A stretch of DNA of 64,000 nucleotides. Source: Hyaloraphidium curvatum SAG 235-1. Lineage: Eukaryota > Fungi > Monoblepharomycota. Position numbers and translations under genes: made by a program. Within the stretch, counting starts at the first letter, position 1, and the number at the start of each line of letters is the position of its first letter. Below, in pieces: positions 1-64,000 of this stretch. The notes beneath the pieces are model-generated. The model ran no database searches. It had not been told where the DNA came from and was given only the letters and a program-made list of their open reading frames with translations. Location: NCBI GenBank assembly GCA_025558095.1, contig JAIVFI010000002.1:930001-994000 (forward strand). The letters run 5' to 3'.

Positions 1-487
1 GCTGCTCGCAGCCTGTTCTGGACCTCCATGAGCTGGTCCCACATCCAATCACATCCCGCAGCTTCCTGGAAGCTCAGCGCGAGGTCCGTCCCATTGGCAT
101 CAGTCCAGACAATCAGCGTGCCTTCGAAAACGAACGAGTCCATCGAGTACGTTATGGTTAGAAGTGTCATGACGCCACGACGCTGATGAAGAAGTTACCT
201 TGCTGGCGCTGGTAGTTGTCCTCCTTCCGAACCCTGCAGTTCAGAACCATGGCATCGGTGTCCTCAGACTTGACGACGATGTGATTGGACTCTTGCTTCT
301 GCGGTGCCGGCGAGGAAAGCGCCTGCTCAGGCGTCTGCCAGGCGCTGGGCGACCAGTCTCCGCGAACCTCGAAGTAGAAGAGGGCCACGTGGCCCACTCC
401 TTGCTCCTGCCAGTTCCCGTCCGAAGACAGCTCATAGACCTTGACTCTCCTCTCCGGCGTCCTTTGCAGAAACCCGTTGGACGGCAT
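1..487 (-). CDS. PSY2: Protein phosphatase 4 regulatory subunit 3 (PSY2/SMEK), N-terminal EVH1-like part; runs off the window start
   Basis: RRVKVYEL...W.EQGVGHV, KEDNYQRQQ|GTLIVWTD...DLALSFQEAAGC are typical PP4R3 N-terminal motifs; GT-AG introns; ATG at 487. Confidence 0.85.
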
Positions 488-899
488 TGCGCGTGCCAGT
501 CCGAGGTGCGCCTCCGACACTCAGAGGCGAGGGGAAGGAACAGAACACCGGGCGTCGGTCCTCAACATGGAACACTAGCGCTGTGCGGCTCCGCGCGTGC
601 CGATGACGGGCCCACGGGCGTGCGAAGCGCCTGCCCTTGACGGGCTGAAAAGGCCCAGGACGGCCCAGGCCGCCGCGCGGGCGCCTTCAGGCCCCACCAC
701 CAGGCGGCTGTGACCCCTTTAGCCGCTAGAGCCGCACGGATTGGGCGCTAGCGGGCTGGGTTGCGGGGCACGACGAGGTTTTCGGGATGGCGCGAATCGG
801 CCCGCACGGCGGGAGGGGATCGAATGGGCCCAATCCCTCAGCCCTTCACGATTGGAGGGCGGCAGCGACGTGGCACGTCGTACTTCGAGAGATCGCCTA

Positions 900-2087
900 A
901 TGATGGGGTGCCTGATGCGCGCCGTGTTGGCCGCCGCGTTCGTGATCGGCTTGGCGCAGGCAGCTGCCGGACAGAGTGCCAAGAAGGTCCTTCTCCGGGA
1001 CGTCGAAACGCTGACGCTCTACCGCGGCAAATGGACGACCGCCCGCCGAGGCAACCCCGTGAAGCAGATCTCTTGCATCAAAGGAGATGCTTGCGAACTG
1101 TTCGTTCCGGACGTGATCCAATGCAGGAACATGGGATGGGACGGCACCGACGTGACCTGGAAGTGCCACGCCGAGATGGACGAAGCGTTCAGATTCGGCG
1201 AAACGACGGTGTCGTGCGAGGGCTACTCGCGGCCGGACGACCCTTACATCCTGGGGGGCTCCTGCGGCGTCGAATACGCCCTCTACCTCACGCAGAAGGG
1301 AAAGGAGTGGAAGAATCGAAATGCCGGCGGGGGCACCTACGGCGGTCGCGCAGGCGATCAGAAACCGCGGGACTTCTACAACGAGGACGAAGTGGTGGAA
1401 GGTTGGTTGACCATCGGGAGATTCTTGCTCTATTGAGTGACGTCCGCTTTGACAGAGCCCGAGAAGACCTCTTTCCTGGGCAACTTGATCTTCTATGCGA
1501 TGGCAGCTTTCTTCCTCTACACCATACTCGGTGCCTTTTGCTTTCCGCCGCGTGGTCCGCAGGGGGCCGGCGCGGGGAGAGGAGGGTCGGGCGGGGGCGG
1601 TGGACCTGGTCCGGGTGGCGGCTGGGGTCCGGGTGGAGGAGGCGGTTACCCCGGGGGCGGTGGCCCGGGCGGAGCGAACCCTCCGCCTCCTGGTGGGTGC
1701 ATTCCCTGGTGAAGTTGCGCACCGATTTACGGGTCTTTCGCCTCAGGCAAAGGCGACGACCCGCCTCCTTACACCGCGTACCCCTCATCCTCGAGCTATT
1801 CACCAACATCTGCTGCTTCGTCTTCATCGTCTGGCCTGGGGACCGCTGGAACCTTCTTGGCCGGAGCCGCTGCAGGGGGACTCCTAAGCTCGATGTTTGG
1901 CCGGAACCGGGAGCCGCAGCAGCAACAGAGGCAGTCCTCTCGGACGATGTTTGGACACCGGAGCACGTCTCCCTCGGCCCCGCCAGCATCGTCGTTCGGA
2001 TCGTCCTCTTTCGGGTCATCCTCGTCGTCGAGTTTCACCGGGACTTCGCACACGTCGACCGGTTACGGCGGGACTCGCAGGCGGTAG
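900..2087 (+). CDS. SARAF: SARAF/TMEM66 (DUF1183) family membrane protein, spliced
   Basis: Signal peptide; KVLLRDVETLTLYRGKWTTARR, VIQCRNMGWDGTDVTWKC, VSCEGYSRPDDPYILGGSCGVEY; TM segment; C-terminal GYGGTRRR. Confidence 0.9.
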
Positions 2088-2214
2088 ACACAAGGTGTAT
2101 TCTCGATTGCATCTCAAATAAGCTTGCAAAATGATAGCCGATGCCCCGTCCCACATCATCATCCATGCATGAAGCAACATCGCAGGAGGCGCAAGCAGGG
2201 TGCACAGGCAAACT

Positions 2215-3259
2215 CTAGAAGTCGCACGCAAGAAGCAGGAACTTGTCCGAATTGAAAGGCATCGCGCTGGGGTTGACTGCGCGAGCAAATGCGATGAGCA
2301 CGATCCCGCCACGGAACAGAAGGAAAAACTCACTCATTTCGAACCCTATCATGGTGAACGCGCGCACCCAAGCCTTTCGAAGCGCTTCGTCGTCCTGCAG
2401 CCTCTCAACAACCACCACGAGTCTGTCCGCATGCAACCGTTGCTCGACAATCTCCATCAGAGCAGCCACAGATTCCTTCGGCAGAGTCACACAGCCCCTC
2501 GGCACCTTGACGAAAGCGGCGCGCGAGACGACTCGCTTCGAGGCCTTGGACCTCTTTGCGACGACGAAGCCGGGGAAGACGTTGGACGCCGCGTTGGACG
2601 CGTCCGTGCCCCACATGCCCGCTTTGACGCCCTGAAGCAAGTCGCCCGAGCGCGCTCCCTTGTTGATGCCGTCGGCTTCCGAGACCGTGAGAATCTGGAG
2701 CGAGCTCTCCACGAACACGTCCGCCCCCGGGTCCGGCCCGCCGAACACCGTCTCCATCCCACGCGTCGGCCCGCTCCCCGCAAAACACGCAGATGCAGAG
2801 ATCTGCGGCCGCCCAAACACCTCGCGCACCAGCTCCAGATCCGCCCTCACGCCCGCCCCCGCCCCGCCCCCGACCCTCGCCGCCGGTCCCCCTTTCCACC
2901 CTCCAGGCGGTAGTGGGGGTGCGTCCTGCGCCGGAGGGGCGTCAGGAACAACACAGCGACTTGTCAAACAACGTAGTGGAGCGGGTGGGCACGTCCTCGA
3001 TCGGGAGCTGCTGGATCTTGGCCACGGCAAACGTGGAGCTCAGGACCTGCGCACGCGAGCAGATCGGGCACAAGAAGGAAGCAGGGAAGGGGAGTTAAGC
3101 AACGTGCTACGTCCTATGTGCCGAGAGTCGAAGACGCACCTCGAAGACCTGCTGGACGGGCAGGGGCGAGTCCTGGGCCACGGCCGGGCCCCGCTTGACG
3201 ATCGAGTTGACGTGGATACTTGTGGTGGTATTATTCGAAGCCTTCATCGTGGACGCCAT
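2215..3259 (-). CDS. OAZ1: Ornithine decarboxylase antizyme, made by +1 programmed ribosomal frameshift
   Basis: ORF1 (ATG 3259, intron 3047-3139) ends ...LCCS* at TCC-TGA (2947-2942). The +1 frame continues DAPP... into an antizyme domain (KESVAALMEIVEQRLHADRLVVVV...VRAFTMIGFE). Stop at 2215. Confidence 0.92.
2886..2953 (-). promoter_or_regulatory. Antizyme +1 frameshift site (UGU-UGU-UCC-UGA-C) and 3' stimulatory stem-loop/pseudoknot candidate
   Basis: UCC-UGA shift site followed by a CCCUCC-GGCG / CGCC-U-GGAGGG stem; loop CCCCCA could pair with downstream UGG...GGGG. Confidence 0.8.
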
Positions 3260-3675
3260 GTTGCGAGCTTGTAACGGTGACCGGTGCGAAGTTTACAGGG
3301 ACCTGCGCTTGCCCTTGGCGGCGCGACCTATCGAACGGGTCAGCCGACCGGTCAAGGTGCGGGCAAGCACAAGATGCCTACTGCAGGTGCTTGTGGAGCA
3401 CTTGATGGGCGGAGCCACTGTGTCAGCACGGCGGGGCGACAGTGCGAGGGCAGATTACTCGCCGAGAGAGTCAGGACCAACGACTTTGCCAGCTCCGCCT
3501 CTGGTGAGCCCCTGGGGGCAAACTGGGCAATGTCCTAGTCACGCGGCGGTGCGCGGAAGGGGCTCGGAGTGCGCGCGGCGGTGGGGCACGACGATTCGAC
3601 GATGCTGGGGAGCGTTGACCCTTCGATCACGCGCGCGCGGATCGTCGAAGGCGCGGGGTCGAGCGCAACACCGAA

Positions 3676-5255
3676 ATGGACCTGGACGGAATCACGCGGC
3701 TCGCGGCCGGATCGCGCGTGGCGACCCTCCTATTGGGCGAAATTGCGTGTCTGGTTGTCGGCAGGCCGTATGACACGTCGTCGGACCACGCCCTGCTACG
3801 CGCGGAGGCGATCCGCGCCGCCGGGATCGGCGTCCCCGCCGACCAGCAGCGATCCTCCGGAGATGCGCTCCTCGACCTCTTGTTCGGATGCTGGGTGCGA
3901 TGGGATGCCGTTTACTTTCTCGGGATCGCGGAGGATCGGGGATATGCGCTGGAGCAGGCCAATGCTTTCCTGCCGGGGCTGCCGATGGCGATGAACCTCG
4001 TGGGAGCACGTGCGGCCGGAATCGTTGGCAAGGAATGAAGAATGCAATTGATACGGCTTCTTTTGCAGTCATTTCGCCGCTGGCGGGTGGTTGGCTCAGC
4101 CGAAGATCGATCCTCGTGCTGGCGGGCCTGCTCGTGAGCAACACATCTTTCGTGCTCGCCGCGCGGAGTCTGTACCGGTGAGCATGACTTGCCACGATGG
4201 CGGACCGCTGTCTGACACGAGTTAGGCTGACCGCAAAGCTAACGAGCGACTCCAAGTTTGCTGCCCTGTCGGCGTTTCTTTTTTGCTTGACACCTGCGTC
4301 GCCCTTCGTATCCTCACTGTTCGTTTGTTGTCGTCCATCTCTCGGACGCATGCTGACATTGCTTCCGGGTAGCTACGCGGAATCGACTTTCGCACTGGCC
4401 ACTTTTCTGGGGATGGAGGCCTTCGAGTCAGAACAGAACCTGCTTGCAGCCCTTCTATGGGCGGCTGCATCGGCCTTCAGAGCGAACGGCATTCTTCTGG
4501 CCGGATTCTTTGTGTTTCGGGCCCTGCACGGTTCAGGCTCTCTATTGAAGGTTAGCGACTGCATCACCCCTCTTTCCCATCGCGCTTATGGGCTCCCGTG
4601 CAGCGCACCTTCGATGCCACCTTCTGTTCGTGCATCGTCCTTTCGACGTTCCTGTCCACCCAGCTGAAAGCCTTCAATGACTACTGCCGGTCGGGTGAAG
4701 CATCTTCTAGGCCATGGTGTTCTACGAGAATCCCCTCGATCTACACCTTTGTCCAAGCACACTACTGGTATGCAGCCCCCTCCCGCTGCTCTTTCTCATT
4801 GCTCAGACTCAGCTTCCGCCAGGGACAACGGGTTTCTCAAGTATTTCCGGCTTTCCAACGTTCCCCTGTTTGCAGTTGCTGCCCCGACCCTGGCCGCTTG
4901 TGCCTACGGTGTGGTTAGCTTCGCCGGAGCGGACCCTCTGCGCTTCATGTCGATAGGTTTCCGCTCCCGACTGGCGGGATCGGGCGCGGGCAAGGCTCCG
5001 TTCCACGTCGACGCCTTGCTGCCTTACGTCTACCTGGGCGGCCTCCTTGCGGTCTACACCGCTCTGATGGCCCACGTCCAGATAGCCGTCAGGCTTTTCA
5101 CGTCGATGCCGCTCCTGTACTGGGCGCAGGCCCACCTGATGCTTGGTGCGGACGGCGATCGGCGGCGAAACTGGGTCCGGCGGGCGGCAGCGCTCAGCAC
5201 GCTGCATGCTGCCGTCGGCATAGTGCTGTTTGCTCTGTTTTATCCTCCTGCATAG
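3676..5255 (+). CDS. GPI18: GPI mannosyltransferase 2 (PIG-V/GPI18), multi-exon
   Basis: YDTS, VRWDAVYFLGIAE.RGY.LEQ..AFLPG, YAESTFA, FRANGIL, PWC..RIPSIYTFVQAHYW|DNGFLKYF, HVQIAVRL, C-terminal FYPPA. Confidence 0.92.
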
Positions 5256-5375
5256 AGCTGCCGCGCCGGGAAAACGATTGGCTTCCTCGAGAGGCCAAAG
5301 TGGCTGAGCAAGCTCAAAAGCATGATGGTCGCCGCTTTTCCTTCTAGCACAAACTCAACACTTCACAAACACTCG

Positions 5376-7992
<2,617 letters not shown>

Positions 7993-8712
7993 GCGCCCCG
8001 CGCGGGGGCCGCGGCGGCGGCATGCAGCACCGTCGCCGGGGTGCAAGGGCTGGGGAGCTGCGCAAGGGACGATCGGCAACAAGGTTTCGGCATTTTTGCG
8101 GGCTTGCATGCGTTTGGAGTGCAAGAACCGCGACACCGCAGCTATCCGAGGATTGGCTGCACTGAACTTTCATCATCATCTTAGAACTTAGAGGCATGAA
8201 GATTGGGCTGGCGAGCTTTGAGGAGGATGCGTCCTCCTTTGTGAGCCCGGGACTGGACGCCGAAAAAGCTAGAGTCTGATTCCTGGGCACGGCGCTCGTT
8301 GGCCAAGCGACGGGGGAAAGCAGTGCGCACCCTTGCGGCTTGTGGTATACCCTCGTCTTTATCGATCTTCATGCTGTAGCGAACAATGTAGTAGTTGAAA
8401 AAGACTGCCGACGTCGAAACACTTCTGCAACTTGGGCGAAAGTCCACGTTCGGCACCCCTCCGGTCCGTCATGCAAGAATGAGAGTAAGCGCGCCCCAAA
8501 GCACGGTCTATTCAGCAGTCAGTCGAAACCGATGTGTACAAGCTCTGATTAGGTATCCAGTTTGATGCGAAAACGGGCAGGGTGTGAAATGGTGCAGGCA
8601 AGTCCAGATCCAACAGATCCACGGCCGCCAGGCGGGCCGATGAAGCAGGCGATCGAATAAGCTCTAAGAACAGCATTCAGACGGTGTGCGACGCGGTCCG
8701 GCCGGCGTGCAT

Positions 8713-9244
8713 TCAGTCTACGGACACGGGGGGGAGCGGTGAGAAGGCCGGCGGGCACCAAAAGAACGGGCAAAACGTACAGGAGTACGAGACGTCGCTC
8801 CAGACCGAGTAGGCCTCGGCCTTGTCCTCCTTCTTGGCCTCCTCGGACGCCGCGAGCCGCGAGCGCTCCAGGCACTCGGAGAGGTCCTTCTCGGACAGCG
8901 CGGCGGCGTGCGTGCCCACCCAGGCCGGCGCCGATGCCTGCGAGGCGTGCATTGCTGCCGCGAGCCTGTCTGCAGCGGGGTCCTCGGCCGGCTGCGCGAC
9001 GTTCGTCTGTTGGGCCGGGGGCAAGCCGGGGGTCAGCCTGGTCCAGGGCAGGTTTGGGCGCGCACCCACGGCGAGGGTCTGCGCGCGCGCGGCGGGGACG
9101 CGGAGGGCGGCGAGCGCGGGGGCCGTACCGGCGCGGAGGGAGCGCGCGGCGAGGAGCGAAGCGGAGATCCTGGGTGGCGGGCGGGACGGCAGGCCAAGGC
9201 GGCGTGAGCGTCGGAGGGGAGTGCGGCGGCCGCGCGACGCACAT
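8713..9244 (-). CDS. Small uncharacterised protein (~110 aa) with a probable mitochondrial presequence
   Basis: Spliced model AT|gtgcgt...cag|G ATC gives MISASLLAARSLRAGTAPALAALRVPAARAQTLA (Arg/Ala/Leu-rich, no acidic residues), then TNVAQPAEDP...YSVWSDVSYSY*. Confidence 0.55.
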
Positions 9245-9429
9245 GGCTGCGAGGCGCGCGGGCTCTCTGTTCGGAATCGCACGCGGCGGGGGCCGATGAG
9301 GGGGCAGAGGGGATGTGGGTCGGATATCAGCTGGAGCTGATCTTGCGGGCAACCCGGGGGCGCGCTGCACGGGCGGCAAAGTCAAGCGAGGCCATACTAA
9401 TCCGTCCCAACTGGTCACGGCGCAAGCAA

Positions 9430-9538
9430 ATGCATCCAAACTTCCAAGCGACCACCGTGTGACGGTCGAGACCTCAGGGCGTATACCAAAGATGACAATC
9501 GAGACTTCAAAGCGTACACCGAAGATGACAATCGTTAC
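9430..9538. repeat. Degenerate 33-bp tandem repeat (~3 copies), intergenic
   Basis: GTGACGGTCGAGACCTCAGGGCGTATACCAAAG (9459-9491), ATGACAATCGAGACTTCAAAGCGTACACCGAAG (9492-9524), ATGACAATCG (9525-). Confidence 0.75.
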
Positions 9539-9577
9539 AGCAGCGCACGTCCGTTGTGCGATCGCGGCGCATCCAGC

Positions 9578-12511
<2,934 letters not shown>

Positions 12512-12944
12512 TCAATGAGCGGACCTGAACGCCGATTCGGCAATCGGGCGGCGCTCTGGGCCGTCCGGATGCATTTCCGGGGGCCACGGGTGCGCCTCCT
12601 CCGAGACGCTGACCGTGCGGATCGGTGCGGATTTCGGATCGCCGCGGTTGTGCATGCCTTGGGCCAATGCCGCGGCCAGCAATACAATGCTAAGGGTATA
12701 AAAGAACCACTGGGAGGGATCGGTAGCGGCCGCGGTCCTCCCGGGGGAGCGGCGGGCTCCCAAAGTTCCGGGTGAGGCGGCGTGCCACATGCCACAAGCC
12801 GGTCCGCTTCCATGACAGCGGTCCGCCGTCCCGCACCGCGAACCGCATGCCAAAATGGCGTGGGACGCCGGATACCCCGACCCGCGCCGCGCGTTGTGGC
12901 GTCCCGGGCGGCTCCTTCGCGAGGCTTTTCTTTCACGCGGCGCC

Positions 12945-13599
12945 TCAGCTCCCGATCCTCTGCCACCCCTGCTGCTGCCTCCGGGTCTGGTTGGAACAAG
13001 TCGATGAGCTGCAATGCGGTTCGCAGGCGCCGCTTGAGCCCACCTTGATGGCCTCGAGGCCCTGCCGCGCGCCGGCCCACGCCAGCAGCCCGCAGCACAG
13101 CAGGATGAAGGACCACACGACCACCTCGTCCTTGTACGATCCCCTTTCTGCCACCCCGCATACTATTATCAGCTTCCTGTCCCATGTGCACGGCAGGGGA
13201 GCGACCCACGGAAGCACGTCACCCCCCATCCCTCCATGTCCGCCGGCAGCTTCACTGTCCCGTTCGCGTCGGGCGGGGGGAGCCAGCACGCGCCCTGCTC
13301 GACGCAGAAGGCCTTGGTGCAGGCGGAGCAAAGGGGCACGGTGAGGGTCGTGATCTGTGGGTGGGTGGGTGGGAGGGGCGCGTCAGAGGGTGGGGGGATT
13401 GGGGCGGGGGCGGGGGGGCGGCGCACGTTCTTCTCGCAGGTGCATTTGCAGAAGAGGGTGAGGTTGGCGGCGTTCGCGGACTGCGGGTGGAGTGCGGGGC
13501 GCGGGGTGAGTGGGCCGAGTGAGACGGGCAGCGCGGGCGCACGTCGAGGTTCGCGAGCAGCGCGAGGCCCGAGAGGATTGCGGAGAGCGCGTCGGGCAT
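12945..13599 (-). CDS. Small Cys-rich single-pass membrane protein (uncharacterised fungal type), multi-exon
   Basis: Signal-like start MPDALSAILSGLALLA, FCKCTC, CSACTKAFC, VTCF...RGSYKDEVVVWSFILLCCGLLAWAG (TM). Confidence 0.7.
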
Positions 13600-13749
13600 T
13601 ATGGAAAGGGGAGCAAGGGTCTAGCAGCGGTGGTAGTGTGTTGTCGCGTAGGCTGCTGCTTGAAGCTTTCTCAGAAACGGAAGCGGAGTCCAGTCGTCGC
13701 AAGCTCGGAGTGCGGAGCTATATAGGGAGCACCGCAGGCGACCCTTAAG

Positions 13750-14685
13750 ATGGAGGACCCGTTCTATGCGGTGCGCGACGACCTCTCCGCGGCTTTGGCG
13801 GGCGCGCGCTCGCAGCTTGCGCGGTGGCGGGGGCTCGCGCGGACTGCGGGGAAGGACGCGGCGCGCGCGGCGGCCGAGCTGCGGGCGGCGCTGGCCGACA
13901 TCGACGCCGACGTGGCCGAGCTCGAGCAGGCCGTGGCGGTGGCCGCGCGGGACCCGGCGCGCTTCCGGCTGGCCGCGGCGGAGGTCGCCGGGCGGAGGGA
14001 GTTTGTCGCCGCCGCGCGCAAGGAGGCCGCCGCGCTGAGGGCCGCGCTGGCCGACGAGGAGGGCGCCGCGCAGGCTGCGCAGCGGGACATGCTGCTGGCC
14101 GGCGGCGCAAAGGGCGGCCAGGGGGCGGCAGGGGGGAGCTCCGACCGGACTGCGCGGCCCCCGCGGGCACCAAACGGGACACCGCTGCCCGCCGACGGCA
14201 GATCGCCGGCATCTCTTCCTTCCTCGGGTTCCCCCGCACCGGCGGGCTCCCCCCCTGGCCCCTCCGTGGGCGCCCCACCCCCCCGGACAAAGCCCGCCGG
14301 CGCACCCCGCCCGGGCACGCCCAGCGGCCAGGCCGGCCGCTCCTCGACCCCCGACACGGGGGACCGCCCGCGCGACCGCTTCGCCGAGAACGAGCAGATG
14401 CAGCAGCAGGTCATCATGCGCGAGCAGGACCGCGAGCTGGACCAGGTCGCGCACACGGTGCGCAACCTGCGCGAGATCGCAGTGACCATCGGCGACGAGG
14501 TCGAGGACCAGAAGGTGCTGCTGGACGACGTCGACGAGCGCGTCGACAGGACGCAGGGGAGGATGCAGCTCGCGCAGAAGCGCATGAACGCCGTGCTGGC
14601 CGAGCTGCGCAAGGGCGGGACCTGCACCATCGTGTGCCTCATCACCGTGCTGCTGATCCTGCTGGTCGTCGTGATCGTCATCTAG
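13750..14685 (+). CDS. TLG1: Qc-SNARE syntaxin-6/10 (Tlg1)
   Basis: N-terminal MEDPFYAVRDDL; SNARE motif QQQVIMREQDRELDQV...IGDEVEDQKVLLDD; C-terminal TM. Confidence 0.92.
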   Translation: MEDPFYAVRDDLSAALAGARSQLARWRGLARTAGKDAARAAAELRAALADIDADVAELEQAVAVAARDPARFRLAAAEVAGRREFVAAARKEAAALRAALADEEGAAQAAQRDMLLAGGAKGGQGAAGGSSDRTARPPRAPNGTPLPADGRSPASLPSSGSPAPAGSPPGPSVGAPPPRTKPAGAPRPGTPSGQAGRSSTPDTGDRPRDRFAENEQMQQQVIMREQDRELDQVAHTVRNLREIAVTIGDEVEDQKVLLDDVDERVDRTQGRMQLAQKRMNAVLAELRKGGTCTIVCLITVLLILLVVVIVI

Positions 14686-15319
14686 GCGTGTACTCCTCGC
14701 GGTGAAACGGAGGGGTCTCACCCCGTTGCTGCGTGTTGCTGAGCATGTGAAGCAGCATCCCTTTTCTCTTCTACAAACGCGCTCCTAGGGAGAACGCACA
14801 GTCGTTGATGAAGCGGACTAGGACATTGCAGTTTGTAGTCGAGATGCAGGCCGGCGATGCAAGGGTGGATGGGAGCCGTCTCGCTCGGTAAAGGACTTAC
14901 TACTCTAGGCCTGAGGTGCCAAGCGCGGCGGTTCGGACACACGGGAGCTGTCTCTGCGTTATTCAGACGTGCGTATCGACTGCCGGTGTGTTTTCCACGG
15001 TTGCGCCGGGGCGTTGGCTTCGGCGCCGAGCCGGGGTCGCGGGATTGCCGGGTCCGCTTTCCGGCCCCGTCGACACCCCGGCGGCACACCAACGGCGCCT
15101 TGGGAGCTCTCCTTCGTTGGTGGGCCTTGGTGGACGCGTGATGGCCGGTAGTTGCGTCCGGCGCGGCGTCACCGGCGGTGCTCCGGCCCCGGCCCGAGCT
15201 CCGGCGTTTAGATCGGCTTCGAGCGCGCTCACACGCTCCGCCCCCCGCAGGTTCTCTCGCGAGCGGCAGCAGCTTTCTTGTCAAGTACTCGTACCGCCCC
15301 CCTCGAGCTCGCCGGCAAG

Positions 15320-18300
15320 ATGCCGTCGATGCGCCGCGGGGGGCCGGGCCACGGCGCGCGGCGGCAGTACGACCCGGACGGGCGAGGGACGAAGAGCGGC
15401 AAGAGATATCTCGGCGACAAGATCAAAGAGCACTGGCAAAATGCCCAACAGGGCCTCTCGATGTTCAACGCCATTCGGACCTTTTCGGAGGGGCGACTGT
15501 TCGTGCTCGACTCCGGCGTGCTCATTGTCGACTTTTCGTGGATAGTGCATCGGGTGGCGCCCATGTTCGCTTGGGAGCTGGTTCAATTGGCTTTCGGCGA
15601 CGAGAACCTGGATCCTCTGAGCGCTGCGCAGGCCGAGGAAATCTTCACCAAGTTGGCCACGGGGCTGATGCGCGAGATCTGGAAGGCCCTGGCGCCCACG
15701 AACAGGCCGCTGCCGACGGGCTACCGGGTTGTCATCATCCACGAACTGACGGCGGAATCGGCCAAGGAACTGCTGCGCAAGGAGGGTCCGGGGGTGTCGT
15801 TGCCCGAGACAACGGCGGAGCTGGACGAGTTGCTCAGCCGCCATGGAGACTCGTGCCCGCTCCGTCCTCTTCCCTTGCTGGTTCCTGGCTATCAAGGAGG
15901 CGCAGCGGTTGCGGCGCTTGGTTCCGCCGTGCCGACGAACGGGGATGCTGCACCAGCGGAAGCCGCAAACTTCAACTTTCTGAGGAAGACCGACGTCGAA
16001 CGGGAAAGCCGGACTCGGTCTTCGGCGTCCGCGGCGTCCAAGGGCATCAAGCGCGTGCTGGTGGTTCACGGTGATGGGTTCAAGCGCACCAACAAAGTCG
16101 TCGATCCGCGGAGTAAGTGCGTCGACACGCATCTCTACACTGCGGCTGACGGGCATTGCGACAGAGCTTCCCGGTGCGCCACAGGCCGCGACAAACGTCC
16201 TTCTGTCGGACCCCATGTTCAAACTTTGCCTGTTCAGGGCGACCCAGAAGGTATTCGAGACTCCCGATATGAAGGACAAGCTGCCCGCCGTCGTCTCGCA
16301 CATTGTCGTCGGCGAGTTCGACCCGGCGGCCTTTGCCTACGGTGGGTTTCACGCCGCGACGTCGCCTGCGGTTTGGCGCCTTGTTCTGATGACTCCCGAA
16401 ACAGCGCGAAATGTCAAGGCGGAACGCGCTCCCAACGCCCGACCAACATTTGTCGGTGTCCTGACCGTCGATACCGACTTTTCCGCTTTCAACGTCGGCA
16501 GGTACATGGACGCCATGCTCGACGGCATCGGCAAGCAGAAGCGGCTCCTGCCGCTCGACAGGGTCAACCAGCTCTTTGGCGGCGGCTGCTCGCCGCTGGT
16601 CATCGCGTTCGCGGTGGCCGTCGGCGGCACCGACAACACTCTGCGTTACGGAATGGTGGGTGATGGTTTCGATGGCTTGCCGCCAAGACTGCGCTGACTT
16701 GCAGATCCAGGGTCCGAAGGCCGTGATCGACCTGCTAGACCAGCTCGGCCTTCGCAAGGACTACACGGAACGGGTGCCGGGCCAAGGCCCGCAAGAACTG
16801 CTCGACGCCCTCCCACGCGGGCCGCAGGTACCTGAAGAAGCATGTTGTCGAGTTTCTCGAGAAGGATGGGCAGGACATCGTCAAGGCCATCAATGCGTTC
16901 CAGAACCTGTCAGCAAATGGACATTGGCACCTGCCCACGCTCGAGATCGCCGCCGACCAGCTCAAACAGGATCCCTTTGCCGGCTTTGCCGGCAAGGGAA
17001 CGCTTGTCGGGGCTCATTTGGCAGCATGGGACGAGGAGCGCCACAGGCTTCGGAGGCCGAAGCTTCAACTTCGCTTCAAGGAGGTTGGTCGCTTCATTCC
17101 CCGCGATGCTGCGACTGGTCGGCCGATTTCTGACCTCGCTCGCGCAGATGAAGGACAATATAGGGAAGTTTCGTCGGGGTGAGCTGCCTCCCAAGGTCGA
17201 GCCGGATCGGGGAAACTACCCGCTCCGATGGTTGCGGGAGGTCAGGTTCAAGGCCGAGCGGCGGGAGCGGAGCGAGAAGGAGAAGAACAACAAGTACTTG
17301 AGACTTTACGGCGAGGAGAAGAAGGCCCAGGGCAAGAAGGTCGCCGCCGAGCAGGGCGTCGCCGAGCAGCAGGTCGCAGCCGAGAAGGTCGAGGTCGAGA
17401 AGTTTGAGGTCAAGACCGGCATCGAGAAGGTCGGGAACGGCAAAGAGGGCGGCGGCAGTGCGGGCCGGACGCGGGGCGACGGCGTCGCGCAGAACCCCGA
17501 CACCGGACTGTTTGAGCAGCTTTGGTTTGCAGCTTTTGCCAACCCTCATTTGCACCCCGCGCAGCCGGCGGAGAAGCTCGACGGCGACGAGGACGACGAC
17601 CGCTACGGCGACGACGTCAGTGTCACCGAAGGCGGCTCGCCTCGCTCGTCCTCTTCGGCATCTTCGTCTTCCTCCTCGCAGGCCGAGCCCCGGTTCGTGC
17701 CGAATCCCGGCGGTGTTGTTCCCCGCACCCTTTCGCAGCTGCCTCAGATCCCGGAGGAGCAAGGCATGGAGCAGCCCCGCGTGCTGACGGCGTCCCCCGA
17801 GCCGATGGAGGGCGTCGAAGAGTCCGACGTCGCGTCGTCGGCGGCGGGTTTTGGTGCGTCTGTCGCCGGAGAGAGCAAGGTGCGCTCGCCCGCTAAGCGC
17901 CTGAGCTCTGCCGGCTCCGATCTTGCTGGCGACGAGGGAGAAGGCGACGAGCACTCCGAGGGACCCGCGCCCAAGATCCGTACTCGTGGTGGCAAAGTTG
18001 CGAGCAGCGAGCGCTCCGCGTCGGTGGGCTCGGACAGAGGTTCCGGGGGGTCGAGATCCGGCGGGGACGGCTCGGACTCCGGCTCGGGTCGGGCGTCGCC
18101 GAGTTCGTCGCGGGGCAGGTCACCGGCGCCCTCGCGCAAGGGTGGTCGTGGTCGCGGTCGCGGTCGCGGTCGGGGTGCAAAGGCAGCGACTGCGGCAGGG
18201 GCTGGCCCGTCACCGGCAGCCGGCAAGGAGAAGGAGCCTGCTGCCGACCCGGCTGTTCAGCGTGCGCAGGATGTGGGGCGGGAGCTGCTGAAAGCAGTTG

Positions 18301-21300
18301 GCAAAATGTCTTTCAGGTAAGTCACGGTGCTATTCGGGAGTCATGGGAGCTGACCACGTACTAACTGCGATTGCAGCGGCCGGTTCCGCACCACGGGACC
18401 GCAGCAGGATGCGCTGTTTAGCTCCATCAAGGATGAACTGAATCAGGGGAATTACAAGAGCTTCCAGATGGTCGCCGAGGACATGGCCTGGGCCATCAAG
18501 AGCGGCGCCCGTGCGCGGGTCTTGGAGCTGGAAGAGCTGCTTGCGCGGGAGGGGTCCGAGGCAGAAATGAAAGCAGCGTGGGAGAAAGAGAAGAAGAACA
18601 TCAAGGCGGATGAGACGGTCATGATGGTGAGCTTGTCGAGGCTCGCGCTTGCGGACAGCACTGACACTTGTTCTCGTGCAGACAACCCTGCACCGAGTGT
18701 ACGACGATCTTGTCGAGCGACGTCGGCAGGCCGAGATCGAGCGTCAGGCGCCGGGCTCCAGCAGCTCGAAGAAGCCTAAGAAGAAGGGCATGGAGCACTC
18801 AGAGAACACCCTGAACAAGCGCTGCTTCTCCGCCATGAACGCGATCAAGAGCCGCCGCGGCCCAACGCTCGAGAATGCCATGAACCAGTACCGCATGACC
18901 TTCAACCGGGCGGCGAATCAAGTACTTGAAGCGCAAAAAGGTCTCTTTTACCCGGAGCTCCAGGTCGAGGCGATCTTCAACGAGGTCTTTGAGCTCATCG
19001 GGGACCAATTGGTCGGACCAGCCGAGCCCCGCCCGGCTCGCGACACGCCGGAGTGGAATGGTCGTCTCGAGGAGTTCCGTGCCGCGCTCGATGGAAGCAA
19101 TGCATTCGCTGTGTCAGGTGCTTCGTTTGTCGCCGAAGCGATCAAGACGATTGCTTCGCTGAACGTGCTCAGCCGCGCTGCGGGCCACGCGGCATTGCAG
19201 GCCGCCGCTGTGGAGGGCTCACCGGCGCTGAACCAGTTCACGGACTCCCGCTTCGGCGTGCCTGCTCCCTCTGCACCCTCTTCGCGCCCTGTGCGCGCTC
19301 GTCCTTCGAGCGGGAGTTCTGCAGACATTCCGGCTGGCGCTGGCCCGATCAAGGTCTCTTCCAAGGAGCCTTTGGCCGAGGATGACGGCGCTTTGGCTCT
19401 GTATGCGCACGCCCACCAGGCCGTCGTCACCGAGGCGCGAGCGACAGTCCAGCCAGATGATCGGACCGCCGTACAGTACAAGGCCGTGTTCAACCTGTTG
19501 AGGAGTGGACAAATTATGGAGCAAACCAGCTTCCGCCCCGGTACCAAGGAAGCGATGAAGTATTGGACCGTCTGCAGGTTCTCCCCTTTGGATCCCCCGT
19601 TCAAGCGGGAGGCCTTACTGGCCTTGGAGCCTCCGATCGAGGCGGCCGGGGCTGGACAAGAAGCGAACGCCGAGACGGTGGCCGAACAGCCGGATGAGAC
19701 GGTGGCGCCGGCCGAGCCTGCGGACGTGCCAATGGAGCCGGCGGACCCGGCCGCTCGGTTGCCCGCGGGGCAGCCGTTCCACGGCATCACGGCGGCGCAG
19801 TTCGAGGAACAGACCGCGGTAGTTCAGCCGGGCTGGAGGAAGGCGCTGGCAACCACGACCTCGACGGATCTCATCTGCACGCGAGCGCGGCCATCGAGCT
19901 CACGCAGTGGTCCTGCGTGGCGCTGGTTCCTCACCCTGACGGTAGCGGCCGCCTCCTCCTCGCGATGAAGTCGCCGCACCCCATCTTCTCCGTCTCGTCG
20001 ACCGGTGTCGCCGTTGACAGCCCACTCGTCTTTGCCGCGCAGCTCCTTTTGCCCCTGCTCCTGCGCCGCATGACCAAGCTGCGCGCTGGCGACGAGCTCT
20101 TCGACCAGCACTCGGACTGGACCGGCGGAGTCCCGCCACAACTCGCTGGCTACGCCCGCGCGGCCCTCCAGCCCGCGATCAGGCGGGCGATGGAGCTCCT
20201 CGCCGAAGGCGGCTTCGACGTCATGCTCCGCGGACGGCTGCAAGGCGATGGCCTCAACAGCGCGGCGGCGTTCGAGAAGGAGGAGGACGAGCTGTCGGCC
20301 CCACGGGTGCGCAGCTCCGTGCCGTCGTCCATGATCGCGCCCGAAACCAGCGTCAAGGCCATCGCGCCGGTGCTGGGGACGAGAACGCTCGCCACCTTCC
20401 TGGACCGCGAAATGCTGCCGGTTTCCCGCCTGCTCCCGGAACGCGTGAAGGATTCCCTGGACATCAAGGCCGACGCCGCTTTGCAAGGCCAGCTCGTTCG
20501 GATCGCGACGGAAGGCAACGACGCCAACGCCATTCCCGACAAGCTGCGCAAGAGCGCGCGTGGCTTGTTGGCGCGGACGGCGCGTGGCAAGTCGGGCAAG
20601 GCACAGGTGCTGAAGGCCGCGCGCGGGGACGGTGAAGAGGACGAGGACGGTGACCTGGACGATTCAGGGGACGAAGAAGACGACAGCGAGGAACCTGGCG
20701 AGGAGCCGGCTGCAGGAAGCGCGCTGGAGAGAGTTCGCACGTGGTCTACACGGTGGCGAGATACCATCGCCAAGCGGCAGTGGTCGGCAGCTCGCAAGGC
20801 GGCCTCGGAAGCTCTCCTTGCGGCTCTGGACACCTTGTTTGCCAACAGCACCGAGGAGGCTGATGTTCAGCTCGCTGTTTTGGACCTCTTGAACCTGGAC
20901 GACGACGTGCAAAGGCTCTTTCTATCTGGCAACTGGACGCAGGCCGCTCTCAACTCGGCCGCAACCGCAGCACGATTCGCCATCGAGACTCTACCCGAGT
21001 TTCGTGCTCTCGTTCCTGTTCCCTCGGCACGCGCAATCTCCATCCCCATCACCGGGACCCTTGCGGCGCGCCTCTTGGTCTCCTGGATCAGGACCTGCAC
21101 CTCGGAGACCAGGGTCGCGGTGGCGAAAAACTTGTCAGCAACGCTGTTCGGGATGCAGCAGCGGGGAACAGTTAAGCCCCAGGATGCGGCCGACATCAGG
21201 GCGATCATCGCGAAAATCGAGCTCGGGTCGGACATCGCCGCCACATCCTTTGCCCCTCACCTCCTCTTTGCATTCGAGGCGCTCTTTGCCGGACTTCCTC

Positions 21301-23535
21301 CTCTCGATCCGCGACCACGAGTGGTTCAACGCGGCGATCGAACTCTTCAGCTCCCTCCGCAATTGATCCCCAGGCCGTTCCTCCAGACCAACGGCTACTC
21401 AACCGTTCCTCTCGGAACCGTTCCGGCTCACCACACCGCGCGCAAGACTGGCAGCGCCGCCGTCACCAAGTATGGAGCCGAGGTCCTCGGCGTCAACTCG
21501 TCCCGCGGCGAGAACATCATCATGGTGAGCCAATTGCCTGGGCCACCTGACAGCGAGCCATCTTCTGACTTGCTGGCACCTGCAGCGCTCCCGTACGCGC
21601 CGCGATTACACTCTGCCGGAGCAACCCGCCGCCGCCGTCGACGTCGCCCCTCTCCCCGCTCAACGGGCCGGAACGGCTCAGCTGATGGACACGGAGACTA
21701 CCGACGACGCCATGAACACGGACGTGGATTTGCTCGAGGCGCCTCAGCAGGAATTCGGGGTCCAGTTGCGGCCCGACGTGGAGGACCTGGAAATGTCAGA
21801 GGCACTACGGGAGGGCTCTACCTCCGAGGAACGCCCAGCCGTGGAGCCTGCCGCCGCCGCGGAGCCTGCCGCCGCCGCGGACGGAAGTCAGCTGCGCCCT
21901 ACCTCCTCGCTGCCCTACCTGCGTGCTCTGCAGCTGCACATTGGAGGGCGTCCGGATCCTCTTCATGCCGAGGGCATCGAGCCGCTACTGCCTCGGGATG
22001 CTCCCGCTGCGGCCGCTGCTCCGCCACCGGGATCGTCGTCGGACTCTTCCCCCACGGCTCCGCCAGCCCCGATCGACGAGGACCTGATCTTCGGCCCGGA
22101 CATGAGCGACACCAGCATCGACATGCTGAGGCATCTGCTTGGCAAGTGCTCGTTCGGAGCCGGTGCCTCCCGCACCGACGGCGCCTTCCGCGGCTGCATC
22201 CCGGAGGCCGCCTTCACCGTCCACCCTGCCAACCCGGCTTTCTCGACGCAATCGTTTGTGATGAAGCAGGGCGGACCCCGCTGCTTCGTCCCGCTCATGT
22301 TCCGGACCGCGGACCCGGACTACGCCCGCTCCGTCATGCTCAACGTACCCTTTGTGTGTCTCGACGTCGGCGACAAGATCACCGCCATCTCGGTGCTCAT
22401 GGCCTACGTAAAGCCGGACGACTCGATCGGCGTCGCTATCACGCGCTTCCACGTCAAGAACACGACGGACAAGGCGAAGCACGAGTCGGCACGAGCGGCT
22501 GCCGAGGCGCAGAAGGACGACAAGTACCGCGCCGACTTCCAGTCCTACACGTCTGGCGCCGGCAAGGCCCGGACCTGGAGCAAGTTCGAGTTCGACGCGT
22601 ACACCCAGAACCTCCTCGACACAGCCGGCCCGATCTTCGACCAGTCGTACAGCCGCGAGTCGCTCAAAGCCACCGAGACCCTCAACCGCGAAAAGGACTC
22701 GCACCTATACAAGATCCTCAACGATATGCTGTTCGCGGTCGATCGCACCCAGCTCATGGTGACCCAGATCCAGGCCAGCTACGCCGCGGCGAAAGAGTGG
22801 GAGAAGCTGCAGAAGCCTGCGGCAGAGGAGCCACGGCAAGACGGGGAGCCGCAGCACTCGCCTGCCGAGGCCGAACACGCGCAGGCGGCTACGATTGCGG
22901 AGGAGCTGATGGAGGCGATGGCGCCGGAGATGGAGCGGGTGCTCGACGAGGCTGATCGCGCAGCAGGGGCAGAACAGGCGGCCGCAGAGGAGCAGGCACA
23001 GCAAGGCGGACCAGCAGCTGACGGGCAGCACGAGGAGGACAAGGAGCGCGCGCGGCGCGAGCAGCGCAACGCCTTCATCGCCGGCAAGGTCAAGGAGGCG
23101 GTCGAGAGCCTCAGGGCTGAGCTTGCCGACGGCCGCAAGGAGCACTACAACCCGATCGTGATCATCGGCGACGGCGGCCATGGCGGGCGAACCCCGGATC
23201 CTGACTCCCTCGCCGGGTTCCTGATGCGGCTGTTCCTCGTGATCTTGCTCATTGAGTGGGGCACTTCTCAGGTAGGCTGGAGCGTTCTGCACCTGCGTGA
23301 CTTTGGCTGACGCATCTCCCAGCGCTGCCCTTCGTGCTATTCGAAGCTGCTCCCTACGAAGGACCTCCACATCAAGGACTGTCCCTCGTGCCCCGGACAC
23401 GACGGCACCGGCATGCTTCGGGTGGAGAAGAACGTTTCCGCGACTCTCTGCTTTTATCGAATCTTTCTTCACATCCTGGCAACGGGCACGCGGCCTCCGG
23501 CCTTCCGTGACCCGACTGCCAAACTCACTACCTGA
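15320..23535 (+). CDS. Giant (~2,500 aa) multi-intron protein: N-terminal FEN1/XPG-like 5' nuclease fused to a C-terminal Fanzor/TnpB-like WED-RuvC-Zn finger module (RuvC D-E-N)
   Basis: XPG-like motifs IVDFS, VHGDG..RTNK, GEFD, LTVDTDF, GGTDN..GMIQGPK. Fanzor-like motifs FRALVPVPSARAISIPIT, FLQTNGYS, VCLDVG, IIGDGG, LIEWGTSQ|RCPSC..CPSC, VEKNVSATLC, TRPPAF. Frames joined by ~9-10 GT-AG introns; the junction near 16770-16875 is ambiguous. Confidence 0.72.
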
Positions 23536-23690
23536 CAAACGAACCAGGTACTTTAGCTGAATGCGTGAGTGCACTGTGGTCGTGCATCGTGGATAGTTTA
23601 CTCATGCGATAAGCTGTTTCGTGGAATTGGTGTTATCCTTTGCGTTTTGGTGGCGGTTCCCGGATTCCAGAGCAGCAGCATCCGTGTATT
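23536..23690 (+). ncRNA. Candidate omega-RNA (Fanzor guide scaffold)
   Basis: Immediately after the stop, AT-richer than its flanks, with nested stems: AGCT/AGCT (23555/23612), GCGTGAGT/ACTCATGC (23563/23600), GCAC/GTGC, GGAATTG/CGGTTCC (23623/23654), CGGAT/ATCCG (23661/23680). Confidence 0.35.
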
Positions 23691-23873
23691 TAGGGGTCCG
23701 ACGCTGGGCCAAACAGTCGTCCCCGAATCCAGCCCTCCCGAGTCCCCCCGCGCCGCATCGCCGGCGCACACCCGGCGGTCCGCAGCAGCACCGAGGGCTT
23801 GTCTCCGTTCGTCGGGGCGGCGGCGCACCAGCGGGACCCAGTGTTGCCGGAACCCGCCCGCCGCGCGCCGACG

Positions 23874-26800
23874 ATGGAGACGTCGCCGACGGCTTTCACG
23901 ACGCACCGCGTCGACCCGCTGCGGCGCATGCTCGCCGATGCGGTCGGCAAGGTCGACGCGGGCAGGCGGGAGGTAATTGCTGCCGCCGGCGCGGGCAGCG
24001 GGGGACGACACTGACGCCGCATTCAAGGACGGCTTCAACGCACTCCTCCTGGCCGCCTCGGCCGCGCTCGATCGCCTCCAACTGCTCGGCCCGAGCTGCC
24101 TGAAACGTAGGCCATCGGTGTCCTCCTTCGAGTCCCCCTCGTCTGACGATGTTTGCCCCCTCGATCCCCCGCAGCCTCCCCCGCCGACGCTTTCGACGCC
24201 GCCGCGGCCTACGTCGACATCCTCCGCACCGCCTCCTCCAAGCTCTCGGCGCTGTTCCTCCCCCCGCGCGCGCCCCACGACGTCGACGCCGCGCTGCAGG
24301 CCGTCGCGGACGCCATCGCCGCCGTCGCGGGGGGGCTTGCCCCCGAGGACGAGGGCGGGTCGCCGACCACCGCGACGCAGCAGCTGCCGGACGCGGGCGA
24401 CAGGCTGCCCAAGTTCGAGGTGGTGGTCACGGAGACCGCGCCCGCGGCGGAGCCCGAGGCGGTGGAGGCGGATGCGGAGCGCGGGGCACAGACGGGCGCC
24501 GCCGAACAGGCATCCGACGCGGCGCCCGAGGGCGGCGACGGCGCAGGCACTCCCTCCCGCGGCCGCAAGATGCACCTCGAGGTCGACACCGAGTCGGCCA
24601 AGAAGAAGCGGCTGGACAAGCGGACGTCCAAGGAGAAGCTCGCCGACGCCATCGCCGAGGCCCTCGAGGGCGTCTCGGAAGCGCGCTCGCCCGCGGACGA
24701 CTGGGTGCTCGCGGGGTCGCCGTCCGTGAGCATGCGGTCGCTGCTCAACTCGAGGCAGGGGAGCTCGGCGACCATCATTCGCAAGCCCAAGGTGCTGCCC
24801 CCCGTCGTCGGGAGCAGGCTGCAGTCGCCCGCGGTCGACGTCGGCGGGGTCATCGCCGTGACCGCGACCGAGGGTGCGGCAGAAGCCACGGCAGAGCAGC
24901 AGGACGAGCTCTCGGTGCAGCTCGTCGACGACTCCGAGCCGGCCCCCACCCCGCAGCCCGAGCCCACCCCCTCCTCCGAGGACCCCTCGTCCTCGGACCC
25001 CGCATCCGGCGACCCCGCCGCCGACGACGCCGATGCCGACGTCCCCCCCGGCCCGTGGAGCGCCTCGGCGTCGATCGCCCCCAGCCTCGCCGGCTCCGAG
25101 GACCACCTCGCCGCCATCCCCGCGCGCGGCAGCTCCATCGTCATCCCCCTGCGCGGGCAGTCCCTGCTCCGCGGCGCGTTCGGGGAGCATGCCCCGCCGG
25201 CGCGCAAGGACTCGCTGCGCTCGGCGAAGGGGGGGTCGCCGGGCGAGGGTGGGATGCGGAGGTGCTGGTCGATGGAGAGGACGTCGAGCATGACGAGCTT
25301 CGGGTACGGCACGCTCAAGCCCGAGAAGAGGCCATCGACGATCCAGGAAGGTGGGCCGTCACCCGGGGAACGCCTCCATACGTGAGCGGCTCTGATGCGT
25401 GACCTGTGTTGCCAGCGCAAGGCGCGAATCAGAAGATCTGGAACAGCTACCAGTCGATCATCGCCGAGCATAGGGCCAAGAACGAGCCCATCCCCGAGGA
25501 GCTGGTGCGCATCACCCTTTCGTGTCACGGAAGGACGCACGGCTGACCAGTACACCGCCAGGCGTGGAATACGATGCACTCGATGATCCAGACGTTCGCC
25601 GAGGCTAGGGAGCAGTGGGACAGGATGAAGCCCCGGCGCTTCGGGCCGGGCGCCAATGAAACCAATCTGCCTCCCCTGCCTCGGAACCTGTGGGCATCGG
25701 CGCTTGCAATGAGCCTTTGTGCATCTGATTCACGCCTCCCGCACCACAGGAGCAGCAGGGGAAGTCCCAACACCAAGTCGCCCGGGCTCGACTCGGCCGT
25801 CAGCGACACCTCGAACGTCTCACCGCACAGCACGGACTCGGCCGCCACCGCCGTCCCCACCAGCGCCCGCTCCCCCGCCTTCGACCTCACCCCCTCGGGC
25901 GACGACCCGGTCCCCGAAGAGGTCCGCCAGAAGCGGCTGGAGCAGTGCGCCATGATCGTGCGCGAGATCTACGAGACCGAGCTCACCTTCAAAGACAACA
26001 TGGGCATCCTCACCGGCGCCCTCGGCCAGCAGATGCGCTCGGCGGCGGCCAACCCCGACGGGCCGCTGCTGCCGCTCTTCGACGTCGAGACCATCTTCAA
26101 GCACGCGCCGGACCTGCTCATATTCAGCCACTCGCTGTGCAACGAGTTCAGGGCCGCATCGGAGAGGTTCGTCGAGGACCAGAGCGCGATCGGGAGGGTG
26201 TTTGCCAACAACGTGGGTGGACGATGACGGGGGTTTCGGCTCGGTGACTGACGGATGCGGCCGGCAGTTCGGGGGTTTCGACATCTTCATCCGCTTCGTC
26301 ACCAACTACTCGCGCGCCAAGGCGACCATCCGCCGCAACGAGCGGGACTCGGCGCAGTTCAAGAAGTTCCTCGCGGAGCGGCAGAGCAGCCCCGAGTGCA
26401 AGAAGCAGGACATCCACTCGTACCTGATCATGCCCATCCAGAGGGCGATGCGGTACTACCTCTTGCTGCACAGTGGGTGCATCGCACGGTCGTGTGCGTT
26501 TCAAGTTACTGACAGTACATTCCTTTGCAGCGCTGCTCAAGAAGATGGACCCGGCAAACACCGAGGCCTACAACCTGATCGAGAACGCGTGCCTGTACAT
26601 GAACGAGATCAGCCAGATCATGAACTGCATGCAGCAGCAGGAGGAGGAGTTCAACGGCCTGTTCGAGATGCACGACCTTGTCGAGTACTGCCCCGATACG
26701 ATCCTGTCGGCCACCAGGCGACTGGAAAAGTCGTTCGTGTGCGAGGATCTCGGCAAGCACAAGCGGCACATGAAGCTCTTTGTCCTCACGGACCTCGTCA

Positions 26801-27732
26801 TCTTTGCTCGCATGAAGAAGGACAGCAAGGACGACTACGACGCCGTCCTGAGCGGGGAAAAGGACCAGGAGGCCCTGGCCAAGGGCAAGCGGCGGTACGC
26901 GCTCAAGGAGATGTGCTTCAACAACCACATTCGGGTGCAGGAGGCCAAGGACGGCGATGGTGGGTCGCTCGCTGCGCGACGATTGGCGTGCAGCTTACTG
27001 GATTCTGCAACAGACGCCAGTATCCTCCGGGTCCACCTTGTGAACCCCTTCCGAATCGACGGCGACGGCAAGAGGAAGGAGAAGGTCGTGTCGAGGCGCA
27101 CGTCGACGAGCTCCAAGGCCCGCAGCAGCTCCCTGGCTGCGCAGCGCAACAACTCCACGGTGACGCAGAGGAGCAGCTCGGCGCACCGCAGCAACTCGGC
27201 CACGCCGCAAAAGACGGGCAAGTGGCCCTTCAGCAAGCCCGTCGCCGAGGTTGCCGTGCCCGAGGCGGACAACGAATGCGACGACGATGCGGATTCCTTC
27301 TCGATCGCACCTTCGATCGTCCCCTCGGAACTTTCCAGCCGCGCCGCGAGCCCGTCCCGCAGGCCCGACGAGGCCGCCGACGTTTCGAGGGCTGGAACGA
27401 TGAGGAGCATGGCCGAGTCGACTGCCGTGGGCGGCGACGTTTCGCGGGCCGGCACGATGCGCAGCACCGCCGAGACTGCGTCCAACGGCACCGAGATCGC
27501 CCGGGTCGGCACGATGAGGAGCATCGCCGAATCGGCGGCCAGCAACCGCACCAGCATCTACGTCGACGACGCGGCGTCGGTGTTTGAGAACGTGGACGAT
27601 GACAGCGAGATCGTCTCGCTGTCGCTCAAGTTCCAGGACGGGGCCGCCCGCGAGGACATTGTGCGCCTCATCCGCCAGCTTTCCACGGTGCCCATGGTCC
27701 GCCGCGACTTTGTGGGCGAGTTTGTGCTGTGA
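23874..27732 (+). CDS. RhoGEF (Dbl-homology + PH), multi-exon
   Basis: IVREIYETELTFKDNM, IFKHAPDLLIFSH, IHSYLIMPIQRAMRYYLLL, followed by PH-like KLFVLTDLVIFAR. Confidence 0.85.
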
Positions 27733-27846
27733 GCCAAGAATGTGGCAACGAATTGGACGGGGATGGATGTTGGAGATACCCACGATACCAACGAAACACA
27801 GCTGATCAGAGCATTATGTACCTGAGCGAGGATACACACGAGCACG

Positions 27847-29152
27847 CTACACTTTCCGCCGCTTCGTCGGCTTGTCGAAGCCGCCGTGCATGCCGCCGTA
27901 CTTTTCCAGGGTACGCTTGTTGATGTCCGACTTCATGGCCCACGGCGAGTCCCGCGCCGTCGTGTCCTCGGCCGACAAGTGGGTCCACTTGGTGCGGCCC
28001 TTTTTGCCAAAGTTCTTGACCTGCATCACCTGAGGCAGCATCTCCTTGTTGATCGTGGCGTCCTCGCCCGTCGGCGCGGAGTAGTCGCGCTGCAGAATGT
28101 CCGTGTCCTGGTAGAAAGCACCCTTGTGGAAGTACTTTTGCAGGAACTTCTGCTTCGAGCGCTCCTGCTGCGGTTCGAGTTCCCGGAGCTTGGCATCCTC
28201 GGCTTCGCGCTCTGCATCCGTGAGGTTGCGCCTCCGCTCAATCTCGGCGATCTCGGCCTCCTCGGCCTCGCGCTCCTCCTTGTCGCGCTTCAGCCGCAGC
28301 AGCTCCCGCAGCTTCCAGGCCGCGTACTCTTCCTCCTCGTTCAGCCCATCAGTGTCGTCCACGTCGGGCACCTGGTTGGCCGCATTCGCCTGTGCCATTT
28401 CCCGTTTGATCTGGTCCGCGGCGAGAAGGTGCGACTCCTTCTTGCGCTCCTCCAGCTGCGCCTTCTGCCGTTCTTCTTCCTCGGCAGCTTCGCGCTCTAG
28501 CCGTTCCTTTTCGGCGATGGTTTCGCGCTTGGCTCTGCGGATCACAATCAGCTGCAGGATTGGGACTGCGCAGCACGGCCACCCACTTGGGAATGAACAC
28601 CGGTTTCAGGAGGACGGGTGCAGCAAACTGCTGTTCCTCCTCGGAATCCGTGGTGTACTCGGAAGAAGACTCTTCTTGCTCTTCCTCGCTGGCCTCTTTG
28701 GCCTCCTCGGCCGCGAGTCGTTCCTCCTCCTCCCTCCGCTGCTGCATGGCGCGTTTCCGGATCGCTTCGCGTCTCCGTTCGGCCGCTTCCTCGTCCTCTT
28801 CATCCTCGTCGTCCTCAGCTGGTGCCGCCGCGGCCGCTGGGCGACGTGGAGCCTCGTCCGCGTCGTCCTCGTCCGGGCTGGCCCGCCGTCCCCTCCGGCC
28901 TCGGGGCTGTTCGTCCTCATCGTCCGAAAGCTGCTGCGCCCTTAGCAGACGCTGCAACCTCCTGTCGTCGGCATTGCTCGCCGGGGCCGGCGCGGGCTGC
29001 AGAACGGGCTCCTCGCGCCGCTCGGGCTTCCGGCGCCGCTCCGGCTGCTGCTCCTCCTCGGCCTCCTCCTCGTCCGAATCCGGTTCCCGGTACCCTTCGG
29101 GCACTTTGCCCGGCCAATACCGCACCGGCTTCGCCGCTTTCTTCGGCGCCAT
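27847..29152 (-). CDS. MFAP1: Spliceosomal B-complex protein MFAP1
   Basis: RYWPGKVPE, LLKPVFIPK, EYAAWKLRELLRLKRD, KFLQKYFHKGAFY, MQVKNFGKKGRTKWTHL. Confidence 0.95.
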
Positions 29153-29206
29153 CGTAAAGCAAAGTGGACGCCGCGCGCTGAGACGCCTACCAGAATCGAC
29201 GCTACA

Positions 29207-29763
29207 ATGGCGGCCGCTAAAGCGGGGGCGAGCCTCGCATCGCGGCTGAAAGATCTTCCACCTCTTTCCTTGAAGGAGGTCCGATGCGCTGCGGGCGGTG
29301 GATTGGGACCAAACTGACGGAACGTCCCGGGTTGCGGCAGTTCATGTCACGGCAACGAGTGCTCCGGCTTTACAGGGAGGTACTCAAGATTGCACGACGT
29401 GGGATGAATCTTGTGCTTCTCCTTGTTTCGAGCTCACGAGGTTCCTCCTTCCCTTCGTTGCTTTGCCGGGGAATCCGATCTGCTTTCACGCCTTCGCCCA
29501 TTGTCAACTTGCCGCGGCATTTCCTTTGTATTCCAACAACCGTGCCCTTTTGTGCAACAACGCCAGATACCAAACCGTCGGACCGGGAAGAGGTCCGGCA
29601 GTGGGCCCGGGGCGAGATCGAACGATACCGGAACGAGACGGACGCGGAGAAGATCTCGCACCTCCTGAACTACGGCTCGCAGCAGCTCCATTCGCTGCGG
29701 GGAGCCATCGTGAACAGCACGACGCGGAAGGATATCAGAGGGCCCTCGCAGTCGAAGGGCTAG
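29207..29763 (+). CDS. LYRM2: LYR-motif protein (LYRM2-like)
   Basis: LSLKE|FMSRQRVLRLYREVLK, EVRQWARGEIERYR.ETD.EKISHLL. Confidence 0.8.
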
Positions 29764-29903
29764 GCCGTTGCGATACCACGTCGGGTGCTCCCGAGGCGAC
29801 TTCAATCCGTTGATTCAAGAGTATTCGACTTGTAATCGCGATACCCAAAACATCAAAAGTCATTGTCTATCTACAGGGGCGCACTGCCTGCTTCTTTTTC
29901 ACC

Positions 29904-32345
29904 TCACTTCATCAGGTTCTTCAGGTTGGGCTCGTCCAGCTTCAGCGGGCCAAGCTCCATCTGCGGCGCGGAAAGCGTGAGCGCGGGTCCCAAACCATGC
30001 CGTCCGGAAAGACGCACCTCGTGCAACGCCCTGCCGGCGGGCACCATCGGGTACACGTGCTCGTCCTTCTCCACCACGGCCTCCATGATCACGGGCTCCT
30101 CCGTCTCCAGGAACTTCTTCATCCCGGCCTCGAGCTCCTGCTGGTTGGTCACGCGGATGCCCACGCAGCCCAGAGCCTCGGCGAACTTGACAAAGTCGGG
30201 GTCTGGAGGTCGGGGCATTAGGCGCCGCGCCGGGCGGGGACGGCTCGAAGAGACTCACTCTGCATCTGCGTGCCCGAGTACCGCTGCTCGTAGAACAGGT
30301 CCTGCCACTGCTTCACCATGCCCTGGAAGTCGTTGTTGAGGATGAGGATCTTGGCGCCGATGTTGAACTGCCGCGCCGTCATCATCTCCATCGCCGTCAT
30401 GGAGAAGCTCGCGTCGCCGTCAATGTCGATGACGATCTTGTCGGGGCAGGCCACCTTGGCGCCGATGGCCGACGGGACGCCGTAGCCCATGGTGCCGAGT
30501 CCGCCCGAGGTGATGAAGGTGCGGGGGAACCGCCACCGGAAGAACTGCGCGGCCCACATCTGGTGCTGGCCCACGCCGGTCGTGATGATGACCTTGTCCT
30601 TGATGTCCCGGGTCTGCTTGTCCAGCTCCTCGATGACGGTCTGCGGCTTCAGGGCCTTGCCGGGCTCGGCCTTGTTGTACGAGAAGGGGTACTTGGTCTT
30701 CCACGCGTCGAGCTGCGCGAACCATTCCTTCCGCGGCTGCGTCTTGACCAGCGGCAGCATGAGCTCCAGGTTGGTCACCACGTCGCCTTCGATCGACTCG
30801 GTCGCCTTGACGACCTTGTTGATGTTCTTGGGCATGATCTCGAACTGGATGATGCCTCCCCGGCCCTCGGCGGCTGCGGCCTTGGCTGCGGGCGCGAACT
30901 CTGCCGAGAGGAGGTGGTGTCAGGAACGTTCCTAACTGCGCATCACATCCAATACGCACTGGACAGGTTGCCCGTCACACGGTCGTCGAAGCGGGCGCCC
31001 AGGGCGATGATGAGGTCCGCGGTCTGCATGGCCAGGTTGGCGTACGCGGAGCCGTGCATGCCCAGCATGTGCAGGCTGAGCGGGTTGAGCTCGTCAAAGG
31101 CGCCCATGCCCATGAGGGTGGTGGTCACGGGGATGTTGGCGCGCTCGGCAAACTCCTTGAGGAGCTTGGGGCCCTCGGGGCTCGCGAGCATGCCCTGGCC
31201 GGCGTAGATGATGGGGCGCTTGGCGATGTTCACCAGGCGAGCGGCGCGCTCCAGGCTCTCGGCAAAGTTGGGCGAGGTCTGCGGCCGCGGCGTCAGGGGG
31301 CGGATCTGGGGGATGGCCACGTGGTCGAGGCCGGTGGTGATGGGCCGGTTAAGCACGCCCGCGGTGACGTCCTTGGGCAGATCCACGAGCACGGGGCCGG
31401 GGCGGCCGTGCGTCGCGACGTAGAAAGCCTCGTTCAGGCGCCGGGGGAGCTCGGCAACGTCCCGCACGAGCACGTTCCACTTGGTGCACGAGCGCGTGAT
31501 GCCGACCACGTCCGCCTCCTGGAACGCATCCGTGCCGACGGCCGTCGTCGGCACCTGACCGCATAGCACCACCATCGGGGTGCCGTCCGACAGGGCATCC
31601 TGCATCGCCGTGACCACGTTGGTGGCACCGGGCCCCGAGGTCACGAGCACAACGCCGACCTCGCCGCTGAAAGAGGAGCGGGGAGGAAGCGTCAGACGAT
31701 GAAAACAAAGCACCAAGTGAAAGGAACGCCACGAGGAATCCGCGAAGCGGATCAGCAGGAAGAGGATCACACGTCATTGCAGCAGCCCCCTCCAGGCGGC
31801 CGCACCACCGCAAATCCTCGTCTCGCCCATCACCAATGGACAGCCGAAGCATCTCCCAAGCACTTTGGGCCCCGATGGGCCGTCCATCGCCCGCATCGCC
31901 GCCGTCCGGAGGGTTCCGAGCCTCACCTTGCCCTTGCGTATCCCTCTGCCATGTGGCCCGCGCCCTGCTCGTGGCGAGGCAGAATGAACTTGAAGTGCGG
32001 GCTGTCGTGGATCGCGTCGAACACGGGCAGGATTGCGCCGCCGGGGTAGCCGAACACGGTCTTCACGCCGTGCCGCCGCAGCATCTCGTGCACGATGGCG
32101 CCGCCGGTCATGCCCATGAAGGTCGTGTCGCCGATGACGGCGGGGGCGGGTGCGGTCGCGGTGGCGGTGGCGGTGGCGGCGCCGCGCTGGGCGGCGGGCT
32201 TCGCGGGGGCGGGCGCGGGTTTGGGCGGCAGCGAGCTGTTCCACCGCGCGGGCGCGGCGGCGGCCCGCGGGCCCGCAGAGTTCGTTGCCGCGCGCGCGGC
32301 GGACGGCGCCGCAAGCAGCGGCGGCAGATTCCGGGCTCGGCGCAT
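29904..32345 (-). CDS. ILV2: Acetolactate synthase catalytic subunit, mitochondrial
   Basis: [80 protein letters not shown]...LNN. Confidence 0.96.
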
Positions 32346-32532
32346 CGTGGGAGGCGCGGGGGACGCAGGAAGAAAAGAGGTCTGCGTCACAAAGGTGGCG
32401 CGGTGCAAAGTCAGTTGGCCGGCACTTGCGGAAAGTGCTCGCTTGCTCGAGAACTGCGAAAACCGGGGCGCCGGAACGGCCGAGGGAGGGCCGCAAGGGC
32501 CGCGTGGGTGCTGCAGTGGAACGGTAGTAGCT

Positions 32533-33700
32533 ATGGCGGAGCGCAAGGCGACTAATAAGGTGGGCCGTCGCCTCCAGAGTCGTCGCTGCGCGTCTCACCC
32601 CCGGCCACCTCGACAACCCCTTCACCCCCGCTTTCCCTCCCGTCGCCCCTCCATTCCAGTACATTCCGAGCGACTTTGACCCGAAGAAGCATGGCTCCGT
32701 CAACGGCTACCGCAACTCGCACCCGCTGCGCAAGCGCGCCTCGAAGCTGTCCGAGGGCATCCTCGTCATCCGCTTCGAGATGCCCTACAACATCTGGTGC
32801 GGCGGCTGCGGCGCGCACATCGGCATGGGCGTGCGGTACAACGCGCAGAAGAAGAAGATCGGCAAGTACCTTTCGACGCCGATCTGGCAGTTCCGGATGA
32901 AGTGCCACCTGTGCTCGCACTGGATCGAGATCCACACGGACCCAAAGAACGCCGAGTACGTCATCGCCTCCGGGGCGCGCCGCAAGGTGGAGACGTACAC
33001 GTCCGAGGACGCCGGTGTGATCGCGCTGCCCACGCCCGAGGAGGCCGCGCTGCTTGCCGCGGACCCGATACACCGGCTGGAGCACCAGGTTCTGGACAAC
33101 AAAAAGGGCGAGGACGCGCGGCCGCACCTCGCGCGCCTGCTCGAGGCGCAGGACCGGACGTGGTCGGACCCGTACCTGCTGAACCGCGTGCTGCGGGCGG
33201 ACAACCGCGTGCGGCGGAAAGCCGAGGCGGCCGAGGAAGGGGAGCGCAAAGAGGTGCAGGACCGCCTGAACCTCGCGATACCGGTGCTCGCGCCGTCGGC
33301 TGCGGACGCCGAGGCGGCGAGGGAGGCGATCGGGAAGCGGGACCGGATGCGGGCGGCGGGCGCCGCTACGGGGCTGAGCGTGGTCGTGGACGACGACCCC
33401 GAGTCGGTGATGCGGACTGCGGACGCGAGCGTGCTGGCGGAAATGGAGGAGCGCAAGAGGCGAAAAGTGGAGGGTGCCGTGCTCGGGCCAGATGCGGAGC
33501 AGGCGGCCACCGCCAAGGAGAAGCTGGCTACGAAGCTCCGAAACGCGCGCGTCGGCGGACTCTTTGGACCAGACGCGGATGTTGGGAACGGAAATGGGGA
33601 TGCCGCCGTACCCGCAGTGGCTTCGAGCGCCACGGTGCTGGTGAAGCCACGGCCCTCGCTTGTGGCATACGATTCCGACTCGGATGTTGGCGAAGGGTAG
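32533..33700 (+). CDS. YJU2B: CWC16/YJU2-family splicing factor (CCDC130/YJU2B type)
   Basis: MAERKATNK|[51 protein letters not shown]. Confidence 0.9.
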
Positions 33701-33774
33701 CAATACCACGAAATCAAATTAAAAGCATCGCCCTTTTTCGGTGCCGGGTCTCCGGCTCTAGAATTGGGTATCCA

Positions 33775-35068
33775 TCAAGCCAGGAAGACAGTCTCCTCGA
33801 ATATCCGCCCCTCGACCACCTTCTTCTCCCCTCCGACCTCCAGCTCCAGCTTGGACGCGTTCTCGATGTACTGGAACAGGAACGGCTTGGAAATCAGCAG
33901 CTGCAGCGCCTTGCGCACCAGCCACGGGAGTTCCGAGAGGAGGTCCAGCTTCTCGAAGCTCTCGCACGACGCCGGCGTCGTCTCGGCCGAGATCCGCACG
34001 TCCTCCCCAGAGTCCAGGCCCTGGCCCGCGATGCTGTACCGTATCCGCACCGGAGCGTGGTACCCCGTCTCCTCGTCCTCCTCGCTCTCCACGATGTCCG
34101 CCAGCGCGTCGACCGAGACCGTGAGGAGCTTGCCGTCCAGGACGACGACGCTGCGGTTCACGGTCGACACGGAGTAGTCGTAGCCTTCCGGCATGATGAA
34201 CTGCATCATCATCACGGAAACGGAGGGGGAAGTGAAGGAGTAGAAGTTCCAGCTGGCCATCCAATGACCGTCAGCTGTTGATCCGGTCGAGGCCTCGGGT
34301 CCGCTCACCGCTTGACGTTCTGGGGGTTCAGCTGCACCACGTTGACGAAGAACCCGGTGCCGGCGGCGTCGATTTTCTCCCCATCAACGGTGATGGAGCC
34401 CGTCACGGTCGCCCGCGGGACCAGCTTGTGGAAAACTGCCGGGGGTACGCGTTAGGAAGGCTCTTGCGTAGGCCGATGTCCGAGCCTACTGTAGCCGGTG
34501 TCCTCGGTCTCGTTGAAGTAGGTCTTGGTCGTGATCCCGCCTCCCACGAACACGAATTCAAAGTCGAACTGGACCTCGCCGTCGATGTCCGCCGTGACGC
34601 GGTATCCGAACTTGGCGGGATCAAACTCGAAGTTCACCACGCTCCCCCGCACCGACATCTTGTCCTCCGAGAATTCAGCCACCGAAGCCCAGTGTGATGC
34701 CGTCTTCATCTTGTTCATCCCCGTCGACGGCCGGTAGACGCGGCAACTAGTCTGCACCGAGGCGGTGAGGCTGCGGGCGTCCCGGTCAGCATTGGGCTCC
34801 GCCGGCACGCCTGGAGCCGAATCCGACGCACCCCATGGTGGAATAGACCATCTGGAGCAGCGCGAAGCTCCCATCGTCAAGGTTGAGGTAGAATCTGCGG
34901 CACCCGGATGCGGTTGGCGTCCTCCCCCAAAGTCGGAACCGGACGTCCCCACGTCTGTCCCTCGGTCGCGAAACTCGGCTCCAGCACCCATTTCAGATCC
35001 TCGGGCTGCAACACTGCGAGCGTCGCGGGCTGCCCGGCTGCGTCGACGAGCTCTTGCAAAGATGCCAT
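33775..35068 (-). CDS. SVF1: Survival factor 1 (Svf1)-like protein
   Basis: RWNFYSFTSPSVSVMMMQF, KLDLLSELPWLVRK...KPFLFQY, EGRIFEETVFL resemble the Svf1 C-terminal motifs. Confidence 0.8.
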
Positions 35069-35159
35069 CTTTTTTTTGTGCAGCTGATGATTAGTGGCGG
35101 TGCCGCCGGCAGCGGCCACGCATGACATTCGTCAGCTCTACATCAAGAATGAAAGGAGA

Positions 35160-36713
35160 TCAGCTATCCTTGTGATTAGTCAGCTCAACGTGGATGTCCG
35201 CCGTCTTGACGCCCTCGACGGTTTCGACCACCTGCTTGGAAGCCTGCTTGGCGATCGCCCTGGCCTCGCTGACGGTCATACTGTCCACGATCACGATCTC
35301 CGCCTGGGCGTGAATCTGGTCGCCTCCAGCGTTGTAGATGAGAAGCACGTGCGAGGTGCCCAGCACGCCTGGGGTCGACGAAAGGACCTTGCGGATCTGG
35401 GCCTCGACGTCGCTGGTTGGCCGCTCAAAGATCCGCCCGTGATCATCGCCCTCCTGATAATGGTACGGGTTGGGACTCGAATCAATGTGTATGTTGATCT
35501 CGTCAACGTCATCGAAAGCTTTGAAGATGGCGAACCTGAGGGCTTCGCCGATCTGATGCGCTGAAATGGCAACACATAATCAGCAAAATCACCCCACGAC
35601 ACACACCCACAAGGACATACCATGCGACACACTGATGTGCGGGCGCACGACCATTATGGCGTCGATGGTGACGTTGGGACCACGCTTCCGCCCGCGAACC
35701 TGTTCGAGCCCGAGCAGGTTCTTCTCCTTCTCTTTCAGCTCCCGCACAACCTCATCCAGTCCTTTCAGCAGTCCCGGAACCTGGGCATCGACCAGCTCCC
35801 GTACGGAAGAGACGCCCGTCTCCCAGCCGACTTTGGCAATCATCAGGCTCACGAGGAGGCCTCCCACCGGATCCAGGAAAGGCATTCCGAGGTAGCTGCC
35901 CCCGACTCCCACCAATGCCACGACCGATGACAACGAGTCGCTACGGTGGTGCCAAGCGTTCGCGATGAGAACGCTCGAATTGTAGCGTTCCCCGACGCGC
36001 AAAGTGGCGCGAAAGAGTGCCTCCTTGACCAAGACAGAGCTCAGCATGAGCCAGATTGCCCACTGATCAATGTGCGAGGATCCGGTGATGATCGGGCCGC
36101 CACTGTGCGCGTGAACCACACTTGTGGTCTGGAAAACGTGGAAGAGCGCCTCGCACGAGTAGGCACCCGTGCCGGCCGCCCCGGCAAGAAGTATTCCGCT
36201 AACGGCCAGGGCACCCATGGGCTCCCAACGCCCGTATCCGTGCGGATGCGAGGGATCGGCCTCCTTCCGAGCCAACCGGAAGGTGAATAGGGTCACAAAA
36301 TCCGAGACCAGGTCCGATGCCTGGTGGGCCGCGTCCGCTATCAAGGATGCCGAACCGTACCACACTCCTGCGGCCGCCTTCAGCACCGTGTAGGCCACGT
36401 TCGAATACAAGCCGTAGAGCGTGATCCTCGCGCCAGTCTTCTCCGCCTCGGTGCTGGGCTTCCGGAGGAACAGATCCACAGTGTGTCCATGGTGATGCGC
36501 CCCCGGACCGTGGCCGTGTCCGTGGTGGTCGTGCGGATCGTTCTTTGAGTGCGTCGAATGTCCGCGTGCTCGTCTCGGGGTATGGCACCGAGACGCGATG
36601 CTCCGCAGGCCGAGACGCGTAGGATCGCCGATCCAGGGCTGCAGTCCTAACATTCCACACCATCGCAGACTCCCAGTCCTTCCGAGCCGCGCGAATACCA
36701 ATACAGGCCGCAT
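35160..36713 (-). CDS. MMT1: Mitochondrial cation diffusion facilitator (MMT1/MMT2-like)
   Basis: His-rich N-terminus, SLIADAAHQASDLVSD, HPHGYGRWE, ANAWHHRSD, dimerisation domain ADIHVE. Confidence 0.9.
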
Positions 36714-36798
36714 CGCGCGGGCGCGGGATGAGCCAATAGCTTTTTGAGACGTATAGTGGGGACTCGCACTCCACCCACGTCGCGCCAGTGGCTGTAAA

Positions 36799-37696
36799 AT
36801 GGCCTCGGCGCCGTGCAATTCAACGGAAGTGCGGCCGAATGTCAGAATTCTCACGCAGGTTTGGCAATCCGGCATCCGCTGTCGCATCGTTCCGTTAAAC
36901 ACGACCCTGGCACCCCGAAGACCAAGCAGCTGTTGGCCCTTATGACGATCATTCGATCCGAATCAACACAGAGGGAGGACTTCGTCTTCTTTGCCGACCG
37001 CGTGATCAGGCTGCTGGTAGAGGAGGCCCTCTGTCATGTCAGCTTTCTTCCAAAGATCGTTCAAACGCCGACGGGCAGCCAGTTTGACGGCCTGGAGTTC
37101 AGCGGACGAATATGCGGCGTGAGCATCATGCGAGCCGGAGAATCCATGGAAAAGGGGCTGCGGGATTGTGCACGGAGCGTCAGGATCGGGAAGATCCTCA
37201 TCCAGCGAGGTCAGCTGCCTCGCCGCGTGTTTCTTGGTCACGACAGCTGACTCTTTGAACACCTGTTTTCTTGTCCCCGAATGTCTCTCGCCTCGATGGC
37301 TGACTCCTCTTCGATCAGACGAGGAGACCGCTCTGCCGAAACTCTTCTACGACAAGCTGCCTCACGACATCGCGCAAAGATATGTGTTTCTACTCGATCC
37401 GATGCTCGCGACTGGAGGGTCGGCGGTCCAGGCCATCAAGGTCCTGATCGAGCGGGGCGTGAAGGAGGAGAACATCATCTTCATCAACCTCGTTGCCGCA
37501 CCCGAGGGTATCGCTTACGTTCTGTCGGCACACCCGAAGCTCACGATCATCACCGCACAAATCGATCAAGGGCTCAACGAGAAGAAGTACATAATCCCAG
37601 GTTTGCGTGCCTTTGGGGGGGGATCGCTACTTCGGAACCTGACTGACTGGACTCACAGGTTTGGGTGACTTTGGGGATCGCTACTTCGGAACCTGA
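36799..37696 (+). CDS. FUR1: Uracil phosphoribosyltransferase
   Basis: [40 protein letters not shown]|[22 protein letters not shown]|[11 protein letters not shown]. Confidence 0.96.
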
Positions 37697-37708
37697 CTGG
37701 ACTCGCGG
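37598..37708 (+). repeat. Tandem duplication (~55 bp x2); first copy forms the last FUR1 intron (37601-37658)
   Basis: CAGGTTTG[C/G]GTG[C/A]CTTTGGGG(GGGG)ATCGCTACTTCGGAACCTGACTG(ACTG)GACTC occurs twice in tandem. Confidence 0.92.
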
Positions 37709-38171
37709 GTGCGAACGATCGGAGCAGCTCGCGGTGAACGTTGGGCCAAATCAGACATGGATACGATGTGTACGCTCTATGTAATGAAAAACTCGGTAAT
37801 TCGCTGATAGACGGTGATCTCGGGAGGAGGCGTCGTCCGAAAGAGCGGATTGCGAGTTGTGGTTGGGTCACGCACACATCGCACATCGGCCCGGTCCGCC
37901 CTCCCCGGCTTACGGTCTCCCGGGCTCTGCTGGTCGAAACGCCGAGAGATCCACATCGTCGAAGCGCCTTTCAGCGTGCCTGGCGCTCGGCATAGGTGCA
38001 GCGTGTCTGGAGGAGCGGTTCGCAGTCGACCACCCTTCGCGCCCCCGACGAGCTCGCGGACTCGGCTGTTCCACCGACGACCGACATCGGAAACAGAGGA
38101 ACCTACTTCCACGTGTTTCCACTCCTTTTGAAGACTTTGGGCGCCTCCTCCCTCGTCGGAACCTCGCCAAG

Positions 38172-38887
38172 ATGCTGAACATTATGAGTCTCAAGAAGCA
38201 GAAGGCCGCGGCGGCCGAAGCCGGGCCGAAGAAGGCGAAAACCTCGGCAGCGCAGATCCGGTTACAGAAAGGTTGGCCCGATCTCGGCGGCTGTCGGGCC
38301 TTGGACGCGGTTTCACGCGTCCCTGCTAGACTTCTCGGACATGGACAAGCTACCGCGGACGATGAAGCTGACTTTCCCGGACCCGAACGATCTCTTCAAG
38401 TTCACGCTCATCATTTCGCCGGACGAGGGCTTCTACAAGGGCGGCACCTTCAACTTCGACTTCAACGTGAACACGAACTACCCCCACGAGCCGCCGAAGG
38501 TCAAGTGCATGCAGAAAGTACGGAGTGCCGACCGGGGACATCAGCGGACCTTCCGCTGACGCAAAGCCTCGCAGATCTACCACCCGAACATCGATCTGGA
38601 GGGCAACGTGTGCTTGAACATTCTCCGCGAGGACTGGAAGCCCGTGCTCAACATCAACTCCATCATCGTTGGACTGCAGTACCTCTTCCTGGAGCCGAAC
38701 GCCGATGACCCGCTCAACAAAGGTGCGAGTGTTTGCTTGTAAACGGGACGTCGGGCTTACAGGCCACGCTATTCCAGACGCCGCCGAAGTGCTGAGGACG
38801 AACCGCCGGCAGTTCGAGACGAACGTGACGCGGTCGATGCGTGGCGGATCGATCAACGGCATATACTTTGACGTGGTTGCGAAGTGA
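38172..38887 (+). CDS. UBC12: NEDD8-conjugating enzyme Ubc12
   Basis: [57 protein letters not shown]. Confidence 0.95.
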
Positions 38888-39107
38888 TCGGAGCGGTTTG
38901 CACCGGATGGGTGCCTGAGGAGGCGCGGTAGAGGGTGGTTTGGGACCTCTGGTGCCTGCAAGGGGCTAGAGGGCGGGCAACCTTCACCTTGGACGTTTCT
39001 CCTGGAGGCAGTACGCGAAACACCTCTATCACGGAATGACATCGGCAGCATAGAGCTCTGGCGCATGTAGACGCAGGTTGGTATGGGGGAATCGATGTGT
39101 CGTGAAA

Positions 39108-40838
39108 TCAAGCCATTTCGTAGAGCTTTTCCAGTTTGGCGAGGTCGCCCTGGTGATCGCCAGGGCTTTTGCGCAAGTGATCGAAGACTGCGCTCGTAGC
39201 TGCAACGGATTGATCAAACAATTTGCCAACCCAATCTCGCTCGTTCAACCTGCCTGCTTTGTCCGCCTTGGACATGAACATGACGCACATTGAGAATCGG
39301 CTCAGTTCGGATAGGACTTGCAGCACGCGCACGATGTCTGCTGGTGTATCCCGCCTCGACGACGGTCATTCTCAACGTCAGACAATGAGGCGAGGCAACT
39401 TACTCCGTGTAGAAAGTCAGCAGAATCGCCATGATCTGCGACAAATGCTGGCTTTCAAGCCCGCCCTTCATTATTGTTGACAGCGTTTGTGGGCCAAGCG
39501 ACTGCGGCGTGTATCTTGTCAGAGGAAGCGACAATCGCCAGTCCAACAGCCACAAGACCTTCAGGTAAAGATAGCAAGCCTCTGGATCCTTGCGGAGGCT
39601 TCTCCAATCGCGCTCAAAGTCCAGCATGGAAGTCGGCGGTGGAGGGATCTTCTTGGTGGTGCTCGATGGCGACGGCGTGGCAGCACTTGCAGCGACCGGA
39701 GTCAGCCCAGCATCGCGGCTCGCGCTCTCCGTCCCGACGACCGCATCGACGCTCGCGGCAATTGCAGCGACGCGAGTGCTTGCTGTCACATCGGGCTCCG
39801 CTTCCTTGGGCACTTCCGGGGGAATTGCGTCGACCGAATCGACTTCCTCGATCGTCATCCTTCGTGATTCCTGCGCCTTTGTAGGGGGCAAATCCGGCGT
39901 CGCCGAGTCCACTTCCTCAATCTTCATCCTGCGACTGGAAGGCTGACGTGTCCTCTCCGGCTTCGGCACGCCGGCCAGTTTGGCCAGCTCGCTTTGCACG
40001 TCCTTGTTTCCTGGATCCAGCGCTGCCGCCTTCTGGAGATCTACAGGGTGTTAGATATGTTGGTCCGAAGCTCTCACAGAAACCAACCTTGTCGGGCATC
40101 TTCCAGCCTGACAAGCTCCCTCCTGGCGATCCCACGCCGCCACAGGGCCTTGACGTTTTGCGGATCGAGGTCAAGTCCTCGGGTGCAGTCCGATTCTGCA
40201 GCCTCGTAATCGCCTTTCTTCAGGTGCGCCATGGCCCGGTTGAAGGAGAGCACTGCGTTCTTGGGATCGAGCTTCATTGCCTTCGTGTAGTGTCGGATGG
40301 CGCTGTCGTAGTCGCCGACTTTGAAGAAACCGTTGCCCTATCCATGGCATGAGAAGAAGCGGATGTATCGGGGTTGCAGGTAGAGTACCTTATCTTTCTC
40401 TCGGCCCGCAGCCTCTTTCGGGTCCGCGATCAGAGCAGTGTCCTCCTCATCATGGTCAGCAGCTTCCTAGAATGCTCAATCAGCAAGCGGATGATAGTGT
40501 TGCGGCAGAGCACCTGCCTGTGCGAATCTGTCCCAGGCACGATAGTCGTCGGAGGCTATTCGCGGAGCAGCGGGTGAAGGTTCCGGGCTTGTGCCCGATC
40601 TAACCGAGCCTCTTATAGGAGGTAAGACCCTCTGAGGAACAAGAGCCGTTGAGCCAACGCTCCGACACAGGAAGACGTCCACCTCCACCTGTTTCCCGGC
40701 AGCATCGTCGGCGTACCGTTGATCCTTGATCGAGATCTCCTTCACCCATGAAGAAAGCTCCTTGACACTATCCCTCAAAGCATCCTGACTTTGCCTTATG
40801 GCCCACTGAGCCCGGGACGAAAGGTGCCGATCACCCAT
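39108..40838 (-). CDS. RPAP3: RPAP3/SPAG1-like TPR co-chaperone (R2TP)
   Basis: IRQSQDALRDSVKELSSW, TPR motifs GNGFFK.GDY..AI.HY and NRAMAHLK...KALWRRG, RPAP3_C-like PTSMLDFERDWR...SRFSMCVMFMS. Confidence 0.85.
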
Positions 40839-41121
40839 TCGTCGGCGACAAGGGTTCCCACGCGTCAGGCGTTGCAGCAGAACACGATGCGGCACGGGAA
40901 TAGAGTTTCAGCACATCTTCGAAAGCATTTGGACTCGGGCAGCCGACCTGAGCCTCCTCCATTGCCCCGGTCGCGTGGTGTCAAAGCGAGGGACGACAAT
41001 AACACCCGGGCTGGGCGGCGGGGCCCGCCACACCTTCGAATCCCGGACGGATCTTGGACGAGAGAGACGGAACCCCCGGTAAAAAGATTCGTTTCGGAAC
41101 GCTTTTGCAAGAGAACAAAGA

Positions 41122-41940
41122 ATGGAGGGCCTGCCGGTGCCGAGTGGGCACGTTTCCCGGGAGGAGTTCCTGAAGCTCGAGGAAGAACTCTTTGACGCCC
41201 GGCGGGCGTACGAGGAAGCTTCCGAGCTGGAGAGGGAGATACGTGCAGAGCTCGAAATGGAGGCCGAACGGCGGGAGGCAGAATGCCAGCGCCTTCGCAC
41301 GCGGCTTCGCTCCGTTGAGGAACAGCTCGAGCGTTCCGACGCGAAACTCAGAGCCATGCTGGAGGAACGGGGTGCGCTGCACACCAAACTGGAACAGCTT
41401 CGGGCCAGCGAGATGAAGCTCAAGCGGCGCTCTGTCTCGCTCGAGCAGGATTGCGACGAGCTCGAGTCGAACCTTCGCGTGACTTCGACCAGCGTCCAAC
41501 AACTGGAAGAGCAATATGCCGCAGTTGTCGAAGAGAACGCCTGGTTGCTCGCGCGCGTCGATGAAGCGGAAGAGCGAGCGCAGAGGCTGAAGGATGCAAA
41601 CCGGGAGCTCGAGGATGAACTTGCTGCCAAAGGCCGCGCAAGCGACGCGGGTGCCGAGGCGCGTCCCGACGCTCCAGCAGTTACAGTGCCTCTGGTTCCC
41701 GCGAACTTCTTGGCCATGAGCGAGGACGCACTGCGGGAGTACATAGCGGCTCGAGAGGATCAGCTGCTGCGGGAAGAAAAGGACATCAGCATCCTCCGAA
41801 ACCTGCTGCGAAGCCGGAAGGAGTCGAAGCTAAAGAAGCTAGCCGCCGGACTGCATCTTGCACCGACCCCAAAGAAGCAGTCCCAGTCGAAACTCGGGCG
41901 GCGCATCAGCCGTCTATTCCACAAAGACGCCAATCAATAG
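41122..41940 (+). CDS. NudE/NDE1-like coiled-coil dynein regulator
   Basis: Long coiled coil; SLEQDCDELESNLRVTSTSVQQLEEQYAAVVEENAWL resembles the NudE consensus LEQ.NDDLE...S..D.E...N.AIE.NA.L. Confidence 0.65.
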   Translation: MEGLPVPSGHVSREEFLKLEEELFDARRAYEEASELEREIRAELEMEAERREAECQRLRTRLRSVEEQLERSDAKLRAMLEERGALHTKLEQLRASEMKLKRRSVSLEQDCDELESNLRVTSTSVQQLEEQYAAVVEENAWLLARVDEAEERAQRLKDANRELEDELAAKGRASDAGAEARPDAPAVTVPLVPANFLAMSEDALREYIAAREDQLLREEKDISILRNLLRSRKESKLKKLAAGLHLAPTPKKQSQSKLGRRISRLFHKDANQ

Positions 41941-42029
41941 GTTTGGCTGTTCTGCCGGATATCTGGTATCTGGTATCAAATGAAACAGGAAACGGCCCAA
42001 ATGCGTCCCCAATAGCGTCCCATTGCCCG

Positions 42030-46519
<4,490 letters not shown>

Positions 46520-46745
46520 CGCGCGATCGCCCGCCAACATGGCCTTGGGCTCGCGAATGGGCCGACAGTCCCGGTGTGATCGGTGCCGCCACGCTGGCCG
46601 CCACAGCGAATAGGGGTCTCTCCCTCGAAGCGCAAGGCGCACACAACCCGAGACATAAGACTTCCGGGACATCGGACGGGCCAAACAACCTGCCACAGCG
46701 GTGTCTTCTTCAACCGCGGCCGAAACTTGGACGATTAGCGGAGCG

Positions 46746-48586
46746 ATGGGCTCGCACGAGCCGCACCGCGAGGGGAGCAATACTCCAAAGCGCCGGCGGC
46801 ACCTCCCCACCGCCGCGCTCCTGGCACTGTGCTTCGGACTTTGCTGCATGCTTGGACTTGCGGAGGGCTACCGCCTCCAGGAGAGGGGGCCGGCGCTCGG
46901 CGCACGGGTTGCGCTGCGGGAACAGGCCTGGCGGAATAGAAACGGACCGCATCGGGCCGCCGCGGCCCTGCTCCGGCGCCAGGCCGAAGCGACGTCTTTG
47001 GCGACGCTGCCGATGACGAAGGCAGCTGCCAAGACCACGAAGGCTGCGGCGGCGCCTTCGGCGACTTCGTCCCGGGCCCCAGCGGTCAAAACGACCCCCG
47101 CTCCGACCGCAACCGTTACCATTACGGCGCCGTCGGTCATCCTCACCCAAATAGCGACCACCATCGTCTCGACAGTCATCAGCACTGGCATGGTGCAGAC
47201 GTGAGTCGGCCAGTGCGCTGTTGGTTGATTCCGACGCTAACTTGATTGCCAGCCCGGTCGCCACATGCGTCGTCGAGGCTGCCGAACGTGCGATGGCCCG
47301 CATGGCCCGCTCGCGTAGAGCAAGGGCGACGCCGTCGGACCCTTTGACTGCCACCGTGACCGTCACGGAGGCCACTTGGACCTCGACGACCATCGTCACC
47401 ACTACCCTCGTGGATGCTCTCTACGGGCAGATCGAGCGCAAAATCATCACCCTCGGCCCGAACTCTTACAGTGAGTTCTAAAGCACCTCAAGAGCTACAG
47501 TGAACTAACCGATCTCCGCGACCAGTTCTTCCCGTCCTGCCCACGGCGCGGGCAAGGTTGCCGTTCTGCGAAGGGGAAACAACCACAGTCTCAACGACCA
47601 CGACCACGAGCACGACGCGGAAAACGACGACGACCAAGTCTGCCGGGCCCTTGGCGGCCACGCTGACTCTCCCGCCGGACACCTCGCCCCTGGACCCGAC
47701 GGACGTGACGGTGCCTACCACCACGGATGGCGGAGCCCTGGAGACGGACCCGGCCACGGCTTCCAACTACGGCCTGAGTTTCTGCGTGCAGGTCTTTGGC
47801 TCCGGGAGCATCCGCACGACCTGCGCGGACGTCTGCTCCTTCTTCCTCGAGAGCACCGACGCTGCCAACATCATGGCGTGCAACAAGATGTGCCGATCGG
47901 TGGCGCAGACCACGGGGTCCTTCACCACCTCGTGCTCCGCGATCTTCCGCGACATTCTAACGGACACGGGTGCCGTGCCCGGCGGCTCATCCGGCGGCGG
48001 CTCGTCCGGAGGGAACACCGGGGGCACGGACGACGGCTTCGTCACCGGCATCGCGCAGCCGACCGACCAAACGCAGCCCGAGGTTCCGGCTGCGACGCCG
48101 ACGAAGGATCCCATGGGCGGCATTGCCACCGTGCTTCCTTCCCGTGACCCGACGCTGCCGCAGGTCACGACAATCTACGAGACGATCTGGGTGGACCCCA
48201 CCCCGGTGGTCGACGCCACCCCCACGATCGTCGACTTCACCGTCCCTTCCCTGGCGGAAGAGTCGACGAGCACCGCCCCGCCGAGGACCTTCGACTTTGC
48301 CCAGTCGTCCGAGGTTCCGACCGGCGAGGACCGGCCGACTTCGACCCGCAAGACGACGAGCCGATCGACGGGCCTGAAGCTGATTTCGAGCCCTACGAGC
48401 AAGGCGCCGACATCGACGCTTATACCCATCTTGCTCGCGAACCAGAACAACAACCTGATCTCGACGTCGGACGTGAGCGATCCGATCGTTCAGGGGTCTG
48501 GGGCCGCCAACACGGCCGGGTTCCGGACATTGGCGTCGCTGGCAGCGGGGCTCTCCGCAGCGTTCCTTCTTAGCGCATGGGCATGA
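46746..48586 (+). CDS. Secreted Ser/Thr-rich, probably GPI-anchored surface protein with a small Cys-rich domain
   Basis: Hydrophobic signal ALLALCFGLCCMLGLAEG; Thr-rich tracts; C-terminal omega-site-like GSGAA followed by a hydrophobic tail. Confidence 0.7.
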
Positions 48587-48634
48587 TTACTCTATGGAAA
48601 CCTGTGTCTATAGATTGCATCTGTGTCGCATCGC

Positions 48635-49963
48635 TCATTGCTTCGTTTTGGGCTGACCGTCCTCCGCCAAGAGCGACACCTTGAGGTCCCAGCCCTTGGC
48701 CAGCACCTGCGGCCCGGGCCCGACCCGCGTGTGGATCATCCTCTGTATGCTTCCTGGCGCCTGCACCGGGAATTTGAGGGCCTCGGCGAGCTCCTTGATC
48801 GCTGCCGAGCCTGCCGCGCCCTTTGCAACCTCGACGAGTCCGCCGGTGCCGTAGAAGGCCTCGTCCGAAGCCGATTCCGGCTTGGGGAAGAGGAGGGATG
48901 CCAGGGCCACGAATTCGGCAACGTTCTCCTTTGGCATGTAAATAACGGCATTGGGCCCGGCGTCGAACGTGTACGCCACCCGGTAGCCCTCGCCCTTGGC
49001 TTTGTAGTGAGCATTGTACCGCGTGACCAGCTGGATGATGCTGCGCGAGACATCGTTCAGGTAAAAGATGGGCGGGAAGGTGTCCAAGCACGTCGCGTGG
49101 AACTGGTTCGAGTCCTTCATGGTGAGCTCGGCAAAGGCGTCAAAGTCCCTGGCCAGGATGGCCTTTTTCATCAGCTCCATCCGCTCGGGCACCGAGTGGT
49201 CGATGCGCCGCTTGATAAGGTCCGAGGTCTCCACGGTCTCCTGCATGCCCTCGGTCGAGCCGACGCCCTTCTTGGCGTCCGAAACCACCATGATCAGGGC
49301 CTCCATCTCGGGCCAGTGCGACTCGGGGGCCACCTGCACGGCCTCGGAGTCCGAGCCGTCCGGTTTCGACCCCATCTCCCAGGCGACGTAGCCGCCAAAG
49401 ACCGAGCGGCACGCGGAGCCCGAGCCCACGCGCGCGAGCCGCGAGATCTCGGAGCCCGACATGGGCAGCTCAAACACGGTTGCGAGGGCAAACACCAGCG
49501 CGGCGTACCCCGCGGCGGACGATGCGAGCCCGGCGGCGGTCGGGAAATTGTTTTCCGAGCAGATGTGCAGCTTGTAGGTCGAGAGGCTGGGGAGCGTCCC
49601 GCCCGAGGCGTCCTCCATCGCTTTGCGCGCCTTCCGCGAGTCCTCCAGGCAGTTGAGCAGTCGCCGGCTGGCGGGGATCGACTCCTCCTTGCCGTTCAGC
49701 CACAGGCGGTCCTGGTCGAACGACGGCGAGGCGCGGATCGTGGTCGTCGTCTTGAGGTCATCCTGGTGCAGCGTCACCGAGAGCGACGAGTTGGTCGGGA
49801 GAAGCAACTTAGTGTCCCGCTTGCCCCAGTACTTGATAACTGCGATGTTGACGGGGCCTCTGCAGGTCCACGAGGGCCGGACGGTTCAGGAAACGCGGGG
49901 AGAAAGACGGGACTCGAGGACCCACGAGACCGTCACCTCGGCATCGGACGACGAGACCGGCAT
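48635..49963 (-). CDS. MVD1: Diphosphomevalonate decarboxylase
   Basis: PVNIAVIKYWGKRD..LLLPTNSSLSVTL, NNFPTAAGLASSAAG, GSGSACRS, DSNQFHATCLDTFPPIFY, YTFDAGPNA. Confidence 0.96.
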
Positions 49964-50142
49964 CGCGAGGGAATGTGGCGATGCGGCTCTCTCGAATGTC
50001 GGGGTCGCCTGTCCGTTGGCAGTACCGCGCGCGCGAATGCAAGCTTCTAGAGGTGTGAGGCAGGGGACCGTGCGGAACCGACCTTCCCCTCATCAGTCGC
50101 CGTTTCTCTCGTTCCCATCCGGGCCGGGCGGCCGCCGGCGCC

Positions 50143-51592
50143 ATGACGTCCACGCTGCCGCCCAACCTGCTGAAGCTCTTCACGCCGCGGCCCGCGCTGC
50201 CGTTCGTCGAGCCGGTCGACAAGGACACGGCCAAGCTGCCGAAGCCAAAGTTCCTCGGCCTCGCCGCCTTCGTCGACCGCGCAAAGGGCCACGACCCCGA
50301 GTACGTGCGGACCGAGACGCACAAGGAGCGGCACGACCGCATCGTGGGTGGAACACGCGCCGCGCCGCGTCGGACGCGTCGCCGACGCCATCCTCCCCTC
50401 CCGCCGGGCTGCGCACCCGCCGCATTCAGGCCGCCGAGAACAAGGAAAAGGCGGACGAGGCAATCAAGGCTGCGCTCGCGGAATGGGACCCGTCCTCGGA
50501 CCCCAACGTCAAGAGCGACCCGTACCGCACGCTGTTCGTCGGCCGCCTGGTGGGCGTCGCGTTTCCCTGCGTCCTCCCGGCCAATCGCTGACCAATTTCC
50601 GTGCTCTGCTCTCTGGCTGCGAACCGCATTGTTTTCGGGCGCGCAGTCGTACGAGACGACCGAGAAGACGCTTGCGCAGGCGTTCGAGACGTACGGAGCC
50701 ATCCGAACGGTAGGGAAAAGCGCATCCGCGCGCCAATCGCGGATGATCCAACGGTAGGGCTCGCTAGGTCACGGTGGTGAAGGATAAGGAAGGTAAATCG
50801 CGCGGCTACGGGTTCGTCGAGTTCGAAAGCGAGCGGGACCTGAAGAACGCCTTCAACGACGCCGACGGCATGAAGATCGACGGCAGGCGGTGCGTCGTCG
50901 ACGTCGAGCGCGGCCGGACGGTCAAGGGCTGGAAGCCGCGGCGCCTGGGCGGCGGGCTCGGCGGCACCCGGGTCGGCAAGCCCGAGCAGAATCAGAAGCA
51001 CAGCGGCCGGGACCACTCGGGCAGGGACACGCTCCCGCCCGGCATGAGGGACTCGTACGGCCCCCCGCCTTCTTCCTCCTACGGGGCCGCGCCGTCGTAT
51101 CGCGGGCCGCCCAGGGATTACGGCGGCGGCGGCGGCTACGGGGGAGGAGGCTACCGCGGCGGCCCGCCCCCGCCCGGCCCGGGCTACTACCGCGACCGCG
51201 GTCCGCCGCCACCGCGCGACTATCGTGGCGGCGGCGGCGGGTGGGGCGACCGCGGGTACGGCCCGCCCATGGGCAACGGCTACGGCCCGCCGCCCTACCC
51301 GCCGCGCGACTACGACCGCCCGCGGGTGAGGGTCGAGGAGCGCCAGGCGCCGGGCGACTCCGGGCGCAACTCGCCCCCCGAGCCCGGGGCGATCATCGAG
51401 AAGGAGCCGTACGGGCGGGACAGGGACCGGCGCCGCAGCCGGAGTCCGGAACGCAGGAGGTCGCGGAGCAGGGAGCGGAGGGACGATTCGAGGCGGAGGT
51501 CGAGGAGCAGGGACAGGGACCGGAGGGACGATTACAGGCGGAGGAGCAAGAGCCCGAGGGACCGGACGAGGAGCGACCGCGACAGCAGGTAG
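50143..51592 (+). CDS. SNP1: U1 snRNP 70K
   Basis: [28 protein letters not shown]|[43 protein letters not shown]-rich tail. Confidence 0.96.
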
Positions 51593-52554
51593 CTGGCGCG
51601 TGTGTGGGTTCTTTGCCGTACGTTGTCGCTTGTCCCTCGCTGACGGTCACTAGCAGATTCAGAGGTGCTGCAAACATGTACAGGGAGAAGGAATGCTCTC
51701 GCCGGGACATTTTCTCCGCCGCTGCTTCGGGAGGTACCGGGGTCTCGCGGTGTCGACGATCGCCCCATCAATGCCGAAGCTAGAGCGACGTCCGCGACGA
51801 TCGCGGGCCGGTATGTTGCTCTACACCGGTCCCGCTTTGCAATCACGGATACAGATGGGCTTTGCTGGGCTCGCTCGGTGGTTGTGGCGGCACCCAGGTT
51901 GCTCGCCTTGAGATCGGGCACGAATCGTCCGAATCCCCGGTTGCCGCCGATCGGGAGGCCGTTGGAGAACCATCTGCAATGCCATAGATTATGTCCGGCG
52001 GGCGGCCGCGTTCCCAACGGGACGATCTCGTGTTCGCTCGAACGGGGCCCCATCTCCTCCCCCGCGGTCGCGTCCCCCACTCCACCCCGCCTGAGCGCCG
52101 CTCCCAGGCCGCCGGCGGCTCGGGCGACCCTTGCTTAGGCGGCTGCCGGAGTCTCGCGGCCCGGGGAGCGCCGCCGGCGTCGGGGCAGGCGTTCCATCCC
52201 GGCCCGCCCGCCCGCGCGGGAGGCCGCCCCCGCTTCCCCAGGCCGCGGCGCCCGTGCGGACTCCGCCGGGCGGCTTTCGGGCCTCGTCCCCGGCGGCGGG
52301 CATCGCCGCGGCCCGCTCGGACGCCCGCCCGCGCGGCGGCTCTTCCCCCCGCGCGCGACCCGCGCTGCGCAGACGCTCGCCCCGCACCCCTCTGGCCGCC
52401 GTCTGACGGACCGGAAACCGCTCCCACGGACTTTTAGGACTGTCGGGCACCGCGGACCGCGCCGCCGTGCATGCCGGCCCGGACCCGCCAGCCCGGAACT
52501 GGACGACCCCTGCGGACCGGCCTCGCGTAGGCCTCCGGCCCCGGAACACACCCG

Positions 52555-54462
52555 ATGGCCGCTGCAACCGCCGCAGCGGCCGGCCCGGTCGCCGCCCTGG
52601 CGCAGCTGAACCCCGTGCTCCACGATGGGGGCCCGAATGAAATCACCCTCACCTACGGCTTCACCCCGCAGCAGGCGCGGCTCGGCGTCGCGCCGCCGCA
52701 GACGCCGGAGCTCGACCGGATCCGCCAGAGCCTGGACGTGATGCGGACAAACGCCACAAAGACCGTGCGGACGCTGCAGGCCAACATGGACGTGGTCGGC
52801 GAGTTCCTCAAGTCGCAGAACGCGCTGGTGCAGCCGGCATCGCCGGCCTCCGAGGCCGCACCGGGGCTTCCGGTGCCGAAAAAGATCAAGATCACGCTGC
52901 CGAATCCCGCCGTCGACAAGCTGAAGTCTGCGACTTCCAGCCGGCCGAGACTGCCGGAGGGAACGTGGGTTGTTGTGTCTCCCACGCGAGTCCGCCCCGT
53001 GCTCACGGCAACCCCGCCGCCGCAGTCCGGAACCCCTTTCTTCCTCGCAGCAGCGCCGCAAACGGCAGCACAGCGAGATGCTGGCAGAGAGCGCCCCTCG
53101 TGAGTGCTCTGCGGACTGGGGAAGACCTTGCCTGAACTTCGGTGCCAGCCAACGCCATCTACAGCATGAGGGTGGAAAACACCGTCGTGCACATCACCCA
53201 GGACAACAAGATGAAGGTGATCGTGCAGGCTCGGCCGTCCGCCGACGCTCGTTCGAAGCAGAAGAACAAGGTGCGAAGCCTCGCCTCGCGGGCAAAGCTC
53301 CCTCTGACCCTCGATCCGCAGAACAAGAGCGGCACCACCGGCGGCAGCAGCAACAACTCCTCCGTCCCCACTCCTCGCAGGCCGGAAACCCCCACCCTGG
53401 CGCCCGGCGAGGACGTCTACGGCACCGCGCAACCCACCATGCACGGCGTCCCTCTCGATGGCGACTTCACAAAGCTGTCCAAACCCCAGAACCAGATTCC
53501 CTACGACCAGTTTTGGCGTTTTGTGGACCAGTTCTGGCGCCCCCTCGTGGAGGACGACCTCGCGTGGCTGCAGAACCCCGGCGACGGGATGCAGGTCTAC
53601 GCCATCCCCCCGCTGGGCAAGCCCTTCGTGCAGCAGTGGGACGAGGAGGACCGCATCCTCATGCTCAATTCGGCCTCGGAACTGACCTCGCGGCCGGGCG
53701 AGGGCAGCGAGTTCCGGTACGAGAACGACGTGCTGGTGCCCGGGGACGCGGTCCTCGGGCCCTTCACGGAGCGGACGCTGCAGGCGCTGGTGCAGGAGGA
53801 CCTGTTGGACTCGGGTTCGGTGGCCTCGCATGCGAGCGATGCCGAGACGCTCGTGCAGCCGATTCCGGAGCACGTGCCCAGCAGGACGAAGCAGGACCTC
53901 GCGGACCTGGAGGAGCGCATCAAGATCGAGCTGCAGTACATCGACCTTGCGCCGCCACACGAGGTAACCCAGCTTGCATCGCGGTGCCCGTCCCATAGAT
54001 TTGCTGACTCCCTTTGTGCGCAGGCCTCTGCTTCGGAGGGCCAGGAGGACGAAATCACGAACCAGCTGCGGCGCGCGCAGAACCAGCTCCGGCAGCAGGT
54101 CGAGCGCAACATGCGCCTGAAATCCCGCATCCACGAGGTCGCCCTCAAGTGGCTCGCGTACCAGGAGTACCTGTCCGTCAAGGACGAGCTCGAGCGGCAG
54201 ATCCAGGACGCCTACGCGCGGCGCTTCGTGGGTACCCCTTCCGGCGCATACGCATGCACGGGCCTTACCCCCCCCGCAGCGCACCATCAAAAAGAAGAAG
54301 AAGGCGGGGGAGCGGCCGGTGACGCAGTACGTCAAGCCGCTGGTGGGCGACAACGCGGGGCTGCTGATCGCAAAGAGGCGGCAGTGGATCGAGAAGGCGG
54401 GGCCGGCGTTCGATCTCTCGCGCAAGGAGCGGCAGCCGCTCTTTTTAAATGTAGACGGGTAA
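52555..54462 (+). CDS. ADA3: Histone acetyltransferase adaptor ADA3/NGG1
   Basis: NQIPYDQFW.FVD..WRP, IPPLGK.F..QW, GPFTER.LQAL, LEERIKIEL.YI, DEI..QLR..Q.QL, QEYL.VKDELE.QI..AY.RR, KRRQWI. Confidence 0.88.
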
Positions 54463-54650
54463 TTGATGCGGCCGAGCGGCGTCTCCACGGTCCGATCGGC
54501 GCCTGTGCCTCCTTTGTTGACAGCCCGGCGTCGGCGAGTCCGCAGCAGCCGACGCTCCCCCCGACCCTCCAGGGCCCTCCCTTAGACAGGTCCACCCTGT
54601 CGACCTCCTAGGAATATTGCCAGCGGCTGACGGCGAGCGGCGGCCCGGCC

Positions 54651-56193
54651 ATGGAGCTCCCGGGAGGCCTCGCCGCCGCGACCCCGTCGCTGCTCCCTCT
54701 CGCGCCATCGGGCGCGCTGCCCGCGGCGCCAGCGGCCGCGCCCCGGCCAAAGAGCAAGTCGAGCGGCCGGCAGCGCGACCGCGAGCGCGAGCGCGAGCGC
54801 AGGCGCAACAGGGCGCTGGCCGCCGCGGGGCCGCCCAAGAAGCCGGACCCCGCGCCGCGGAACCGCTCGGGCGGGAGCAAGAAGCGCAAGGAGCCCGGAG
54901 CCGACTTTGCGCTGCCTCCGGACCCCGCGGTCGCACGCGACAAGGCCCTGCAGCAGAACCATGAGTGGGTGACGTGGTCCGTCCCCCACCGCGGTCCCTG
55001 ACGGCCCCAAAGCTACCAGCTTGTGCTGAGCGCGCTCAACGCGCTGCGAGGGCAGAGACAGCAGGCCGAGAGGGACATTCCCAGGTTGCACGCGCAGAAG
55101 GAAGCGGCGCTGGCCGACCCGACGAAGTTCATCGCGGCGCTCATGTCAAAGACCAACGACCCCGTGCCCAAGCGGCAAAAGGTGGTGCGCGTGCCCGACG
55201 TCTCGTTCGAGAAGTACGGTTTCAGGATGGAAACGAACGGAGGGCTGGCGACGCCGAGGGCGGGAGGCGTGCAGAGCCCGATCGAGCCGTTCAAGGCCGC
55301 GCCGTACCTCGAAGAAGCCATGAAGGTCGGTTTGCGCGCCCCGATTCACTTCGCGCTGCTCGTTTGACATTTCTTCCATTTGCTAGGCCATCAGACCCCC
55401 GCCGTCTCCGAATGGCCGCACGCTCTGGCTGCCGAAAGGACTCTCGACCTTTGATCGCCTGGCGGGCACCGCTTTTCGCAACGGGATCTCCCTGAACGAT
55501 TCGTACATGGACTCCCCTGGCGGATCGTCCGTGAGCCGGCGCTCGGACTCGCCCATCTCGGTGCACCCGCTCCTGCCGCACGGACCGATTTTGGAGGCGC
55601 CTCCCGTGAGACTTGACGCCTTCTCCTGACCGCGGATGGCGTTGACCCAGTCTCTGGGCCCTGTTTCAGCCACCGAGATCTGCCGCCCGCGTCTCGGGAT
55701 CTATTTATCAGCAGCGCCAAACGCTCGCCAACCAGATCCACCTCGCTGCCCCCAAATCTCTGCACTCGGGCAACGAGCATCCGCACGTCAACGGAGACCA
55801 CGCAAACGGTCCCAACGGCGACGCTACCTCTCGACCCGCAGCGCCTGCCAAGGCGGCGGGCCCGCGGAAGTCGGAACCTCGGCGGGCCCCTGCCAACATC
55901 GATGACGAAAGCGTGCACTACAACGTGGCGTGCGACGGGTGCGGAATGGATCCGATCGTGGGAATCAGGCTGAGCTGCACGGATTGCGCGGCAATGAAGA
56001 TCGACGTGGACCTGTGCGTAGGCTGCGAGAACAAGAAGTTCCCGCACAGTGGGTGTTCCGAACCGCGCTACCGCGGGCCGGAGCTGACCGGACTTCCCCA
56101 GAACACCACCTGCCGACCCACTCCTTCCGGAAAATCGCAATACCCGAGCATGTTGTATCCGATTTCCCCGTGCTGCCCCAGGTTGCTGTCTGA
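54651..56193 (+). CDS. ZZZ3: ZZZ3-like protein with a C-terminal ZZ-type zinc finger
   Basis: NHE|YQLVLSALNALRGQRQQAERDI..L...KEAALADP..FI..L...P.RQKVVRVP.V.FEKY (ZZZ3-like helical region); VHYNVACDGCGMDPIVGIRLSCTDC...DLCVGC...HLPTHSF. Confidence 0.75.
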
Positions 56194-56289
56194 GTCGGTG
56201 CCGGAGCGGTCTGAGTCAATGCTGGCGCGTATGATTTATGTGATTCGAATTCGATTGATGGTATCGGGTATATGTTGCGGTCCACACGG

Positions 56290-57232
56290 TCATCCGAACA
56301 TGGACTGACTGATCAGAACCAACCATCCGAGTCCAAAGTAGAAGAGGACCATGGGGTAGACCGCGAGCGCCCTGCGCTTCTCGAGGCGGACATCGCCGAG
56401 AAAACCAACCGAAGCTGTCGACGAGCATAAGTACGGCGGGATCGCAGGCAGTTTCCAACGAAAGAGCCCCACCGTAGGCGGCCCAGAAGAACGCGATGCC
56501 GACAATGACGCCGCGGATAATGATACTGGGGAGGAAGAGGGAGAAGAGAGAGGCGATAACGAGGGGGAAGATGCAGTAGCCGAGGACGCAGACGGATTGG
56601 AAGAAGGAGCTATACGCCAGGGGAGTCAAGAGTCAACAGATTGCACGACCGAGCGAAGGCCCGCGAACCAACATTCGGCCCCCGAGGAGCTGGGAATTGA
56701 GCGTGACCACGGCCGCGCCGCACCACACGATCACGAAGATGCTGGTGAAAACGAGAGCGGACTGGTCCTCAGGCGCCGTGACTCCCAGCCGTCTGCGGTG
56801 TTCGCGTCAGCGACAGCCAACCCCGGCCGAACCCGGGAAACCAACATTGCCAGTGTCAGGCAAAGCAGCAGCGGCCCCCACAAATCCCAATCCCGCAGGA
56901 TGTTTGACCGCTCCTTTGTCGGCCAGAGCACCTGGCGCATCTTGTTCCAGACGTTGGTCAGGTCCCGCATCTGCCGCCCCGGATCAGCACATGCCACGCC
57001 GCCGATTCGAGCACATTGATCCCACGATTGTCGTAGATACGGGTTCGTCCAGCGTGTCCAGGTCCGAGCGCACGACGCGCGAGGTCGAAGGGTCGTTCAT
57101 TGAGCCCGAAACGCCGATTGCGGCATGGCTGCCCGTGGACAGGCTCAGGTCGTCCGGCCGCAGCGGCGACGACGTCGCCAGCGGCTGTATCAGCGGCGCA
57201 CTGTCGCCCGGCATGGAGCCGTAGCCCGCCAT
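56290..57232 (-). CDS. YIP4: Yip1-domain protein (YIP4/YIPF6)
   Basis: DTLDEPVSTTI|MRDL, LRDWDLWGPLLLCL.LA, SFFQSVCVLGYCIFPL, RRALAVYP..LFY. Confidence 0.9.
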
Positions 57233-57492
57233 GGTCAGCCGGCTGTGAGGACGCAGCAAGGGACTGTAACTTCCCACTAGTCGCGCTTCCCACGACGACT
57301 GCCGGAGCCTAACTGCTGGAGACTGGATATGCGGTGGACTCTGCATCGTTAGACATCTCAACGGACAGCGGTGTCTCTGGGAGAAACCACGGCATCGTGT
57401 GACCCAAGTGACCCAGGCTTGCGTGTGACCTGCGCAGTCGTGGAGGAAGCTCTTGTCTCGGTTCCGAGGTCGTTTGCTCCATTTGCTCCACG

Positions 57493-59589
57493 ATGTCGGT
57501 ACCGCCGCGACTTATTGCGCCACCGCCGGTCGACGGCCGCGAGGCGGACTATGGTCCCGACGAACGCGGTGAGCTGCTGATGCACGTCTCGTCGACCCTG
57601 GCGCTTCAGCGCACGGAACTCTCTTCCTGGTACACGGAGGACGACGAGCCGCGGCCGCCGGGGCTGCTCTTTGAGGCTCTGGGCAGCAGCAGCACCCAGG
57701 ACCCGCCGTGCGTCAAAGACTTCGACGCTTTCGCGAAACGGACCGTGGGAGCGATCTGCGATGGCGTTGGGGCAGATTCCACCGAACGCCGGCGTGCTCT
57801 CGATTCTGTGATCCGCTTCCAACCCTTTGACGTTTCTGGGGGCTCTGTCCTTCGGCCTTTGGACGAGGCGCACAAGAAGCACTTGTTGTCGTCGGTGCTC
57901 CTTGTTCTGCTCCTGACGGGCCGCTACGATGCGCGTGCGCGGGTCATGCTGCGTCGCCTCGCGGCTGCTATAGGCTCGGACCAAGGCATCGATGCTGCGG
58001 AGCGGTCCGTTGCGGCAGCTTTGGTGGACAACAGCAGGCTCGGCGACCCCGAAGCGGCCAAAGCACCCCTGGCCGAAATGGCGAGGAAAAACAAGCTCGC
58101 GCGGGTTTTCGGTGTCGGAGCTGCCACCGTTGCGGGCGGCCTGCTCATTGGCCTTACGGGAGGTCTCGCTGCTCCTCTGATCGGGGCCGGCTTGGCGGCT
58201 GCTGCTGGAGCCATCGGCCTCGGCGGGACTGCGCTCGCGGCAGGCATTGCAGCCGTAGCCGGAAACGCGGCTTTGATTGGCTCCATCTTTGGCTCGTATG
58301 GTGCAGCGGTGTCTAGCGAGGCCGTGGCCAACCGGATGAAGGACGTCGAGGATTTTGCCATTGTCGACTTATCTGGCGCAAAGCCCGGCGAGAGCAACAA
58401 GGACGAGGAGGAGCGTCCGGCAGCCAGAGCCTTGCACGCCACCATCTGCGTGTCGGGTTGGCTCATGGAGCCGGGCGACGCTGTGGATCCATGGCGTGTG
58501 CTCGGAGACACCGAAGGCGATGTTTTTGCCCTCCGTTGGGAGGAAAAGGCGCTCATGGATGTCGGCGCCGGCTTGGCGGGAATCGTCAAGCGTCTGGGGG
58601 GAAGAATGGTTGTGACCCAGGTGCTCCAGCAGACGGCGCTTGCGACGTTGACCATGGCTTTGTGGCCTCTCGCGCTCCTCAATGCCGGTTCGCTGATCGA
58701 CAATCCCTGGTTGAACGGCATGAGCCTCGCAGAGAAGGCGGGCAAAGTCCTGGCCGAGGTGCTCCTTGCTCGTGCTCAGGGGCAGCGGCCTGTCTCGCTA
58801 GTGGGCGCGAGTCTCGGTGCAACCGTCGTCTTCGAATGCCTCCTTGAGCTGGACCGCCGTGGCGGGTTCGGAATTGTGGAAAATGCCTTCTTGCTTGGTG
58901 CCCCAGTATCCTCGGCTCCGGAGCGTTGGATGCGCGCACGGCGCGTCGTCGCTGGGCGCATGGTGAACGCCTACTCCAAGAACGATTGGGTCTTGGCCTT
59001 CTGTTACCGAACTTTGAACTTCAAGCTCGGTGTGGCCGGACTCGGACCCGTTGCTGGCGTCGAGGGGGTCGAGAATGTGGATCTGAGTGCGGACGTGACG
59101 GCGCACACCGTTTACCGCTTTCCCGGGCTGCTGTTGCGTCAGTGCGGGTTCGGTTCCCTCGTGGAGGACGAGGTGCAGCACCAGAAGCTCGAGGCGAAAG
59201 AAGAGATGGAGGCCGAGGAAGCGCTCCGGATCCAGGAGCTCGAGCTGGAAGGGACGCTCGAGGGCGATGTGGCCTACTCGAACCTGCAGAGGCCGAACCC
59301 AGGGGAGCCGCTGCCACCGTGGATGGAGGAGCCCGGCAGCCGGAGGAACTCTTTCAATCTCGATGACCCTTGGCTAAGCCCGCACATTACCCCCGTGACC
59401 CCGAACTCGGGCAATTCGGAGGTGGTGTTCGAGGCCGGCGACGACGCTTTTGGCGAGACGAGCCCGATTGAGCTCTTCCCGCCGCCACCGCCATACTCTG
59501 AGGTTCCGAACGGGGAAGTGCAACTAAGGACGCCAGACTCATCCGCAGCAAAAGGGGCGAAGGAAGATATCGGGCAAGCATCTAGATGA
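57493..59589 (+). CDS. DUF726/TMCO4-family alpha/beta-hydrolase-like membrane protein
   Basis: GRYDARARV, GGLLIGLTGGLAAPLI, LIDNPW, QGQRPVSLVGASLGA, VVAGRMVNAYS.NDWVL. Confidence 0.9.
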   Translation: MSVPPRLIAPPPVDGREADYGPDERGELLMHVSSTLALQRTELSSWYTEDDEPRPPGLLFEALGSSSTQDPPCVKDFDAFAKRTVGAICDGVGADSTERRRALDSVIRFQPFDVSGGSVLRPLDEAHKKHLLSSVLLVLLLTGRYDARARVMLRRLAAAIGSDQGIDAAERSVAAALVDNSRLGDPEAAKAPLAEMARKNKLARVFGVGAATVAGGLLIGLTGGLAAPLIGAGLAAAAGAIGLGGTALAAGIAAVAGNAALIGSIFGSYGAAVSSEAVANRMKDVEDFAIVDLSGAKPGESNKDEEERPAARALHATICVSGWLMEPGDAVDPWRVLGDTEGDVFALRWEEKALMDVGAGLAGIVKRLGGRMVVTQVLQQTALATLTMALWPLALLNAGSLIDNPWLNGMSLAEKAGKVLAEVLLARAQGQRPVSLVGASLGATVVFECLLELDRRGGFGIVENAFLLGAPVSSAPERWMRARRVVAGRMVNAYSKNDWVLAFCYRTLNFKLGVAGLGPVAGVEGVENVDLSADVTAHTVYRFPGLLLRQCGFGSLVEDEVQHQKLEAKEEMEAEEALRIQELELEGTLEGDVAYSNLQRPNPGEPLPPWMEEPGSRRNSFNLDDPWLSPHITPVTPNSGNSEVVFEAGDDAFGETSPIELFPPPPPYSEVPNGEVQLRTPDSSAAKGAKEDIGQASR

Positions 59590-59699
59590 ATTGATGTGAT
59601 TGTTCTTCTGATGATGAATGATTTGTTCTGCTCATTGTTTCCACGAGGCGCCCATCTTCGACCACTTTCCGACGGCGTTGCGCTGTCACTCATCCCGCA

Positions 59700-60118
59700 A
59701 TGACCGCGTCTTCCCGCTACGACCCTCCCGACTCGGATCTCGAAGAGTCCCCGGTGCCCGAGAATGAGCAGTGCATGGCGCTGATGTCGTGCTACCCCGG
59801 TGCCCGCCGCGTGCCTTGCTTGCCTCCGCGAGATTCCCGGCGGCAACTGTTCGTTCTGCGGCAAACTGCTCTACGACAAGGACCACATGTGCTTCCAATG
59901 CGGCGCGCCGCTCTGCTCCGACCACGGAGGTGGCACGCCGGACTGTTCGCAACACGGCGTGATCCCAACGCACCGGCCCCTATGCCGCGAAATTTCCAAC
60001 GTGATCGAAGCCTTGCAGAAGGAGCGTCAAGGTGTCGTCGGGGACAGCGCATCTGCCGTGGCTCTCCGCAAGGAAATCAAAGCGATTGTCAAGGAGCTCA
60101 CGGAGAACTACCTTTGAC
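59700..60118 (+). CDS. Small Cys/His-rich (B-box-like) protein; 5' structure unresolved
   Basis: CSFCGK...MCFQCGAPLCSDH...CSQH followed by a helical tail; the link to the upstream ATG is unclear. Confidence 0.45.
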
Positions 60119-60559
60119 TTTTGAAAACGCAGAAGCGCTTCGCTGCAATCGGTTATACACACCGGAGGATGGGTCGCACGGCTTCGAGGTGCCCACAGGC
60201 GGAAGCCGGACCGATCGCTGAGTCACCGGTGGTAACAGGAACGCCTACCGCCTAAGCTGTGACAAGAGACTCCAAAAGTGGAGAAAAATGCGTGGGACTC
60301 GCGGGATGTATAACTGGCTAATGCATACAACGCGAATGCGGTGAACCTGTGCCGCACCACACCTCCCAAGTCCACAGCTCCCGTCTACGGCGACAAAACG
60401 AGCCAGCACCAAGCTAGATCCCCGAGGCAAAGAAGCGGCGAAACCGCTCCCAGGTCCCGAGACGGCGAACCGGCGGCTGCGACGCTCTGTATTCGCCGCA
60501 GCACCAGGTCCGATCGCCAGGAACCTGCATGCGCCATCCGGCGGCATGCCTGCCCGATG

Positions 60560-60632
60560 AATCCTCACGGCGATCAGCATCGCGGCCTCATCCGAAGATG
60601 TTTGCGGCCGCGGCTTCATGGTGCAGCTTGGT
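60560..60632 (-). promoter_or_regulatory. SECIS element (form 2) in the 3' UTR of selenophosphate synthetase
   Basis: AUGAA-GCCGCGGCC-GC-AAA-CAUC-UUCG-GAUG-A-GGCCGCG(AU)GC-UGAU: AUGA/GA quartet, GC-rich helix II, unpaired AAA, apical mini-helix; AUGA core ~55 nt after the stop. Confidence 0.9.
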
Positions 60633-60673
60633 CCGGCCCCTTCTGTCGCGTGAACGAAGATGGATATCCTGTT

Positions 60674-62002
60674 CTAGAGATTCGACGACAGGAACTTGTC
60701 GTCCAACGTTCGGTACGGGCACTCCACCACCTGAAGTCCCTCCTCTGGCGTAAGAATCCTGGCTGTCCGTGCTCTTGCCGGATCGGAAGCTTCCACGACG
60801 TCGCCCACAATCCAGCACGGCCAACCTTCAATCTGCTCAATCTCCTTCTTGAAGGCGGCCGCGCGGTCGCGCGGGAGCGTAAACAAAAGTCCACCACTGG
60901 TTTCCGCGCTTCTGCCCAGCAGAAGCCTGTACGGCACCCTCGCGTCCACCAGCTGCGTCTTCGCTATCACTGGCAAAGTGTGGAGGACAAACTCGACCGG
61001 CAGGGTCTGGTTGGACGCCAAATTGCCCGCGTGGCCGAGGATACCGAAACCCGTGACGTCCGTCGCCGCCCGCGCACCGTACTTGCGCATGAGTTCAGCG
61101 CCGACCTTGTTCAGCCGGGACATTGAGAGGATGCTCGTCTCGTACGCCAGCCGGGCCTCTTCCCGCGTGATCACGTCCTCGACGCGGCCAAACTTTGCGG
61201 CGGATTCGGGACCATGGAGCCAGACATTCAGGTTGGAGCAGACCTGCGTGCCGAGAGGTTTGGTGAGGATGAGGACGTCGCCGGGTTGAGCACCGGTTGG
61301 TCTGGGGAGCATGTTAGCATCGAATGGCGGGCCGCCGGCATCAGTGCCCACTTGATGATTTCCTGGTCACGGGCGACCGTGGAAGCGACACCGCCGACGA
61401 TGAACCCTACGAGTGGTTGGCGCGGTCAGACTCGGTTGTCATGTTCGCTTGTCAGACAACCCACAAGGGCTCATGACCGATTGACCGCCCGTGACTTTGG
61501 TGCCGGCTCGCTGAGCTTGGACGCCAAAGCCCTTCATCATGAGCTCCGTGGCCCGCCAGCGGTCCGAGTCTGGCATGGCCTTGTCCCGGCAAACTCCGAG
61601 GATCATGAGCATGTTGTCGCAGTCCGGAAGGCCCATCGCGTAGATATCGGAGAGCACGTTGGCGCACGCCACCATTCCCTGCCAGAAGGGCGAATCGATG
61701 TTGGGGTAGAAGAAGTCCGTCGTCTGGACGAGTGCGAGGTCGGGGAAACGCGGAAGAGGGGTAATGGACGAGTCCATGAGGAGCAGCGGGGCGGCCGCCT
61801 CCGCGGTCTTCCCCGATGCGTCGGCAGCAAGGGCGCCTGCCGACGCGGCCGGCCCGTTCAGGGCCTCCAGCAGGCGGTACAGATCCGCCTGCTGGACCTT
61901 GCAGCCTCAGCCCTTGAGCTCGGCCCACTCCACGAGCCGGAACCCGCGCGTCATGCCCTCGCGTTCCGCATCAAAGCGCAGCGGGTGCTCCGTGTGCCAC
62001 AT
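60674..62002 (-). CDS. SEPHS2: Selenophosphate synthetase (SelD/SPS2), selenoprotein with Sec at codon 32
   Basis: FRLVEWAELKG-TGA-GCKVQQ (TGA at 61909-61907), LVQTTDFFYP, ANVLSDIYAMG, GGQSVMSP|WFIVGGVA, GDVLILTKPLGTQ, ATDVTGFGILGH, ETSGGLL; introns 61407-61464 and 61302-61351. Confidence 0.95.
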
Positions 62003-62098
62003 CGTTGCAACTGTCAGGCGGCACCGCCCGCCGCGCTGCCGCGCTTCCAACCCCTTGACACGGAGCATCCGCGTCCCTCCTCGGCGAGCGGCGACGCG

Positions 62099-64000
62099 AT
62101 GTCTGCGCTATCATCTCCCGAAGAAACAGAAGCGCCACTGGTGGAGCGGTGCTCGGTATCGCCGGCGCCGCCGAGCCCCGTGCCGACGGAGGATGCCGTC
62201 CGGAACGCCGAAGTCTTGAAACTCATAAGAACTTTCTTCCGCATGCCGCTGCGGAGTGACAGCGAGGAGGACTTCTTTGCACTGGGCCGGCACATCGTTC
62301 GGACGCTGCGGAAGTACATGAACTGCGACCGTGCCTCCCTCCTCATCGCGGACACCGAGTCCGGCATCTTCAAGCCCACCTTCTGGGACTGGAACGGCCT
62401 CGAAGTGCCGGCGATACAGAAGCTGCACGAGGCAGAAATCAGGGAGCTGGCGTTGCCGCTTCGTAAGGGCATCGCTGGAGATGCCCTGTCGAAGAACGCG
62501 ATACAGGTCTGCGACGACGCGCAGGAGGATCCCCGGTTCTTCAAGGAGGTGGACATCCGGTTCCAGTACAAGATCCGCTCCATCATGTCGGTCCCTCTTG
62601 GTTCGGTGGCGGTATTGAACCTATACAACAAGCTCTGCCCGGATACGGGAGACATTCTCATCTTCTCTGCTGACGACCGAGAGGTGATCGGAGTGAGTAC
62701 ACCGCAACAGGCGGACCACGGAATACACGGCAGAAACTAATTCCCGTGTGTCGCAGACCTTCCGCGACCTCCTTGGTGTGCTCCTCGAAAGGGCCGTCCT
62801 GCAGCGCCAGGTGGCGCAAACGGAGATGAAGCTCAAGATTACTCTGGACGTTTTGTCCTACCGAATCGGAGTATCGGACGCGTTGATCGCCTCCTTCATC
62901 AAGGACTGGACTCCGTACGTCGAGCAGGATCCGCACCCGATCGACGATTACGCCTGGGACCCGCAGCACCGCGACGACGACGAGTGCGTCGCGGCGTTCG
63001 TGCGGATGGTCTACTCCCTGGGCTACGTGGAGAAGTTCAAGATCTCTCACGAGAAGCTCGTGCGGTTCGGGCTCACGGTGGCCCGCAACTACCGCGAGAA
63101 GTCGGACGTACAGTACCACAACCTCGGACATGCCACCGCCGTAACGCACGGCATGTACATGCTCGCCAAACGCTACGGCCTGAGGAAGCTGTTTAAGGAC
63201 GACTTGGAAGTCTTTTCGCTTGTGCTCGCTTGCTTCTGCCACGACTTGGATCACCGGGGGCTTTCAAACGCGTACCTCAAAACAACAAACAGCTTTCTCT
63301 CGGGTTATTTCAGCCACTCCATCATGTAAGTCCGCTTCCCCTGTTTTCGCGGCGCGAATTCGAAGGGTGCCTAATCGCGCTACCTTGGCTCGGTCCTTTC
63401 TTTCCTACCACAGGGAAGAGCATCATGCGAACTTTGCGGTCTCAATTCGTTGGGTTGCTGCACTTTGCACCCGCCTCTACATGCTAAACCGCGCGCTCCG
63501 ACAGTGACGGCGCCCGACTGCGACATCCTCGAGAACCTCTCCGTGGAAGACTTCAAGCACGTCCTCCACATGACGCGCGCCAACATAATCTCGACCGATC
63601 TGAGCGTCTTCTTTTCGCGCAAGGCGCAGTTGACGGAGCTCATCACGACCGGGACTCTCGACATCGACCATGACAAGCCTCAGGTGCGTTCCCGTCCGGA
63701 ACGAATCCTCTGTGCTCACTCTTGTCCTCACCCCAGCGGCGCATGATCCGGGGTCTTTTGATGAACTGCTGCGATCTGATGGCGATGACCAAGCCGTTCC
63801 TGACCGTCATCCGCGTCGTCGACGTCATCTTCAAGGAGTTCTTCACCGAAGGCGACAAGACCAAGAGCCAGGGCCTGGCGCCGAGCTCGGAGCTCATGGA
63901 CCGCGACAAGGAGCACGCGATCCCGAAGATGCAGGTCGGCTTCATGTCAGGTGTGGTGATCCCCGCGTACGAGCTCATGGCCAGCCCCAACGTCCTGCCG
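62099..64000 (+). CDS. GAF-domain class I cyclic nucleotide phosphodiesterase; runs off the window end
   Basis: GAF: CDRASL, KGIAG, DAQEDPRF..EVD....YKIRSIMSVP, LYNK. PDE: YHNLGHA, CFCHDLDHRG.SN, EEHH, IISTDL, CCDL, EFFTEGD, QVGF. Confidence 0.92.

Follow-up and report, generated by a model that had tools for sequence, protein, structure and literature searches.

The locus at positions 15320-23535 of the window, the stretch of 64,000 nucleotides of Hyaloraphidium curvatum DNA that was analysed, is a broken but transcribed copy of a dispersed Fanzor1-type mobile element. The element is approximately 10 kb in length, and five copies, the window copy among them, were found in H. curvatum. In the explanation to which we give an even chance, the intact form encodes one fused protein of approximately 2,970 aa, has no recognised transposase, and copies itself into staggered breaks. 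No recognised transposase was found in the element; the family is unusual and undescribed because a fused nuclease-Fanzor protein is combined with apparent spread without a recognisable transposase.

Borders and copies of the element

The window copy extends from 14780 to 23670 on the forward strand; approximately 80 bp are missing compared to the family 5' end, and its 3' end is common to the five copies. It is flanked by an exact 10-bp target-site duplication (14751-14760 and 23674-23683, both forward strand), for which the chance rate was about 10 in 20,000; the 3' copy would occupy the guide position. Between the 5' duplication and the element lies a C/T-rich filler (14761-14779, forward strand) that other copies lack at the same place.

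Target-site duplications of 8-17 bp were found in sister copies, and sibling elements carry similar C/T tracts, the longest of 175 nt, at their 5' junctions; duplications and fillers were both present in four subfamilies. The 3' end was fixed in twelve copies from four subfamilies, 5' ends were truncated, and introns were kept in all long copies, which excluded retroposition of a spliced mRNA. Traits of non-LTR retroelements were not observed, there being no reverse transcriptase in the Pfam scans, no A tail and no intron loss. At hand-set borders, the 3' flanks of sister copies showed a slight excess of likeness over chance (p = 0.026), and no shared TAM or motif was found upstream of the duplications. 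The earlier note had taken the locus for a stand-alone gene and proposed a search for paralogues; five copies were found in the genome, and the full-length C13 copy is in frame across both points at which the window copy is broken. A single-copy domesticated gene was ruled out by the multiple copies and their target duplications.

Splicing and reading frame of the window copy

Seven introns were confirmed by RNA contigs (16113-16164, 16342-16404, 16656-16710, 17084-17147, 18317-18376, 18627-18681 and 21525-21585), and one at 23272-23322, beyond the RNA contig comparison, was predicted from its canonical signals. The intron at 16342-16404 is in frame between the GEFD and TVDTD motifs. That at 16656-16710 makes the spliced junction GMGPK, so that the GMIQGPK motif reported previously does not occur in the protein.

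All exons lie on the forward strand. Exon 1 (15320-16112) carries the N-region of the PIN-like domain, with D15530, E15743 and a conserved DG at 16073. RNA joints and alignment placed exon 2 (16165-16341), with the I-region and E16314-x-D16320, and exon 3 (16405-16655), with D16470-x-D16476 and GTDN (D16632). An H3TH-like hairpin in exon 4 (16711-17083) is followed by a 2-bp deletion at 16813/16814 that shifts the frame. Exon 5 (17148-18316), which is 269 bp shorter than in C13, has an out-of-frame stop at 17180; its family frame encodes a basic segment as well as a low-complexity linker. The helical region of exon 6 (18377-18626; RNA joints) showed a weak likeness, judged by eye, to the start of another locus, L021. 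Exon 7 (18682-21524) contains an unassigned region, a frameshifting 949-bp deletion at 19854, the C-terminal half of a UDG-like region and a REC/WED-like part. Exon 8 (21586-23271) carries the end of the WED-like part, RuvC-I D22363, a helical part with an acidic insertion, and the RuvC-II strand with E23254; exon 9 (23323-23535) carries a C4 zinc finger, the RuvC-III helix with N23431, and the stop. Every motif listed in the earlier note was found in place: D15530, D16073, E16314/D16320, D16470/D16476, D16632, RuvC-I D22363, RuvC-II E23254, the CxxC pairs at 23326 and 23380, and EKNVSA with N23431.

A single protein of about 2,500 aa had been proposed from this locus. Because the 2-bp and 949-bp deletions, both relative to C13, break the frame, the frame using the confirmed introns ends after 542 aa at the stop at 17180, and the proposal does not hold for the window copy. 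Introns were rejected as the cause of the shifts in frame at about 16800 and 19850, since an RNA contig spanning 16710-16888 aligned with zero gaps and zero mismatches at the first and both are deletions compared to C13. The exact match of this contig also makes an assembly error at 16814 unlikely. RNA depth was present in 30 of 30 bins; no piece among the RNA contigs covered the whole gene. Public gene models end at 447 and 544 aa; judged by the RNA joints, they read the wrong frame from exon 2 onwards. The window copy could produce at most a 542-aa PIN-only protein and a 3' RNA.

The fused protein of the family

The nuclease-Fanzor fusion previously assigned to this locus holds at the family level, as one reading frame, but not as an intact protein in the window copy. 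The intact form would be one spliced protein of the above length, with a FEN-like PIN domain and H3TH, a UDG-like region, and Fanzor1 WED, RuvC and zinc finger parts; the two-module architecture described earlier had overlooked the UDG-like middle. With dN/dS of 0.24-0.49 in all nine gene segments, the family was shown to be under purifying selection. The coding indels between two sibling copies (C31 and C8:331k) were net in frame, the order PIN-like, UDG-like, Fanzor-like was retained in divergent subfamilies, and the same domain order in the C-terminal half was also found in a contig from another source. The apparently intact sibling copies, rather than the window copy, are the proper material for tests of the fusion.

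Overall, the domain evidence for the fused protein is moderate. No significant HMM or structure match was obtained for the PIN, UDG-like or RuvC parts in Pfam, NCBIfam, PHROGs or PDB; protein-database searches returned only the H. curvatum model itself or a homolog (P0003), and metagenome scans gave nothing useful. In agreement with the suspected novelty, a literature search, with subscription papers and Repbase outside its scope, found no published description of a Fanzor fused to XPG, FEN1 or a glycosylase, or of one in Hyaloraphidium.

Seven acidic residues occur in FEN1/XPG order (D15530, E15743, E16314, D16320, D16470, D16476 and D16632, with Glu counted at the second site), and six of the seven were invariant in alignments of four subfamilies. 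The Asp of HGDG, earlier placed at the second site, is conserved but lies further on; E15743, in IIHE, is the likelier residue, since it aligned with a beta-strand Glu conserved in all subfamilies. Residues of exon 1 were aligned with three divergent subfamilies. By hhalign, the N-region aligned in register but weakly with host FEN1, EXO1 and GEN1 (E = 0.08), as did the exon 3 region (E = 0.03). The named ESM Atlas neighbours of the exon 3 region were XPG_I, Pox_G5 and 5_3_exonuc_N, at 0.81, and the nearest clusters were unnamed mollusc and arthropod proteins. Pfam and PDB searches gave no match to the domain, and the AlphaFold model of the I-region was unusable (pLDDT 36). The conserved acidic motifs and language-model features, rather than the fold, provide moderate evidence for a FEN-like PIN domain; the acidic series of the proposed FEN/XPG module was upheld but its fold was not confirmed.

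The middle of the family protein contains a region that is UDG-like by motif (strand-G-helix and PHP, the latter at about 19930 in the window copy, where half of the region is deleted). This assignment is tentative; Pfam, NCBIfam, PHROG and PDB gave no match. Some 700 aa of the middle, to which no domain was assigned, could conceal a transposase.

The C-terminal part contains the motif D-X(125,275)-[TS]-[TS]-X-X-C4 zinc finger. The spacing is 300 aa in the window copy because of an acidic insertion of about 100 aa, and falls within range in the homologs P0001 and P0003. The RuvC-II Glu lies six residues ahead of the zinc finger (E23254-W-G-T-S-Q-R-C) and was invariant in the alignment; such a shifted Glu defines Fanzor1 (PMC13565253). 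The third RuvC residue is in KN in all homologs, replacing the canonical D, which is RD in the Fanzor1 motif of 2013 (PMC3627910). A D-E-N triad is active in GtFz1, and SpuFz1 D606N is also active (PMC11423790), which ruled out a RuvC that is dead owing to this substitution; by analogy, the triad is compatible with activity. For a model of P0003 (pLDDT 61), the top seven Foldseek matches were all Fanzor or Cas12, the best being SpuFz at a weak E of 0.011; VIA Z-scores were 4.3 against SpuFz and 5.1 against a Cas12. Helices dominated the matches in a wide structure search with this model, and an ESM Atlas search with the RuvC exon gave nothing useful. Weak PF07282 matches were found in sibling exons (E = 0.0045 and 0.021). 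The Fanzor/TnpB-like identity proposed earlier was consistent with the motifs, their spacing and the Foldseek rank, but not supported by a significant match, and a Fanzor1-like module is suggested with moderate strength.

The 3' tail (23530-23670, forward strand) is a candidate source of omega RNA. It is conserved, with a hairpin over the stop (23530-23549), a long hairpin (approximately 23555-23615), a donor-like GTGAGT at 23565 and an AG that closes the element; one hairpin showed two compensatory pairs. No Rfam match was obtained.

Possible routes of spread

In the explanation given an even chance, the 3'-OH on the downstream side of a break would serve as primer, and a DNA donor would be copied starting at the element 3' end, often through AG or G microhomology. 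Early halting of synthesis would be followed by an untemplated purine-rich tail and upstream joining. The break would most likely be made or processed by the protein of the element itself: the Fanzor, with omega RNA from the 3' tail, may home to matching and occasionally near-matching sites, and the PIN domain may trim flaps or incise opened DNA. Against this explanation, SpuFz1 cleavage gives short 5' overhangs (PMC10432273) and no stagger of 14-17 nt; Chlamydomonas Fanzor1 elements classed as Helitron2 share the 5' truncation and duplications, and a fused nuclease has not been reported there (PMC3627910). The lack of a common TAM, of significant domain matches and of an RNA piece spanning the gene also counts against it. 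In a more specific and unlikely form, the elements would represent a transposase-free class in which the RNA-guided Fanzor opens the target and the XPG-like nuclease nicks each strand where the bubble ends; the resulting stagger of 14-17 nt would match both the guide length and the duplications. Copying would then be primed by the free 3' end, and a conserved spliceosomal intron at the 3' terminus might free the omega RNA or connect it to its guide.

There is a lesser chance that the family is a non-autonomous Helitron2-like element mobilised in trans by a host RepHel, with the fused protein serving only for retention, a homing role also proposed for other Fanzors. The element ends, GTAG and CCAG, resemble Helitron CTRR termini and were counted in favour of this origin, as were a weak imperfect inverted repeat that joins the ends (95 of 2,000 shuffles), three Helitron Rep matches in the H. 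curvatum genome, and CRe-1/2/3, which are Helitron2 elements with the same truncation, duplications of 7-19 bp and extra 5' sequence (PMC3627910). No Rep match lay within any element copy and, short of a direct reading of the three RepHel loci, the leftmost 820 bp of the family were found in no other element; its 3' patterns match these elements only. Furthermore, even the full-length C13 copy carries a 16-bp duplication, whereas full-length CRe copies occur without one. Passive capture of element DNA by host double-strand-break repair at unrelated breaks, with the protein not the driver, is quite improbable. It would fit the lack of a TAM, the mosaic structure of the copies (blocks of 70-100% identity) and the presence of C/T tracts elsewhere (in 255 kb, 4 of the 10 that reached 22 nt had no such element beside them), but hardly explains the fixed 3' end and the purifying selection.

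That the domain calls are wrong, or that the two halves are two genes, is the least probable of these alternatives. The lack of a significant profile or structure match, the low pLDDT of the PIN model and the short public gene models speak for it; the frame errors of those models, the unbroken C13 frame, the RNA depth in every bin, the invariant acidic residues in FEN1 order, the Fanzor motif spacing and the weak PF07282 matches speak against it.

Comparison with known systems

By current description, a Fanzor is a compact accessory of a transposon whose transposase is its own or borrowed. With a Fanzor1-5'-nuclease-like fusion, long duplications and no recognised transposase, the family makes it possible to ask directly if a Fanzor is able to drive its own spread, and it could explain the long duplications reported in 2013 without a mechanism. 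RNA-guided, break-primed insertion of 10 kb of DNA would, if true, be of interest to genome engineers.

The family shares with Fanzor1 (SpuFz1, GtFz1 and PpFz1) the RuvC-I Asp, the shifted RuvC-II Glu before the C4 zinc finger, the TS-x-x-C motif, a conserved structured 3' tail and introns, and with GtFz1 the third-residue Asn. It differs in the length of the fused protein compared to several hundred aa, in its N-terminal PIN-like and UDG-like regions, in the lack of clear terminal inverted repeats or a TAM, and in DVG replacing DPG in the window subfamily. The D, E, ExD, DxD and GxD order and spacing and an H3TH-like hairpin are common to the FEN1, XPG, EXO1 and GEN1 5' nucleases; unlike these, the element domain falls below Pfam detection, has Glu rather than Asp at the second site and, in sibling subfamilies, His at the last site, and lies within a mobile-element protein. 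An XPG domain is also described in a transposon protein, the AcademX transposase. Academ elements carry inverted repeats, encode a DDE transposase and are not known to include a Fanzor.

MCi-2, an unclassified Mucor Fanzor1 family (PMC3627910), likewise has a conserved 3' part, a variable 5' part, no inverted repeats, and duplications (11-12 bp); it also has part of a Crypton recombinase and a target of fixed pattern, neither of which was seen in the H. curvatum element. In the Chlamydomonas CRe-1/2/3 elements (Bao and Jurka 2013, PMC3627910), too, 3' ends are intact and 5' ends truncated, deletions occur inside the element, the duplications vary in length, additional sequence follows the 5' duplication, and the gene has several exons. 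In contrast to these, the H. curvatum family has no TTTT target, no Helitron-shared ends were found, and it carries long pure C/T fillers and the fused nuclease.

Transcript and reading frame of the window copy

Splicing of the locus, as proposed in the earlier note, was confirmed with contigs of sequencing run X1 aligned to 16050-21950, which revealed seven GT-AG joints (16113-16164, 16342-16404, 16656-16710, 17084-17147, 18317-18376, 18627-18681 and 21525-21585). The recorded type of this run is a guess, but these joints identify it as RNA. The second intron coincides exactly with an alignment gap against the sibling proteins. Every motif on which the note relied was found in the window; the single spliced protein of ~2,500 aa was not, since the joined exons sum to 7,755 nt and the first stop falls at 17180, after 542 aa. 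The joined protein was used solely for this length and first-stop count, all searches and folds being run on single exons or database proteins.

Relative to the element copy on contig C13, the window copy carries two deletions, one of 2 bp at 16813/16814 and one of 949 bp at 19854. In C13 the longer segment is coding sequence interrupted by a single in-frame intron of 63 nt. The 2-bp lesion is real and transcribed, since one RNA contig spans 16710-16888 with zero gaps and zero mismatches. The 949-bp lesion also appears to be transcribed, as judged from equal residual RNA depth on either side. Restoring the missing lengths to the window exons gave, by arithmetic only, a family protein of about 2,970 aa. 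In both public gene models (KAI9033344.1 and KAI9024031.1) exon 2 begins at an incorrect acceptor and the reading frame is lost from there on, which hides the family from protein searches. Short contigs 90-100% alike to 19892-20064, 20301-20489 and 21158-21295 were observed in a freshwater poly(A) metatranscriptome; the family may be present in wild populations.

The locus is a damaged mobile element

The stand-alone gene originally envisaged proved to be a damaged member of a multi-copy mobile element family. An intronless syntaxin 6/10-type SNARE gene (13750-14685; PF09177, PF05739) ends 65 bp before the insertion; the surroundings encode a multi-PAS protein (PAS_9, PAS, PAS_3; 9507-12410, minus strand) and ordinary host genes for a DEAD-box helicase (5580-7025), Ada3 (53142-54611), a DUF726 protein (57493-59589) and a GAF-domain protein (61214-62740). 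The right end of the element is present five times in the 31.9-Mb genome, the window copy lying on contig C2. The C13 copy is full-length but damaged by two deletions in RuvC and a shift of 1 bp, the C30 copy has lost its N-terminal part, and the C11 and C6 copies are short derivatives. All five are flanked by target duplications (16, 14, 17, 8 and 10 bp; chance rate for such a 10-mer ~5 in 10,000). Their 5' ends are truncated to varying extents and preceded by C/T-rich filler. Introns are present in every long copy, and dN/dS among copies was 0.24-0.49 in nine of nine segments tested. Identity of the window copy to C13 is block-like (70-100%) and falls exactly at the first frameshift, a pattern that suggests template switching.

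The subfamilies share conserved sequence around the stop codon. A hairpin spanning the stop shows two compensatory pairs, which amount to a single event separating two lineages. A second 3' hairpin folds well in the window subfamily (z -3.3, for a 64-mer chosen by hand). All 12 copies and the two relatives outside the genome have a splice-donor-like site within about 30 nt after the stop, and the last two nucleotides of most elements are AG. The 3' terminus (window 23565-23670; L020:2023; L021:6275; all sibling copies) thus looks as if it were an intron, a candidate terminal intron.

The fusion is a property of the family

A profile search with the RuvC region detected three further divergent subfamilies, whose long copies share one order: PIN N-region, PIN I-region, UDG-like region, Fanzor module. 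The proposed nuclease-Fanzor fusion therefore stood for the family and failed for the window copy, the frame of which is broken. Coding indels between two copies of the divergent subfamilies are net in frame, so intact copies probably exist. Duplications of 11-17 bp were found at five of seven copies of these subfamilies, with C/T tracts of up to 175 nt. Ubiquitin-like-looking repeats ending in RLRGG or RLPGG, identified by eye, precede the PIN domain in sibling subfamilies (L042:5100-5950, L044:5200-6050, L048:4900-5620) and are missing from the window subfamily. The C5 copy has a tandem duplication within its RuvC-II exon (L051:3717-4523).

Six acidic positions of the PIN domain are invariant across the four subfamilies, in FEN1 order; the seventh is Asp in the window subfamily and His in its siblings. 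Profile comparison with host FEN1, EXO1, XPG and GEN1 aligned the correct motifs, weakly (E 0.03, 0.08). For exons 2-3, the nearest ESM Atlas clusters were unnamed eukaryotic ones (0.93-0.94), and the nearest named clusters, at 0.81, included XPG_I, Pox_G5 and 5_3_exonuc_N; given a low recognition score, we treat this placement as a lead. Structure prediction of the PIN domain gave no usable fold. The middle region is putatively UDG-like, by motif.

The C-terminal module follows the Fanzor1 motif published by Bao and Jurka apart from the closing RD, in place of which all homologs have KN. The RuvC-II Glu sits six residues ahead of the zinc finger, a position defined for Fanzors (PMC13565253). 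Most relatives carry a DPG signature; GtFz1 is active with Asn as third residue and SpuFz1 activity is raised by D606N (PMC11423790). For a model of the outside homolog P0003 (pLDDT 61), all of the top seven Foldseek ranks were Fanzor or Cas12 structures (best E 0.011), with weak VIA scores (Z 4.3-5.1). Sibling exons matched PF07282 below cut-off, and wide structure and ESM Atlas searches with the RuvC part were uninformative. The module is likely, but not proven, to be Fanzor1-like.

Possible mechanism of spread

An invariable 3' end combined with truncated 5' ends, fillers and long duplications suggests copying from a target 3'-OH that would begin at the element 3' end, on an intron-containing template. 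Two-edge bubble cutting follows from known XPG polarity, and we speculate that an XPG-type nuclease cutting both edges of a 14-17-nt bubble would produce the observed stagger. At L047:5666-5840 (C31), L044:1145, L011:474 and L054:3496, the 5' target duplication is immediately followed by tracts of 40-175 nt composed purely of C and T, which suggests template-independent synthesis with strong base bias. Other tracts, of 22-63 nt and with no element link found (window 56528-56553, minus strand; L014:9401; L013:3836; L050:6245-6266), may be a host repair signature.

We favour, at roughly even confidence, spread driven by the element's own protein, because none of the exons contained a recognisable transposase and the left end matched no other element. 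The genome has three Helitron Rep (PF14214) matches (C2:541600, C35:92638, C8:491059), and mobilisation in trans by one of these loci is a less likely competitor. Passive capture by host repair is somewhat less probable again, and misassigned domains or separate genes are the least probable. A simple Fanzor cut is disfavoured in that no TAM was visible and SpuFz1 cuts leave short 5' overhangs (PMC10432273). The 3' flanks of sister copies were slightly more similar than chance (p = 0.026, with hand-set borders).

Relation to known elements

The original interpretation thus survives in part, as a family-level fusion rather than an intact window locus; the family merits experiments, and the window copy is a broken member. 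No description of a PIN-Fanzor fusion was found in the literature. Only two relatives were found outside the Hyaloraphidium genome. One of them sits on a contig of another source, which repeats the UDG-like to Fanzor half and ends before the PIN region, so the fusion has been seen in the Hyaloraphidium genome alone. The insertion anatomy is shared with the Chlamydomonas Fanzor1 elements CRe-1/2/3, for which it has been described (PMC3627910).
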